Positions 1 through 64,000 of a stretch of DNA of 64,000 nucleotides are shown here, one piece after another; the first letter of the stretch is position 1; every line of letters starts with the position of its first letter. The position numbers and the translations under genes were made by a program. The notes beneath the pieces were generated by a model. That model was given only the letters and a program-made list of their open reading frames with translations, did no database searches and was not told where the DNA came from. This stretch comes from Macrostomum lignano (taxonomy: Eukaryota), in contig NIVC01000215.1 of assembly GCA_002269645.1 (NCBI GenBank), positions 558,001-622,000 on the forward strand, in the 5' to 3' direction.

Positions 1-860
1 AACCCTGACCTACTGACAAACCAAAACTCTGACACACCTACTGACACAAACTGAAACGCTGACACACCTACTGACACAAACTGAAACCCTGACACACCTA
101 CTGACACAAACTGAAACCCTGACACACCTACTGACACAAACTGAAACCCTGACACACCTACTGACACAAACTGAAACCCTGACACACCTACTGACACAAA
201 ATGAAACCCTGACACACCTACTGACACAAACTGAAACCCTGACACACCTACTGACACAAAATGAAACCCTGACACACCTACTGACACAAACTGAAACCCT
301 GACACACCTACTGACACAAACTGAAACCCTGACACACCTACTGACACAAACTGAAACCCTGACACACCTACTGACACAAACTGAAACCCTGACACACCTA
401 CTGACACAAACTGAAACCCTGACACACCTACTGACACAAACTGAAACCCTGACACAACTACTGACACAAACTGAAACCCTGACCTACTGACAAACCGAAA
501 CTCTGACACACCTACTGACACAAACTGAAACAATTACCTACTGACACAAACCGAAACCCAGACACCTACTGACAAACCGAAACTCTAACACACCTACTGA
601 CACAAACCGACACCGACACATACTGACACAAACTGAAACTGACACAACTATTGATTTGATAATAAATAAAGCTGACCAAACTACTGACACACCTACTGAC
701 ACAAACTGTAACTCTAACACACCTGACATATATTGAATATCTGACACACCTACTGACACCTACTGAATATCTGACACACCTACTGACACCTACTGAATAT
801 CTGACACACCTACTGACACAAACTAAATATCTGACACACCTACTGACACAAACTGAATAC
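1..860. repeat. 30-bp minisatellite (GACACACCTACTGACACAAACTGAAACCCT)n in Vps18 intron 4; near-perfect to ~540, then decaying
   Basis: Direct 30-bp periodicity visible line by line. Confidence 0.95.
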
Positions 861-1062
861 CTGACACGCCTACTGTCAAACTGAATGACAACCTACTGAC
901 AAGCTGACACTCGAACCGACACTAGAAAACCCTTTAGAGCTGACACTTTTAAAAAATTTCACCGACACTTGAAAGCTAAAACTTACTGACATGAGAAAAT
1001 ACCCATAACACTCCGCCTGACACAAGAACTGACACAAAATTACACAAAAGAGAATAACACAC

Positions 1063-1685
1063 CTCGGATGCCTATCAATGGTCTTAAGCGCCTCAGTATA
1101 ATCCTCATTCTCCAAATAGAACAGCACAATGGAATCCTGATCGTTTAGCATGCAGGCTAGGTACACCAAGTTCTCCGAATCCGCGTGACTCTGCATTAGC
1201 TGATAGATCACGTGACGCAGCCGTTCCAACAGCGGCTTCAACTGCGGCTTAGCCAGGAATCGGCGAAACTCTTCGCTCTCCAACGCGTAGTCCTGACTGT
1301 CCTGACGGCCGATGTCTCGCCAGGCGCCCAGCTTCTTCAAGTAGAGTTCGGTCAGCCAGATGAGCAGTACGGCGTCTCCGCCGCCGGCACCTGACTCCGA
1401 AGTCAGATCGGCATTTAGTCGGCATTTGAGCAGAATTTTCAATCCGTCAACGTCGCCATTCGGAGCGGACAGGAACTTCAGCGCCGTGTGCTCGAACGGC
1501 CGGTCGCTTTTGCTGAACAGATTGGCGCTGTCAACGAATTTGCCGTCGGCGAAAAATTTCTCGGCTAGCAGGGCGTACACTTGGGAGCGCTCCGCCTGGC
1601 TGGGGCAGCACTGCAGGGCCTGTTCGTGCTGGCCCAGCTGCAGGTAGATGCGCCACGCTAGGCTGCGCTCGTCACCGATGTCCAC
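1063..1685 (-). CDS. VPS18: Vps18 (HOPS/CORVET subunit) exon 4; gene continues beyond left edge
   Basis: VDIGDERSLAWRIYLQLG..FEHTALKFL..LLIWLTELYL..LYQLM-like QSH..YLENEDYTEAL resembles the Vps18 clathrin-repeat region; acceptor CCCCAG at 1686, donor GTGTGT at 1062 (phase 2). Confidence 0.88.
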
Positions 1686-1699
1686 CTGGGGTTGTTGGA

Positions 1700-1719
1700 G
1701 ATAGATAGATAGATAGATG

Positions 1720-1762
<43 letters not shown>

Positions 1763-1763
1763 G

Positions 1764-1802
<39 letters not shown>

Positions 1803-1855
1803 GGATAGATAGATAGATAGATAGATGGATAGATAGATAGATAGATAGATAGATG

Positions 1856-1893
<38 letters not shown>

Positions 1894-1898
1894 CAGAC

Positions 1899-1947
<49 letters not shown>

Positions 1948-2109
1948 GCCGGACAGACAGACAGACAGACAGCCGGACAGACAGACAGACAGACAGACAG
2001 ACAGCCGGACAGACAGACAGACAGAGACAGACAGCCGGACAGACAGACAGACAGACAGCCGGACAGACAGACAGACAGACAGCCGGACAGACAGACAGAC
2101 AGACAGCCG

Positions 2110-2145
<36 letters not shown>

Positions 2146-2212
2146 GCCGGACAGACAGACAGACAGACAGCCGGACAGACAGACAGACAGACAGACAGAC
2201 AGCCGGACAGAC
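1700..2212. repeat. Compound (GATA)n(GACA)n microsatellite, Vps18 intron 3
   Basis: Direct inspection. Confidence 0.97.
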
Positions 2213-2245
2213 AGGCAGGCAGCCACAACCAGCAATCGCAATCAC

Positions 2246-2443
2246 CTTATACACGCCAACTTCGGTGAAGGCCCAGAGCAGCCTGGCAGAGGAGTCGAAG
2301 GCCATGCCCCGGTAAGTCAGCTGGCCCCTGTCCTGGGCGTCAACCCTGGACACGGCCAGCCCATTGAGCAGGCTGTGCACTGCCAGCCGGTCGGTGTACA
2401 GCAGCACCACGTGATAATTAAGCGACTCGGCCGTGATTGGAAC
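2246..2443 (-). CDS. VPS18: Vps18 exon 3
   Basis: VPITAESLNYHVVLLYTDRL..LLWAFTEVGVYK (Pep3/Vps18 domain); GCAG acceptor, GTGATT donor, 198 nt, phase 0/0. Confidence 0.88.
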
Positions 2444-2639
2444 CTGCGCAGTGCAGAGAATCATAGAAAAGTACATGCACTTTTTACGAGATTTATGCGA
2501 GTTATTACAGTGAGAGTATTAGAGTAAAAGGGTAGTACAAGAGAATAGTACAAGAGTATTATTTTACTTCGGCGGATAAAGAGGACTAAGGAGCGGAGTA
2601 GGGGCGGAAATATTAAGGTTGAGTGGCGGCATGCGATAA

Positions 2640-3380
2640 TTGAGGAGCGGATTGAAGGGCGGATTGAAGGGCGGATGGAGCGGATTGAAGGGCGGATGGA
2701 GCGGATTGAAGGGCGGATTGAAGGGCGGATTGAAGGGCGGATTGAAGGGCGGATGGAGCGGATTGAAGGGCGGATTGAAGGGCGGATGGAGCGGATTGAA
2801 GGGCGGATTGAAGGGCGGATGGAGCAGATTGAATGGCGGATGGAGCGGATTGAAGGGCGGATGGGGCGGATTGGGCGGATTGAATGGCGGATGGAGCGGA
2901 TTGAATGGCGGATGGAGCGGGAAGGGCAGATGGGGCGGATTGGGCAAATTGAAGGGCGGATGGAGCGGATTGAAGGGCGGATGGGGCGGATTGAAGGGCG
3001 GATGGGGCAGATTGAAGGGCGGATTGAAGGACGGATGGAACGGATTGAAGGGCGGATGGAGCGGATTGAAGGGCGGATGGGGCAGATTGAAGGGCGGATG
3101 GAGCGGATTGAAGGGCGGATTGAAGGGCGGATCCAGCGGATTAAACGGCGGATTAAACGGCGGATTGAACGGCGGATGGAGCGGATTGAAGGGCGGATGG
3201 GGCAGATTGAAGGGCGGATGGAGCGGATTGAAGGGCGGATTGAAGGGCGGATCCAGCGGATTAAACGGCGGATTAAACGGCGGATTGAACAGAGAATTGA
3301 ACGGCGGATTAAACGGCGGATTGAACGGCGGATGGAGCGGATTGAAAGGCGGATTGGGCGGATTGAAGGGAGGATGGCAG
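2640..3380. repeat. 12/9-bp minisatellite (GAAGGGCGGATT / GGAGCGGAT), Vps18 intron 2
   Basis: Direct periodicity; produces spurious ORFs in several frames. Confidence 0.95.
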
Positions 3381-3443
3381 ATGAAGCAGATCGAAAAGAG
3401 CGGATTAGAGCAGGAAGCGGATGAAGCAAGCAAGCCAGCCTAC

Positions 3444-3872
3444 CTGCTTATTCTCATAGGGCAACAGGATGCATTTGTCGGTGCAAAAGTTCGGCAGGCC
3501 GTGGTCAAGAAAGCCGCAGTAGCAGCCCAGGCCGGACAGCCAGGCTACAGTATAATCCGCCCCTTTAGGCGATGTGCGCAACAATTTCAAACAGCTTCGG
3601 CCCAAATCTGGCGGATGACTTTTGAAGGGCGGCCCGCCGGCTTCGCTTAAAGCTTTAGCGAACAGAGGAGCGTAGTGAGCAGACGAGCCGTCAGCTGTGA
3701 TAGCCAGCTTGCCTTTGAATTCGTACAGGTGCACCGGAGTGCTGGCCAATAGGAAGTAGCGACGCTTTTTGTTTCGACTGGAGTCGGCCACGTCGGCTGA
3801 TTGAATGACGCCCAGTTGAAGGCCGGTGACGGTCTTGCCCAGGCTGAACAGCTGGTGACAGTACTGGTCCGC
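3444..3872 (-). CDS. VPS18: Vps18 exon 2
   Basis: ADQYCHQLFSLGKTVTGLQ..RYFLLASTPVHLYEFKG..VAWLSGLGCYCG; CCGCAG acceptor, GTAGGC donor, 429 nt, phase 0/0. Confidence 0.85.
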
Positions 3873-3974
3873 CTGCGGATGTTGGCAATGCGGAGAATAT
3901 AGGTTTGAGTAGTGCGGTATGCTCAGGTTAGTGTCTGAGCACTCCCACTAGTATGGGTACTCCAATGGAACTCC

Positions 3975-4555
3975 AACTACCTGAATAGTATCTGAGCACA
4001 CTATAGTATCTGAGCAGCCTCAATAGTATCTGAGCACACTATAGAATCTGAGCAGCCTCAATAATATCTGAGCAGCCTCAATAGTATCTGAGCAGCCTCA
4101 ATAGAATCTGAGCACTCTCAATAGTATCTGAGCACACTATAGTATCTGAGCAGCCTCAATAGTATCTGAGCACACTATAGAATCTGAGCAGCCTCAATAG
4201 TATCTGAGGAGCCTCAATAGTATCTGAGCAGCCTCAATAGTATCTGAGCAGCCTCAATAGTATCTAAGCACTCTCAATAGTATCTGAGCACCCTCAATAG
4301 TAGCTGAGCACTCTCAATAGTATCTGAGCACCCTCAATAGTATCTGAGCACTCTCAATAGTATCTGAGCACCCTCAATAGTATCTGAGCACCCTCAATAG
4401 TATCTGAGCACCCTCAATAGTATCTGAGCACCCTCAATAGTATCTGAGCACCCTCAATAGTATCTAAGCACTCTCAATAGTATCTGAGCACACTCAATAG
4501 TATCTGAGCACTCTCAATAGTATCTGAGCACCCTCAATAGTATCTCAGCACTTCT
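3975..4555. repeat. 20-bp minisatellite (AATAGTATCTGAGCACCCTC)n, Vps18 intron 1
   Basis: Direct periodicity. Confidence 0.95.
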
Positions 4556-4715
4556 ACTGGTATCCAAGAGCACTTTTTTAACTCAGAGCACAATAATGTG
4601 AATGTCTAAGTATTATTATCCGAGTACATGAGCATAAGCACCTCGTAAGCATTAGTACTTAGGCACCCTAAATTACGAGCAAGCAATTTACAGTAATTTA
4701 CATAATCGGACAAAC

Positions 4716-5318
4716 TTTTTTATCATCTCCACCAAGCAGCCCCATAGCGTGTCGCATTCCGCCGCCTCCGCTGCCACCGCTGCCGCCAGCATCAGCGAAC
4801 AGGGCCAACTCGTAGATGTGACCATCGGCCGTGCCAACCAGAATCGGTCCAGTCCCGCCGGCACCTTTGCCGCTATAAGCGATTCCATCGTCACCGGAAG
4901 GGCACCAAGCCACGCTATCCACTAGTTGATCCTTCAGTTTAGCGATAGGTTTAATTGCTATGCCAGCATCCTGATGATGCCTGTTGTTAGGCCAGCAGGC
5001 ATATAGAACGCAGCCGGACTGCATGCTGGCAATGATGTGGGTACCAGTGGGATCGAAGAACAGACTGTGTAGCCGATCGTCTGAGCCGCCACTCTTGGCC
5101 AACTCTAAGCGCTGCAAAGCTTTGCTATCAGATCGGCGAGTGTCAATGCAGTGCAAATAGTTGCTAGGGAAAGCCATTAGTAACCGACCGGAAGCGGCTA
5201 GCAGGTGAGTGATGGGCAGTGGCGGTTGGAATGCTTCGATTCGTTGAATTCGAAGCAATTGACCCGCTGCTGCTTCCAGCTGTTGCTGGTGCTGTTGCTC
5301 CTGCTGCTGGTAGTCCAT
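4716..5318 (-). CDS. VPS18: Vps18 exon 1
   Basis: ATG at 5318; LFFDPTGTHII, KLKDQLVDSVAW and GPILVGTADGHIYE resemble the Vps18 beta-propeller; donor GTTTGT at 4715 in phase 0 joins exon 2 in frame. Confidence 0.85.
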
Positions 5319-5365
5319 GGCTGGCTGGGAATGGCAATTTTTGTAGATTCATTCTTATCTTCAAA

Positions 5366-6150
5366 TCTCCAGGTGGGAGTCTTGATTCTCTACAGATCTT
5401 CAGGTGGGAGTCTTGATTATCTACAGATCTCCAGGTGAGAGTCTTGATTATCTACAGATCTTCAGGTGGGAGTCTTGATTATCTACAGATCTCCAGGTGG
5501 GAGTCTTGATTATCTACAGATTTCCAGGTGGGAGTCTTGATTATCTACAGATCTCCAGGTGGGAGTCTTGATTATCTACAGATCTCCAGGTGGGAGTCTT
5601 GATTATCTACAGATCTCCAGGTGGGAGTCTTGATTATCTACAGATCTTCAGGTGGGAGTCTTGATTATCTACAGATCTCCAGGTGGGAGTCTTGATTATC
5701 TACAGATTTCCAGGTGGGAGTCTTGATTATCTACAGATCTCCAGGTGGGAGTCTTGATTATCTACAGATCTCCAGGTGGGAGTCTTGATTATCTACAGAT
5801 CTCCAGGTGGGAGTCTTGATTATCTACAGATCTCCAGGTGGGAGTCTTGATTATCTACAGATCTCCAGGTGGGAGTCTTGATTATCTACAGATCTCCAGG
5901 TGGGAGTCTTGATTATCTACAGATTTCCAGGTGGGAGTCTTGATTATCTACAGATCTCCAGGTGGGAGTCTTGATTATCTACAGATCTCCAGGTGGGAGT
6001 CTTGATTATCTACAGATTTCCAGGTGGGAGTCTTGATTATCTACAGATCTCCAGGTGAGAGTCTTGATTCTCTACAGATCTCCAGGTGGGAGTCTTGATT
6101 CTCTACAGATCTCCAGGTGGGAGTCTTGATTCTCTACAGATCTTCAGGTG
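5366..6150. repeat. 31-bp minisatellite (CCAGGTGGGAGTCTTGATTATCTACAGATCT)n, ~25 copies, just upstream of Vps18 ATG
   Basis: Direct periodicity. Confidence 0.96.
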
Positions 6151-6627
6151 AGAATTCCACTGATTTTGTGCAGATGAAGATTCTTAACGATTCCTAGTGG
6201 ATCTCCAGAGTTACAATATAACGCATATAAGCTACACCAAAAAACAAATTAATAAGACACACGGTAGACAAAGATCATAAATGGAACGATTGCTGTTAAC
6301 TGTGTAATTACATTTAATTAAGAAAAATGCTTACAGAACATATTGTAGCAACAATTGGATTAAAGCATCCCATGCGCTTTCACTAAAGTCGCCTAGCTAC
6401 CAATATTGTGACGAGCAAAGTGTCCCCTACGAGACAAGAAGAAATACAGCTAAAATTAGAACAAAAAAGAGAAAAAAACTCCCGACAGAAGATTGGGGGG
6501 AGGGCTGGGAAGTGACATCAAAGTGCCGATTTTCGCCGGCAATTATCTTCCACAAGCTAAAAACAACCAAACTTCCTCCAATTATTAAGTTCCCTAGCGT
6601 GGGCTGACGCAAAACTGGCTTCTACTA

Positions 6628-7620
6628 TTTGGGGGCAAACAGGATGGCAGTTTCGGTAGAATAACGGCAGATTTGGGGGCAAACAGGATAGCAGTTTCAA
6701 TAGAATAACGGCAGATTTGGGGGCAAACAGGATGGCAGTTTCGGTAGAATAACGGCAGATTTGGGGGCCAATAGGATGGCAGTTTCGGTAGCATAACGGC
6801 AGATTTAGGGCAAACAGGATGGCAGTTTCGGTAGAATAACGGCAGATTTGGGGGCAAACAGGATAGCAGTTTCGGTAGAATAACGGCAGATTTGGGGGCA
6901 AACAGGATGGCAGTTTCGGTAGAATAATGGCAGATTTGGGGGGGAGATGATGGCAGTTTCGGTAGAATAATGGCAGATTTGGGGGGGAGATGATGGCAGT
7001 TTCGGTAGAAGAACGGCAGATTTGGAGGAAAGAGGATAGCAGTTTCAATAGAGGAGCGGCAGATTTGGGGGAGAAGAGGATGGCAGTTTCGGTAGAAGAA
7101 CGGCAGATTTGGGGCAAACAGGATGGCAGTTTCGGTAGAATAACGGCAGATTTGGGGGGGGGGAGATGATGGCAGTTTCGGTAGAATAACGGCAGATTTG
7201 GGGGGGGGAGATGATGGCAGTTTCGGTAGAAGAACGGCAGATTTGGGGGAGAGGATGACAGTTTCGGTAGAATAACGGCAGATTTGGGGGGAGGATGGCA
7301 GTTTCGGTAGAGGAGCGGCAGATTTGGGGGAGAAGAGGAAGGCAGTTTCGGTAGAAGAACGGCAGATTTTGGTGGGGAAAGATGATGGCAGTTTCGGTAG
7401 AATAACGGCAGATTTGGGGGCAAACAGGATGGCAGTTTCGGTAGAACAACGGCAGATTTGGGGGAGAGGATGACAGTTTCGGTAGAATAACGGCAGATTT
7501 GGGGGGTGGCAGTTTCAGTAGAATAACGGCAGATTTGGGGGGAAAGAGGATGGCAGTTTCGGTAGAAGAACGGCAGATTTGGGGAAGAGGATGGCAGGCG
7601 AAAGAACAGCAGATTTGAGG
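6628..7620. repeat. ~44-bp minisatellite (TTTGGGGGCAAACAGGATGGCAGTTTCGGTAGAATAACGGCAGA)n downstream of Exosc7
   Basis: Direct periodicity with variable G-run. Confidence 0.94.
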
Positions 7621-7731
7621 AAGAAGATGGCAGTTTTGGAAGGCCGGTTAAGGAGGTTCGAGATGATATTTCTACCCAATCTTATTAGATTATACACTAT
7701 CCACATAAACGCCTAAGAAAGAAATGCACCA

Positions 7732-8246
7732 TTAAAGCACCCTAGCAACCAGTTTAGCAACCGAATCGTGCAACATCATAGCCTTGCGCACTCCAGTCTC
7801 AATTATCTCCGTCATGGACTCGAACTGTAGCGAGCCTTCGCCGCAAGTCTGGCAGGCCACCAGCCGGCCATTCGAATCAACTCCCACAGTTACTCTGGCC
7901 ATCGAGCAGGACTCTTCAAGTTGATTAGCGTCCACAATCTGTTGCGAGCCGATCCGGTGCACAGTGGCAAACAGAGGCAGAGCCTGGGCAGACAACAGGC
8001 TGGCTGGCAAAGCGCGCATCAACGCGGCTGAGGCAGCGATACTGGCCGCGTCTAGTAAATTGCCGTCGTAGCCTAGCAACAGGATGTCAACAAACACTGG
8101 AGTCGGGGTGCGCAGGCAGCGGTAGAGGCTGGATAGGTGAGCTTGGGCCTCATCAGCGAGCTGCTGCTGCTCTGGGCCGGAGCCGAGGCAGCTGCAGTCC
8201 ACCCACACTGATACTGGATGGCTGACCGCCTGCTGCTGCTGAACTG
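7732..8246 (-). CDS. EXOSC7: Exosome component RRP42 exon 2 (terminal)
   Basis: VWVDCS..VFVDILLLGYDGNLLDAASIAASAAL..LPLFATVHRIG..VDANQLEESCSMARVTVGV..GEGSL match the RNase PH-like RRP42; TTTCCAG acceptor in phase 1; stop at 7732-7734. Confidence 0.88.
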
Positions 8247-8269
8247 CTGGAAATAAGGAAGGGGGTTGG

Positions 8270-9045
8270 GGCGGAAATCAGGTATGAGAGGGAGCGGAAA
8301 GCAGGTATGAGAGGGAGCGGAAAGCAGGTATGAGAGGGAGCGGAAATCAGGTATGAGAGGGAGCGGAAAGCAGGTATGAGATGGAGCGGAAATCAGGTAT
8401 GAGATGGAGCGGAAATCAGGTATGAGATGGAGCGGAAATCAGGTATGAGAGGGAGCGGAAATTATATGAAAGGGGGAGATCAGGTATAAGAAGGGGTGGA
8501 AATCAGGTATTGATTATAATGAGGGGCGGAAATCAGGTATGGATAATAATGAGGGGGCGGAAATTAGGTATGGATAATAATGAGGGGCCGGAAATCAGGT
8601 ATGGATAATAATGAGTTGGCGAAAATCAGGTATGGATAATAATGAGGGGGCGGAAATCAGGTATGGATAATAATAGGGGGGGGGGGCGGAAATCAGGTAT
8701 GGATAATAATGAGGGGGCGGAAATTAGGTATGGATAATAATAATGAGGGGCCGGAAATCAGGTATGGATAATAATGAGTTGGCGAAAATCAGGTATGGAT
8801 AATAATGAGGGGCCGGAAATCAGGTATGGATAATAATGAGGGGGCGGAAATCAGTTATGGATAATAATGAGTTGGCCAAAATCAGGTATGGATAATAATG
8901 AGGGGGCGGAAATCAGGTATGGATAATAATAGGGGGGCGGAAATCAGGTATGGATTATGATGAGGGGCGGAAATCAGGTATGGATTATGATGAGGGGCGG
9001 AAATCAGGTATGGTTATGATGAGGGGCGGAAATCAGATATGTGGT
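8270..9045. repeat. 23-30-bp minisatellite (GGCGGAAATCAGGTATGGATAATAATGAGG-type), Exosc7 intron 1
   Basis: Direct periodicity; unit changes along the array. Confidence 0.93.
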
Positions 9046-9110
9046 TTATGGAAATGGAGAAATGAGGTACAAACGATCAGAGACAGTCATAAAACAGATA
9101 GCAGTCATAC

Positions 9111-9354
9111 CAACGGAGCCAGTAGATCCCTGTTGCTGGGCAGTCGCACCGGGATTATCTTCCTCTCGCACGGACACGAGCACGTCTGTCTCCCCTAGGC
9201 TGACCTGGGCTGAGGCGGTGGCGTAGCACAGCAGGTCCAGCCTGAGCGCGGCCTGCCGATAGGCCAGGCATTGCCGGCCGTCGATTCGAACAGCGTCTTG
9301 AACGCTATCGAATATGTACTGCCGCTCCGGCTCGCTTAGCAACTGGGCGAGTAG
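9111..9354 (-). CDS. EXOSC7: RRP42 exon 1 (5'-partial: no ATG in this exon)
   Basis: LSEPERQYIFDSVQDAVRIDGR..ASAQVSLGETDVLVSV resembles the RRP42 N-terminus; donor GTATGA at 9110 (phase 1); acceptor CCCACAG at 9355. Confidence 0.85.
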
Positions 9355-9384
9355 CTGTGGGATTTAACAGAAATTACTGTGATT

Positions 9385-12047
9385 TAGTGAAGATTGGTAG
9401 ATTCGATGAAGATTGGTAGATTCAGTGAAGATTGGTAGATTCAGTGAAGATTGGCAGATTCAGTGAAGATCGGCAAATTCGGTGAAGATCGGCAGATTCG
9501 GTGAAGATCGGCAGATTCAGTGAAGATTGGCAGATTCGGTGAAGATTGGTAGATTTGGTGAAGATTGGCAGATTCAGTGAAGATTAGCAGATTCAGTGAA
9601 GATTGGCAGATTCGGTGAAGATTGGCAGATTTAGTAAAGATTGGCAGATTCGGTGAAGATCGGCAGATTCGGTGAAGATCGGCAGATTCAGTGAAGATTG
9701 GTAGATTCGTGAAGATTGGCAGATTCGGTGAAGATTGGCAGATTCAGTGAAGATTGGCAGATTCGGTGAAGATCGGCAGATTCAGTGAAGATTGGCAGAT
9801 TCGGTGAAGATTGGTAGATTCGGTGAAGATTGGCAGATTCAGTGAAGATTAGCAGATTCAGTGAAGATTGGCAGATTTAGTAAAGATTGGCAGATTCGGT
9901 GAAGATCGGCAAATTCGGTGAAGATCGGCAGATTCGGTGAAAATCGGCAGATTCGGTGAAGATTGGTAGATTCGGTGAAGATTGGCAGATTCAGTGAAGA
10001 TTGGTAGATTCGGTGAAGATTGGCAGATTCAGTGAAGATTGGCAGATTCAGTGAAGATTGGTAGATTCGGTGAAGATTGGCAGATTCGATGAAGATTGGT
10101 AGATTCGGTGAAGATTGGTAGATTCGGTGAAGATTGGTAGATTCGGTGAAGATTGGCAGATTCAGTGAAGATTGGCAGATTCAGTGAAGATTGGCAGATT
10201 TAGTAAAGATTGGCAGATTCGGTGAAGATCGGCAGATTCGGTGAAGATCGGCAGATTCAGTGAAGATTAGCAGATTCAGTGAAGATTGGCAGATTTAGTA
10301 AAGATTGGCAGATTCGGTGAAGATCGGCAAATTCGGTGAAGATCGGCAGATTCGGTGAAAATCGGCAGATTCGGTGAAGATTGGTAGATTCGGTGAAGAT
10401 TGGCAGATTCAGTGAAGATTGGTAGATTCGGTGAAGATTGGCAGATTCAGTGAAGATTGGCAGATTCAGTGAAGATTGGTAGATTCGGTGAAGATTGGCA
10501 GATTCGATGAAGATTGGTAGATTCGGTGAAGATTGGTAGATTCGGTGAAGATTGGTAGATTCGGTGAAGATTGGCAGATTCAGTGAAGATTGGCAGATTC
10601 AGTGAAGATTGGCAGATTTAGTAAAGATTGGCAGATTCAGTGAAGATTGGCAGATTCGGTGAAGATTGGCAGATTCGGTGAAGATTGGCAGATTCAGTGA
10701 AGATTGGCACATTTGATGAAGATTGGCAGATTCGGTGAAGATTGGCAGATTTAGTGAAGATTGGTAGATTCGATGAAAATTGGCAGATTCGATGAAGATT
10801 GGTAGATTCGATGAAAATTGGTAGATTTGGTGAAGATTGGCAGATTTGATAAAGATTGGCAGATTCAGTGAAGATTGGCAGATTCAGTGAAGATTGGCAG
10901 ATTCAGTGAAGATTGGCACATTTGATGAAGATTGGCAGATTCGGTGAAGATTGGCAGATTTAGTGAAGATTGGTAGATTCGATGAAAATTGGCAGATTCG
11001 ATGAAGATTGGTAGATTCGATGAAAATTGGTAGATTTGGTGAAGATTGGCAGATTTGATGAAGATTGGCAGATTCAGTGAAGATTGGCAGATTCAGTGAA
11101 GATTGGCAGATTCGATGAAGATTGGCAGATTCGGTGAAGATTGGTAGATTTGGTGAAGATTGGCAGATTCGGTGAAGATTGGCAGATTCAGTGAAGATTG
11201 GCAGATTCAGTGAAGATTGGCAGATTTAGTAAAGATTGGCAGATTCGGTGAAGATCGGCAGATTCGGTGAAGATCGGCAGATTCAGTGAAGATTGGTAGA
11301 TTCGTGAAGATTGGCAGCTTCGGTGAAGATTGGCAGATTCAGTGAAGATTGGTAAATTCAGTGAAGATTGGTAAATTCAGTGAGATTGGTAGATTCGGCG
11401 AAGATTGGCAGATTCGATGAAGATTGGCAGATTCGATGAAGATTGGCAGATTCAGTGAAGATTGGCAGATTCGGTGAAGATTGGCAGATTCAGTGAAGAT
11501 TGGCACATTTGATGAAGATTGGCAGATTCGGTGAAGATTGGCAGATTTAGTGAAGATTGGTAGATTCGATGAAAATTGGCAGATTCGATGAAGATTGGTA
11601 GATTCGATGAAAATTGGTAGATTTGGTGAAGATTGGCAGATTTGATGAAGATTGGCAGATTCAGTGAAGATTGGCAGATTTAGTGAAGATTGGTAGATTC
11701 GATGAAAATTGGCAGATTCGATGAAGATTGGTAGATTCGATGAAAATTGGTAGATTTGGTGAAGATTGGCAGATTTGATGAAGATTGGCAGATTCAGTGA
11801 AGATTGGCAGATTCAGTGAAGATTGGCAGATTCGATGAAGATTGGCAGATTCGGTGAAGATTGGTAGATTTGGTGAAGATTGGCAGATTCGGTGAAGATT
11901 GGCAGATTCAGTGAAGATTGGCAGATTCAGTGAAGATTGGCAGATTCAGTGAAGATTGGCAGATTCGATGAAGATTGGTAGATTCGATGAAGATTGGCAG
12001 ATTCGGTGAAGATTGGCAGATTCGGTGAAGATTGGTAGATTCGGTGA
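9385..12047. repeat. 19-bp minisatellite (GATTGGCAGATTCRGTGAA)n, ~140 copies, with higher-order duplications
   Basis: Direct periodicity. Confidence 0.97.
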
Positions 12048-12508
12048 GGCTAACCAAATCTACGGCCAAGATAATTTCTTTCTACAAAAAATAAGGCTTA
12101 AATATTAACAATTAAAAAAATAACCGCTAGTTTTATTTATTGAAGTTTCAAAAAAAACTGAAATTGACATTAAGAACGCTTAATTACAGTCAATTTCAAC
12201 ATTTTTATAAGCAAATAATGCACTAAAATGCAAGTAAAGAAATTAGTAAGTTTCGAACTCAAATACAATTAAAGACAGATAAGACTTAGACGTACTTGAT
12301 TAAAATGTTTGTTATGTTTCTAGGATAAATAGTTAAAGTTAATAAAAAACAATTACAATGAAGTATAAGATTGGACATAAATCGACCAGATAGTAGATAC
12401 CATAGATACGAGAATGACTATGCAACTAAAATAGTTAAAAAGTAGAGCGTCTACTCTTTTTCTTAATAGTTTGTTTGCGCAGTGTTATTTAAATTAATGT
12501 GGCAGCTA

Positions 12509-13100
12509 TACTGTCCGTCAAAAGCCCCGGAACCCTTGCTACGATGTCTTCTAGCGGACATAATTTCAGTCCGTTTCAATTGTAACTTGATTCAAATGAA
12601 AGCTGCGGATCTCAGCTCCATGATGTGGTCAAGAAAAAGTTCATTCGAAGGAGCGCGTGTGAACAGGCCAGTGCTATGTACATAAAGGTTAGAGAGAAAA
12701 AGTGAGGAAAAGACAAACAAGCAATTGTCTATGGTTGCTGAGTCTATGGAGCAAACACACATGGGAAGGAATCGGTTTGCGCGCAGTGTTCAGCCTGGCT
12801 AACATTAGTCTATGGCCAAAACCTGTGTTGAAATCAACAGGCTCTTATGGATTCTTGTGCAGTCAGCTTTCATGGGAGAGTCAATTGCTTGTTTGTCTTT
12901 TCCTCACTTTCTTTCTCTAACCTTTATGTACATAACACTGGCCTGTTCACACGCGCTCCTTCGAATAAACTTTTTCTTGACCACATCATGGAGCTGAGAT
13001 TCGCAGCTTTCATTTAAATCAAGTTACAATTGAAACGGACTGAAATTATGTCCGCTAGAAGACATCGTAGCAAGGGTTCCGGAACTTTTGACGGACAGTA
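12509..13100. mobile_element. Non-autonomous TIR element (MITE), Tc1/mariner-like; ~218-bp TIRs, ~150-bp spacer
   Basis: TATACTGTCCGTCAAAAG...CTTTTGACGGACAGTATA; arms ~12511-12728 and ~12881-13098 are reverse complements; TA flanks. Confidence 0.85.
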
Positions 13101-13401
13101 TAAAATTAACTTTCCTTCCTAGGGTTTGCAGCCTCAGGAGCATATGGGGTTAAGACTAATATAGCTTATTTCAGCCCATTTGGGCTTACGCGCATTGAAT
13201 TTAATCCAAGATACGTTTGCCAATGCAATGGAGCTTTTGTCTATGGTAGCAAGGCTGGCACAGCGGCATTTAATTTGGTCCAACAAGCATCAATTTGGTC
13301 CAAACGCTCGTGAGCCATTCGGGAAATTCTTGCCTTCTCGCAACCGTCTGCGGGTTGTTGCGTACCGCTGGAATTTCAGCGTCTCTACAACGAAAAGTCA
13401 G

Positions 13402-13730
13402 AAACGAAACTCAGCCTAGGGGGGGGGCAGGCCCAATCTAGCTCAGCCAATGAGAGAGCAGTAAGGAGAAAGGGCAAAGTCAGACAAACGAAACTCAGCC
13501 TAGGGGGGGGGGGCAGGCCCAATCTAGCTCAGCCAATGAGAGAGCAGTAAGGAGAAAGGGCAAAGTCAGACAAACGAAACTCAGCCTAGGGGGGGGGGGG
13601 GGGGCAGGCCCAATCTATCTCAGCCAATGAGAGAGCAGAAAGGAGAGAGGGCAAAGTCAGACAAACGAAACTAAGCCTAGGGGGGGGGCAGGCCCAATCT
13701 AGCTCGGCCAATGAGAGAGCAGTAAGGGGA
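13402..13730. repeat. ~85-bp tandem repeat x4 with variable poly-G tract (9, 11, 16, 9 G) and two CCAAT motifs per unit
   Basis: Direct inspection. Confidence 0.9.
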
Positions 13731-14489
13731 GAGGACAAAGCCCGACACCAGTGGGCAAGAGGAAAGAACTGTTTATTGGCTTGGCTGGGTGCACGAATTT
13801 TTGCTAGAAGTAATTTTGCTACTGAACAAAGAGCAGATAAGCAGATTGACATATCTAGTTATTCGAGTATCTGTGGCATATACTAAAAAACGACAATAAT
13901 AATAATACCGTACAGTATAGACGTTAAAATTGTACACACCATTCCTGTGGCAGATTTTCCATCGGCCATCTGTTGAAATAATTCCAGACAGAAAAACTAG
14001 GAAAAAAAGCTAAAGCAACTGACATATATAGCAATTTTCATTTATTATAATTATGTAAACTGTGTTTTTGTCCTGTCGCTATTTGTAATTTGAAGAAGCA
14101 ATTTCAGGCAAATTATAGCAACAGCCGCACAAAGGGTCAAGCCAGCGTTTAGTAGAAGCACACCTGCGCTTTTTAACAAGCTAGAGGTGAATGGGACATT
14201 TTTGTTTGACTGAAGTTTTCATACTAGATAGTAGGCCTATACACATTTACTTTATCAATAAACTGAAAGACAACATAAAAAAGATTGTATTTTCGCTAGC
14301 TCGTAACTAAAATTAATATTTTAGTTTTAACTTTTTGAAATATTGACACATCGTATACAGCGTAGGTTCAATAGAATTAGAAGTTAATAAATAAAATGGT
14401 TAATATTGTCCTACTGGGACAAGACAATTCGGCGAGAATATGTATGTGCAATATGGGGAAATCTAATAAGCAGAACACAATAGTAGGAC

Positions 14490-14702
14490 AGAAGAGAGGA
14501 GAGAGGAGAGAGGAGAGAGGGGAGAAGAGAGAGGAGAGAGGGGAGAGGAGAGAGGAGAGAGGAGAGGAGAGAGGGGAGAGGAGAGAAGAGAGAGGAGAGA
14601 GGGGAGAGGAGAGAGGGGAGAGGAGAGGAGAGAGGAGAGAGGGGAGAGGAGAGATGAGAGAGGGGAGAAAAGAGAGAGGAGAGATCGGGAGAGGAGAGAG
14701 GG

Positions 14703-14733
<31 letters not shown>

Positions 14734-15135
14734 GAGAGAGGAGAGAGGGGAGAGGAGAGAGGAGAGAGGGGAGAAAAGAGAGAGGAGAGGAGAGGAGAGG
14801 AGAGGAGAGGAGAGGAGAGGAGAGGAGAGGAGAGGAGAGAGAGAGGAGAGAGGAGAGAGAGGAGAGAGGGGAGAGGAGAGGAGAGGAGAGGAGAGGAGAG
14901 GAGAGGAGAGGAGAGGAGAGAGGGGAGAGAAGAGGAGAGGAGAGGGGAGAGGAGAGAGGGGAGAGGAGAGGAGAGGAGAGAGGAGAGGAGAGAGGGGAGA
15001 GGAGAGGAGATGAGAGAGTAGAGAGGAGACAGGAGAGAGGAGAGTAGAGAGGAGAGAGAAAGTGAGTAAGGAGTGGAGAGGAGAGTAGGGAGAGTAGAGT
15101 GGAGAGTAGAGAAGAGAGTATTAGGGAATAGAGAG
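14490..15135. repeat. GA-rich (GGAGA)n low-complexity tract downstream of RFWD3
   Basis: Direct inspection. Confidence 0.93.
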
Positions 15136-15331
15136 GAGGGGACAAAATTTGAGTCAAAACATAAGACAGGACATTAAAAAAGATACAAAGTGAGGCCAAA
15201 CAACAGACCTTGAAGACAGAGAGACAAACGGGCGTTACTAAAATAAAAATAGGCAGATAGACAGACATTGGGCAACTTAGAATAAGTAATAAAAACTAAT
15301 CAAGACTACACGCACACAATATAGACCAGCC

Positions 15332-15976
15332 TCACTCAGCTTTAGTATCTTTATAAACATAAACCGACTGTTCAGTCAGGCAGGCGAGGAACCGGCCATG
15401 CCTGACAGGCGCAATGTCCAGCACAGGACTGGGCAGTCTAGCCATGGACTGCAGCTTCTCTCCAGTCGCCGCGTCCCACAGGTTTAACCTACAGGTAGCT
15501 TCATCTCCAGCAGCCACGGTCAGAGCTCCGCCGGATCTGCTAGCCTGTTGAAATAGTCGACTCCTAGCTAGGAGCTTCATCGATTGGCCAGCTCGAATTC
15601 GACTCAGAGGTCTCAGTGCGGATTCCATGGTTGCTGTCGAATCGCTACTATCAGCGCTGGTGCGAATGAAATCCAAACTGTAGACGGAGTGCTCAACACC
15701 CGGACGTTGCTGCTGCGGCTGCTGTTGCTGGTGGTTGGCAGTCGGTCGGTGAGTCAACAGGACGTGTCGACTGTCGGGATCTGCGGCCAGCCAAGCCAGC
15801 TGCTGACCACTGCCGGGGCCGGGCATCGGGAGCAGCGCGGCCTGGTGACTGTCGGCTTCGGTTGCTGCGGCTGCGGCGACTGTCGATGGCCGACGGTAGA
15901 GGCTCAGGCGGTCGAACTGGCCGGCTAGCAAAGCTGATGGTGCAGCGCCGCCTGCGGCTGGGGCACCGGCTGGCAG
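15332..15976 (-). CDS. RFWD3: RFWD3 exon 3 (WD40 C-terminus)
   Basis: LLAGQFD..RHVLLTHRP..AGQSMKLLARSRLF..VAAGDEAT..LNLWDAATGEKLQ..PVLDIAPV..FLACLTEQSVYVYK; CCGCCAG acceptor in phase 0; 645 nt including stop. Confidence 0.85.
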   Translation of the reverse strand: MPAGAPAAGGAAPSALLAGQFDRLSLYRRPSTVAAAAATEADSHQAALLPMPGPGSGQQLAWLAADPDSRHVLLTHRPTANHQQQQPQQQRPGVEHSVYSLDFIRTSADSSDSTATMESALRPLSRIRAGQSMKLLARSRLFQQASRSGGALTVAAGDEATCRLNLWDAATGEKLQSMARLPSPVLDIAPVRHGRFLACLTEQSVYVYKDTKAE

Positions 15977-16009
15977 CTGGCGGGATGGGGGCGGTTTTGG
16001 TAGTTTTTA

Positions 16010-16870
16010 ATGGGGAGGATTTAGTAGATGTTTACTATGAGGATGCGGATTTAGTAGATTTTGATGAAGAGCGGATTTAGTAGATTTTGATGAAGGGCGG
16101 ATTTGGTAGATTTTGATGAAGAGCGGATTTAGTAGATTTTGATGAAGGGCGGATTTAGTAGATTTTGATGAAGGGCGGATTTGGTAGATTTTGATGAAGG
16201 GCGGATTTAGAAGATTTTGATGAGGGGCGGATTTGGTAGATTTTGATGAAGAGCGGATTTGGTAGATTTTGATGAAGAGCGGATTTGGTAGATTTTGATG
16301 AAGAGCGGATTTGGTAGATATTGATGAAGAGCGGATTTGGTAGATTTTGATGAGGGGCGGATTTAGTAGATTTTGATGAGGGGCGGATTTAGTAGATTTT
16401 AATGAGGATGCGGATTTAGAAGATTTTGATGAGGGGCGGATTTAGTAGATTTTGATGAAGGGCGGATTTAGTAGATTTTGATGAAGAGCGGATTTGGTAG
16501 ATTTTGATGAAGGGCGGATTTGGTAGATTTTGATGAAGGGCGGATTTGGTAGATTTTGATGAAGGGCGGATTTGGTAGATTTTGATGAAGAGCGGATTTG
16601 GTAGATTTTGATGAGGGGCGGATTTAGTAGATTTTGATGAGGGGCGGATTTAGTAGATTTTGATGAGGATGCGGATTTAGAAGATTTTGATGAGGGGCGG
16701 ATTTAGTAGATTTTGATGAAGGGCGGATTTAGTAGATTTTGATGAAGAGCGGATTTGGTAGATTTTGATGAAGGGCGGATTTGGTAGATTTTTATGAAGG
16801 GCGGATTTGGTAGATTTTGATGAAGGGCGGATTTGGTAGATTTAGATAAAGGGCGGATTTGGTAAATTTT
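16010..16870. repeat. 26-bp minisatellite (GGGCGGATTTRGTAGATTTTGATGAA)n, RFWD3 intron 2
   Basis: Direct periodicity. Confidence 0.95.
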
Positions 16871-16959
16871 GACAAATAAGGGGATTAGGATTTTGCAGGG
16901 GGGAGCGGCAGGGGCGGATTACATCGCTAGCGCAAAACTTAAAAAGCCGCCGCACTCAC

Positions 16960-17403
16960 AGAAGCCATGGACACCACCGAGGTGACACTGGGCGGCTCCT
17001 CAGCGCACGGCAGCACGCTCACGTGACTGCCAATGTGACGCATATCGAAGCACATCACCCTGCCGTTGGCCAAGCCTGCATAGAACTGATTGGGATCATA
17101 CGGACTCCAGCAGCAGGACCACACAGCTGTGGGACAATCGAAATAGCAAACAGTCTGCTCGGAGTGAAAGCCGGTTAACCTGATTTGCTTGTCCATGCTG
17201 GCGGTGAGCAGCAGGGTGCCCTCGGGATTAAAGCAGGCATCCCGCAGTTTATTAGTGTGCAAATGAATGTAGCTGGAATTGCGAAAGTCTATTAAATCCA
17301 ACTTGCGAAGGCCGTAGCCGCGGAATAGAGGATTTCGGCTAGGCTGGGAGATGCACAGCACGTTGAGCTGCTGGTTGAGTGCGAGTACTCGGCACTCGCC
17401 TAC
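16960..17403 (-). CDS. RFWD3: RFWD3 exon 2 (WD40)
   Basis: VGECRVLA..GYGLRKL..YIHLHTNKLRDACF..LLLTASMDKQIRL..VWSCCW..FYAGLANGRVMCFDMR; CCCAG acceptor, GTGAGT donor, 444 nt. Confidence 0.9.
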
Positions 17404-17454
17404 CTGGGAAGCGCAAGGAGGCGGTTGATTAGTTAGGGAGATATCCTATTGACT

Positions 17455-18185
17455 TGGAGGATCATGACCCATTCAAAACAGACATCTATAGGGATCATGA
17501 CCCATTCTAAACAGACATCTATAGGGATCATGACCCATTCTAAACAGACATCTATGGGGATCATGACCAATTCTAAACAGACATCTATGGGGATCATGAC
17601 CCATTCTAAACAGACATCTATAGGGATCATGACACATTCTAAACAGACATCTATGGGGATCATGACCCATTCTAAACAGAAATCTATAGGGATCATGACC
17701 CATTCTAAACAGACATCTATGAGGATCATGACCCATTCTAAACATACATCTATGGGGATCATGACCCATTCTAAACATACATCTATAGGGATCATGACCC
17801 ATTCAAAACAGACATCTTTAGGGACCATGACACATTCTAAACAGACACATCTGTAGGGTCATGACCCATTCTAAACATACACATCTGTAGGGTCATAACC
17901 CATTCTAAACAGGCACATCTGTGGGGATCATGACCCATTCTTTATCTATGGGGATATTGACCCATTCTTAACAGATACATCTAGAAGGATCATGACCCAT
18001 TCTTAATCTATGGGGATTACGACCCATTCTTTAGCAGACACATCTATGGGGATCATGGCCCATTCTTTCTCTTTGGGGATCATGACCCATTCTTAATCTA
18101 TGGGGATTACGACCCATTCTTTAGCAGACACATCCATGGGGATCATGACCCATTCTTTATCTTTGGGGATCATGACCCATTCTTA
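17455..18185. repeat. 33-bp minisatellite (GGGATCATGACCCATTCTAAACAGACATCTATA)n, RFWD3 intron 1
   Basis: Direct periodicity (11-aa repeats in ORF track). Confidence 0.94.
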
Positions 18186-18288
18186 ACAGAAATATCAAGA
18201 CTTAATTCAGAAACTGCATAGAATCAGAAGCAACTCTAGACATAAGAATCGTACAAACTGGTAACCAGAGAACCTCACATCCACTCAC

Positions 18289-19458
18289 CTGAGAAATCAT
18301 GACATTGTCTTCCAAATGATAAGAGCAAGTCTCTCCGCCAGCATCGGTCAGATCAATAGTCAGCTTAGATGAATGACTTCGATAGAACTCCAATTGGCGA
18401 GATAGTCGCCTGTTTTCATCTCTGAGCATGTCTAGTCTCAACCGCATGTCCCCAGCCTCCTGCTCGGCGGTTAGTTTAGCTCGTTTAATCTTGTCAATCT
18501 CGAGTTTTAAAGCTTCATTCTCGCTATTATCTACAGCTCTGAGATTGGTAACATACAAGGGCAGCACTTCGTGACGTCGGCAATTTCTATTGCACTGCGG
18601 GCACTGTTGCCGGGTTTCTAACCAACGCTCGACGCAAGACTTGCCAAACAGATGGCCGCAACGCAACGCGCAGACTCGATGCTCGCCAGATGATGTCCAG
18701 GGCTCAAAACAGATTGTGCAACCTTCGTCTGCAGGTTGAGGAGGACTAGAAGAAGCCGCCGCAGCACCACCTCCAGACGGTCCTTCACCGTCGCTTAATC
18801 GACGCTTCTTAACGATAACCCTGGAGTTGGATGCCCCAGATTCCGGATGCGAATCAAGCCGTTGCTGTTGTCGTCTACGCGAAGAAGTTCTAGCATCTGG
18901 AGGAGCCGTAACTCTTCGACGACTATTACTAGTTGAACGTCTCAGATCGTCAATGACAAGGAAATCGTCCAGTTCATTATCATCATTATCAAGATCTTCA
19001 ATCATTATAGGCTGTGGCAGATGGATTTGACCAGGCACGTCATCTGTCAAATCAATAATCTCGCCAGCGAGAGCGTCGTTCTGTGGTTCATTTTCATAAT
19101 TATCTGCATCATCATCGTTATTATTGTTATTAGTAGTGGTATTCGCATTCTCATCGTTAATATCGATAACAACGTTAACTTCCTGTTGTTCTGTTTCGTT
19201 ATCATCTTGTTGAGCTTGTTCAGTGGCTAAACCAACAGTGGGATTCTGATTACCATCCTCCAGTACTACAGATGATGTTTCTGACGTGTCCGAGCGCGAT
19301 TCAAACAAAGAAGCTGAGGAGGAATTGCCATCAGTATGGTTAATATTATTGTTGTTGCTGTTCCTGTTGCTTTCAGTATTATTACTACTACTATTCTCTG
19401 ACGTGGATGGCCCACCGTATATAAGATTCGGAGCCGAAATACTGACACCCTCTGCCAT
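18289..19458 (-). CDS. RFWD3: RFWD3 E3 ubiquitin ligase exon 1 (disordered N-terminus, RING finger, coiled coil)
   Basis: CTICFEPWTSSGEHRVCALRCGHLFGKSCVERWL..CPQC..LYVTNLRAVD is the RFWD3 RING signature; ATG at 19458 (the track starts at an upstream GTG); CAG/GTGAGT donor in phase 0. Confidence 0.9.
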
Positions 19459-19869
19459 CACATACGAAATCCAACCAATATTTCAATAGCTGTCAACGAT
19501 AGGTTGCGATGCCGTCAGTTGTTGGTTCCTTGGCTATCGAGGTCTTAACTTGTAACAGCCTTGGATCTGAAATGCAGGAAATGTGAAAAATTCTTCTGGG
19601 CGTAATTATTGGCCTCGAAAATTTTAGATGCATTTAAGACTATCGTTATGGCAGACTTGCTGTCACATCTAAGCCAATGTGATCTCTTGCTTGGTATGGA
19701 CTGCCCAGTGAGATAAAACGAAAGCTTATGCACTAACCAGGTGTGTTCTTGATTATTTGTAATTGCTTATAATTACAGCAAGACTTGCTTGCGTAATCCT
19801 AAACTTGGTCTGGAAAAGAGATTTCCAAAAAACTAAAATCATGCTTACATCAGTGCCTTAAGATCTCTG

Positions 19870-20100
<231 letters not shown>

Positions 20101-20974
20101 CAGGATCTATCCATCTATGTATAAAGATCAGGATCTATCTTCGCATCAATGCAACTATTCAAATTAGCAATGCTTAATGCACTATTAATTTAATCATCGA
20201 TAAAATGGTTAAGAAAAAGTACCTAAAGAACTTTTTCTTCAATAATTTTGCGCACTTAGAAAAAAACAAACGGTCCGAGCCTAAAAAAACAAAATATAAT
20301 GTTTCCTAAAGTACATCTCAGATTCTCAAACTGCTATATTTGAACGTCATTGTATTATAATGAATGACATGCAGATCAAATAAAATGTTTGTAAATGTTC
20401 GTTAAGTTGTAATGCAACTGTGTGTTAAATTTGAAAAATATCAATCTTTTAAATAAAAAAAGATGCGCCAATTGCAAACACTTTCAGATTTAGCTGGACA
20501 ACAAGAGACAGATTCAACCGTAACGGACAAAATAGAAATCAATTACCTCCAGACTTGCATAGTTAGTTTGGAATTTCTATTATAGTATGTTTATTAATGC
20601 CTATTGGCTGTCTGCTAAAAAATAAACAAATAACTTTGGCAGGTAAACACTTTAATTGAGATTTCCATCAAAAGACAAAATTGATAAGTTACACTTCAGA
20701 TTAGCTAGTATAAAAAGCACGCCAAGCACTCTAAAGTGGAGCGAGTATTGCGATTAAATATGAAAAAAGTGCTCTAACAGCTGATGATCGAATGTTTCTA
20801 TTTTTAGAAATGACGTCACTGAAACATCAGAAAGTTCAAGCTCGATATGCTAATTTGGCATGCAGATATTTTCAGGCTTGAATTTTATATAAAGTCTGAC
20901 AGTGGAGCATGAGATGCTGTGTTTTATAGATAACTGGACTGGAAGCCAGTAAGAAAGACTCACCAGACAGATGG

Positions 20975-21345
20975 ACATGTAGACACTTAGACAGGCAGAC
21001 ACTTGGACAGATAGATAGACATTATGACAGGCAGACACTTGGACAGATAGATAGACATTATGACAGGCAGACACTATGACAGGCAGACGGACACTAGGAC
21101 AGATAGATAAGACACTATGACAGGCAGACAGACACTAGGACAGATAGATAAGACACTATGACAGGCAGACACTTGGACAGGCAGACACTTGGACAGGCAG
21201 ACACTTGGACAGGCAGACACTTGGACAGGCAGACACTTGGACAGGCAGACAGATACTAGGACAGATAGATAGGACACTATGACAGGCAAACAGACACTAG
21301 GACATGCAAGCATGCAGACACTAGGACAGACAGACATGCTAGGAC
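20975..21345. repeat. GACA-rich ~16-bp minisatellite (GACACTTGGACAGGCA)n downstream of PPAT stop
   Basis: Direct periodicity. Confidence 0.88.
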
Positions 21346-21455
21346 AGAGAAGAGCGGTCAGGGCAGCAGTGAGTAAGATAAGTGGTTTACAACCTTAAGC
21401 CTAGAAAAAATCGAGTCGTCTAGGTTAGGGTTCGGAGGGCATTGCACTGCTGCAA

Positions 21456-21908
21456 TTACCAGTCCAGCTGCACAGGATATTTCCCTGTCAGACAGGCATC
21501 GCAATGTCCAATAGGGTTGCTGGTGCACCCAGCCGAGACAGCCTTGTGCAGTCCTTCAACGCTGAGATAGGCTAAAGAATCCGCGTTCAAAGCTCTTCGA
21601 AGCTGCTCCAACGTGAGCTTATTAGCGATGAGCTCCTCTTTAGTAGGGATATTAATCCCCATATAGCAGGGATGACGTAGAGGCGGACTGGCAATACGAA
21701 TATGCACCTCGGATGCACCTCGGGATCTTAGCAGGCTAACAATGGGACCCATTGTGTTGCCCCGAACAATGGAGTCGTCAATGAGCACGATGCGCTTATC
21801 GCGTACGTTCTCTTCGATGACGCCGAATTTTTTTGCTACGCCAACTTGACGCAGCAGATTGCTGGGCTGGATGAAGGTACGACCGATGTAGCGGTTCTTG
21901 CAGAATAC
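21456..21908 (-). CDS. PPAT: Amidophosphoribosyltransferase exon 5 (terminal)
   Basis: [27 protein letters not shown] (PRPP-binding)..[29 protein letters not shown] (Fe-S ligands); CCCTCAG acceptor. Confidence 0.95.
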
Positions 21909-21944
21909 CTGAGGGCAGATGGGGTCGGGTTAGAGTGGGCTCTG

Positions 21945-22630
21945 ACACTGGGAGGCTGGCCCAGCAACTGATGATTTGGGAGGCTGGCCCAGAGACTGAG
22001 GATCTGGGAGGCTGGCCCAGAGACAGGATCTGGAGGCTGGCCCAGCAACTGAGGATTTGGGAGGCTGGCCCAGCAACTGAGGATCTGGGAGGCTGGCCCA
22101 GCAACTGAGAATCTGGGAGGCTGGCCTAGCAACTGAGGATCTGGAAGGCTGGCCTAGCAACTGAGAATCTGGGAGGCTGGCCTAGCAACTGAGGATCTGG
22201 AAGGCTGGCCTAGCAACTGAGGATCTGGGAGGCTGGCCCAGCAACCGAGGATCTGGGAGGCTGGTCCAGCAACTGAGGATCTGGGAGGCTGGCCTAGCAA
22301 CTTAGGATTTGGGAGGCTGGCCCAGCAACTGAGGATCTGGGAGGCTGGCCCAGCAACTGAGGATCTGGGAGGCTGGCCCAGAGACTGAGGATCTGGAGGC
22401 TGGCCCAGCAACTGAGGATTTGGGAGGCTGGCCCAGCAACTGGGGATCTGGGAGGCTGGCCCAGCAACTGAGAATCTGGGAGGCTGGCCTAGCAACTGAG
22501 GATCTGGAAGGCTGGCCTAGCAACTGAGGATCTGGGAGGCTGGCCCAGCAACTGAGGATCTGGGAGGCTGGGCCAGCAACTGGGAATCTGGGAAGCTGGC
22601 CTGGCAGCAACTGAGGATCTGGGAGGCTGG
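21945..22630. repeat. 28-bp minisatellite (GGGAGGCTGGCCCAGCAACTGAGGATCT)n, PPAT intron 4
   Basis: Direct periodicity. Confidence 0.95.
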
Positions 22631-22712
22631 CTCCCAACGTGCCTAACAGTGAGGAGTTCCACTTGGATAACCCAAGACACCGAGAACACTTTAAAGAGCA
22701 ACTGCAGCAAAC

Positions 22713-22853
22713 CTCCACATAAGGCAGTCTGCAGGCGCTGGCATAGCCCATGGCAGCTGGAGTGGCAGACTCTGGCACTGTAGAAACCAAATCTACCGAA
22801 CAGGGACTCTCGCTGGCCAACTGAGCACCGCATCGACGTCTTACAGAATAAAC
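22713..22853 (-). CDS. PPAT: PPAT exon 4
   Basis: [43 protein letters not shown]; TTTAG acceptor, GTTTGC donor, 141 nt, phase 0/0. Confidence 0.92.
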
Positions 22854-22994
22854 CTAAATAAGAAAAGAATAGAGAAAATTCGCATAATTTTCTACTCGGT
22901 AAGTAGGGGTTGAGGAAAACAGGATCATTTGATTACTGATTCCGTGCTGTGGGCAAGACAGCCCCGATGAAAATGGTACCTAGGTCAATAAGCG

Positions 22995-23084
22995 TCTGAG
23001 TTACAAGGGCGCTTCTATAATGATCCAAAAGGCGCTTCTATAATGACTCTAAGGGCGCTTCTATAATGACTCCAGGGGCGCTTA
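22995..23084. repeat. Left remnant of 23-bp minisatellite (AAGGGCGCTTCTATAATGACTCT)n split by transposon insertion
   Basis: Same unit resumes at 32595. Confidence 0.88.
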
Positions 23085-23361
23085 CCCGCCTGGCTGTCGG
23101 TACCCGGTATTTACCCGGCTTTCATCCGGTTTAATCCGTAATTTTTGTTAGCACTGTAATGAACTTTTATTTATTAGAGAATGCACTTTGCTTAGTAGCC
23201 GTCAACGGCTGAGAATCCTATTGATGTCTATGGACATTTGTACAGTTCAATTCGGTGGCTTAAAGAGTTGCCAAAATATAATTGAAAAGACCAAGCGTCT
23301 GCAGAGTTAAGCTAAAGGCTGAGACTCGATCAATTTTCTTACTCGTCCCAAAAAACGAACA

Positions 23362-26300
23362 CTGGCGACGACGGCTGGTCTTATCGAGCCTCTGGAGACA
23401 GAAGCCCCAGCGGAAATTGAGCGCTGGTTCCAACGCTTCGAAGCAGTTTCCAAGCTGAACAAGTGGGATGACACCGCTCAGAAGTTCGCCCTCATCGCAC
23501 ACCTCGGCAAGAAGGCCTTCGCACTGTTGGCGGATGCGCTATTGCCAGATAAGCCTGACGCCAAGACCTACGCTGATCTGAAAACTCAGCTGATCAAGGA
23601 GACGAAAGCGGCGAAATCCGAGATTGCATACCGGTACGCGTTCCATCACCTCAAGCAGGACGACGGCGAAGACGTTTCTGCCTACGCAAGAAGGCTGCGA
23701 CTGGGTTCGGAGAACTGCGGCTTTTCAATCGCCGAACTGAATGACCGCCTGCGGGACCAATTTATCTTTGGATTGTCGAACAAGGAGATCGTCAGAAAGT
23801 TGCTCACGGAGAAACTGAAAGATCTGACGTGGGAAAAAGTAACTACGGTGGCCAATGCATGCGAGGCCGTAAGTCGCGGCGAGAGACAAATCTCAGGAGG
23901 CGAAATTCTACATGTCAAGTCAGATCCTCCTTCGACATCGAAAGCCCACAAGCCAGCGTATCAGAAAAGCGACCAGAAGAACGGCCAATTGCGCCAAGTC
24001 AAGTGCTTCTGCTGCGGCAAGGAAGGACATACAAAGGACCAGTGCCACCACCGGACTAAGACATGCCTTCAGTGTGGTAAGGTTGGTCATCTCAAAGCAG
24101 TTTGCAGGTGCGGACCTAACAAAGGTGGACAACGGCCTTCAACGAGCAACAAATGGTCACAAGGAGGCGGACGGCATCCAAGGAGCAGAGTCAGAGCAAT
24201 CGACGATGCAGCTGATCAAGTCGGGTACATTTTCTCGACGATGACGCCGGAAGATGGTCGTGGAAGCAGAAGGATAACGCGACATGTAGTAGTCAATGGT
24301 ACGAAAATCAAGATGCTACTGGACACCGGGTCGTGCTCAACGTTCGTGTCAAGCTCGGTGTTTCAAAGCCTACTCGAACCAGCAAATGTAAGGCCCACAA
24401 GCAGACGATTCGCTGCGTATCAAGGGGATCCAGTGCTAGTGAAAGGCGAAGCTATTGTGAACGCCAAGCTAAACTCAGTAAGTTCCGACCTAACTCTGTT
24501 TGTGGTGGACAACCCAAAAGCCGAATCTATCTATGGCCTAGATTGGATTGCTGTCCTTGAGCCAGAACTCTACAATTTTATTACAAAATGTACGGTGCCT
24601 AAGGAAGACGGCTCGAATCCTACAACGGCATGCTCTGTAAAAAGATTTTCTGTATCATTGGCCATTGAGGCGGGAGCAAAGCCCATCTTTTTTAAACCTC
24701 GGCAAATTCCATACGGGATTCAGGACGATGTCAAGGCCGAGTTGAAGAGAATGGAAGAGGCTGGACAGCTCCAGAAGGTGGAATCCAGCGAGTGGGCTAC
24801 ACCCATTGTCTGTGTTCGAAAGCAGTCTGGAAAGGTTCGGATTTGTGGTGACTACAAGGTTATCCTCAACCCACTGCTGAAAGACATGGTGTCAACAACG
24901 CCCACAATTGACGAAGTTCTGTCAAAACTAGGCCGTGCCCGCCGATTCTCTACGTTGGACCTATCAAATGCGTACCTCCAAGTACCGGTGGATGAAGACA
25001 GCAGCGTGATGCTGACGTGGAGCACTCCGTTCGGCTTATACAGGCCCACTGCATTGGCATATGGAGTAAAGCAAGCACCAGCAATTTTTCAGTCATTCAT
25101 GGACAGGTTGCTTCTAAACATAGAAGGTGTCATTTCCTACCAAGATGACATTCTTGTGTGGGGTTTCAACCAACAGAGTCATGACAACAGACTGTCCAAT
25201 GTGCTTCGAATTTTAAAGGAGAGTGGACTGAGCATTAACGAGGAGAAATGCACTTTTAACAAGCCATCTATCATGTTCCTGGGATATGAGATCAGTGAAA
25301 ACGGCATTCGTCCACCACCAAAGAAAGCCAAGGAGATTGCAGGATTAGAAGAGCCAAAGAATCTCAAGCAGCTGCAGTCATTTATCGGGATGGTCGATTT
25401 CTACGGACGGTGTATCAAGAATCTCGCGAGCCTGAAAGAACCTCTAACGAAACTGACCAGGTCAGGAACGAAGTGGGCATGGGGCCCAATCGAGCAGAGA
25501 GCCTTTCAGAGCATCAAGGACGAACTACACAATGCAGTCGCTCTCAAGCCTTTTGATCCATCAGATAAGATCGTTCTCACTACTGACGCGTCACCATCGG
25601 GACTTGGTGCAGTCCTCGAGCAGTCGTCCGGGCCCGTAATATTCATTTCAAAGACTCTAACTCAAGCAGAGCGCAACTATGCTCAAATTGAACGCGAGGC
25701 CCTCGCCATTGTATGGGCTGTGAAGCGCTTACACAAGTATTTACTGGGACACAAGTTCGTCATTCGCACAGACCACCAACCGTTAAAGTTCATCTTTGAT
25801 CCTGGCAGATCCTTGTCAACTGTTGCTGCAGCGAGAGTGCAACGCTGGGCAATCACTTTGATGAGCTACGAATACGCCATTGAGTGCAAGAGATCTGCTG
25901 AGATTCCCGTGGCCGATGCCCTGTCAAGACTGCAGAACAGCACGTCTGAAGGAGAGCAGTTTGACATTAGCTCAGTGCAGGACTGCCTACTAGATTTTCC
26001 AATCAACAAGGAGCGTTTGAGAAGACAATCGAAAGAGGATTCAGAGCTCCGGAAGTTATTCGCTCAAGTCAAGTTTGGCTGGAATGCAGAAGGACTTCGA
26101 GAACTACAACAGTTTAGCCGATTCAGGGACGAGTTAGTCATTGAGAATGGATTGCTGTACAGAGGTATTCGGCTGGTTGTACCAAAGCAGGAGCGTTCTG
26201 CAACTTTGCGATTGCTGCACGAAGGACACATCGGACCAGAAAAGATGAAATCCATAGCTAGACAATGCGTCTGGTGGCCTGAAGTAGATCGAGACATCGG

Positions 26301-26703
26301 AAAGTATGCGAAAGGATGTAGTTCGTGCCAGGAAAACAAGGATCATGGGGCCACCCGACAATGGACTTCGTGGCCGGATGAGACCGAATGCTGGTCAAGA
26401 GTTCACATGGACTACGCAGGGCCTATGAAGGGAGGAAACTACATGTTGGTACTGATTGATGCATTTAGTAAATGGGCTGAAGTTCACGTGACTAAGGGAA
26501 CCACTTCATCTGAGACAATCAAGCGACTGCGAAGAACGTTCGCCCAAGAAGGCGTGCCCGTGACTATTGTTTCCGACAATGGACCTCAATTTGTATCGAA
26601 AGAAATGCAAGGTTGGTTAAAAGGAATTAACTGCCGACATGTTCTCACACCACCGTATCATCCAAGGTCAAATGGACTGGCCGCGTCACGTCCGAGCCGC
26701 TGA
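23362..26703 (+). CDS. gypsy gag-pol (gag, 2 CCHC knuckles, protease, RT, RNase H, integrase N-part); frame open from CTG 23362, frameshifted at ~26683
   Basis: CFCCGKEGHTKDQC, CLQCGKVGHLKAVC, LLDTGS, YQDD, TDASPSGLGAVL, HEGH..CSSC, HMDY, SDNGPQF; domain order PR-RT-RH-IN. Confidence 0.92.
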   Translation: MATTAGLIEPLETEAPAEIERWFQRFEAVSKLNKWDDTAQKFALIAHLGKKAFALLADALLPDKPDAKTYADLKTQLIKETKAAKSEIAYRYAFHHLKQDDGEDVSAYARRLRLGSENCGFSIAELNDRLRDQFIFGLSNKEIVRKLLTEKLKDLTWEKVTTVANACEAVSRGERQISGGEILHVKSDPPSTSKAHKPAYQKSDQKNGQLRQVKCFCCGKEGHTKDQCHHRTKTCLQCGKVGHLKAVCRCGPNKGGQRPSTSNKWSQGGGRHPRSRVRAIDDAADQVGYIFSTMTPEDGRGSRRITRHVVVNGTKIKMLLDTGSCSTFVSSSVFQSLLEPANVRPTSRRFAAYQGDPVLVKGEAIVNAKLNSVSSDLTLFVVDNPKAESIYGLDWIAVLEPELYNFITKCTVPKEDGSNPTTACSVKRFSVSLAIEAGAKPIFFKPRQIPYGIQDDVKAELKRMEEAGQLQKVESSEWATPIVCVRKQSGKVRICGDYKVILNPLLKDMVSTTPTIDEVLSKLGRARRFSTLDLSNAYLQVPVDEDSSVMLTWSTPFGLYRPTALAYGVKQAPAIFQSFMDRLLLNIEGVISYQDDILVWGFNQQSHDNRLSNVLRILKESGLSINEEKCTFNKPSIMFLGYEISENGIRPPPKKAKEIAGLEEPKNLKQLQSFIGMVDFYGRCIKNLASLKEPLTKLTRSGTKWAWGPIEQRAFQSIKDELHNAVALKPFDPSDKIVLTTDASPSGLGAVLEQSSGPVIFISKTLTQAERNYAQIEREALAIVWAVKRLHKYLLGHKFVIRTDHQPLKFIFDPGRSLSTVAAARVQRWAITLMSYEYAIECKRSAEIPVADALSRLQNSTSEGEQFDISSVQDCLLDFPINKERLRRQSKEDSELRKLFAQVKFGWNAEGLRELQQFSRFRDELVIENGLLYRGIRLVVPKQERSATLRLLHEGHIGPEKMKSIARQCVWWPEVDRDIGKYAKGCSSCQENKDHGATRQWTSWPDETECWSRVHMDYAGPMKGGNYMLVLIDAFSKWAEVHVTKGTTSSETIKRLRRTFAQEGVPVTIVSDNGPQFVSKEMQGWLKGINCRHVLTPPYHPRSNGLAASRPSR

Positions 26704-27127
26704 AGAAGACGACCTTCAGAGTTGCGTCGACCGGTTTCTGCTTCAATACCGGAACGCGAAACATTCTACGACCGGAAAATCGCCCTCTGAGCTGATGAGA
26801 GGTCACCTACTTCGCACCCCTGCATTTTCTCTGGCACGTGAGCCAGTCTGGGTGAAAACCTACAACAACGAGATGACAAAGTGGAAGTCTGGCGAAGTGG
26901 TGGCAACAGAGGGAAAGGTTGTGGTCGACGTTGAGCTGGAGGACGGAAGGCGTGGACGCTACCACCGTGAACAGACAAAGCCAAGGAGTTCCGGTTCCAA
27001 TGACCTGGTGGAGATGGAGACTGAAGAACATGTGCACACGGATCAAGAGTCTGGTCTTCGGAGAAGTAATCGCCATCGGCAAGTACCAAGGCGACTTGAG
27101 TACCGCAAGCTTGGTGTACCTACCTAG
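26684..27127 (+). pseudogene. Integrase C-terminal part in shifted frame
   Basis: FLLQYRNAKHSTTGKSPSELM..VWVK..KWKSGEV typical of the gypsy IN C-terminus. Confidence 0.85.
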
Positions 27128-28574
27128 CTGTTAACTAATGGGAAGGAGTGTTAGCACTGTAATGAACTTTTATTTATTAGAGAATGCACTTTGCTTAGTA
27201 GCCGTCAACGGCTGAGAATCCTATTGATGTCTATGGACGTTTGTACAGTTCAATTCGGTGGCTTAAAGAGTTGCCAAAATATAATTGAAAAGACCAAGCG
27301 TCTGCAGAGTTAAGCTAAAGGCTGAGACTCGATCAATTTTCTTACTCGTCCCAAAAAACGAACAATTTTCGACTTTTCCGGACGAAAATGAATTTTTATC
27401 CGGTTTTGATCCGGCAGTTCTTACCGGACTAACAAACGAAGGAAACTCCGGAGCAAAACCGGATTAAAGTGTTTTTATTGATTACATTTTATCCGGATTG
27501 TGTCCGATTCCTGCTCCGGTCGATCAGCGGATGAAAACCGGACTGCCAACCGGAATAAGAAGCGGATGAAAGTCGGATGAATCATAGCTTTCTACCCGGA
27601 GTTGCTCCGGTTTTTTATCCGGCTGTGAATCCAGCTTACAGTGATAAAATCCCGGATAGTGAAACGGACAAAATCCAGATGAGGAAGTTTACTTGAAGTG
27701 AAGTTCATGTGTTTTAAAATTTAATATACCCGGGGAAAAATAAACCCTTCTTTATGCCATTTCTGTCCCCTTTCATGTCAATTTTCAGCGCACAAGGCTC
27801 AAAAACGGACCGGGAGAAGCAAAACGCGGACTGCGGCTCAAATACCACGGAAAAGACTGCCGAGTGGACATGTTGCCTTTCGTTTACTTCTGTACCCGAA
27901 TCTATTAACCAGATGCCTCCGGGCATCATGTTGACAGTAAAATTTGTTGATCATAGCATTTCTATTTATTGTACTGTTTACAATACCCGTTGGAAATATA
28001 TATATTTTTATACATGTGCATTTGCGTAAACTGTGCACGGATTACTACTAAAAAGTGTTATTTTCTTTCATAAATAGGACAACTTTAGATTACATCATAC
28101 AATTGAAGCAGTCGACAGGGTCTATCTATCTATCTGTCTCATCAGATGAAGACCTACTTGATTGATCCCGTGATGAAGGTCACTATAATTCCCTAGTTTC
28201 CTTTTGACTACCCTAAGTGCATTTTTGAGCAGGAGTTGATGTTCGCTTCATACCCTACTACGTTTCTTTCAAAATTTTTGTGCCAGTGTATGTAGGGCCT
28301 TCTTCGATCTATTTTTCCTACATTTCGTTCAGGTTGACTTCGATCGCTGACTCAGACTTCGACTTTGACTTGACAGCTGATGCGTATAGTACTTGTTGTG
28401 TTACCGCACGTCCTTTCGTATAGAAATAGAAATTCGGATAGGAATCGTAGAGCACACATCTACGTTGTTAGCTTTATGTAAAAGGATAGTTAAGCCGTAT
28501 ATGGCTGAACTATCCCTTATCATATTTTCTTGGCACACTAAGTTACTGCGGTAAAAAATTTCCAGCGCATTCCA

Positions 28575-31277
28575 ATGGATGGCGATGACATCAACAGCGG
28601 GCATCGCGAGTACATGCGATAGTACATGCGCAAACGCAGAGCAGCTGCCCGAGGAGGACGTGGCTCGAGGACAGATTGCAGTTCACGATCTCCGGTACGT
28701 CCCAGCAGTGTTGGATCCCGGTCGGCCAACCCTGCCGAGGGCGCCACGTCAGTTGATGACGAATCGGCTGTATCGCAGCAGGCCGAGTCTGATGACGAAG
28801 CTGCTGCATCGCAGCGGGCCGAGTCTGATGACGATCGCCAAGGTCATCTAGCCGACAATGGCAGTGGTAAGACGCATTGTTGGACTGTTTAGCAGATGCA
28901 GAATTCAGCGCACAAACTAATTGGTCAATTGACCACGGTCAATCGGTGGACTATTAATCATGCATTTGCATTGCGCCGTTAATCATTCACTTGCACTTCT
29001 CTTTTATACACAGATGATAAAGGCGAGCAGCAGCGTCAGCTCAACGACCGCTTTTTTGAAGAGTTGCATCCAGGGGACTTTCGCGTACTCTAGGCGCTGC
29101 TCTTTTTGAGATAAATTCATGCGCTGAGGATTTGAAACTGTCGCACAGTCAGTTCTCAAGGCTGCTACAGATGGTGCATCGCCTCATACCGAACACCAAG
29201 CTACCTAAAACTGGACGAGCTGCACAGGAAGCTGTTAAGACGGCACGGTCATTCTATGGCACAACGCACTGCTCAACTGTGTGTAACACCTGTTACCGAA
29301 ATTCTCCCGGACAGTGCAACACTTCGACTGACACGTGTGTCCATTGCGGCTCGACGAGCGTCGCAAACTTCTGGCATTACGACGTACCTAAGCAGCTCAA
29401 GGCGCTCCTTGACTACGCTAGACCACGTCGTGTTTCCAGCCAACAGTGTCCCTGATCCCGCAGTCGTTCAGTTACGCACAAGCGTATTGTACCAAGAATT
29501 CGTGGATTGCATTGACCCGGAAAGTCGAAGTGATCTATCCGGAATTCTGTGCTGCGACAGCTTCCCACTGAAAATGACTAGTAACGCCAAAGTGTGCCCC
29601 TTTTACCTGTCAATCGTTGAGGTGCATGACCGCTACAAGCTGGCGTTCGTTATCAAACTGGGACTCTGGGGCGATGCAACAAAGGTGCATTCCAATGCAA
29701 GTCTGCCCATAGTAGTAGATGGGCTGAACGACCTGCGCACGAACGGAGTCGAATACGTCGATCGGCTTGGCAATTGGAAATGTCTTCGGATTCACGTTCT
29801 TTTAGCCATATTCGATGCTCCCGCCAGGGCCGACGCTCTGGGCTTTAAGCGCTTCTCTGCGATCTATGGATGCGACAAGTGCTACTTGAGAACGTCGTGT
29901 CATCCATCCGGTCACGGGAGGGTGTATGGCGTGGAATTGACCGACCGAATGCAGAACGATGCGCGGCGTCTTGGATGTCTTCAGACTGTGGTCAGGTCAA
30001 TTCTTGACACGGCCACGCTAGTTGCTCACCAAGAGATGCTTGGAGGCCACGGTAATGTAGACACTCTGGGTGTCCGCGAACGATCTCCGCTTAGCGATCT
30101 GCTCGGTTTCGACTACGTTCGAGCAACTCCCCCTTGCAATCTACATCAGTTGTGCTTAGGGTTAGTTCGCTGGTTATTTTTCCAGCTTTTCCTAGTACGT
30201 CATGAAAAGCTGACAAATTTGCAACGCAGTCCCCCGACCTGCATAGAAAGATCAACGATGTAACAGAGCGAATGCGTTACATTCGTGTTCTGCGGTCGGT
30301 GAAGCGAAATTCCGTACGGCAGCTGAAGGACATCCGGCGCCTCCGTGGCCATGAGCTCGCAATGTGGGCTCTCGCCTATTTTCCGTTGCTACTGGAGGAA
30401 TTCCTACCGGAGAATCACTACAACCACCTACTCCTACTATCGTCGGCAGTCTTCTGGATGACGCTGGAAGGTGCACCAAAGTCCGAGCTCGACCACGTGT
30501 CCCTAAGGCACTTTCACGCAAATTTGTCCCGACTATACGGTTTTCGAGCATTGACATACAATGCCCACCACGTCTGCGCACACATGCTTTCGTATGTGCA
30601 TCTGGCAGGCCCGCTCCAAGCGCAGTCCGCTGGGCTTTTTGAAACTATGCACGTCCGCTTACAACAGCGGGCCCACGGTTCGCGACGCACGGATGTGGAA
30701 GTGGTGCGTGCAGTCGAGCGCGAATTCGCTCTGCTTGAAGCAGAATCAGCTCAAAGGCAACCAACTGGAACCTCACGAGCATGTGGCCCATAGACTCGAG
30801 TGTGTCATCCACAATGGTGTCAAGCTACGCCGCCCTACGGGTTCGACGGACGGGTGGCGGACGGCGTCGTTACCTAGTGGACTACAGTTCAGCGTTATTC
30901 GACCAGCCAAGAACAGTTAAGAGATGTGTTCGGGTGCCTCCTGTCTTGCTGCTACTCGAGGAACCCAGGCGACGCAATCCAGATTCCATCGCATCGAAGC
31001 CATCAGTGTATCCGCCACCACTGTCGTTTTTACACTGCGTGCACTGGTCGTGCGAGAGGATGAAATCGACCCGTTGGAGAAGCTGTGCGCCGTGTCGAAG
31101 GACCACGTACGCCGGGGTTGCCGGTTCTCACACGTCAGGCGACTGCTAGCCGACCCTTTTGGAGCCGCCGAGTATCTTGGCGAGGTAACCTATGCGGCAG
31201 CTATGTTAATTAAGATAATAGACATTAAGATATTAAGATATCTGGTCGTTTTCTTCTCGTTGTGTGAGCATTCTTAA
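28575..31277 (+). pseudogene. Degenerate, intron-containing EnSpm/CACTA-type transposase
   Basis: CNTC..CVHC, CCDSFP, IFDAPARA..GCDKC, CNLHQLCLGLVR, GHELAMW, YNAHH, LQAQSAGLFE motifs; stops and frameshifts; probable intron 28867-29013 (GTAAGA..ACACAG). Confidence 0.8.
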
Positions 31278-31977
31278 AACCGAGCACAAAATCAAGGCAG
31301 CCTTGGCGTTCACCATATTTAGCAGTTTGTTCGTTGCATATCCTGGTCATATGTCGCTCAGTTTGAGCAGTCACCTCTCATAACCCTCTGTTACTAGTTC
31401 TACCTGTCCCAGTCATCGGCCATTTAACCAAAAAGGTACAAAAACCACCTTCGATTTCACCGGCTTTAATAGCTTATTTGTACTGTACGCTAGCTTCTAA
31501 GTGCAATTTGTGCAAAACTCGTTTCTATACAAAGGGGATAATTGTGGCACTTTTGTCTTTTAAGTTTCATATTTTTCATCAATCAGCAACCGTCCGTCGA
31601 AAATTATTTGAAACTAATTAAACTGGCGCTGGCCCAACAATTTTTTTTCAGTGGCATTCGCTAATGTATGCGTCTGGATAAAAGTTATATAGATCGCCTT
31701 ACTGTTTCGATTCAATTCTTTATAATCCTCTGTTTAAATTACCGAAAGCTTTCTACTAGTAAGCTTCTCTAGAGCTCCTCGCTTGTTCACACAGATACGA
31801 GCAGAATCATAGCAGGATCAGCAGCTATAGATAAGGAGCAGGAGCCGTAGCTATAACAGCCGCCACATAGGGCAATTTTTGTGCCAAACCTTTGGAAGCC
31901 GCTGTAAAGGAGCACAAATTAAGACTGAGTAATAAGCATCTAGAATGTCCATTATTATCCGACGACAGTATACAGGT

Positions 31978-32400
31978 ATCCATACATTTCATCTGGTTTT
32001 GATCCGGAAATGGCTCCGGTTTCTCATCCGGCTGTAACATTCATACATTTCATCCGCTTTTGATCCGGAAATGGCTCCGGTTTCTCATCCGGCTGTAACA
32101 TCCATACATTTCATCCGCTTTTGATCCGGAAATGGCTCCGGTTTCTCATCCGGCTGTAACATCCATACATTTCATCCGCTTTTGATCCGGAAATGGCTCC
32201 GGTTTCTCATCCGGCTGTAACATCCATACATTTCATCCGCTTTTGATCCGGAAATGGCTCCGGTTTCTCATCCGGCTGTAACATCCATACATTTCATCCG
32301 CTTTTGATCCGGATATGGCTCCGGTTTCTCATCCGGCTGTAACATCCATACATTTCATCCGGTTTTCTGTAACATGGCTGTAACATTCATACATTTCATC
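31978..32400. repeat. 61-bp tandem repeat (~6.5 copies) in the right subterminal region of the CMC element
   Basis: CATCCATACATTTCATCCGCTTTTGATCCGGAAATGGCTCCGGTTTCTCATCCGGCTGTAA periodicity. Confidence 0.93.
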
Positions 32401-32594
32401 CGGAATTGGCTCCGCTGTCCCATCCGGCTTCCTCTGGATTACTTATCGGGGAATTACCGGACGCACGGCCGGATACCAAACCGGATAAGCGTCATATTTT
32501 CTCCACTTTCATCCGTTTGTAAATTTGCTATTTGTGCCGGATTAAACTCCGGACAACGCATCGGATAAAAGACGGCTAACTTCAGCCAGGCGGG

Positions 32595-33050
32595 ATATAT
32601 AATGACTCCAGAGGCGCTTCTATAGTGACTCTAAGGACACTTCTATAATGACTCTAAGGGCGCTTCTATAATGACTTTAGGAGCGCTTCTATAATGACTC
32701 TAAGGGCGCTTCTATAGTGACTCTAAGGACACTTCTATAATGACTCTAAGGACACTTCTATAATGACTCTAAGGGCGCTTCTATAATGACTCTAAGGGCG
32801 CTTCTATAATGACTCTAAGGGCGCTTCTATAATGACTCTAAGGGCGCTTCTATAATGACTCTAAGGGCGCTTCTATAATGACTCTAAGGGCACTTCTATA
32901 ATGACTCTAAGGGCACTTCTATAATGACTTTAGGAGCGCTTCTATAATGACTCTAAGGGCACTTCTATAATGACTTTAGGAGCGCTTCTATAATGACTCT
33001 AAGGGCGCTTCTATAATGACTCTAAAGAGGGCTTCTATAATGCTACAGAA
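32595..33050. repeat. 23-bp minisatellite (AAGGGCGCTTCTATAATGACTCT)n, PPAT intron 3
   Basis: Direct periodicity. Confidence 0.94.
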
Positions 33051-33220
33051 GCACCCTTAGAGGTGTCGCCTCTCCGTCGCATTACAGTCGTTGAGTCGTT
33101 AGACCTGCTTTAAAATGAACTAACACATACACCATGTAAGATGCAAAAATGAATGAGAAGATACGCATATTTCTACTCATAAGTAGGAGACAAGGAAAAA
33201 ACGACGTATTGATAATTTAC

Positions 33221-33512
33221 CTGCTGACCCTCGAATTGAGAATCCGGCCGAGCAAAGTACACGTACTCAAATATACACATAGCGGGCAAAACCGCGGTAG
33301 ACTCAGGCACCCCGGTTGCATTGGTACTAGAAGAAGCAGACGGTCGGGGTACGATTGCGCAGGTTTCAATAGTACTGGCAGTGCCAGACAATTCAGGCTG
33401 TTGTTGAATCGACAGGCGAACAATTTCGCCTGGTTGAACTTCGCGGAGCAGCCTAGTGCTGGTGGATTGGAATGCGCAACTCTCGGACGACACGGCGTAG
33501 CCGATGACTTCG
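33221..33512 (-). CDS. PPAT: PPAT exon 3
   Basis: [38 protein letters not shown]; TCGCAG acceptor (phase 2), GTAAAT donor (phase 0). Confidence 0.93.
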
Positions 33513-33749
33513 CTGCGATATGAGAGAGTGAAAATTTGGCTTGTGAGTAAATTATAATGCGACTTGTTAAGAGGCAGAAGGGTTGAAGAATGTGCAGAAT
33601 TAGACTGACTTTAGCAGAGGGAACAGAGAGCCGAAAGGAAGAATTTATGGGGAAAAGAGGGGAATGGGAATCTGAGAAGAGAAGGGGAGTAGGAGACTGG
33701 AGAATGGTGTGATAGGAGGGAAAATAAAGGGAAGTGGGATATAGGGAAA

Positions 33750-34355
33750 GAGGGGAAGACAGGGAGAGGGAGACAGGAAGACAGGGAGAGAGGGAGACAG
33801 GGAGACAGGGAGAGAGAGACAGGGAGAGAGGGAGACAGGGAGAGAGGGAGACAGGGAGAGAGGCAGACAGGGAGAGAGGTAGACAGGGAGAGCGGAAGAC
33901 AGGGAGAGAGGGAGACAGGGAGAGAGGGAGACAGGGAGAGCGGAAGACAGGGAGAGCGGAAGACAAGGAGAGAGGAAGACAGGGACAGAGGGAGACAGGG
34001 AGAGAGGGAGACAGGGAGAGAGGGAGACAGGGAGAGAGGGAGACAGGGAGAGAGGCAGACAGGGAGAGAGGGAGACAGGGAGAGCGGAAGACAGGGAGAG
34101 AGGGAGACAGGGAGAGAGGGAGACAGGGAGAGCGGAAGACAGGGAGAGCGGAAGACAAGGAGAGAGGAAGACAGGGACAGAGGGAGACAGGGAGAGAGGG
34201 AGACAGGGAGAGCGGAAGACAAGGAGAGAGGAAGACAGGGACAGAGGGAGACAGGGAGAGAGGGAGAGGCAGACAGGGAGAGGGAGACATGGAGAGAGAG
34301 AGACAGGGAGACAGGGAGAGGGAGACAGGAGAGAGGGAGACAGGGAGACAGGAAG
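33750..34355. repeat. GA-rich 16-bp minisatellite (GAGACAGGGAGAGAGG)n, PPAT intron 2
   Basis: Direct periodicity. Confidence 0.92.
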
Positions 34356-34430
34356 AGGATAGAAGTATGCAAAGCAATAAAACACAAGTACAAATAAAAA
34401 GCAGCTCGCACACAGAAGTAAGCAACTCAC

Positions 34431-34781
34431 TCGCCGCAGAGAATTTCTCCAAGACACAGAGGCCTATTACCGAACGGGTCTCTGACAGCGTAGATAGAAT
34501 CGCCAGTCAGAATCAGCAGGCTATATGACGTGAAGCATTTGGACATGAAATAGGTGATCCGTTCGGTCCAGCACTGGCTAGGAGATCTGGTGCACAGCAT
34601 CTGTGTGATTAACTCGCTATCCGTGTCCGTGCTCAGACCAATACCGGCTTGTAGTATTTCAGATTTTAATCTGTTAGCATTCACCAGTTCGCCATTGTGG
34701 GCTACGGCAAATTGGCCGCAGGTTGTTTCAACAACGAACGGTTGACAGTTGATTGATTCTGAGGCGCCCAGGGTGGAGTAT
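34431..34781 (-). CDS. PPAT: PPAT exon 2
   Basis: RYST..NCQPFVVET..AVAHNGELVNA..TDTDSELI..YSL..IYAVRDPFGNRPLCLG; CCAG acceptor, GTGAGT donor, 351 nt, phase 2/2. Confidence 0.94.
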
Positions 34782-34854
34782 CTGGCGTTTTGGTGGCGGT
34801 GGATGGTACCGATGTATAATATATGCTATACCTTGTTAGTTTGCTGTCTGTTTG

Positions 34855-35180
34855 GTTGAGGGCGATTCTTTGGGGGGCGATTTTTTGAGGGGCGATTCTT
34901 CGAGGGGCGATTAAACGGGTGATAATTTAATTAGGGATGCTTTGAGGGGCGATTCTTTGAGGGGCGATTCCTGAGGAGAAATTCCTTGAGGGGTGATTCT
35001 TGAGGGGCAATTCTTTGAGGGGTGATTTATTGAGGGGCGATACTTTGAGGGGCGATTCTTTGAGGGGCGATTCTTCAAGGAGCGATTTTTAAGGGGCGAT
35101 TCTTTGAGGGGCGATTCTTTGACGGGCGATTCTTTGAGGGGCGATTCTTTGAGCAGATTTCCAGAGCGATTACTGAGCGA
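34855..35180. repeat. 15-bp minisatellite (TCTTTGAGGGGCGAT)n, PPAT intron 1
   Basis: Direct periodicity, partly degenerate. Confidence 0.88.
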
Positions 35181-35234
35181 TTCTAAACAGACTTAACTGC
35201 CTACTGAGTAAGTAGTAAAACACAAGCAACCAAC

Positions 35235-35581
35235 CGAGTATGCCCGAGGCCCAAACGCCAAACTGGCTTATCGGCGCTTAACAAGGAAGCCAACCGTTCA
35301 GGCGTGAAGGCCTGCGCCACCAGGCCCATGCCACGCTGTACAGAGATTCTTGGCCCGCCATCTGACACCACTAATCCAGCTGACTCTTGACCTCTGTGCT
35401 GCAGAGCAGTCATGCCTAACACTAATAAGTCTAACATGGAACTCGTATTTCTGTTACTTGCTCCGGCTGTCGTCGTAGCTTCAGAGTTGATGCCACTGTT
35501 AAATAAAATGGCGCCATAGACGCCGCAAGATTCGCGTAGAGCAAATTCTTGATCTTCATTGTCAATAGCGTCCAAGTCCAT
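35235..35581 (-). CDS. PPAT: PPAT exon 1 (propeptide + catalytic Cys)
   Basis: MDLDAIDNEDQEFALRES-CGVYG..LQHRGQESAG..GMGLV..LGLGHTR (Ntn glutaminase motifs); donor GTTGGT in phase 2. Confidence 0.92.
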
Positions 35582-38462
35582 TGTTTGTAGACAGGCTCGA
35601 TGAAATTTACAAATGCAAAAGAAATTTACTAAGGCTGCTATTATATGCAAAAAACTGGGATTTTAAGTATCAGAATCAGAATGCTAATTATCAACAGTCA
35701 AATAATTTTTTTCAATACAAACCAGAGTCCCGATGGAACTAAAGTTTCCCATGCCCATATCTCAAATTTTTCCTGTAGCCTCCATAACTTCCTTTAACTT
35801 TCTTGCTGTCAGTCTATCTAAGCAGTACTTAGCGGCTATGTCACAAATGGGGCATTGGTACTTCTTGCTACTGGTTGTTACAGTTGCTAGAATGCAGTCT
35901 CTATGCTCCATAGATAGCGCAAAATGTATCTGTGACACTCAATGCCCATCAACTTGATTGTCTTTTTTGACTGTTTTCTTTCCTTTATCACAACTCCCTT
36001 CTTTCCTCTCCTCTCTTCTCAATGGTCTTTTAAGTCTCAAAACTTTTAAGTTATTCAGTGGCCTAGATATAGATATGGAAAATGTGTATTTTCATAAACA
36101 CATTTATATAAATATATTGTCTAAAATTTGGATCTATTGTCTAAGACAATATGAGATCTTAGTAGACATATGAAAGTATTTCCTTGTAAGTCAACTATCA
36201 AATATAATATATTAATTATAAATAAATATTGACAAAATTGACAAGAACTCTGAAAATATCTTTTTTTCTTACTATTTACATTGTTATTATGATATAGTGA
36301 TACAATTAACTTTGTATTAGGTTGCATACACTGAATTATTGATTCAATAGCAATGGCCATTGCTATTGACTAGCTTAGTGATTTGAATAGCATAGTATTC
36401 AACCCTTTAAATACACGGGACCCCATGCACACATGCATACATTCACAAGACCTAGCCAATCTATCTGGCTAGCAATGGCCCAAGCCAAGGTAAGTTATAA
36501 AAATGCCTACTCAAAAATAGACTAGTACTAATTAGATTATGAGGCATTTAGACTTAATAATATTTAGCCATACTAGTAACTCCCATTGTTTACCAAACTT
36601 AAATTAATTGGCTTAGGTTTCTTTTAAAGGTAAGTTGGATTTTTGGTCAAAAAAAGTTGCATAGCCAGTGCAAATCAAAGAGGCTATACATGTATTCATA
36701 TATATATGTATATATATATCTATTTATATGCACTACCTTATTGCTAAACTAATAAATAAGATCAGCTAAGCTCTTAAACAAGCACTTTTCTCCCACTTAC
36801 AATTCAATAATATAAGTATTACCTTAGCTCATATTAGGTTATTATAGTTATATAACAAAGTTTGACTTTTTCTATATATAAATTTGTAATAGTTTATATT
36901 GTTAGACTTTCTACTTCCTTTTTTAGTTTATTGACTATTTGCTAATAGCTTTTATCCCCTCATATTTAATATAAATGGAGAACATATTAAACTTTGCATA
37001 TAATATTAAAATCAAAAAAATCATTGCAGATTACATATATTTAAGATTATAAAGCAATAGAAATATTTGAAAATTGCCAATAGATTTTGATACTATATGC
37101 ACATTAATATAACTGTAACAAAAGAAACTAAAGTTAAGATCAAAACAATCCTAGCCATTTTTGTATAATATGTAACATTTGTTAATGAGTTAATAGACTA
37201 ATAAGGTTACACTATTAATATCATTTTTATTTCCTCACTATATTAAATATATGATAAAAAGCTGTTAGCATTAGAATTAAGGTATCTATGCTTTTGGTAC
37301 CTAGTATTTCTATATCCCAATTTGTTAATTTGCTTTTTGATGCCTAAATTATAAATTAGAACTAAGATGTCAAAAATAGAAAGTAAAAGGTCTAATCTAA
37401 TAGCAAATGCTTTACAATATATCTATATACTAAAAATGAACCTCATTAGTTGACCGACTTTTTGCAAATTCATACTGTTAACAATTTTTCGCAAATTAAG
37501 GCAACAGGGATGATTCTTTTCAATAAAAATAATAATTTCTCATTTAATGTAACTGTTTTTTTGCGCTAACTCTTTTGAATTTCAAAGTTTGTAGGAGAAA
37601 AAATGAATTATTGATGAGAGTATCTTTTCCGGAATAGTCACAAAAATGCAAAATTTAACAAAGTTTGCTAAGAAAAAAACTAAACAGTAATCTATTTTTT
37701 GTATTAAAACTTAATTTATAAAAGTAAAATAAGTGTTGAAAGCTAATCTGCACCATTTTTTACTTTATTATTAAGTTCTTAAAGTTGAAGAAACCATGTG
37801 ACTCTTCATCATGTGATGTGACGCGACATGTGATTTTCGCTCTGCTACTACTACTATATTCATCATTTTCGCTATTTTCGCATTAGTGGTAGGCCTAGCA
37901 TCAGCTCTTTTGTCATATTGCCAGCTGGGAAATGTCTATTGCCCATTTTCTAAACCATTGGAGAAATATAAGCAATGGATAACTTTGGAATTTAGATGAG
38001 ATGAGCTTAAGCTTATGCTAGCTTTTTATTTTGAGTTGGGCCTATTTGTCATTTAATTTTCTATGCTGTTATGCTATCCTGTCTATATTCAAATATACTA
38101 AATACTATACTATACTTCTAGGTACTAGACCTAATAATATCTTATGTTATGTCATTAGTCATTTGTCCATCAATTGTTATTCTGTGTTTAAGCCTATTCC
38201 TAGGCCTATTTTATGCAATAATGCAAATAATTATTTCGACTTTCATTGATATTTTATAGTAGTGCCAATAGACAATTTTAAAATAATAATAATGGGGAAC
38301 TGGTTACTTTGGTGACAGTCAACTTGGTGATATCCATTTTGGTGACAGGTTACTTTAGTGATAAATGCATACATGCGCAACTTCTGAAATTACGCTGGCC
38401 GTGCGACTTAGTTTTCGATAAAAAATGCGACTTACCTATAAAAGAGCCAAGCAAAAACTTTA

Positions 38463-38531
38463 GGTAAACGGCAGGAGTAACTATGACCATATTTTTAAAG
38501 CTAAATGCCTCGCCAGCTAATTAGTGCTGCG
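38463..38531 (+). pseudogene. 69-bp degenerate 28S rDNA fragment (helix 69-71 region)
   Basis: GGTAAACGGCAGGAGTAACTATGAC..AAATGCCTCGCCAGCTAATTAGTG aligns without gaps to the conserved eukaryotic LSU sequence as recalled. Confidence 0.72.
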
Positions 38532-38859
38532 TGCAGATTCCGCGTTTTTATAACAGCTAATCAGTGTCATCTAGTGGCGGCATGAAGCAATTAGTAAATT
38601 GTCAGTACAGTGTAGTGAGCATACTACAAAAGTCATGATTCATGAATGTCCAGAAGTAAGTGAAGTGAATACAGTGTGACCTATAGCTCAAAAACGATTT
38701 GCTAGACGATTTGGCATGGAAGATGAGAGCCCTGATTCAGATGGCTCATCAGATGCAGAATACGAATCCAGTAGAGATACAAGCTGTGAAAACCCACAGA
38801 TTTTTAAACCACTGAATTCTAATTCCCGGAACTATTTTTGCATAGATTCTAAATTTGAA

Positions 38860-39726
38860 GTCATGCTCAAACAAAAACTTGTTAACAGTTAGGAAAAAGG
38901 CAAAGATGGGAGTAAATGCATGTTAAACTAAGATTTGAGGCCTTTGCAAATTCTCTCCATTCCTCAATCTTCTCATCCTCTTTTTCTTTTCTCTCTCATC
39001 CCTTATCCCTTCTCTCTTTCCTCTCCTCTCTCCTCTCTTTCCTCTCCTCTCCTATCTCTTCTGTCTCCTCTCTACATTCTTATCTCTCCTCTTGTCTCTC
39101 CATTCCACTCTACTCTCTACATTCTTATCTCTCCTCTCGTCTCTCTCCATTCCACTCTACTCTCTCATCTTATCTCTCCTCTCTTTTCTACTCTCTCATC
39201 TCTCCTCTCTTCACTCTCCTCTCATCTCCTCTTTATCCTCTCTTCTCTCATCTACTCTCTCCTCTTTCCTCTTTCCTCTCTTCTGATCTCATCCATCATC
39301 TTTTCTTTCCTCTTTCCTCTCATCTCCTCTTCTCTCTCATCTCTTTTTCCTCCCTCAGCTTTTCTCTCCTTTTCTATCTTTTCTCCCATCGCATCGCTCG
39401 CCTCTCCTCTGTTTGCTTATCTCTAATCTTCTATTCCCTCTACTTTGAAGTAAGAAAATATGCACATATTTTTGCTGAAGATAAGAGGAGAGAAGAGGGC
39501 ATTGAGGAGAAAGGGTAGAGAGAAAGGGGGAGAAGAGAGGAGAGTAAAAATGAGAGGAGAGAGAAGAGGGAAAAGGGGGAGAGAGAGAAGAGGGGAGGCA
39601 AGGTAGAGAAGAAGAGAGAGATGAGAGTTGAAGAGACACCAACCTTGCTGGTTAGGAAGTTTCAAAGAACCCGAGGGGCGAGGGCCAGATAGAGGGGCTT
39701 CGCGAGCCGGAGTTTGCCGACCCCTG
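38860..39726. mobile_element. Degenerate relative of the long-TIR family at 47.3/51.3 kb; CT-rich then GA-rich core; hAT-like terminus
   Basis: 38860-38950 resembles 47505-47600; AAGTTTCAAAG..GGCCAG resembles 50865-50915; ends GAGTTTGCCGACCCCTG (reverse of a CAGGGGTCGGCAAAC hAT-type TIR). Confidence 0.55.
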
Positions 39727-39899
39727 CTCCAGAGTTTAAGAAATCAATGGGAAACTGTTGACACGGGCTTCTGATTTCAAAGATCTTGTCTGTTGTTGAA
39801 GGCTTCTATTCTGTTTTTGCTCTCCTGCCACACTTGCACCTACTACCCCCTGATTGCCTCTGATTGTGACTTACTTCCCTCTTATTGCGACTTAGTTGC

Positions 39900-40560
39900 T
39901 TCTTTTTGCGACTTACCTAATCCTTTTTGCGACTTACCTAATCCTTTTGCGACTTACCTAATCCTTTTGCGACTTACCTAACCCTTTTGCGACTTACCTA
40001 ATCCTTTTTGTGACTTACCTAATCCTTATGCGACTTACCTAATCCTTTTGCGACTTACCTAACCCTTTTGCGACTTACCTAATCCTTTTTGCGACTTACT
40101 TAATCCTTTTTGCGACTTACCTAATCCTTTTTGCGAGTTACCTAATCCTTTTGCGACTTAGCTGATCCTTTTGCGACTTACCTGATTCTTTTTGCGACTT
40201 ACCTAATCCTTTTTGCGACTTACCTAATCTGTGGTAGCGTGGGTCTGCTCAATTGCTCCGCTTAGTGTAATGTACAGTGCAGGTGTACACCTGCACGCGC
40301 GCGTGTGATTGGCTGATGCTTTGTCAGACAACCTTTATTGTTGGCCAGCTATATTAAATACAAGCTCTCTGCCTTGGGGGGGTCTTACCCCCGAAGTGGA
40401 GTTTTCACATAATCCTTTTTGGGACTTACCTAATCCTTTTTGGGACTTACCTAATCCTTTTTGCGACTTACCTAACCCTTTTGCGACTTACCTGATCCTT
40501 TTTGCGACATAGTTTGCTTCTTTTGCGACTTACCTGATTCCTGTTGCGACTTACCAGTAC
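39900..40560. repeat. 21-22-bp minisatellite (TGCGACTTACCTAATCCTTTT)n interrupted by a solo LTR
   Basis: Direct periodicity. Confidence 0.92.
40230..40409. mobile_element. 180-bp solo LTR
   Basis: TGTGGTAG...TTTTCACA bounded by 5-bp TAATC duplication; TATA-like and CCAAT-like motifs inside. Confidence 0.78.
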
Positions 40561-43500
40561 CTGATTATTTTTACAACTTAGTTTGCTTCTTTTGAGAATT
40601 GTTTTTCTTTTGCTTCACGATTTTCCCTGAACTGCTCTTTCTTTCGCTTTCCTCTTGCCTTTCTTGGTTCTTGTGTTTTTCTGTTTTTGGTTGACTCAAT
40701 TTTGCGACTTACCCCTGGTCAGCCACAATTTACGGTGGCCGGATCGGCCAGGTCGGCCAGCAGTTGCGCATGTATGTGATAAATGTGTGTCAAGCCAATG
40801 CAAATTATTGTTTAATATATAAGACAAAAACATTTTCATAATAAACCCTATCATTAAAAATTTTTAATTTACAATAAAATATTTCCTTTGATCTTGGTAA
40901 TTAATAGATTTCAATGTCCTGCTAAGTTAAAATACAAAACATATCTCAGGATATTACAATTTTTGAAAAGAATAATCCCTGTTGCCTGAATTTGCCAAAA
41001 ATCATTAAAAGCAAGAATTAGTGAAAAGGTGGTCAACTAACGAGGCTCATTTTTAGTAAGTAGAAGATCAAGTTAACTTTTATTTATTTTGCTAAGTTAA
41101 GTCAAATATATCTAGGGGATATCACAATTTTTGTTTAAGCAAAAGGCTTCTAAGAAATGAAACATAAACATGAAAAATAAAATTAACTTAATTTCCCCTC
41201 TATATAATATATTTTGCCAATGTGCGTAGACATTCACATGCAAATAAGAATGAGCTCATATTGTTACTATTTAATTTACTTTTTATAATTTAGTTTAATT
41301 TTTATAATAGGATCATAGTAGAGAATTAAAGGCGTATAATAGATATCATATTTTATAATTATAATCAAAACAACTATATGTAGCCCACATTCAGGAAGAT
41401 GTCACATGTGTGCAAAAATATATTTCTGTATATTTTTTGAGTGTGCATTGTGCACAAAGCTAAAATACAAATTTTGAATTTGTGCACCAAGTCCTACATT
41501 TGTTTATTGACAAATGCATAGCTAGAGCACTAATGCGCAGTAAAAAATCTAGTAAAATTTGAATTAAATAAAAAGTAAAAAGGGATAATTTTTGTACCTT
41601 TGTATGCCTTTTTTTAATTCAAAACTTTGTGATTTATTTAGCTAATATAAAAAATTGTCAATAAAAAATTGCTTAAATTATTATTTGCTCTACTATAAAA
41701 TGTAAAATCTAATGTAATCTAAAAGCATAATTTATGCATTGCATATACAGATTATACATTTTAGATGACCCATTATGAGCTAAATTGTTTTTATCAGCTT
41801 TTGCTATGTGCCACTGTGCATTAAAATTTTCTGCTAAGCCTTTGTTGTGCACTGTGTGCATCGCTTTGCACATATTTTTTGTTGATATGCACCAGAATTT
41901 TCTGCCATAATGTACACCTTCCTGAGTGTAGTATGCAGCATAGTTGATAAGTTATCTTTATCTAACTAAGTCTTACTAGCAAACCTTTTTAGGAAAATAG
42001 AATGTTTTATTAAACAAAATATTTATTATATTTAATATTTTAGAAGATAGAATCCAAAATATGACATTAATAATATTGCATAATAAAAGTTATTACTTTA
42101 TCAATTTCATATTGAAATTCCTATTTACGAGCATATTTATATTAATGTAGATTCTATGTATATTTAGTATAAAATGTGCAAAATTGTAACTTTTTCAGGT
42201 CAACATGACAAATATTAATAAACTGAATAGTTGTGGTCAACTAAGTCAAGAATTGACTGGACTCGTTTTTATGCGTGCTGTAGTAAGTAATTTTTACTTG
42301 TCATTGGACTTCCCTTTTATTTCAGATCTTTAAATTCAGAATCTTTAGTGCTATTTTTTATTTTTAGTGGTTTTCTAAAGATTTTTTATATACAGGTCAG
42401 AAAAATGTAGTAAACATGACCCATTATGAATAATTTTCATGTAAATTTTCTTAATAAAAGTATCTCTACGATGGTTAGTGTTGGCAGGTGCCAACTGTTT
42501 TAGTAGTGATCAACTTTAGTTATATAGATTTACTCGAAGCTATCATCGAACTTTTCCAACAGCCTCTTTACAAATTTTGTGTTGTAGAAAACGCGACTCC
42601 AAATTTTATTTTAAAAATAGTAAGATTTTTTGTACAATGTAATGCTTTCTGTACCTACTAAAGTATAACTAGAATACTTTACCATTGCACTTTTTAAGAA
42701 ATAATTTTTGCATTTGTTGGTTCATAAAATAATGCTCTATCATGTTAAAAAAAAGTAAGATTTTTGTATTGTGTTTTGTATTAGGGTGTAATTCTTTCTG
42801 ATAAAGTACCCAGTTTATATTTGTGCACTTTTTAAAAAAGTAGGATTTCTTGTACTATTTTCGGCCCAATACTCTGAGTATTATGTCATTAGTTTATATA
42901 ATATTTGTAGAAAGATAAAATATTGATATATTTATGCAGTATTTTCTAAAAGATCCTACTGCTGCATTTACTTGTAATAATCTAATAAAAACCTTTTTGG
43001 GCTTTAAAAAAATTAAAAGCTAGCATTTAAAAAATAGTTTCTATGATTTCTATGATGAAATACTTTATGTTAATGTTACAACATTCTAAAATATACCTAA
43101 ATGCAAAGATTTTTCGCCTAAGTATAATATAATTTTGTACTTTTTATGTGCAATGCTACTTACCTATATAAAGTATTTTATTTGGTTTCATTTCTGCATC
43201 AATTCAGCATCAGTATAACAGGTAGGATTTTGGGTATTGCCTGCACCTTCTGGTCAGGTCAGATAACAAAGAAGTGAACTCGAAGCACGGTTTTTTATGG
43301 GCCCAGGCTGCTGCAGTCTATAGCCCAGCCAAGGCAATGGCCATGCCTTTGGGCAAGCAGATGCGGGTGAGAGAAAAAGTGAATCAAGCGCCTCTACTGT
43401 CTCTCCTTTTATTTTAAACACGAGCATACGCATAAGAAAGAAAATAGTTATGCTTGCATAGAACAAATATGGTTTTAATTGTAGCCGCCCTTTGCAAATA

Positions 43501-44229
43501 TGACTGCATTCTATGCAGCTCATAATTGGTACCATTTCGGGAGACCAAAATTGTTTTTTATCTCCACAAAACAAACTGTATATGTACTTTACTGCTGGGC
43601 CTATATAAAAATGAAGTTTTCGTAAACAGAATTCTGAACTAGCATAAGGATTTTTATTACAAATCTGTCTTGATAAATGTACATTGTTTTGTAACCTGAA
43701 CACTTAAAAATACAACTCCTGAACATAGATTCCCCGAAGGGGGGATGTTTGGCTAGTAATACTCTAAAAAGCAACTTGCTTAATAAAAAGTAAGAAAAAT
43801 ATGAATATAAAAAATTTATATTTAAAAAGTCTATACCAATGCATTTACATCATTTTTTCATTAACAAAGTGGCTTGTAAAGATATTTGAATCAATAGTCA
43901 GTTTAATTTGCATTTGAAATAATATGTCTGCATTATATTTTGTTAAATAAAAACTTTGGTTTATTATTATTATAAGAGGTAATAGAAAAAGAGAAAGTAG
44001 TATATGCCTTAACCTCAGCAAACTTTTTTCAATGTGGGCCAGATTAAAAGACTAGCAAAGGCAGCAGGCCAGAAAAAATACATAACAAATTGTGGCTATA
44101 AATGACAGTTTTAGACATACACTAGCAATCTTTGCCCCCCAATGGGGGACATCTAGATAAAATCCTTGTTCTTGACAAATAACAAATAGACAGCAAAATA
44201 AAGCCTTTATCAAAAACAATAAACATCCC

Positions 44230-44425
44230 CCCAATAGCAAGCATCCCTTAGATATCAAGCATCCCTTAGATATCAAGCATCCCTCAGATATCAAGCATCC
44301 CTTAGATATCAAGCATCCCTCAGATATCAAGCATCCCTCACATAGCAAGCATCCCTCTGATAGCAAGCATCTTCCTGATAGCAAGTATCCACCCGATAGC
44401 AAGTATCCCCCAATAGCAAGCATAT
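44230..44425. repeat. 18-bp minisatellite (ATCAAGCATCCCTYAGAT)n
   Basis: Direct periodicity. Confidence 0.85.
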
Positions 44426-44429
44426 CAAG

Positions 44430-45130
44430 GGGCTCTTTAATGTTCGACGTGGTGGCTCTTTAATGTTTGACATGGTGGCTCTTTTATGTTTGGCATGGTG
44501 GCTCTTTATTGTCTAACATGGTGGCTCTTTTATATCTAACAAGGTGGCTCTTTTATGTTTGGCATGGTGGCTCTTTAATGTTTGACATTAAAGAACATTA
44601 AATGTTTGACATGGTAGCTTTTTAATGTTTGATATGGTACATGTAGCTATTTTATGTTTGACATGATGGCTAGTTTATGTGTGACATGGTGGCTCTTTTA
44701 TGTTTTTGGCATGGTGGCTCTTTAATGTTTGACATGGTGGCTCTTTTATGTTTGGCATAGTGGCTCTTTAATTTTTGACATAGTGGCTCTTTTATGTTTG
44801 GCATGGTGGGATTGGTGCCTCTTACGTTTGGCATGGTAGCTCTTTAATGTTTGACATAGTCACATATATATTTGACATAATTGCTCTTTTATGTTTGACA
44901 TGGCAGCTCTTTAATGTTTGTCATAGTAGCTCTTTTATGTTTGACATAGTGGCTCTTTAATGTTTGACATGGAGTCACATATATGTTTGAAATGGTGGCT
45001 CTTTTATGTTTGGCATGGTGGCTCTTTTATTTTTGACATGGTGGCTTGTTTCTGTTTAATAAGGTGGCTCTTTAATGTTCAACATTGTGATTCTTTTATA
45101 GGCCTATGTTCAACATGGTGGCTCTTTTAT
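44430..45130. repeat. Degenerate ~24-bp minisatellite (ATGTTTGACATGGTGGCTCTTTTA)n
   Basis: Direct periodicity. Confidence 0.87.
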
Positions 45131-46388
45131 GTTAGCATTTTGTATTTTTATTGTGTTTTAAAAAAATTATTTTGCACTACTAAGATTCAAACCCAGGTGG
45201 CTACATTAGCAGTCTAGTTAGTCGCATAGGCCCTATCTCTTTTCAATTGGAGTAACCATGAATTGTGGCTCTAATAATTCAATACTTTCTGTAAGTCAGT
45301 TAGAGTAAAAAGTTATAACATAATCAATTTCTTAGTCAGCCAGTATTAGTCTCAATTTAAGTTAGCAATATGGTTATACAACTTCAATCAAGTCTTGTGC
45401 ACATTTCTTCTTCGACACTGTTTTCAGCTTGATGTGGTATAATCTTTATCAGAATCAAAATTCAGTCAGTCAGTGTTTTCTATAGCATTCTTCCAATGCA
45501 TTTCAAGGCAAAAATTTAGCTTGACCTTTGTAAAAAAGCATGTTTTTTGAATTTTTAATCCCTTTAACATTGAGTGATTTCTCATTTAAAAGCCAAGATG
45601 CATTTACTGTCCCAGGAAAATTTCTGATCAAATGGTGCAATATCATGTTATTCTAAACTTTTAAAATCCAAAATACTACATCTCTAATTATATTATAAAC
45701 TTGATCTTATATACAATTTTGCATCTATAGCACTGGCAAAAAACCTAGGTTTAAAAAGTTTCTTGTTTTTTTAAGATGAATTCTAATATAAAAAAGTTTC
45801 TTTTAATTTTTTGATATAAAAAAACAAATTGACATTGTAGATGTGACTAAGAATAATAATTATAAACTTATAATAATATTAACTAAAAAACTTAGTTTCT
45901 TAATTGTACATAGGCTTAGCCTACTTACCCTAATTCTTGCTTAACCTTTACTTCACTTGTGTGTGTGACTAGGTATGTGCCTAGGTCCTAGTCCTAGTGA
46001 TACTAAATCCTAGTACTAGGCCTAGGGCTAGGCTAGTTATTATACTATTATACAAAATAAGTAAGCCCCTAAACTCAAGAGGCTAGGCTCTAGTCTAATC
46101 CTTGCTAGTACACGAGTCCATGACTTGCCGCAGCACCATTTGTTTAAATGCATTCCTTAATCTCAAAAATGTAAATTGAAGAAGCAAATATGAACTACAC
46201 TAGGGGCCTAGGCCCTAGGCCTAGACCTAATGAGTTTCTATGAACTATCAAATATGAGCAGGAAACACACAAATGAAATAGTAGAAAATATCTAAAACGC
46301 CATAGCAATAGCAGGCTTCGAAGGCTAGGATAGGACAATATTATTAAGTGTGATACTGGCTACGTATCGTTTCCCCATAGATCTATCA

Positions 46389-47250
46389 GGTTTCTATGCA
46401 TTTCGGTGCCCGTGCTTTTCGGTGCCCGTGCTTTTCGGTGCCCGGCATTTCGGTGCCCCAGATTACCTTTCGGTGCCCCAGTTTATATTACGCCAAAATG
46501 ATGATAATAAAAAAGAAATCCTATAACAAGTTTAGTAATTACTTTACAAAACGTTCGATATTTTTAAGAAAAGCAGTATTAATTTTGTTAAACTGGCACG
46601 TTTCTTTATATTTGAAAAATCCGTTCAATTTAATTGCATACATTTGCTGTATCCTGTATATACAAAATAAGCTGGCTGCACTCAGCAAGCGTGCTAGTGC
46701 TATGAAGACTTAGTTAGGAAAGTTAAAATCCGTCAACAATGCTACATGTAGTTTTGATCGAAATTATGAAATGTGACAAGTCTACATGTATTTTAGTTAG
46801 TATTGATTTTTTGAATCACCCGATCATGTTTTATTTCATAAAACTGCCTAGGAAATGAAGCGAGTATTATTTAATGAACTGAAATCTTTTGGGCATAACT
46901 ATTGGACCACAATCTATAAGATTTTATTGCAAGCGCATTTGGGGCATTAGTTTAAAATTTTGACGCGGCTGAGACGCGCGGCTATAGCGACATAGAAGTA
47001 AATCGAATCGAGTAGGCCTAATCGAAAACCATTTTTTGAATTCATTAAAACAGCAGGTCAGCTTAACTAAATAAATAATACCTTTTTTAAGTAAATAAGT
47101 ACCGCAAAGACAAAGCACTTACTGCTAAATTAGAGCTCAATCTCTAAATTTTGTGTCCAATTCTAATGTATAATTTGGGCACCGAAAAGCAAGCTGGGGC
47201 ACCGAAATGACGGGCACCGAAAAGCACAGGCACCGAAAAGCGTGGATACC
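46389..47250. mobile_element. 862-bp MITE with GG termini and 8-bp TSD (Merlin-like)
   Basis: TIRs GGTTTCTATGCATTTCGGTGCC / GGCACCGAAAAGCGTGGATACC with internal TTTCGGTGCCC repeats; exact ATCTATCA duplication on both sides. Confidence 0.8.
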
Positions 47251-48078
47251 ATCTATCATAAATTCGTATTGATATTCAATTACTAACAAAAGCAGCAAAA
47301 TAAACTAACTTGTACAGCTCGGATTTGCATGAAATTACAGAAAAATTATTACACACAAAAAACGCCTGTGTTAAATTTCAAGTCCATCAGACTACGCAGA
47401 GCGGAACGGCGAGAGTTTTAAAGATGCTCGTATTTAATTATAATGAACAAGCTGTTGAAACCCGGGGAATTCCAATCCACGGACTATACTTTTGCTTGTA
47501 TTGTAAAATCTGAAGTCATACTCCAACAAAAACTTGTTAATGACTAGGGTAAAGGTAAAATAAAATGGAGTACATTCGTGTAAATTTAGGATTTGAGGCA
47601 AGCATTGATCTTCTTGGCTGGGGTGCTGCGCAGAACAGAATGTCAGGCAATGTCTGTCTAAAACATGTAATTGGCAAACTCTGGCCTCCGCCCCTGCCCC
47701 TCCCTACGTCCCTTGGATCCTTTGAAACTTCTATCTTCTCTACTGTTTCCCCTCTTATCTCTCGTCTCTCGTCTCTTCTCTCAACTCTCACATCTTCTCT
47801 TCTTTCCTCTCTCCTTTCTCCTCTGATCCCCTCTTCTGAATCATCACTCTCCCCTCTCTCTCAACACTTCCCTCTTCTCTCCTCTCTCCGATCTCTCCTC
47901 TCAACTCTCTGCTCTCGTTTCTCATCTCGATCCTATCATTTCTTTACTCTCGCCTCTCTTGTCTCGATCCTCTGTCCTATCTACTCTTTCCTGTCTCATC
48001 TTCTCTCATATCTGATCTGTACTCTCCTTTTTCATCTCTCCTCTCTCCTCTCAACTCCTTCCTCTACTCTCATCTCTC

Positions 48079-48152
<74 letters not shown>

Positions 48153-48812
48153 CTCTACTCTCATCTCTCTTTTCTCTGCTCTCCCATCTCTCATCTCCTT
48201 TCTACTCTCTCCCCTCTCCATTCTTCTCTTTCCTCTCCTCTCTCCTGTCTCTTCCTTTCTCCTCTCTCCCCTGTGCTCTTGATTCGCTCCCCTCTTCTCT
48301 AATCTCTCCTCACTCCACTTCTCTCTCCATTAGTCTCTCCTCTCTGCTCTCACACATTTCTCTTTTCTATCCTCTATCCTCTCGTCTCTGTAATATCTTC
48401 TCTCTTATCACTTCTCTCTCCTCTGTTCTCTCTATTCTACCATCTGTCGTATGTTCACTATCGTCTCTGCTCTCTCGATCATCTCCCCTCTCTCTTCTGT
48501 CATCTTTACTCTCTTATATGTTCTCAACTCTCTCCTCTATACTCTTTTCTTTCCCCTCTTATGACTCCTCTCTTTCCATCTCTTCTCTCCTCTCTTCTCT
48601 TTCCACTCTCCTCTCGATCTCCTCCTTTATCTCACCTCTCATCTCTCATCTCTCCTTTCTCCTCTTTACGAACGTACTCTGTCCTCTCTGCTCTCCTCTC
48701 TCATCACTCCTCTGTCCTCACTGCTCTCCTCTCTCATCACTCCTCTGTCCTCTCTGCTCTCCTCTCTCATCACTCCTCTGTCCTCTCTGCTCTCCTCTCT
48801 CATCACTCCTCT

Positions 48813-50800
48813 GGCCTCAAAACAGACATTCAATCAGGCTGTGTAAGGTTTTCGTTGCGCAAACTAGATTCCTTTGAGACATTTGAGCTCCAGGCAAACA
48901 TTGTTGAGACTATTTGTCAACCACAGCGATCTGTGAGGGTCAATGAATTCGAACATCTATCCGGCTTGGATTTTGCCGATCTGTCTGACCCACGCGACGG
49001 ACATACTCCGATTTCGATACTGAATGGAACAGATTTCTTCTATCAAATCGTCGGCGACGAGATTATTCGTGGATCCCATGGTCCCGTTGCTTGTGGGGGG
49101 ATTTTCTGACATTTCAAGGCTTACAATGTATAATGCAAAGAGACGCTTACATGTAGTTTATTAAAAAAAATTGTACTGCATTTTTTGGCTCCCCAACGGG
49201 GGGCGCTGATTGCTAGTTTCTTCTAAGCTTGGTTATGTGCTCTGCGGACCATTGAAGCTTAGTATCTCGAAGTGCGATTGGGAACGATCACCGGAGTTAC
49301 AAAGTGTCCTGGAGGTCAACTGCGCATTTACAGCAGCAGTTTGCTGCTTTGTCGATGGCCAAATATCTGTCTCGAAGTCCTTAAATGACGATTTCACTTC
49401 TCTTTGGAGGTTGGACTCAATCGGGATTCTAGATGACCCACATCTTGTTTCGTCCGACGACTTTCCTTGCAACCCACAGCTGCAGATGGACGATATTCTG
49501 TGCAGTGCCCTTGGCGTTTCTCCAAGGAGACGATTAACCTGCGTGACCATTTCGATTTAGCGGCAACTCGGCAACTCGCCGAAGGCGAGCATTCGGCATC
49601 TTCAGCGTAATCCAGCACAGCTAGCGCAGTGTGATGCTATTCTTACCGAACAAGAAGAGCTCGGCATCATCGAGAAAGTTCCAGTCGACGGTAGCGACCA
49701 GTCGCCAAATATCATTCATTATCTACCCACAGCTGCGTCACGAGAAAGAATAGCGAACACACGAAGCTACGCATGGTTTTTGACAGATCAGCAAAGACGG
49801 ACAGCACAGACTTCTCTATCAACGACTTTCTGCTGACGGGGCCTACGTGTTTTCCACTAATTCACCAGATTCTTCTTCGCTTTCGCCTCAAGTCGGTATA
49901 GCTGTACTCGCAGACATTGAAAAAGCATTCCTTCAAATCGGTATTGACTTGCGTGATCGAGACGCTCTTCGGTTCTTGTGGACAGAGATGAAGCCTGACG
50001 AGCCCTACAAAGTCGTACATTATAGATTCTGTCGAGTACCTTTTGGCATAACTTGTTCACCGGCGATTCTACGAGCTACCATATTGCGACACCTTGAACT
50101 GCATCAAGACGATGTTCCGGCAGTTGTAAACATCTTGAAGACTAGCCTGTACGTGGACAATTTAGTCACTTGTTGCTATTCGGATGAAGAAGCCGGCGAG
50201 TTGTACGCTCAGACGAAGCGAATTTTTGCGGAAGCAGGCATGAATATGCGGCAGTGGCAGTCAAATTCCAAGGATTTCATGAAGTCGCTTCCTGTAGCGG
50301 ATTTCGGTAAAACAAAGAAAGTTCTTGGCCTTGCTTGATACCCGGATGAAGACATTTTTCGACTAAGTTCGCTGCAGTGCTTGATTCCGTCGCAGGTCAG
50401 TGGTACTCTAAGAGAACGATGCTTCCACTTTTGTCAAAGCTGTTTGACCCACTTGGGTTCCTAACACCGGCAGTGACGCTGGTCAATTCCTGGTTTCAAC
50501 AGCTTTGCAAGCAGAAAGTCCCACGGGACGATGATCTTCCGAGTGAGATGGCAGCAAAATGGACCCGCTGGTTGGATTCACTCAAGACGTTGAATCTGAA
50601 TCTTCACCGTTGTGTCGTGCTTTAACAATGGCAGTCAAGTCACATTGAAAAGCAATTGCGTGGTTTTTTCTGACGCTAGTGAACGAGCATTTGATGCTGT
50701 CGTGTACCTGAGGGTTATCGATCATGAGCGTCCGGATGTTTCTGCTCATCTTCTCATCGCTAAGGCTCGAGTGGCGCCTGTCGTGTCGTGTCCATCAGCA
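48813..50800 (+). pseudogene. BEL/Pao LTR-retrotransposon pol fragment (protease-RT-RNase H), multiply frameshifted, no LTRs
   Basis: GPVA/SSKLGYVLCG, LADIEKAFLQI, RVPFGITCSP, LYVDN, MNMRQWQSN, KVLGL, FDPLG, FSDASE, AKARVAP. Confidence 0.9.
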
Positions 50801-51795
50801 TTGCTCGGTTGGAGAGAAGAGACGAGAGACGAGAGATAAGAGGGGAAACATTAGAGAAGATAGAAGTTTCAAAGGATCCAAGGGACGTAGGGAGGGGCAG
50901 GGGCAGAGGCCAGAGTTTGCCAATACATGTTTTAGACAGACATTGCCTGACATTTTGTTCTGCGCAGCACCCCAGCCAAGAAGATCAATGCTTGCCTCAA
51001 ATCCTAAATTTACACGAATGTACTCCATTTTATTTTTACCTTTACCCTAGTCATTAACAAGTTTTTGTTGGAGTATGACTTCAGATTTTACAATACAAGC
51101 AAAAGTATAGTCCGTGGATTGGAATTCCCCGGGTTTCAACAGCTTGTTCATTATGATTAAATACGAGCACCTTTAAAACTCTCGCCGTTCCGCTCTGCGT
51201 AGTCTGATGGACTTGAAATTTAACACAGGCGTTTGTTTTGTGTGTAATAATTTTTTCTGTAAATTTTCATGCAAATCCGAGCTGTACAAGTTAGTTTACT
51301 TTGCTGCTTTTGTTAGTAATTGAATATCAATACGAATATCTATGGGGAAACAGATACGTCATCTGGCTCCTGGCTGCATGGGTGAGCCGCCATACATCAT
51401 AATTTGAGCCTTTATAGCACTTATTTTAAAATATAGCTACCATCTAAAGTATCTAAATTTTTTGTAATTATAATTTAAACTTGCAGATGAAAAACTTCAG
51501 TATTAACGTATGTACCAAATCAATTTAGAGATATTTAGCTAACTGACGTTGTTTAAATATATGAAAATTTACACTAGTCGTCATTCACTCCACTCGAGCT
51601 CCCGAGAGTATATGGCTTCAATATTGAGAAAGCAAAATTTGTGTTAATTATTGTTGCATTATTGTTACGTAAATATCTTTTTAAAGTATAGAGAATGTGG
51701 TTAAACGCATATGGTGTCTAACATGTTATGTACCTGAGGAGTACACATGTATGTATACTGTACAAGACACAATTAGGAAACGTCCTTATTAGTCC

Positions 51796-53730
51796 GCACG
51801 ATGTGCGCGACGGTCCACTCGGTGGGCGCGGGGGCGCCGGCGAGCACGCGGTTCATGACGCTTGTGACCTGGGAGGCCACACAACGGAGCCGCAGCGCTT
51901 CGACCGGGACTTCGTCGAGACCGAGCGCCTTGCCGCATGTTTTCCGAGCGAACAGCACAACATCCTCCATGGTGACTGGTCTGGTGCAGAAGTCCTCCTC
52001 AGCTGGGAGCGGCGTGTTCAGTGGGAGCGCAAAGCTGGCGGGCAGCAGCGACGCGGGCGCGTTCACGATGCCGGTGAAGAAGTCGCGCAATTCGTTCCTG
52101 CGCTCCTCCGGGGTGTCACCGGCCAGATTCAGCGCCACGCGCTTTTTGCGCCCCGTCAGAGTCCGGACGGCCGTCAACACTGCGCGGCTCTTTACATCTG
52201 GGCCAGCTGCAGTGATGGACGTAACGGCGTCGTCGACAGCAGCCTGCTGTCGCTCGTCTAGAAGGCGCTCAAACTCGCCGAAGAAGGCAGGGACAACGCG
52301 TAAAGAAGACCACCGCGGGATCTCGCTGATGTCCTGCACCGCGAAGCTCTTCAACCGGCTGCTGCTCGATCGTCTGCAGTCGGTGCTGGACCCGTAACTG
52401 CGGTACGAGCAGAACGGATTCCGGCCGCAACGCGGTACAGTGACACAGATCTTGGCACTCCGCCGTGTCATCGAGGAGGCGCGCATCCGCGAGTCTACGC
52501 TGATAATTGTCTTCGTTGATTTTCGAAAGGCATTTGACTCGGTGCTGAGAGCCGCGCTTCCTTTTGTCCTACGAGCCTACCGAGTACCCCAGCAGCTAGT
52601 CGACGCTGTCATGGCGCTTTATTGCGACACTCAGCCTGTCTGACCTGTTCGACACTTCATGCAGGAGTTCTGCGGGGCGACACGCTGGCGCCGTTCCTCT
52701 TCGTGCTGCTGCTGGACTGGGTGCTTCGGACCGCACTCCCCTCGGCTAATGACGGCTTCCTGCTGCGCAGACGCATCGGTCGCCGCCACGGCGAAAAGCG
52801 CCTAAGCGTGCTTGGCTACGCCAGGTGTTAGCGAAATAGGCGGCAACGCCTCCGCGCTGTTTCCGGACGCACGGAGCCCCCTGCAGCTAAGTCAAGCTAA
52901 GTCAAGTGCTTGGCTACGCCGATGACCTCGCCCTCCTGTCCTCATCCGTTGAAGGCGCCCAGCGCCAGATCGACAGCTAGGCTGGTCGAGGTAGCATGGA
53001 GCATCGGTCTGGTTGTCAACACGCTGAAGACCGAGGTGCTGACTGCGCCGGTCTACATCCCAGCGAACCTGACGTGCCGCGGCGCAGACGGACAGATGAA
53101 CAGGCTCGCACGCTGCCAGCGATTCACCTACCTCGGCGGTCTGGTGCCTCACGTGGAGGAAGACCTCCGGCGGCGCCGAGGACTTGCCTGGGCGGCCTTC
53201 CGTTCGATCCGGGCCGTCATCCAATCCGAAGCGCTGCCCGACCGCCAGAGGGCTCGGCTGTGGCAGGCGGTGGTCGAAACCGCCCTGTTCTACAACGCCG
53301 AGACGTGGACGCTGACGGCTACGCTGGAGCGGCAGCTGGACTCGGCGCACTCAGGACTGCTCCGTGCGACTTTTCGAGCTGACGAGAGCGTCGGGACCGA
53401 GGCCCTGTACGATCGGGCCAAGCTGCAGCGCCCGTCCATCATCCTGCGCCGGCGGCGACTTCAACTGGCGGGCCATGTACGTGATCTGAGCCGAGGGCTA
53501 CTGCCCCCAACCTGTTCAGGACGTCCTGCTGCTCACCTTGCAGGGCCCCCTCAGGCAGGGTCAGGCCCGAACCCGTCGATACGTGGACTGCCTGCTGTGC
53601 GACGCTGGGGCGCCCGACACTGCCAACGGGGCGGACTTTGTTCGCTCCCAGGCTCTGCGGCGCGCCATCTGACGCGCCCTGCTTTAACTGACTTTGCATG
53701 CGGGGTCGCGTATTTTGTTGTTGTTGTTAA
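51796..53730 (+). mobile_element. 5'-truncated, 5'-inverted non-LTR retrotransposon (RTE-like RT), (GTT)n tail
   Basis: Plus strand from 52278: PKKAG..RGISLMS..AKLFNR..QNGFR..FVDFRKAFDSV..GVLRGDTLAP..GYADD..YNAETWTL..LQLAGHV; 51796-52277 encodes the preceding part (GKALGLDEV..EWTVAHIV) on the minus strand. Confidence 0.88.
52823..52905 (+). mobile_element. 83-bp retroposed insertion with 15-bp TSD
   Basis: GTGCTTGGCTACGCC duplicated at 52808-52822 and 52906-52920; ends with a tandem GCTAAGTCAA x2 tail. Confidence 0.82.
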
Positions 53731-53731
53731 A

Positions 53732-53935
<204 letters not shown>

Positions 53936-54379
53936 AACTGTAAATAAGGTATAGTGCCTAAGTCATGCATATTGCTGATAAGGCGAGACCTACTCAAACA
54001 GGTTTCACACTATAAACCACTCCAGTCAGAAGGCTACGTAGCGAGTAGTTTTTCACACAATTTTACTTGCGTCTTTCAATTCAGTGGTGTTAGCGCTGCA
54101 GCGCTAGACCCTACTTTGAAGTTATAGATAAAAACTAGATAGTGCAATTTTTTACAATGCCACCTATGAGCTAAATTGATCTAATTTTTGTGAGTAGATG
54201 GTAACTATTGGAAACCACCGTATACACACAGCGATAGCACTGGCACCACAGTTTGTAACATTTGCCTTCAATTTTTAAACATGAACTAACAATCTGCGCC
54301 CCCCGTTGGGGAGGCAACAAAGAAAGGAATAAAAATGTATTTTTTACCTTTTACAGACGCTATTATTACTCTACAGAGT

Positions 54380-54900
<521 letters not shown>

Positions 54901-55817
54901 CCAAAAGGGTCTTTAAAAAGCAAAAGCAATGGTCCAGACCGCGAAAGATCGTTAACATCGCACTCAGCGGAAATGAATAGCTATTTTGCACACACATGCT
55001 AACTACTTAATACATGAACCTGACCCTGTGCCCCATAACAGTTTGCTGCAGTTTGCGATCTGCCCAAAAAGCAAACGCAGCTACGCAGACGCCCTCATCA
55101 ACCCGAGCCCTTTAATAGGTCGATTGTATTGGCTAAAGCAGCATTGCAACTGTGCCGATTTATGAGAAAGTGCCTATTAACTAGGCCAGATAAAATGAAT
55201 GAATTCCTGCTTACAGAATGCGTCATGCAACCAAGCTAGCTGTTTTGTTAAGGAAAACAATTCTGTAAAATTTAACGTAATGTAAAGTATGTATATCCGT
55301 GTCATGTCATGTATAAGAAAATCGCAAAAGGCTTCGATCAAAAAATGGCGGATACCCCCCCCCCCCGGTTAGGAAAGGTTAGGAAAGGTGAACACTTTAA
55401 ATCTTTAACTGCAGTTCTCAATCTACGCAAATTTTGGCTTCTCATCTCAGAAATTTCTATCGTCGACGTTGGCTTAAGTTGATAAGAGATTCGCGGGGCA
55501 ATGATACGAACCGTTTTATCTACTATTAAGGTAGCTTTTTATCGCTATCGAAGTGGCACACTGACTTTTAGCGGTTGAAAAGCGCCGATTGGTTCGCTAT
55601 AGAGCCAGTCTTGCTGGGTAATATATTTTAATATATGCTAACTATAAGCAAACTTTGAAATTGTATATAGGGTGCCCTAGCAACCCATGTTACAATTATA
55701 CAAGATCGAAAATTTACGATTTGTAAATTGAAACTCTAAAACCTGTGAAGATCTGTTGAGAGTGAATTGGTTTATCAAAAAGACAAAAATAAGCAAGCGA
55801 CAGGTGGTACCGCAGCT

Positions 55818-55847
55818 ATGCCGGCTGTTAATCAAGTTCTACCGCTT
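55818..55847 (+). CDS. SLC28: Putative SLC28 exon 1 (MPAVNQVLPL)
   Basis: ATG followed after 30 nt by a GTGAGT donor in phase 0 that joins exon 2 in frame; no homology support. Confidence 0.5.
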
Positions 55848-55989
55848 GTGAGTTCATTTAATACTTTTATTATTAGTGCCTACATGCGTGAGTAGTGTTT
55901 TATGAGAAATGACTTAAATTGACTGACTTTTAGTCATTCTTGCATCTCTGGTTGCCGAATGATGCATGACTACTCTATGAGTAGACGAA

Positions 55990-56693
55990 TGATTCACCTT
56001 CTGACCAGACGTATGATTAACCTTCTGACGCAGACGTATGATTAACCTTCTGACCAGACGGATGCTTAACCTTATGAGCAGACGGATGATTAACCTTATG
56101 AGCAGACGAGTGATTAACCTTATGAGCAGACGGATGGTTAACCTTATGAGCAGACGGATGATTAAGTTATAAGCAGACGAATGATTAACCTTATGAACAG
56201 ACGGATGATTAACTTATGAGCAGACGGATGATTAAGCTTATGAGCAGACGGTCGATTAAACTTATAAGCAGACGGATGATTAACCTTATGAGCAGACGGA
56301 TGATTAACCTTATGAGCAGTCGGACGATTAACCTTATGAGCAGACGGATGATTAACTTATGAGCAGACGGATGATTAACTTATGAGCAGACGGATGATTA
56401 ACTTATGAGCAGACGGATGATTAAGCTTATGAGCAGACGACTGATCACCAGCTCATGAGCAGACGGATGATTAACCTTATGAGCAGACGGATGATTAACC
56501 TTATGAGCAGACGGATCATTAACTTTATGAGCAGACGGATGATTAACCTTATGAGCAGACGGATGATTAACCTTATGAGCAGACGGATGATTAACCTTAT
56601 GAGCAGACGGATGATTAACCATATGAGCAGACGGATGATTAACCATATGAGCAGACGGATGATCACCAGCTTTATGAGCAGACGAATAAACAG
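55990..56693. repeat. 24-bp minisatellite (CCTTATGAGCAGACGGATGATTAA)n, SLC28 intron 1
   Basis: Direct periodicity. Confidence 0.94.
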
Positions 56694-57374
56694 CCTTATG
56701 AGCAGAGCAATAAATCCCCGTCCGATTGCTCACCACCGCCCCAGACGGAACGTCCCAATGGCGACAACAACACCGCAGCGAACTCCAAGACGATTCCACA
56801 AGACGATGAGGTCGCGCCAGAGCTGGCCACAGTTGTTGAACTAGAAGAGAAACCCAACGAGGATATGGTAGAGTTCTGTCAGGACGAATTCCACGATCTC
56901 GACTACACTGTTGAAGGCAAATGCGCCCAGACGGTGGACAGCTGCATGCGATCTGTACAGTCCAAGCTGTCGGCGAGCCTGCCAGTGTTAAAGTACATTC
57001 TGGCCGGCTTAGCAGTGGCAGCATATTTTGCCTACTTTGGCTACTCAATGTACTGCAGTTTCGGTGACGAAGGCAGTCTCAGGCTGCTGTGGCTGACCTG
57101 CGGCGTTGTGTTCTTTGCTGGCGTGTACTTTTTCAAGCGATTCTTTGGCGAAAAGTTCTACAATGCGGTGCTGGCTAAACCAATTGAGTCTTGCAGCAAA
57201 TTTATTGATCAACATTCGACAATATTTTCAATTGTTGGTACTGTGGCATTTCTGGCGTACTTCTTTGGATTTATCATTGGAATTGGCAGTCAGAATAGCG
57301 GAAACCTGATCTCAGGTGTCGGTGTGCTCACTATCATACTGATCACTCTGTTGCTGTCCGCACACCCCACCAGG
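56694..57374 (+). CDS. SLC28: Concentrative nucleoside transporter (CNT/SLC28) exon 2
   Basis: Open frame from AAACAG acceptor; YFAYFGYSMY..FGDEGSLRLLWLT..NLISGVGV..LLLSAHP typical of the CNT N-terminal TM region; AGG/GTGAGT donor. Confidence 0.85.
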
Positions 57375-57394
57375 GTGAGTGCAGCTGGCGATTC

Positions 57395-58170
57395 TCTTCA
57401 GGGGTATTCTTGAGATGATTCTCTTCAGGGGGTATTCTTGAGACGATTCTCTTCAGGGAGTATTCTTGAGATGATTCTCTTCAGGGGGTATTCTTGAGAT
57501 GATTCTCTTCAGGGGGTATTCTTGAGATGATTCTCTTCAGGGGGTATTCTTGAGATGATTCTCTTCAAGGGGTATTCGTGAGATGATTCTCTTCAGGGGG
57601 TATTCTTGAGATGATTCTCTTCAGGGGGTAATCTTGAGACGATTCCCTTCAGGGGGTATTCTTGAGGCGATTCTCTTCAGGGGGTATTTGTGAGGCGATT
57701 CTCCTCTGGGTGTATTCTTTAGGCGCCTTAGAGATTGTCTTCAGGGATAAGCTTGATGTGATTCTCCTCAGGGGTAAGCCTGAGGCGATTCTTTTCAGGG
57801 CAAGGCCTGAGGCGATTCTCTTCAGGGGAAAGCCTGAAGCGATTCTCTTCAGGGGAAAACCTGATTTGATTCTCTTCAGGGGGTAGATGCCTGGGGCGAT
57901 TCTCTTCAGGGGGTAGGCCTGAGGCGATTCTCTTCAGGGGGGTAGGCCTGAGGCGACTCTCTTCAGGGGGTAGGCCTGAGGCGATTCTCTTCAGGGGGTA
58001 GATGCCTGAGGCGATTCTCTTCAGGGGGTAGATGCCTGAGGCGATTCTCTTCAGGGATAAGCCTGAGGCGATCCTCTTCAGAGGAAAAGCCTGAGGCGAT
58101 TCTCAGGCCTGAAGCAATTGTCTTCAGTTGCAGGCCTGAGGTGATTCTCTTCAGGGGATGAGCCTGAGAA
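57395..58170. repeat. ~28-bp minisatellite (GATTCTCTTCAGGGGGTATTCTTGAGAT grading to CCTGAGGCGATTCTCTTCAGGGG), SLC28 intron 2
   Basis: Direct periodicity. Confidence 0.92.
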
Positions 58171-58312
58171 TTTTTCAAGCTGTTTCTTTTCAGACTAGTT
58201 TTCAATATCTCGCAATGAAATCAAGCTAGCGGTGCATGTGGCCGCCTCTGAAAGAGTGTTACATAAATTTTGAAGTACTTATGGTTGTCTCGGGGTGGCC
58301 TGGTAGGTCTTT

Positions 58313-59015
58313 GAATCCCACCGCTGCCACCAATGTTGTACCTGTGCTTCTCCTGCTGTCTAGCACAGTGATTTGGACTAGACTAAGGAAGCACTACAAG
58401 AAGAAGAATGACAAGAATACGAAGAATACAAATTCGACAGCTAGGAGACTAAGAAGACAAGTTCCTTGACTGAACCAAGGGTGAGGGGCACGTATTTATA
58501 GGCAGAAAATCCCACTGCACCAGTGTGCGCCGGACCTCGTGACTCTGGTCTATTTTTAGAACTGACGTCACTCTCTGCCTTAGAGAAGACAGGGTCTGCG
58601 GGTAAAGTGCACAGGGCCGCATGGATCAGTATCTATTTTTAGAAACATGAGTCACCTATTACCTTAGAGAAGGCAAGGGCCCCGAAGCACGTGATTCCTC
58701 CTGTAAACACGGGCCAACGAGTGCAGTAAACATATTTACTGCACTCTATGACTTCGAGAGAACAAGACTTGTCCCAGGTGACTTGCTCACATGATAAGGG
58801 AAACAGGCCGCCAGCGTGACCTCAGGAGTCAGGACAGGAACGAAACGCAGAGCAGGCCACAGCAGAGAAGCCATGGCTGCAAGCAAGAGCGCAGAGAAGG
58901 GGGGCGCCAGAGAACAACAGGCAGCAAAGGGGAGGGAGGCTGCCCAGCGGTAGACAGCAACCCAGGGCGAGGGCGAGGGCGAAGGAAGCTGCTGACAATA
59001 GTGCGACGCCTAACA
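58313..59015 (-). mobile_element. 5' LTR (58334-59015, TG..CA) plus tRNA-Leu-type PBS of a truncated LTR retrotransposon, antisense in SLC28 intron 2
   Basis: Minus strand TGTTAGGCG...GTACAACA, TATAAATA box, then TGGTGGCAGCGGTGGGATTC, complementary to a tRNA-Leu 3' end. Confidence 0.8.
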
Positions 59016-59479
59016 CCAAACTAGCGGATCACTAAAATTTTGTGCTAGAATTACCAACTGAAATCAAAGCCAGCCGATGCAGTCAGAGTCTAACAGATTC
59101 AAGCGATATGATTTAATGATGATAAAACATTTTCACGCACTTAAAGTCAGGCCAATTGCACCCGATATTTATTTATCAAAGAGAAAGGCCAGTTTTTCTG
59201 GCAAATACCTTGGTGTAGCAACATTTGGCATCTACAAGTGCAATGCACAGTGAAGTTCCACGCGGGTTTTGCAATTTTTGAGGTGCATGCAAATCAGGGA
59301 CTTTTAGAACTTTTTTAGACTGATTTGAGTGACCTTCTGTAGTCTCTTTTTAAAATCGTCATAGAACTTCACCTTGTATTTGCTTAGGAATCCTTAAAGA
59401 CCGTTCGGGAAATCCCCTCAGCGACCTTCTTGGGAATCTTTTAAAAGCCACCTAAAAATGATTTATTAACCATTGTGTC

Positions 59480-60790
59480 AATCCCATTTTTAACTACCAT
59501 TTGAATCCCCCTAGAAGCTACCTTGAGAAGCCTCCTGGGAACTACCTTGAGAATCCCTCTAGAAACTACCTTCTGAATCCCCTTAGAAACTACCTTGGGA
59601 ATCCAAGGGAATCCCTCTGGAAACTACCTTGAGAATCCCCCTAGAAACTACCTTGAGAATCTCATTGGAAACTGTTGTCTAGGGACAAAATTATTAGTCA
59701 AGTTGACAGTGCATTGCATTGGATATATTTCTACTAAATTATTTTCTTAGCGTATTTTCCTTATGTTTCTACTGTCAGTAAAGTATCAAAAAGGTTCTGT
59801 GCACTTTATGCTAGGTATTTTTGTCTATTTTTGTAATAATTTATCGATTTGTTAGCTTTTAAATACGGTATTAAGTGGCGTGTCAGCCAAGTATATATAA
59901 ATAATCACCCCTCCCCCATTCACCCCTCTTTCATATTGGAGTGGTCCATATAAGTATTTCTGAAGTACTCGTAGCTCATTAACTTCTTCACTGCAACTGC
60001 AATGCTCAGCAGAAGCCACTTTGGGAATCTCCTTAGAAACTCCCTTGGGAATCCCTCCAGATACCACCTTGGGAATCCCCCTAGAAACCACCTTTGGAAT
60101 ATCATTAAAAACCACTGCGCCTTGGGAATCCCTCTAGAAACCACCTTGGAAACCCACCTAGAAACCACCTTGGGAATCCCCCCCCTAGAAACCATGTTCG
60201 GAATCCCTTTAGAAACAATCCTGGGAAACTCTGTATAAACTACATGTATACTTGGGAATCCCCTAGAAACCACCTTGGGAATCCCTCTCGAAACCACCTT
60301 GGGAATCCCTCTCGAAACCACCTTGGGAATCCCTCTCGAAACCACCTTGGGAATCCCTCTCGAAACCACCTTGGGAATCCCTCTCGAAACCACCTTGGGA
60401 ATCCCTCTCGAAACCACCTTGGGAATCCCTCTCGAAACCACCTTGGGAATCCCTCTCGAAACCACCTTGGGAATCCCTCTCGAAACCACCTTGGGAATCC
60501 CTCTCGAAACCACCTTAGGAATCTCATTCGAAATCACCTTACTTGAGAATCTCCTTAAAAACCACAATGGGAATCCCCTAGAAACCACCTTGGGAATCCC
60601 CTAGAAACCACCCTGGGAATCCCCTAGAAACCACCCTGGGAATCCCCTAGAAACCACCCTGGGAATCCCCTAGAAACCACCCTGGGAATCCCCTAGAAAC
60701 CACCCTGGGAATCCCCTATAAACCACCCTGGGAATCCCCTAGAAACCACCCTGGGAATCCCCTAGAAACCACCTTATGAAACGCTTTAGA
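59480..60790. repeat. 23-24-bp minisatellite (GGGAATCCCTCTCGAAACCACCTT)n in two blocks (59480-59670 degenerate; 60020-60790)
   Basis: Direct periodicity. Confidence 0.9.
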
Positions 60791-60904
60791 AACAACTTTG
60801 GGAATTCTCTAAGGAGTTCCTTGGATCCTTTCCAACCGAAGGATATCAGCAGCCAGCCAGAGCTGCCCTGACTTCATCCCAAAATCCCAAAATGACTTTC
60901 GCAG

Positions 60905-61096
60905 GTGAACTGGCGACCAGTCATGGGTGGTCTGACCATCCAGATCACCTTTGCCGCGCTGCTCCTGCGAACCCAGCCCGGTTATCAAGCATTCAGCTTC
61001 GTTGGCGACCGAGTAGCCGAATTCATTCAGCACGTTGACGCCGGAGCGGAATTCGTATTTGGCGCAGATTTTCGTGATCATTTCTTTGCGTTTTCG
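60905..61096 (+). CDS. SLC28: SLC28 exon 3
   Basis: VNWRPVMGGLTIQITFAALLLRT..GAEFVFG..HFFAFS (Nucleos_tra2_N-like); GCAG acceptor, GTGAGT donor, 192 nt. Confidence 0.93.
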
Positions 61097-61280
61097 GTGA
61101 GTGGGTCCGTCGCACAGAGGGCTGTCATGCGGTTTACAGCCATGAGGGCCAACCTCCAAGGCACAGAAAATGTGCATACCTGGCGATTGCAATTGAAAGT
61201 CAAGGCCGCTGTACACTCCGTGTGAGCGTTTTGAATCGGTGGAAAGAGCAAGACCGCTTGCTTGCTTCATAGTGGCTGCG

Positions 61281-61720
61281 GATGTACACAGTAATCAGAA
61301 GTGTACAAAGTCACGTACAAATTAATCAAAATGTGTACACAGTAATCAGAAGTGTACACAGTCAATCAGAAGTGTACACAGTCAATCAGAAGTGTACACA
61401 GTCAATCAGAAGTGTACACAGTCAATCAGAAGTGTACACAGTCAATCAGAAGTGTACACAGTCAATCAGAAGTGTACACAGTCAATCAGAAGTGTACACA
61501 GTCAATCAGAAGTGTACACAGTCAATCAGAAGTGTACACGGTCAATCAGAAGTGTACACAGTCAATCAGAAGTGTACACGGTCAATCAGAAGTGTACACA
61601 GTCAATCAGAAGTGTACACAGTCAATCAGAAGTGTACACAGTCAATCAGAAGTGTACACAGTCCTGTACAAATTATTCAAAAGTTTTACACAGTACGCAG
61701 AAGTGTACACAGCCTCGTAC
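61281..61720. repeat. 20-bp minisatellite (GTCAATCAGAAGTGTACACA)n, SLC28 intron 3
   Basis: Direct periodicity. Confidence 0.95.
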
Positions 61721-61807
61721 ACAGCAAGTCGGAAGCGCACACAGTCACAGATATTAAAATTGAAGTTCAGCGCTGTTTACAAAAGTGATTTACAATCCAT
61801 ATTCCAG

Positions 61808-61969
61808 GTGCTATCCGTAATCGTATTCTTCTCGTCGTTCATCGCCCTGCTCTTCCACCTGGAGGTGCTGCAGGTGATCATTGAAAAACTCGGCTGGCTG
61901 ATGCAGAAGGCCATGGGCACAACATCTGGCGAGAGTCTGGTAGCCGCTGCTAATATTTTTATTGGGCAG
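61808..61969 (+). CDS. SLC28: SLC28 exon 4; gene continues beyond right edge
   Basis: VLSVIVFFSSFIALLFHL..MGTTSGESLVAAANIFIGQ; TTCCAG acceptor, GTAAGT donor, 162 nt. Confidence 0.93.
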
Positions 61970-62099
61970 GTAAGTTCCTTAGCAACTGCTGGCTACACTG
62001 ATAACTTCCGGAGTCCAGAAAGACAATGACGGCTTACGAGTGGCCAAAATCAAACATATCGTTTTATATTTGTTTGACGGTTGTGACTGCACTGACTTC

Positions 62100-62468
62100 C
62101 CGTCTCTTCTCTCAATGCTCTGCTTCTATCTATAGAGGTAGTTTTCCTCTACTTCTCTCTCTCCCTCTCTTCCTACATCTACCTCTCTTGAGCTCCCTCC
62201 CTCTCCCTTCCTACGTCTACCTCTCTTGAGCTCCCTCTTCCTCTCCATCATACTCTTCCCTCTTTCCCTCATTGCTATAACTACCTTTCTCTCTCTCTAT
62301 CTACCTCTCTCCCTCTCCCCCCTCTCCCTCTCTCCCTCTCCCCCTCTCCCTCTCTCCCTCTCCCCCCTCTCCCTCTCTCCCTCTCTCCATCTCTCCACCC
62401 CTCCCTCTCCCTGTCACCCTCTCTTAATCTCTCCCTCTCTCTCTCGCTCTCTCCCTCTCTACCTCTCT

Positions 62469-62511
<43 letters not shown>

Positions 62512-62522
62512 CCTCTCTCTCT
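62100..62522. repeat. CT-rich low-complexity / (CT)n tract
   Basis: Direct inspection. Confidence 0.9.
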
Positions 62523-62524
62523 AA

Positions 62525-64000
62525 GTCTGGAAGGAAGGAGGTTCCCCCCAGACTTGGAAGGGATGAGTGCAACTTGTTGGTACTTGAGAACCAAAAACTG
62601 GTAGAGGATTTAACAACAGTGCGCATCAAAGGCAACCTAGAGGCACCAGAGACCAGAGCGATTCAGGGGCTCAAGCGAAACAGCTCCGTCCTTATAAAAA
62701 AGGCGGACAAAGGTAACGCAGTGGTCATCATGCACCCCAAGGATTACGAATTTGCAGCCTACAACCAATTGCTTGACACTAATGCCTATCAACAGCTGGA
62801 CCAGCCACTGCAACCCGAGACTGCGGAAATAATTAGGGGGATCTTCCTCGATTTATGTAACAGAAATTTCTTATCTAAGAAACAGTTTTCTTTTCTTTGT
62901 CCCGGGGAGAACTTCCGTCCCCGGCATTTCTACCTGCTCCCAAAAATTCACAAGGACCCGGCCACCTGGCTGATCCCCTTTCGGGTCCCAGCAGGCAGAC
63001 CTATTGTTAGCGGATGCAGTTCTGAAGCAATTGGGGCAGAAAAGTACATAGACTTCTTTCTAAAACCGATTGCCCAAGCGCAACCCACTTTCATTAAGGA
63101 CTCCTATGACTTCAAGGCACACCTTATGGATAAAAGCTGCACGGAAGGTTCGACTCTGGCAACCTGTGATGTCCAGAGTCTGTACTCCATGATCCCAATA
63201 GATCAGGGCATTGCAGCGATCCAGGAATTCTTTAACCGATACCCGGATCCCATTAGACCGGATGCTGAGATAATAAAGCTACTGGAATTGTGTTTGTACA
63301 GGAATGACTTTGAATTTGACAAAATGATTTTCCTACAACTTAGAGGCACAGCCATGGGGCGCATATTTGCGCCCAGCTATGCCTGTCTCTTCATGAGTCT
63401 GGGAGGAAACTGCCCTGAGAACTGCTCTTTATAAGCCGAACATCTATTTTAGGTACATAGATGATATCTTCATTCACTGGGACCACCCGGCTGAAGCTCT
63501 GACAGAATTTTTTCGACACCTGAATTCAATCAACCCCAACATTAAACTCACCGTCAGCTCCTCATCAACTGAGGTCAGTTTCCTTGACATGACCATCAGG
63601 AAAGCTGAAAACCGCTTCACAACACAACTGTTTTTGAAAGAAACAGACACTCATAGATTGTTGCACTGACAGTCCTTCCATCCGTCACACACCTTCAAGG
63701 GGGTAGTAAAATCCCAAATCCTTCGGTACGCTCGTATCTGTGATGACGACAAATCTTTCAACGATGCTTTCAATTCTTTAAAATCGGAACTCAAGCAATT
63801 AGGCTACTCGAAGATTTTTCTTAGAAACTGCAAAAAGGATGTCCTCATACTTATGAACTGGACTGCGGGACCAACGACCAATCTGGGTCTGCTTCCCAAA
63901 GGGTTCCATCCCTGTGGGTCATCCCGCTGCAAATGCTGCACCCACTCACCGCCTGCTCTCTAAACCCAGGGGCTGGAATTTTTTTTATCTCCCAGAGCCT
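62525..64000 (+). mobile_element. Penelope-like element RT (degenerate: +1 frameshift ~63402, in-frame TGA ~63667), truncated by window edge
   Basis: IKKADKGNAVV, LLPKIHK, GRPIVS, IKDS, DVQSLY, GTAMG..APSYA, FRYIDDIF, SFLD, HP..SQILR motifs. Confidence 0.9.

What the first reader, a model, noticed from the sequence alone, without database searches (positions are those of the whole stretch)
9343..9366. Exosc7 has no start codon of its own: spliced-leader AUG candidate
The conserved RRP42 N-terminus (LSEPERQY) has no in-frame ATG. An in-frame TAA lies at 9364-9366, and the first Met comes late in exon 2. Two acceptors (CCCACAG at 9355 and GCCCAG at 9343) both end exactly in phase 0. A possible mini-exon beyond the 19-bp array (12081-12055, TTTTTTGTAG/KEIILAVDL/GTTAG) is also phase 0 and lacks ATG. 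Flatworm spliced leaders are known to end in AUG and can supply the initiator Met, so translation of an essential exosome subunit may depend on trans-splicing here.
Basis: partly seen in the sequence, partly recalled or inferred. Interest (0 to 1): 0.7.

Follow-up and report, generated by a model that had tools for sequence, protein, structure and literature searches.

The report
Exosome gene borrows spliced-leader start codon
The Macrostomum lignano (flatworm) gene for exosome subunit Rrp42/Exosc7 has no start codon of its own and most likely gets its AUG from the trans-spliced leader, a mechanism already known in flatworms, so this is a clean example and not a new phenomenon.

Summary
On the minus strand, a two-exon Rrp42/Exosc7 gene (9354..9111 and 8246..7732) opens directly behind an AG acceptor. 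An in-frame TAA lies three codons upstream, and the first in-frame Met is residue 158.

The window is Macrostomum lignano assembly Mlig_3_7, contig NIVC01000215.1. My spliced translation starting at base 9354 is identical to GenBank PAA87849.1, "BOX15_Mlig026854g2, partial". Two gene models from an older assembly start at the same base without a Met, two more fit that start if a 1-nt indel is assumed, and one starts 9 nt further in.

Published work gives the M. lignano spliced leader (SL) as 35 nt ending in ATG. The Mlig_3_7 annotation trimmed the SL from reads and cut transcription units at SL sites. In a paralogous locus the upstream RFWD3-like gene and Exosc7 are g3 and g4 of one transcription unit.

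Joining the SL to 9354 gives M-LLAQLLSEPERQY…, an N-terminus of the same length and pattern as 41 Met-initiated homologues.

I saw no read that spans the SL junction, so trans-splicing and initiation at the SL AUG are inferred, with confidence about 0.85. Use of the flatworm SL AUG as initiator was described in 2006 for Schistosoma. This is a new member of a known kind, of low to moderate interest.

The parts
9364..9366 (-). In-frame TAA in the outron, three codons upstream of the acceptor. It closes the reading frame upstream and is conserved in paralogues L001 and L002.
9355..9375 (-). Acceptor 1: TTTCTGTTAAATCCCACAG, AG at 9356-9355. Inferred SL trans-splice site.
   Evidence: The GenBank CDS PAA87849.1 and UniProt model P0013 start at the next base, 9354, and UniProt models P0014 and P0004 start at the equivalent base of their own copies. 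13 of 20 pyrimidines upstream.
9111..9354 (-). Exosc7/Rrp42 exon 1 (244 nt, ends in phase 1, donor GTTG|GTATGA). It encodes LLAQLLSEPERQY… and contains no ATG in frame.
   Evidence: Exon 1 plus exon 2 translates exactly to P0012.
9343..9344 (-). AG of alternative acceptor 2 (GCCCAG|TTG). It is also phase 0 and would give M-LLSEPERQY. No gene model supports it.
   Evidence: All seven frame-true models contain sequence upstream of it.
8247..9110 (-). Intron 1, almost wholly made of 23-bp and 31-bp tandem repeats.
7732..8246 (-). Exosc7 exon 2 (acceptor TTATTTCCAG|CAG) through the stop TAA at 7734-7732. It carries the first genomic in-frame Met (residue 158) and the RNase_PH_C domain.
9387..12047 (-). 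19-bp satellite, 140 copies, filling the outron / upstream spacer. Paralogues L001 and L002 have only about 18 copies. It holds 3 ATGs and no GT[AG]AG on the gene strand.
12048..12508 (-). AT-rich unique segment upstream of the array, about 95% identical in the three copies. Neither is in any gene model. It may hold a promoter or simply be spacer.
12507..13102 (.). Foldback (MITE-like) insertion with 224-nt arms, 96% complementary. Absent from the paralogous loci.
13190..13195 (-). Best sequence-only rival: ATGCGC|GTAAGC, a phase-0 two-codon exon end with a consensus donor. It lies in an arm of a repeat element and is not in any gene model.
15332..19458 (-). Upstream same-strand RFWD3-like gene (RING + WD40). 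In paralogue L002 it is Mlig032125g3 and Exosc7 is Mlig032125g4, two genes of one transcription unit.
5316..5330 (-). 5' end of the downstream Vps18 gene: TTCCCAG|CCAGCCATG. An SL AUG joined here would also be in frame (M-P-A-M-D-Y). The L001 model is 5'-partial and starts exactly at this acceptor.

Best explanation
The Exosc7/Rrp42 pre-mRNA of Macrostomum lignano is transcribed with a long, repeat-filled 5' outron. It is probably part of a multi-gene transcription unit, RFWD3-like > Exosc7 > Vps18. The 35-nt spliced leader (…TTATTGCATG) is trans-spliced onto the acceptor CCCACAG| so that base 9354 follows the leader's terminal AUG. That AUG is then the first AUG on the mRNA, is in frame, and serves as initiator, giving M-LLAQLLSEPERQY… (253 aa).

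Shown here: the gene structure, the lack of any genomic start codon, the organism, and the exact match of the published 5'-partial model to the acceptor.

Taken from the literature: the SL sequence, its terminal ATG, and the use of the flatworm SL AUG as initiator.

Inferred: that this particular mRNA carries the SL at 9354, and that ribosomes start at its AUG.
For: 1. **Frame:** the reading frame is closed by TAA at 9366-9364. There is no ATG until residue 158, and the RNase_PH domain spans residues 32-160.
2. **Annotation:** my translation from 9354 equals GenBank PAA87849.1, 'Mlig026854g2, partial', exactly. The annotated CDS is 9354..7732.
3. **Other models:** UniProt model P0013 starts at the same base, and P0014 and P0004 start at the equivalent base of their own copies. 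P0002 and P0005 fit that start if a 1-nt homopolymer indel is assumed (inferred from their N-terminal residues; their DNA was not read). P0001 starts 9 nt downstream, still upstream of acceptor 2. None of these seven has Met.
4. **Pipeline:** the annotation trimmed SL sequence from reads and transcripts and cut transcription units at SL-read peaks (PMC5730564). A cis exon would have aligned to the genome, whereas the SL is encoded elsewhere. The SL is not in the window.
5. **Gene numbering:** 'g2' marks this as the second gene of a transcription unit. In paralogue L002 the RFWD3-like gene is g3 and Exosc7 is g4 of unit Mlig032125.
6. **SL sequence:** the M. lignano SL ends in ATG. All reported flatworm SLs do, and the AUG has been reported to initiate translation in S. 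mansoni (Cheng et al. 2006, as cited in PMC9851317 and PMC12582326).
7. **N-terminus:** 41 of the 42 closest non-Macrostomum homologues start with Met, typically 1-8 residues before the S-x-x-E…DGR motif. Query residue 5 aligns with the TLSEAEK start of human EXOSC7. Only the Met is missing.
8. **Selection:** 6 of the 7 exon-1 differences from paralogue L001 are at third codon positions, so the frame is under selection.
Against: - I could not inspect any read, cDNA or peptide showing SL joined to 9354. A scan of metagenome contigs for the junction found nothing, as expected. The candidate proteins with an added Met are not in the protein collection.
- Acceptor 1 fits the published trans-splice motif [T/C]TNCAG only partly (CCACAG).
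- One GenBank model (L001 copy, P0001) starts 9 nt inside the exon, not at the acceptor.
- The distance to the upstream gene is 6 kb. Even after subtracting repeats it is above the 1-kb operon threshold used by Ustyantsev & Berezikov.
- The SL AUG has a weak context (U at -3).
Confidence: 0.85

Rival explanations
1. A cis-spliced upstream exon supplies the ATG. The best candidate is ATGCGC|GTAAGC at 13195-13190, which would give M-R-LLAQ…. Another is the reader's ATG|GTATCT at 12403-12401.
For: Both are phase 0 and open. 13195-13190 has a consensus GTAAG donor, and an equivalent ATGTGT|GTAAGC exists in L001 and L002.
Against: - No such exon appears in any of the eight RNA-seq- or transcript-based models from two assemblies and three or more copies.
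- The conservation is no greater than in the surrounding 90-95% identical spacer.
- The 13195 candidate sits inside a 147-nt inverted-repeat arm of a mobile-looking insert.
- GTATCT is a poor donor.
- 38 phase-0 ATG..GT combinations occur in the 6 kb, so finding some is expected by chance.
Confidence: 0.06
2. Trans-splicing uses acceptor 2 (GCCCAG|TTG, first base 9342), instead of or alongside acceptor 1, giving M-LLSEPERQY….
For: It is also phase 0 and open. The resulting N-terminus length matches several homologues, for example MVLSEGERSF. The LLAQ/LPAQ tail differs between copies.
Against: All seven frame-true gene models include sequence upstream of 9342. Three begin exactly at acceptor 1 or its equivalent, and two more fit it if a 1-nt indel is assumed. 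The −6/−5 positions (GC) fit the [T/C]T motif worse than acceptor 1 does.
Confidence: 0.07
3. Non-AUG initiation within exon 1, for example at the in-frame TTG at codon 5 or CTG at codon 30. Alternatively, the locus is a decaying pseudogene or misassembly that has lost its ATG.
For: Near-cognate in-frame codons exist: TTG at codon 5, ATA at 14, ATC at 24, CTG at 30. One paralogue (L002) does carry a frameshift.
Against: - On an SL-capped mRNA the in-frame SL AUG precedes every near-cognate codon.
- The ATG is absent in all copies and in both assemblies, so a single-copy loss or assembly error does not explain it.
- Substitutions between copies are almost all at third codon positions.
- Both Pfam domains are intact.
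Confidence: 0.02

Closest known systems
[quoted passage not shown]
   Same: The SL ends in AUG, the acceptor places that AUG in frame, and the recipient ORF has no start codon of its own. In S. mansoni, 28% of trans-spliced transcripts are in frame and more than 40 cDNAs need the SL AUG (as summarised in PMC9851317).
   Different: A different species (the free-living, early-branching Macrostomum lignano) and a different gene. Here the evidence is genomic plus annotation-level, not cDNA or translation assays. I found no published per-gene statement for M. lignano Exosc7.
SL trans-splicing and operon-like transcription units of M. lignano (Wudarski et al. 2017, PMC5730564; Ustyantsev & Berezikov 2021, PMC8629364)
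   Same: The neighbouring genes lie on the same strand, the spacers are bloated with repeats, the gene is conserved (a class reported as enriched among SL targets), and it is numbered g2/g4 within a transcription unit.
   Different: The repeat-adjusted distance from RFWD3 to Exosc7 (roughly 1.7 kb plus the 3'UTR) exceeds their 1-kb operon cut-off. The AT-rich segment 12048-12508 could hold an independent promoter.
Eukaryotic exosome subunit EXOSC7 / Rrp42 (human 6D6Q chain E, 2NN6 chain E)
   Same: RNase_PH plus RNase_PH_C architecture. Best solved-structure match is human EXOSC7 at E = 7e-28. The N-terminal L-S-E-x-E-x-x-Y-I…DGR motif is colinear from residue 5.
   Different: It is shorter (253 vs 291 aa) and very divergent in the middle. 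Apart from M. lignano copies, no relative scores better than E = 1.8e-19 in the exhaustive search.

Membership tests
SL-AUG-initiated flatworm mRNA (slORF) | The organism has an SL RNA whose leader exon ends in AUG followed by a GU donor | not testable with these tools
   The SL gene is not in the window (Rfam 0 hits). Literature gives CGGTCTCTTACTGCGAAGACTCAATTTATTGCATG followed by GTAAG for M. lignano (PMC8629364; PMC5173321; PMC10468722).
SL-AUG-initiated flatworm mRNA (slORF) | The mRNA is SL trans-spliced at a defined 3' acceptor | tested here: inconclusive
   Indirect only. The GenBank 5'-partial CDS and three UniProt models begin exactly at the base after CCCACAG (or its equivalent in their copy), and two more fit it if a 1-nt indel is assumed. 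The gene is 'g2' of a transcription unit, and units were cut at SL-read peaks. No junction read was seen.
SL-AUG-initiated flatworm mRNA (slORF) | The SL AUG is in frame with the conserved ORF, with no intervening stop | tested here: met
   ATG + 9354… reads MLLAQLLSEPERQY and stays open through the exon. The full CDS is confirmed.
SL-AUG-initiated flatworm mRNA (slORF) | No genomic in-frame AUG could yield a complete protein | tested here: met
   TAA lies 3 codons upstream of the acceptor. The first Met is residue 158, at the end of the RNase_PH domain (residues 32-160). The same holds in L001 and L002.
SL-AUG-initiated flatworm mRNA (slORF) | Translation actually initiates at the SL AUG | not testable with these tools
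   This needs Ribo-seq, N-terminal proteomics or a reporter assay.
EXOSC7 / Rrp42 | RNase_PH domain 1 plus RNase_PH_C domain 2, with best matches to Rrp42 rather than other PH-ring subunits | tested here: met
   Pfam PF01138 at 1.5e-10 and PF03725 at 3e-10. Human EXOSC7 scores 7e-28, against RRP43 and RRP45 at 1e-5 to 1e-8. UniProt names the copies 'Ribosomal RNA-processing protein 42'.
M. lignano operon (Ustyantsev & Berezikov 2021 criteria) | Adjacent same-strand genes, the downstream one SL trans-spliced, repeat-adjusted intergenic distance under 1 kb | tested here: inconclusive
   Same strand, and the same transcription-unit prefix in L002. RFWD3 stop to Exosc7 acceptor is 5,977 nt, about 1.7 kb after subtracting the arrays and the foldback. 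Exosc7 stop to Vps18 acceptor is about 2.4 kb, about 0.64 kb after subtracting two arrays. UTR ends are unknown.

The most novel reading that the evidence does not exclude
Dependence on the SL AUG is obligatory and conserved in every homeologous copy of an essential exosome subunit. Under this reading, Exosc7 protein output would be hard-wired to trans-splicing efficiency. SL trans-splicing is reported to mark 85% of neoblast genes in this worm. Exosc7 would then be one of a sizeable, so far uncounted class of M. lignano genes deposited as '5'-partial' only because their start codon is encoded at the SL RNA locus. Choice between acceptors 9354 and 9342 could add two N-terminal isoforms.
Probability: 0.3. 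Interest if true: 0.4.

Novelty: new member of a known kind. Interest (0 to 1): 0.25.

Why it matters
It explains why GenBank and UniProt list this essential, conserved protein as 'partial' or Met-less in every copy. The start codon is not missing from the assembly. It is most likely encoded in trans by the SL RNA.

In practice, the annotation should add the SL Met, giving a 253-aa product. Transgene or knock-in designs for this gene in M. lignano need to keep the acceptor in frame.

More broadly, it is a clean test case for measuring how many Macrostomum genes depend on the SL AUG. That has been quantified for Schistosoma but, as far as I could find, not for this model flatworm. It does not reveal a new mechanism.

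Tried and rejected
- **First protein word search:** exon 1 alone found nothing. The full spliced protein was needed.
- **Rfam scan of the window:** no SL RNA or any other family.
- **SL sequence in the window:** absent with up to 3 mismatches, so no local SL gene. The ATG|GTATCT at 12403 is therefore not an SL gene.
- **Exact look-ups of Met-prefixed products:** the window and L001 alleles, at both acceptors, are not in the 15-billion-protein collection. This is uninformative, because the public M. lignano models were built after SL trimming.
- **Supplements of three M. lignano papers:** searched for Mlig020040, Mlig032125, EXOSC7 and RRP42; nothing is held.
- **Metagenome-contig scan for the SL-exon junction:** 0 hits.
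- **Cheng et al. 2006:** not held in the library, so it is cited through PMC9851317 and PMC12582326.
rejected as an exon. It has no ATG, is in no gene model, and is no more conserved than its surroundings.
- **My first exon-1 end (9109):** wrong by 2 nt, corrected to 9111.

Full report
**What is in the sequence**

The gene lies on the minus strand. Reading 9366→9340 gives TAA ATC CCA CAG|CTA CTC GCC CAG|TTG. The main features are:

- An in-frame TAA at 9366-9364.
- Acceptor 1, with AG at 9356-9355 and 9354 as the first exon base.
- Acceptor 2, with AG at 9344-9343 and 9342 as the first exon base.
- The conserved Rrp42 N-terminus, LSEPERQYIFDSVQDAVRIDGR.

Exon 1 runs 9354..9111 and ends at the donor GTTG|GTATGA. 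Intron 1 (9110..8247) is almost entirely 23-bp and 31-bp tandem repeats. Exon 2 runs 8246..7732, behind the acceptor TTATTTCCAG|, and ends in TAA.

The 252-residue translation has RNase_PH (residues 32-160) and RNase_PH_C (174-235) domains. Its best solved-structure match is human EXOSC7 at E = 7e-28. The first in-frame Met is residue 158. The one coordinate correction, exon 1 ending at 9111 rather than 9109, was to my own first estimate.

**Where the window comes from**

The spliced protein hits Macrostomum lignano proteins at 96-98% identity. An exact-sequence look-up shows that my translation starting at base 9354 is identical to GenBank PAA87849.1, "hypothetical protein BOX15_Mlig026854g2, partial".

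The contig that encodes it is NIVC01000215.1 of assembly GCA_002269645.1 (Mlig_3_7). It is base-for-base identical to the window's minus strand over 19,354 nt. The annotated CDS maps to 9354..7732. So the published, RNA-seq-guided model is 5'-incomplete and begins at the first base after CCCACAG.

**Other copies and other annotations**

M. lignano is partly polyploid, and two further loci carry the gene. They are L001 (NIVC01003717.1) and L002 (NIVC01000421.1).

- Both keep TAA ATC CCA CAG|CTA CCC GCC CAG TTG. The stop, both acceptors and the absence of ATG are all conserved.
- Window versus L001 exon 1 differs at 7 of 246 positions. Six are third codon positions, and the seventh changes codon 2 from Leu to Pro. 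The frame is under purifying selection and the short N-terminal tail is less constrained.
- UniProt model P0013 (LLAQLL…) starts at 9354, and P0014 and P0004 (LPAQLL…), from the older ML2 assembly, start at the equivalent base of their own copies.
- P0002 (TRQLL…) and P0005 (TAQLL…) fit the same start if a 1-nt homopolymer indel is assumed. I inferred this from their N-terminal residues and did not read their DNA.
- P0001 (L001 copy) starts 9 nt into the exon.
- None of these seven has a Met, and all seven contain sequence upstream of acceptor 2.
- The L002 GenBank model (P0003) starts at an out-of-frame ATG, because that copy has a 1-nt deletion in exon 1.

**Why a model that starts at an acceptor points to trans-splicing**

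Wudarski et al. 2017 built this annotation by trimming the spliced leader from transcripts and reads. They then mapped the remainder and used the SL-read peaks to cut 'transcriptional units' into genes with the TBONE pipeline. ORFs were called with TransDecoder (PMC5730564).

A cis-spliced 5' exon would have aligned to the genome and produced a complete ORF. A leader encoded at another locus is removed, which leaves a 5'-partial ORF that begins at the acceptor.

The suffix g2 marks the second gene of a transcription unit. In L002 the upstream RFWD3-like gene is Mlig032125g3 and Exosc7 is Mlig032125g4. In the window the same-strand order is:

- an amidophosphoribosyltransferase-like ORF near 21.9-21.5 kb;
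- RFWD3-like (19458..15332);
- Exosc7 (9354..7732);
- Vps18 (from about 5324).

**The leader**

Three papers give the M. lignano SL as …CGGTCTCTTACTGCGAAGACTCAATTTATTGCATG, followed in the SL RNA gene by GTAAG (PMC8629364; PMC5173321). Wiberg et al. [quoted passage not shown]

All reported flatworm SLs end in AUG. Cheng et al. 2006 reported its use as initiator Met in Schistosoma mansoni: 28% of trans-spliced transcripts are in frame and more than 40 cDNAs need it (as summarised in PMC9851317, and PMC12582326). The SL is not encoded in this window.

**Is only the Met missing?**

An exhaustive HMMER search found 502 relatives. Of the 42 best non-Macrostomum ones, 41 begin with Met, typically 1-8 residues before the S-x-x-E…Y/F-I…DGR motif. 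Query residue 5 aligns with the TLSEAEK start of human EXOSC7.

SL-AUG plus 9354 gives MLLAQLLSEPERQY, a normal full-length N-terminus. No extra coding exon is needed or expected.

**Rival explanations**

- **Cis exon.** The 5,977 nt between the RFWD3 stop and the acceptor contain 38 phase-0 ATG…GT combinations on the gene strand, but only two GT[AG]AG donors.
  - The best candidate, ATGCGC|GTAAGC at 13195-13190, also exists as ATGTGT|GTAAGC in L001 and L002.
  - It sits in a 147-nt inverted-repeat arm of a mobile-looking insert. It is no better conserved than its 90-95% identical surroundings, and it is in no gene model.
  - The 12081-12055 mini-exon has no ATG.
  - Neither of those two is in any model.
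- **Acceptor 2.** It would also work (M-LLSEPERQY), but the models contradict its being the main site.
- **Non-AUG initiation.** Near-cognate codons exist (TTG at codon 5 and others). On an SL-bearing mRNA they would lie behind an in-frame AUG.
- **Pseudogene or assembly error.** This is excluded by agreement across copies and assemblies and by the substitution pattern.

**What is not shown**

I could not see a read, cDNA or peptide spanning the SL junction. Supplements, protein look-ups and a contig scan gave nothing. Trans-splicing at 9354 is a strong inference from how the annotation was built. Initiation at the SL AUG is inferred from necessity and from the Schistosoma precedent.

**Operon question**

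Whether RFWD3 and Exosc7 form a true operon is uncertain. After subtracting the 19-bp array, two other arrays and the foldback, the spacer is still about 1.7 kb, above the published 1-kb repeat-adjusted cut-off. The AT-rich segment 12048-12508 could be a promoter.

**Verdict**

Acceptor 1 (9354) is the likely junction.

The mechanism is a textbook feature of flatworm SL trans-splicing, and the locus is already deposited as a 'partial' CDS. This is therefore a new, tidy member of a known kind. Its main value is for annotation and as a test case, not as a discovery.

Noticed in passing
window 12507-13102: Foldback / MITE-like element with 224-nt arms (96% complementary) and a 148-nt loop. It is inserted upstream of Exosc7 and is absent from both paralogous loci, so it is a recent insertion.
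   Followed up: partly
window 9387-12047 vs L001 9628-9965: The 19-bp satellite (GTGAAGATTGGCAGATTCG) has 140 copies here but only about 18 in the paralogous loci. Nearly every intron and spacer in the first 20 kb carries its own private tandem array (periods 4-86 bp).
   Followed up: partly
L001 7506-9112 (window keeps one arm, about 13250-13100): 147-nt inverted arms flank a 1.3-kb insert with a 281-aa ORF (weak Pfam DUF2120 / DnaB_2 hits). The insert is present in L001 and absent from the window. It is possibly a mobile element.
   Followed up: partly
L002 about 10080 (exon 1 of the Exosc7 copy on NIVC01000421.1): A 1-nt deletion (GGGGAGAC to GGGAGAC) shifts the frame. GenBank PAA83381.1 (Mlig032125g4) therefore starts at an out-of-frame ATG. 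This is either a decaying homeologue or an assembly error.
   Followed up: no
window 5316-5330 (minus strand): Vps18 begins behind TTCCCAG|CCAGCCATG. An SL AUG joined there is in frame with the gene's own ATG two codons later (M-P-A-M-D-Y). The L001 GenBank model is 5'-partial and starts exactly at that acceptor. The neighbouring gene may therefore receive a 3-residue SL-dependent N-terminal extension.
   Followed up: partly
window 9376-9378 (minus strand): A further AG (AATCACAG|TAA) lies 22 nt upstream of acceptor 1. Trans-splicing there would put the SL AUG directly before TAA, giving a one-codon ORF, so any use of that site would be unproductive.
   Followed up: no
window 21459-21929 (minus strand): An amidophosphoribosyltransferase (PPAT)-like exon lies on the same strand upstream of the RFWD3-like gene. 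Four unrelated housekeeping genes thus lie head-to-tail on one strand, as expected for an SL-resolved gene cluster.
   Followed up: no
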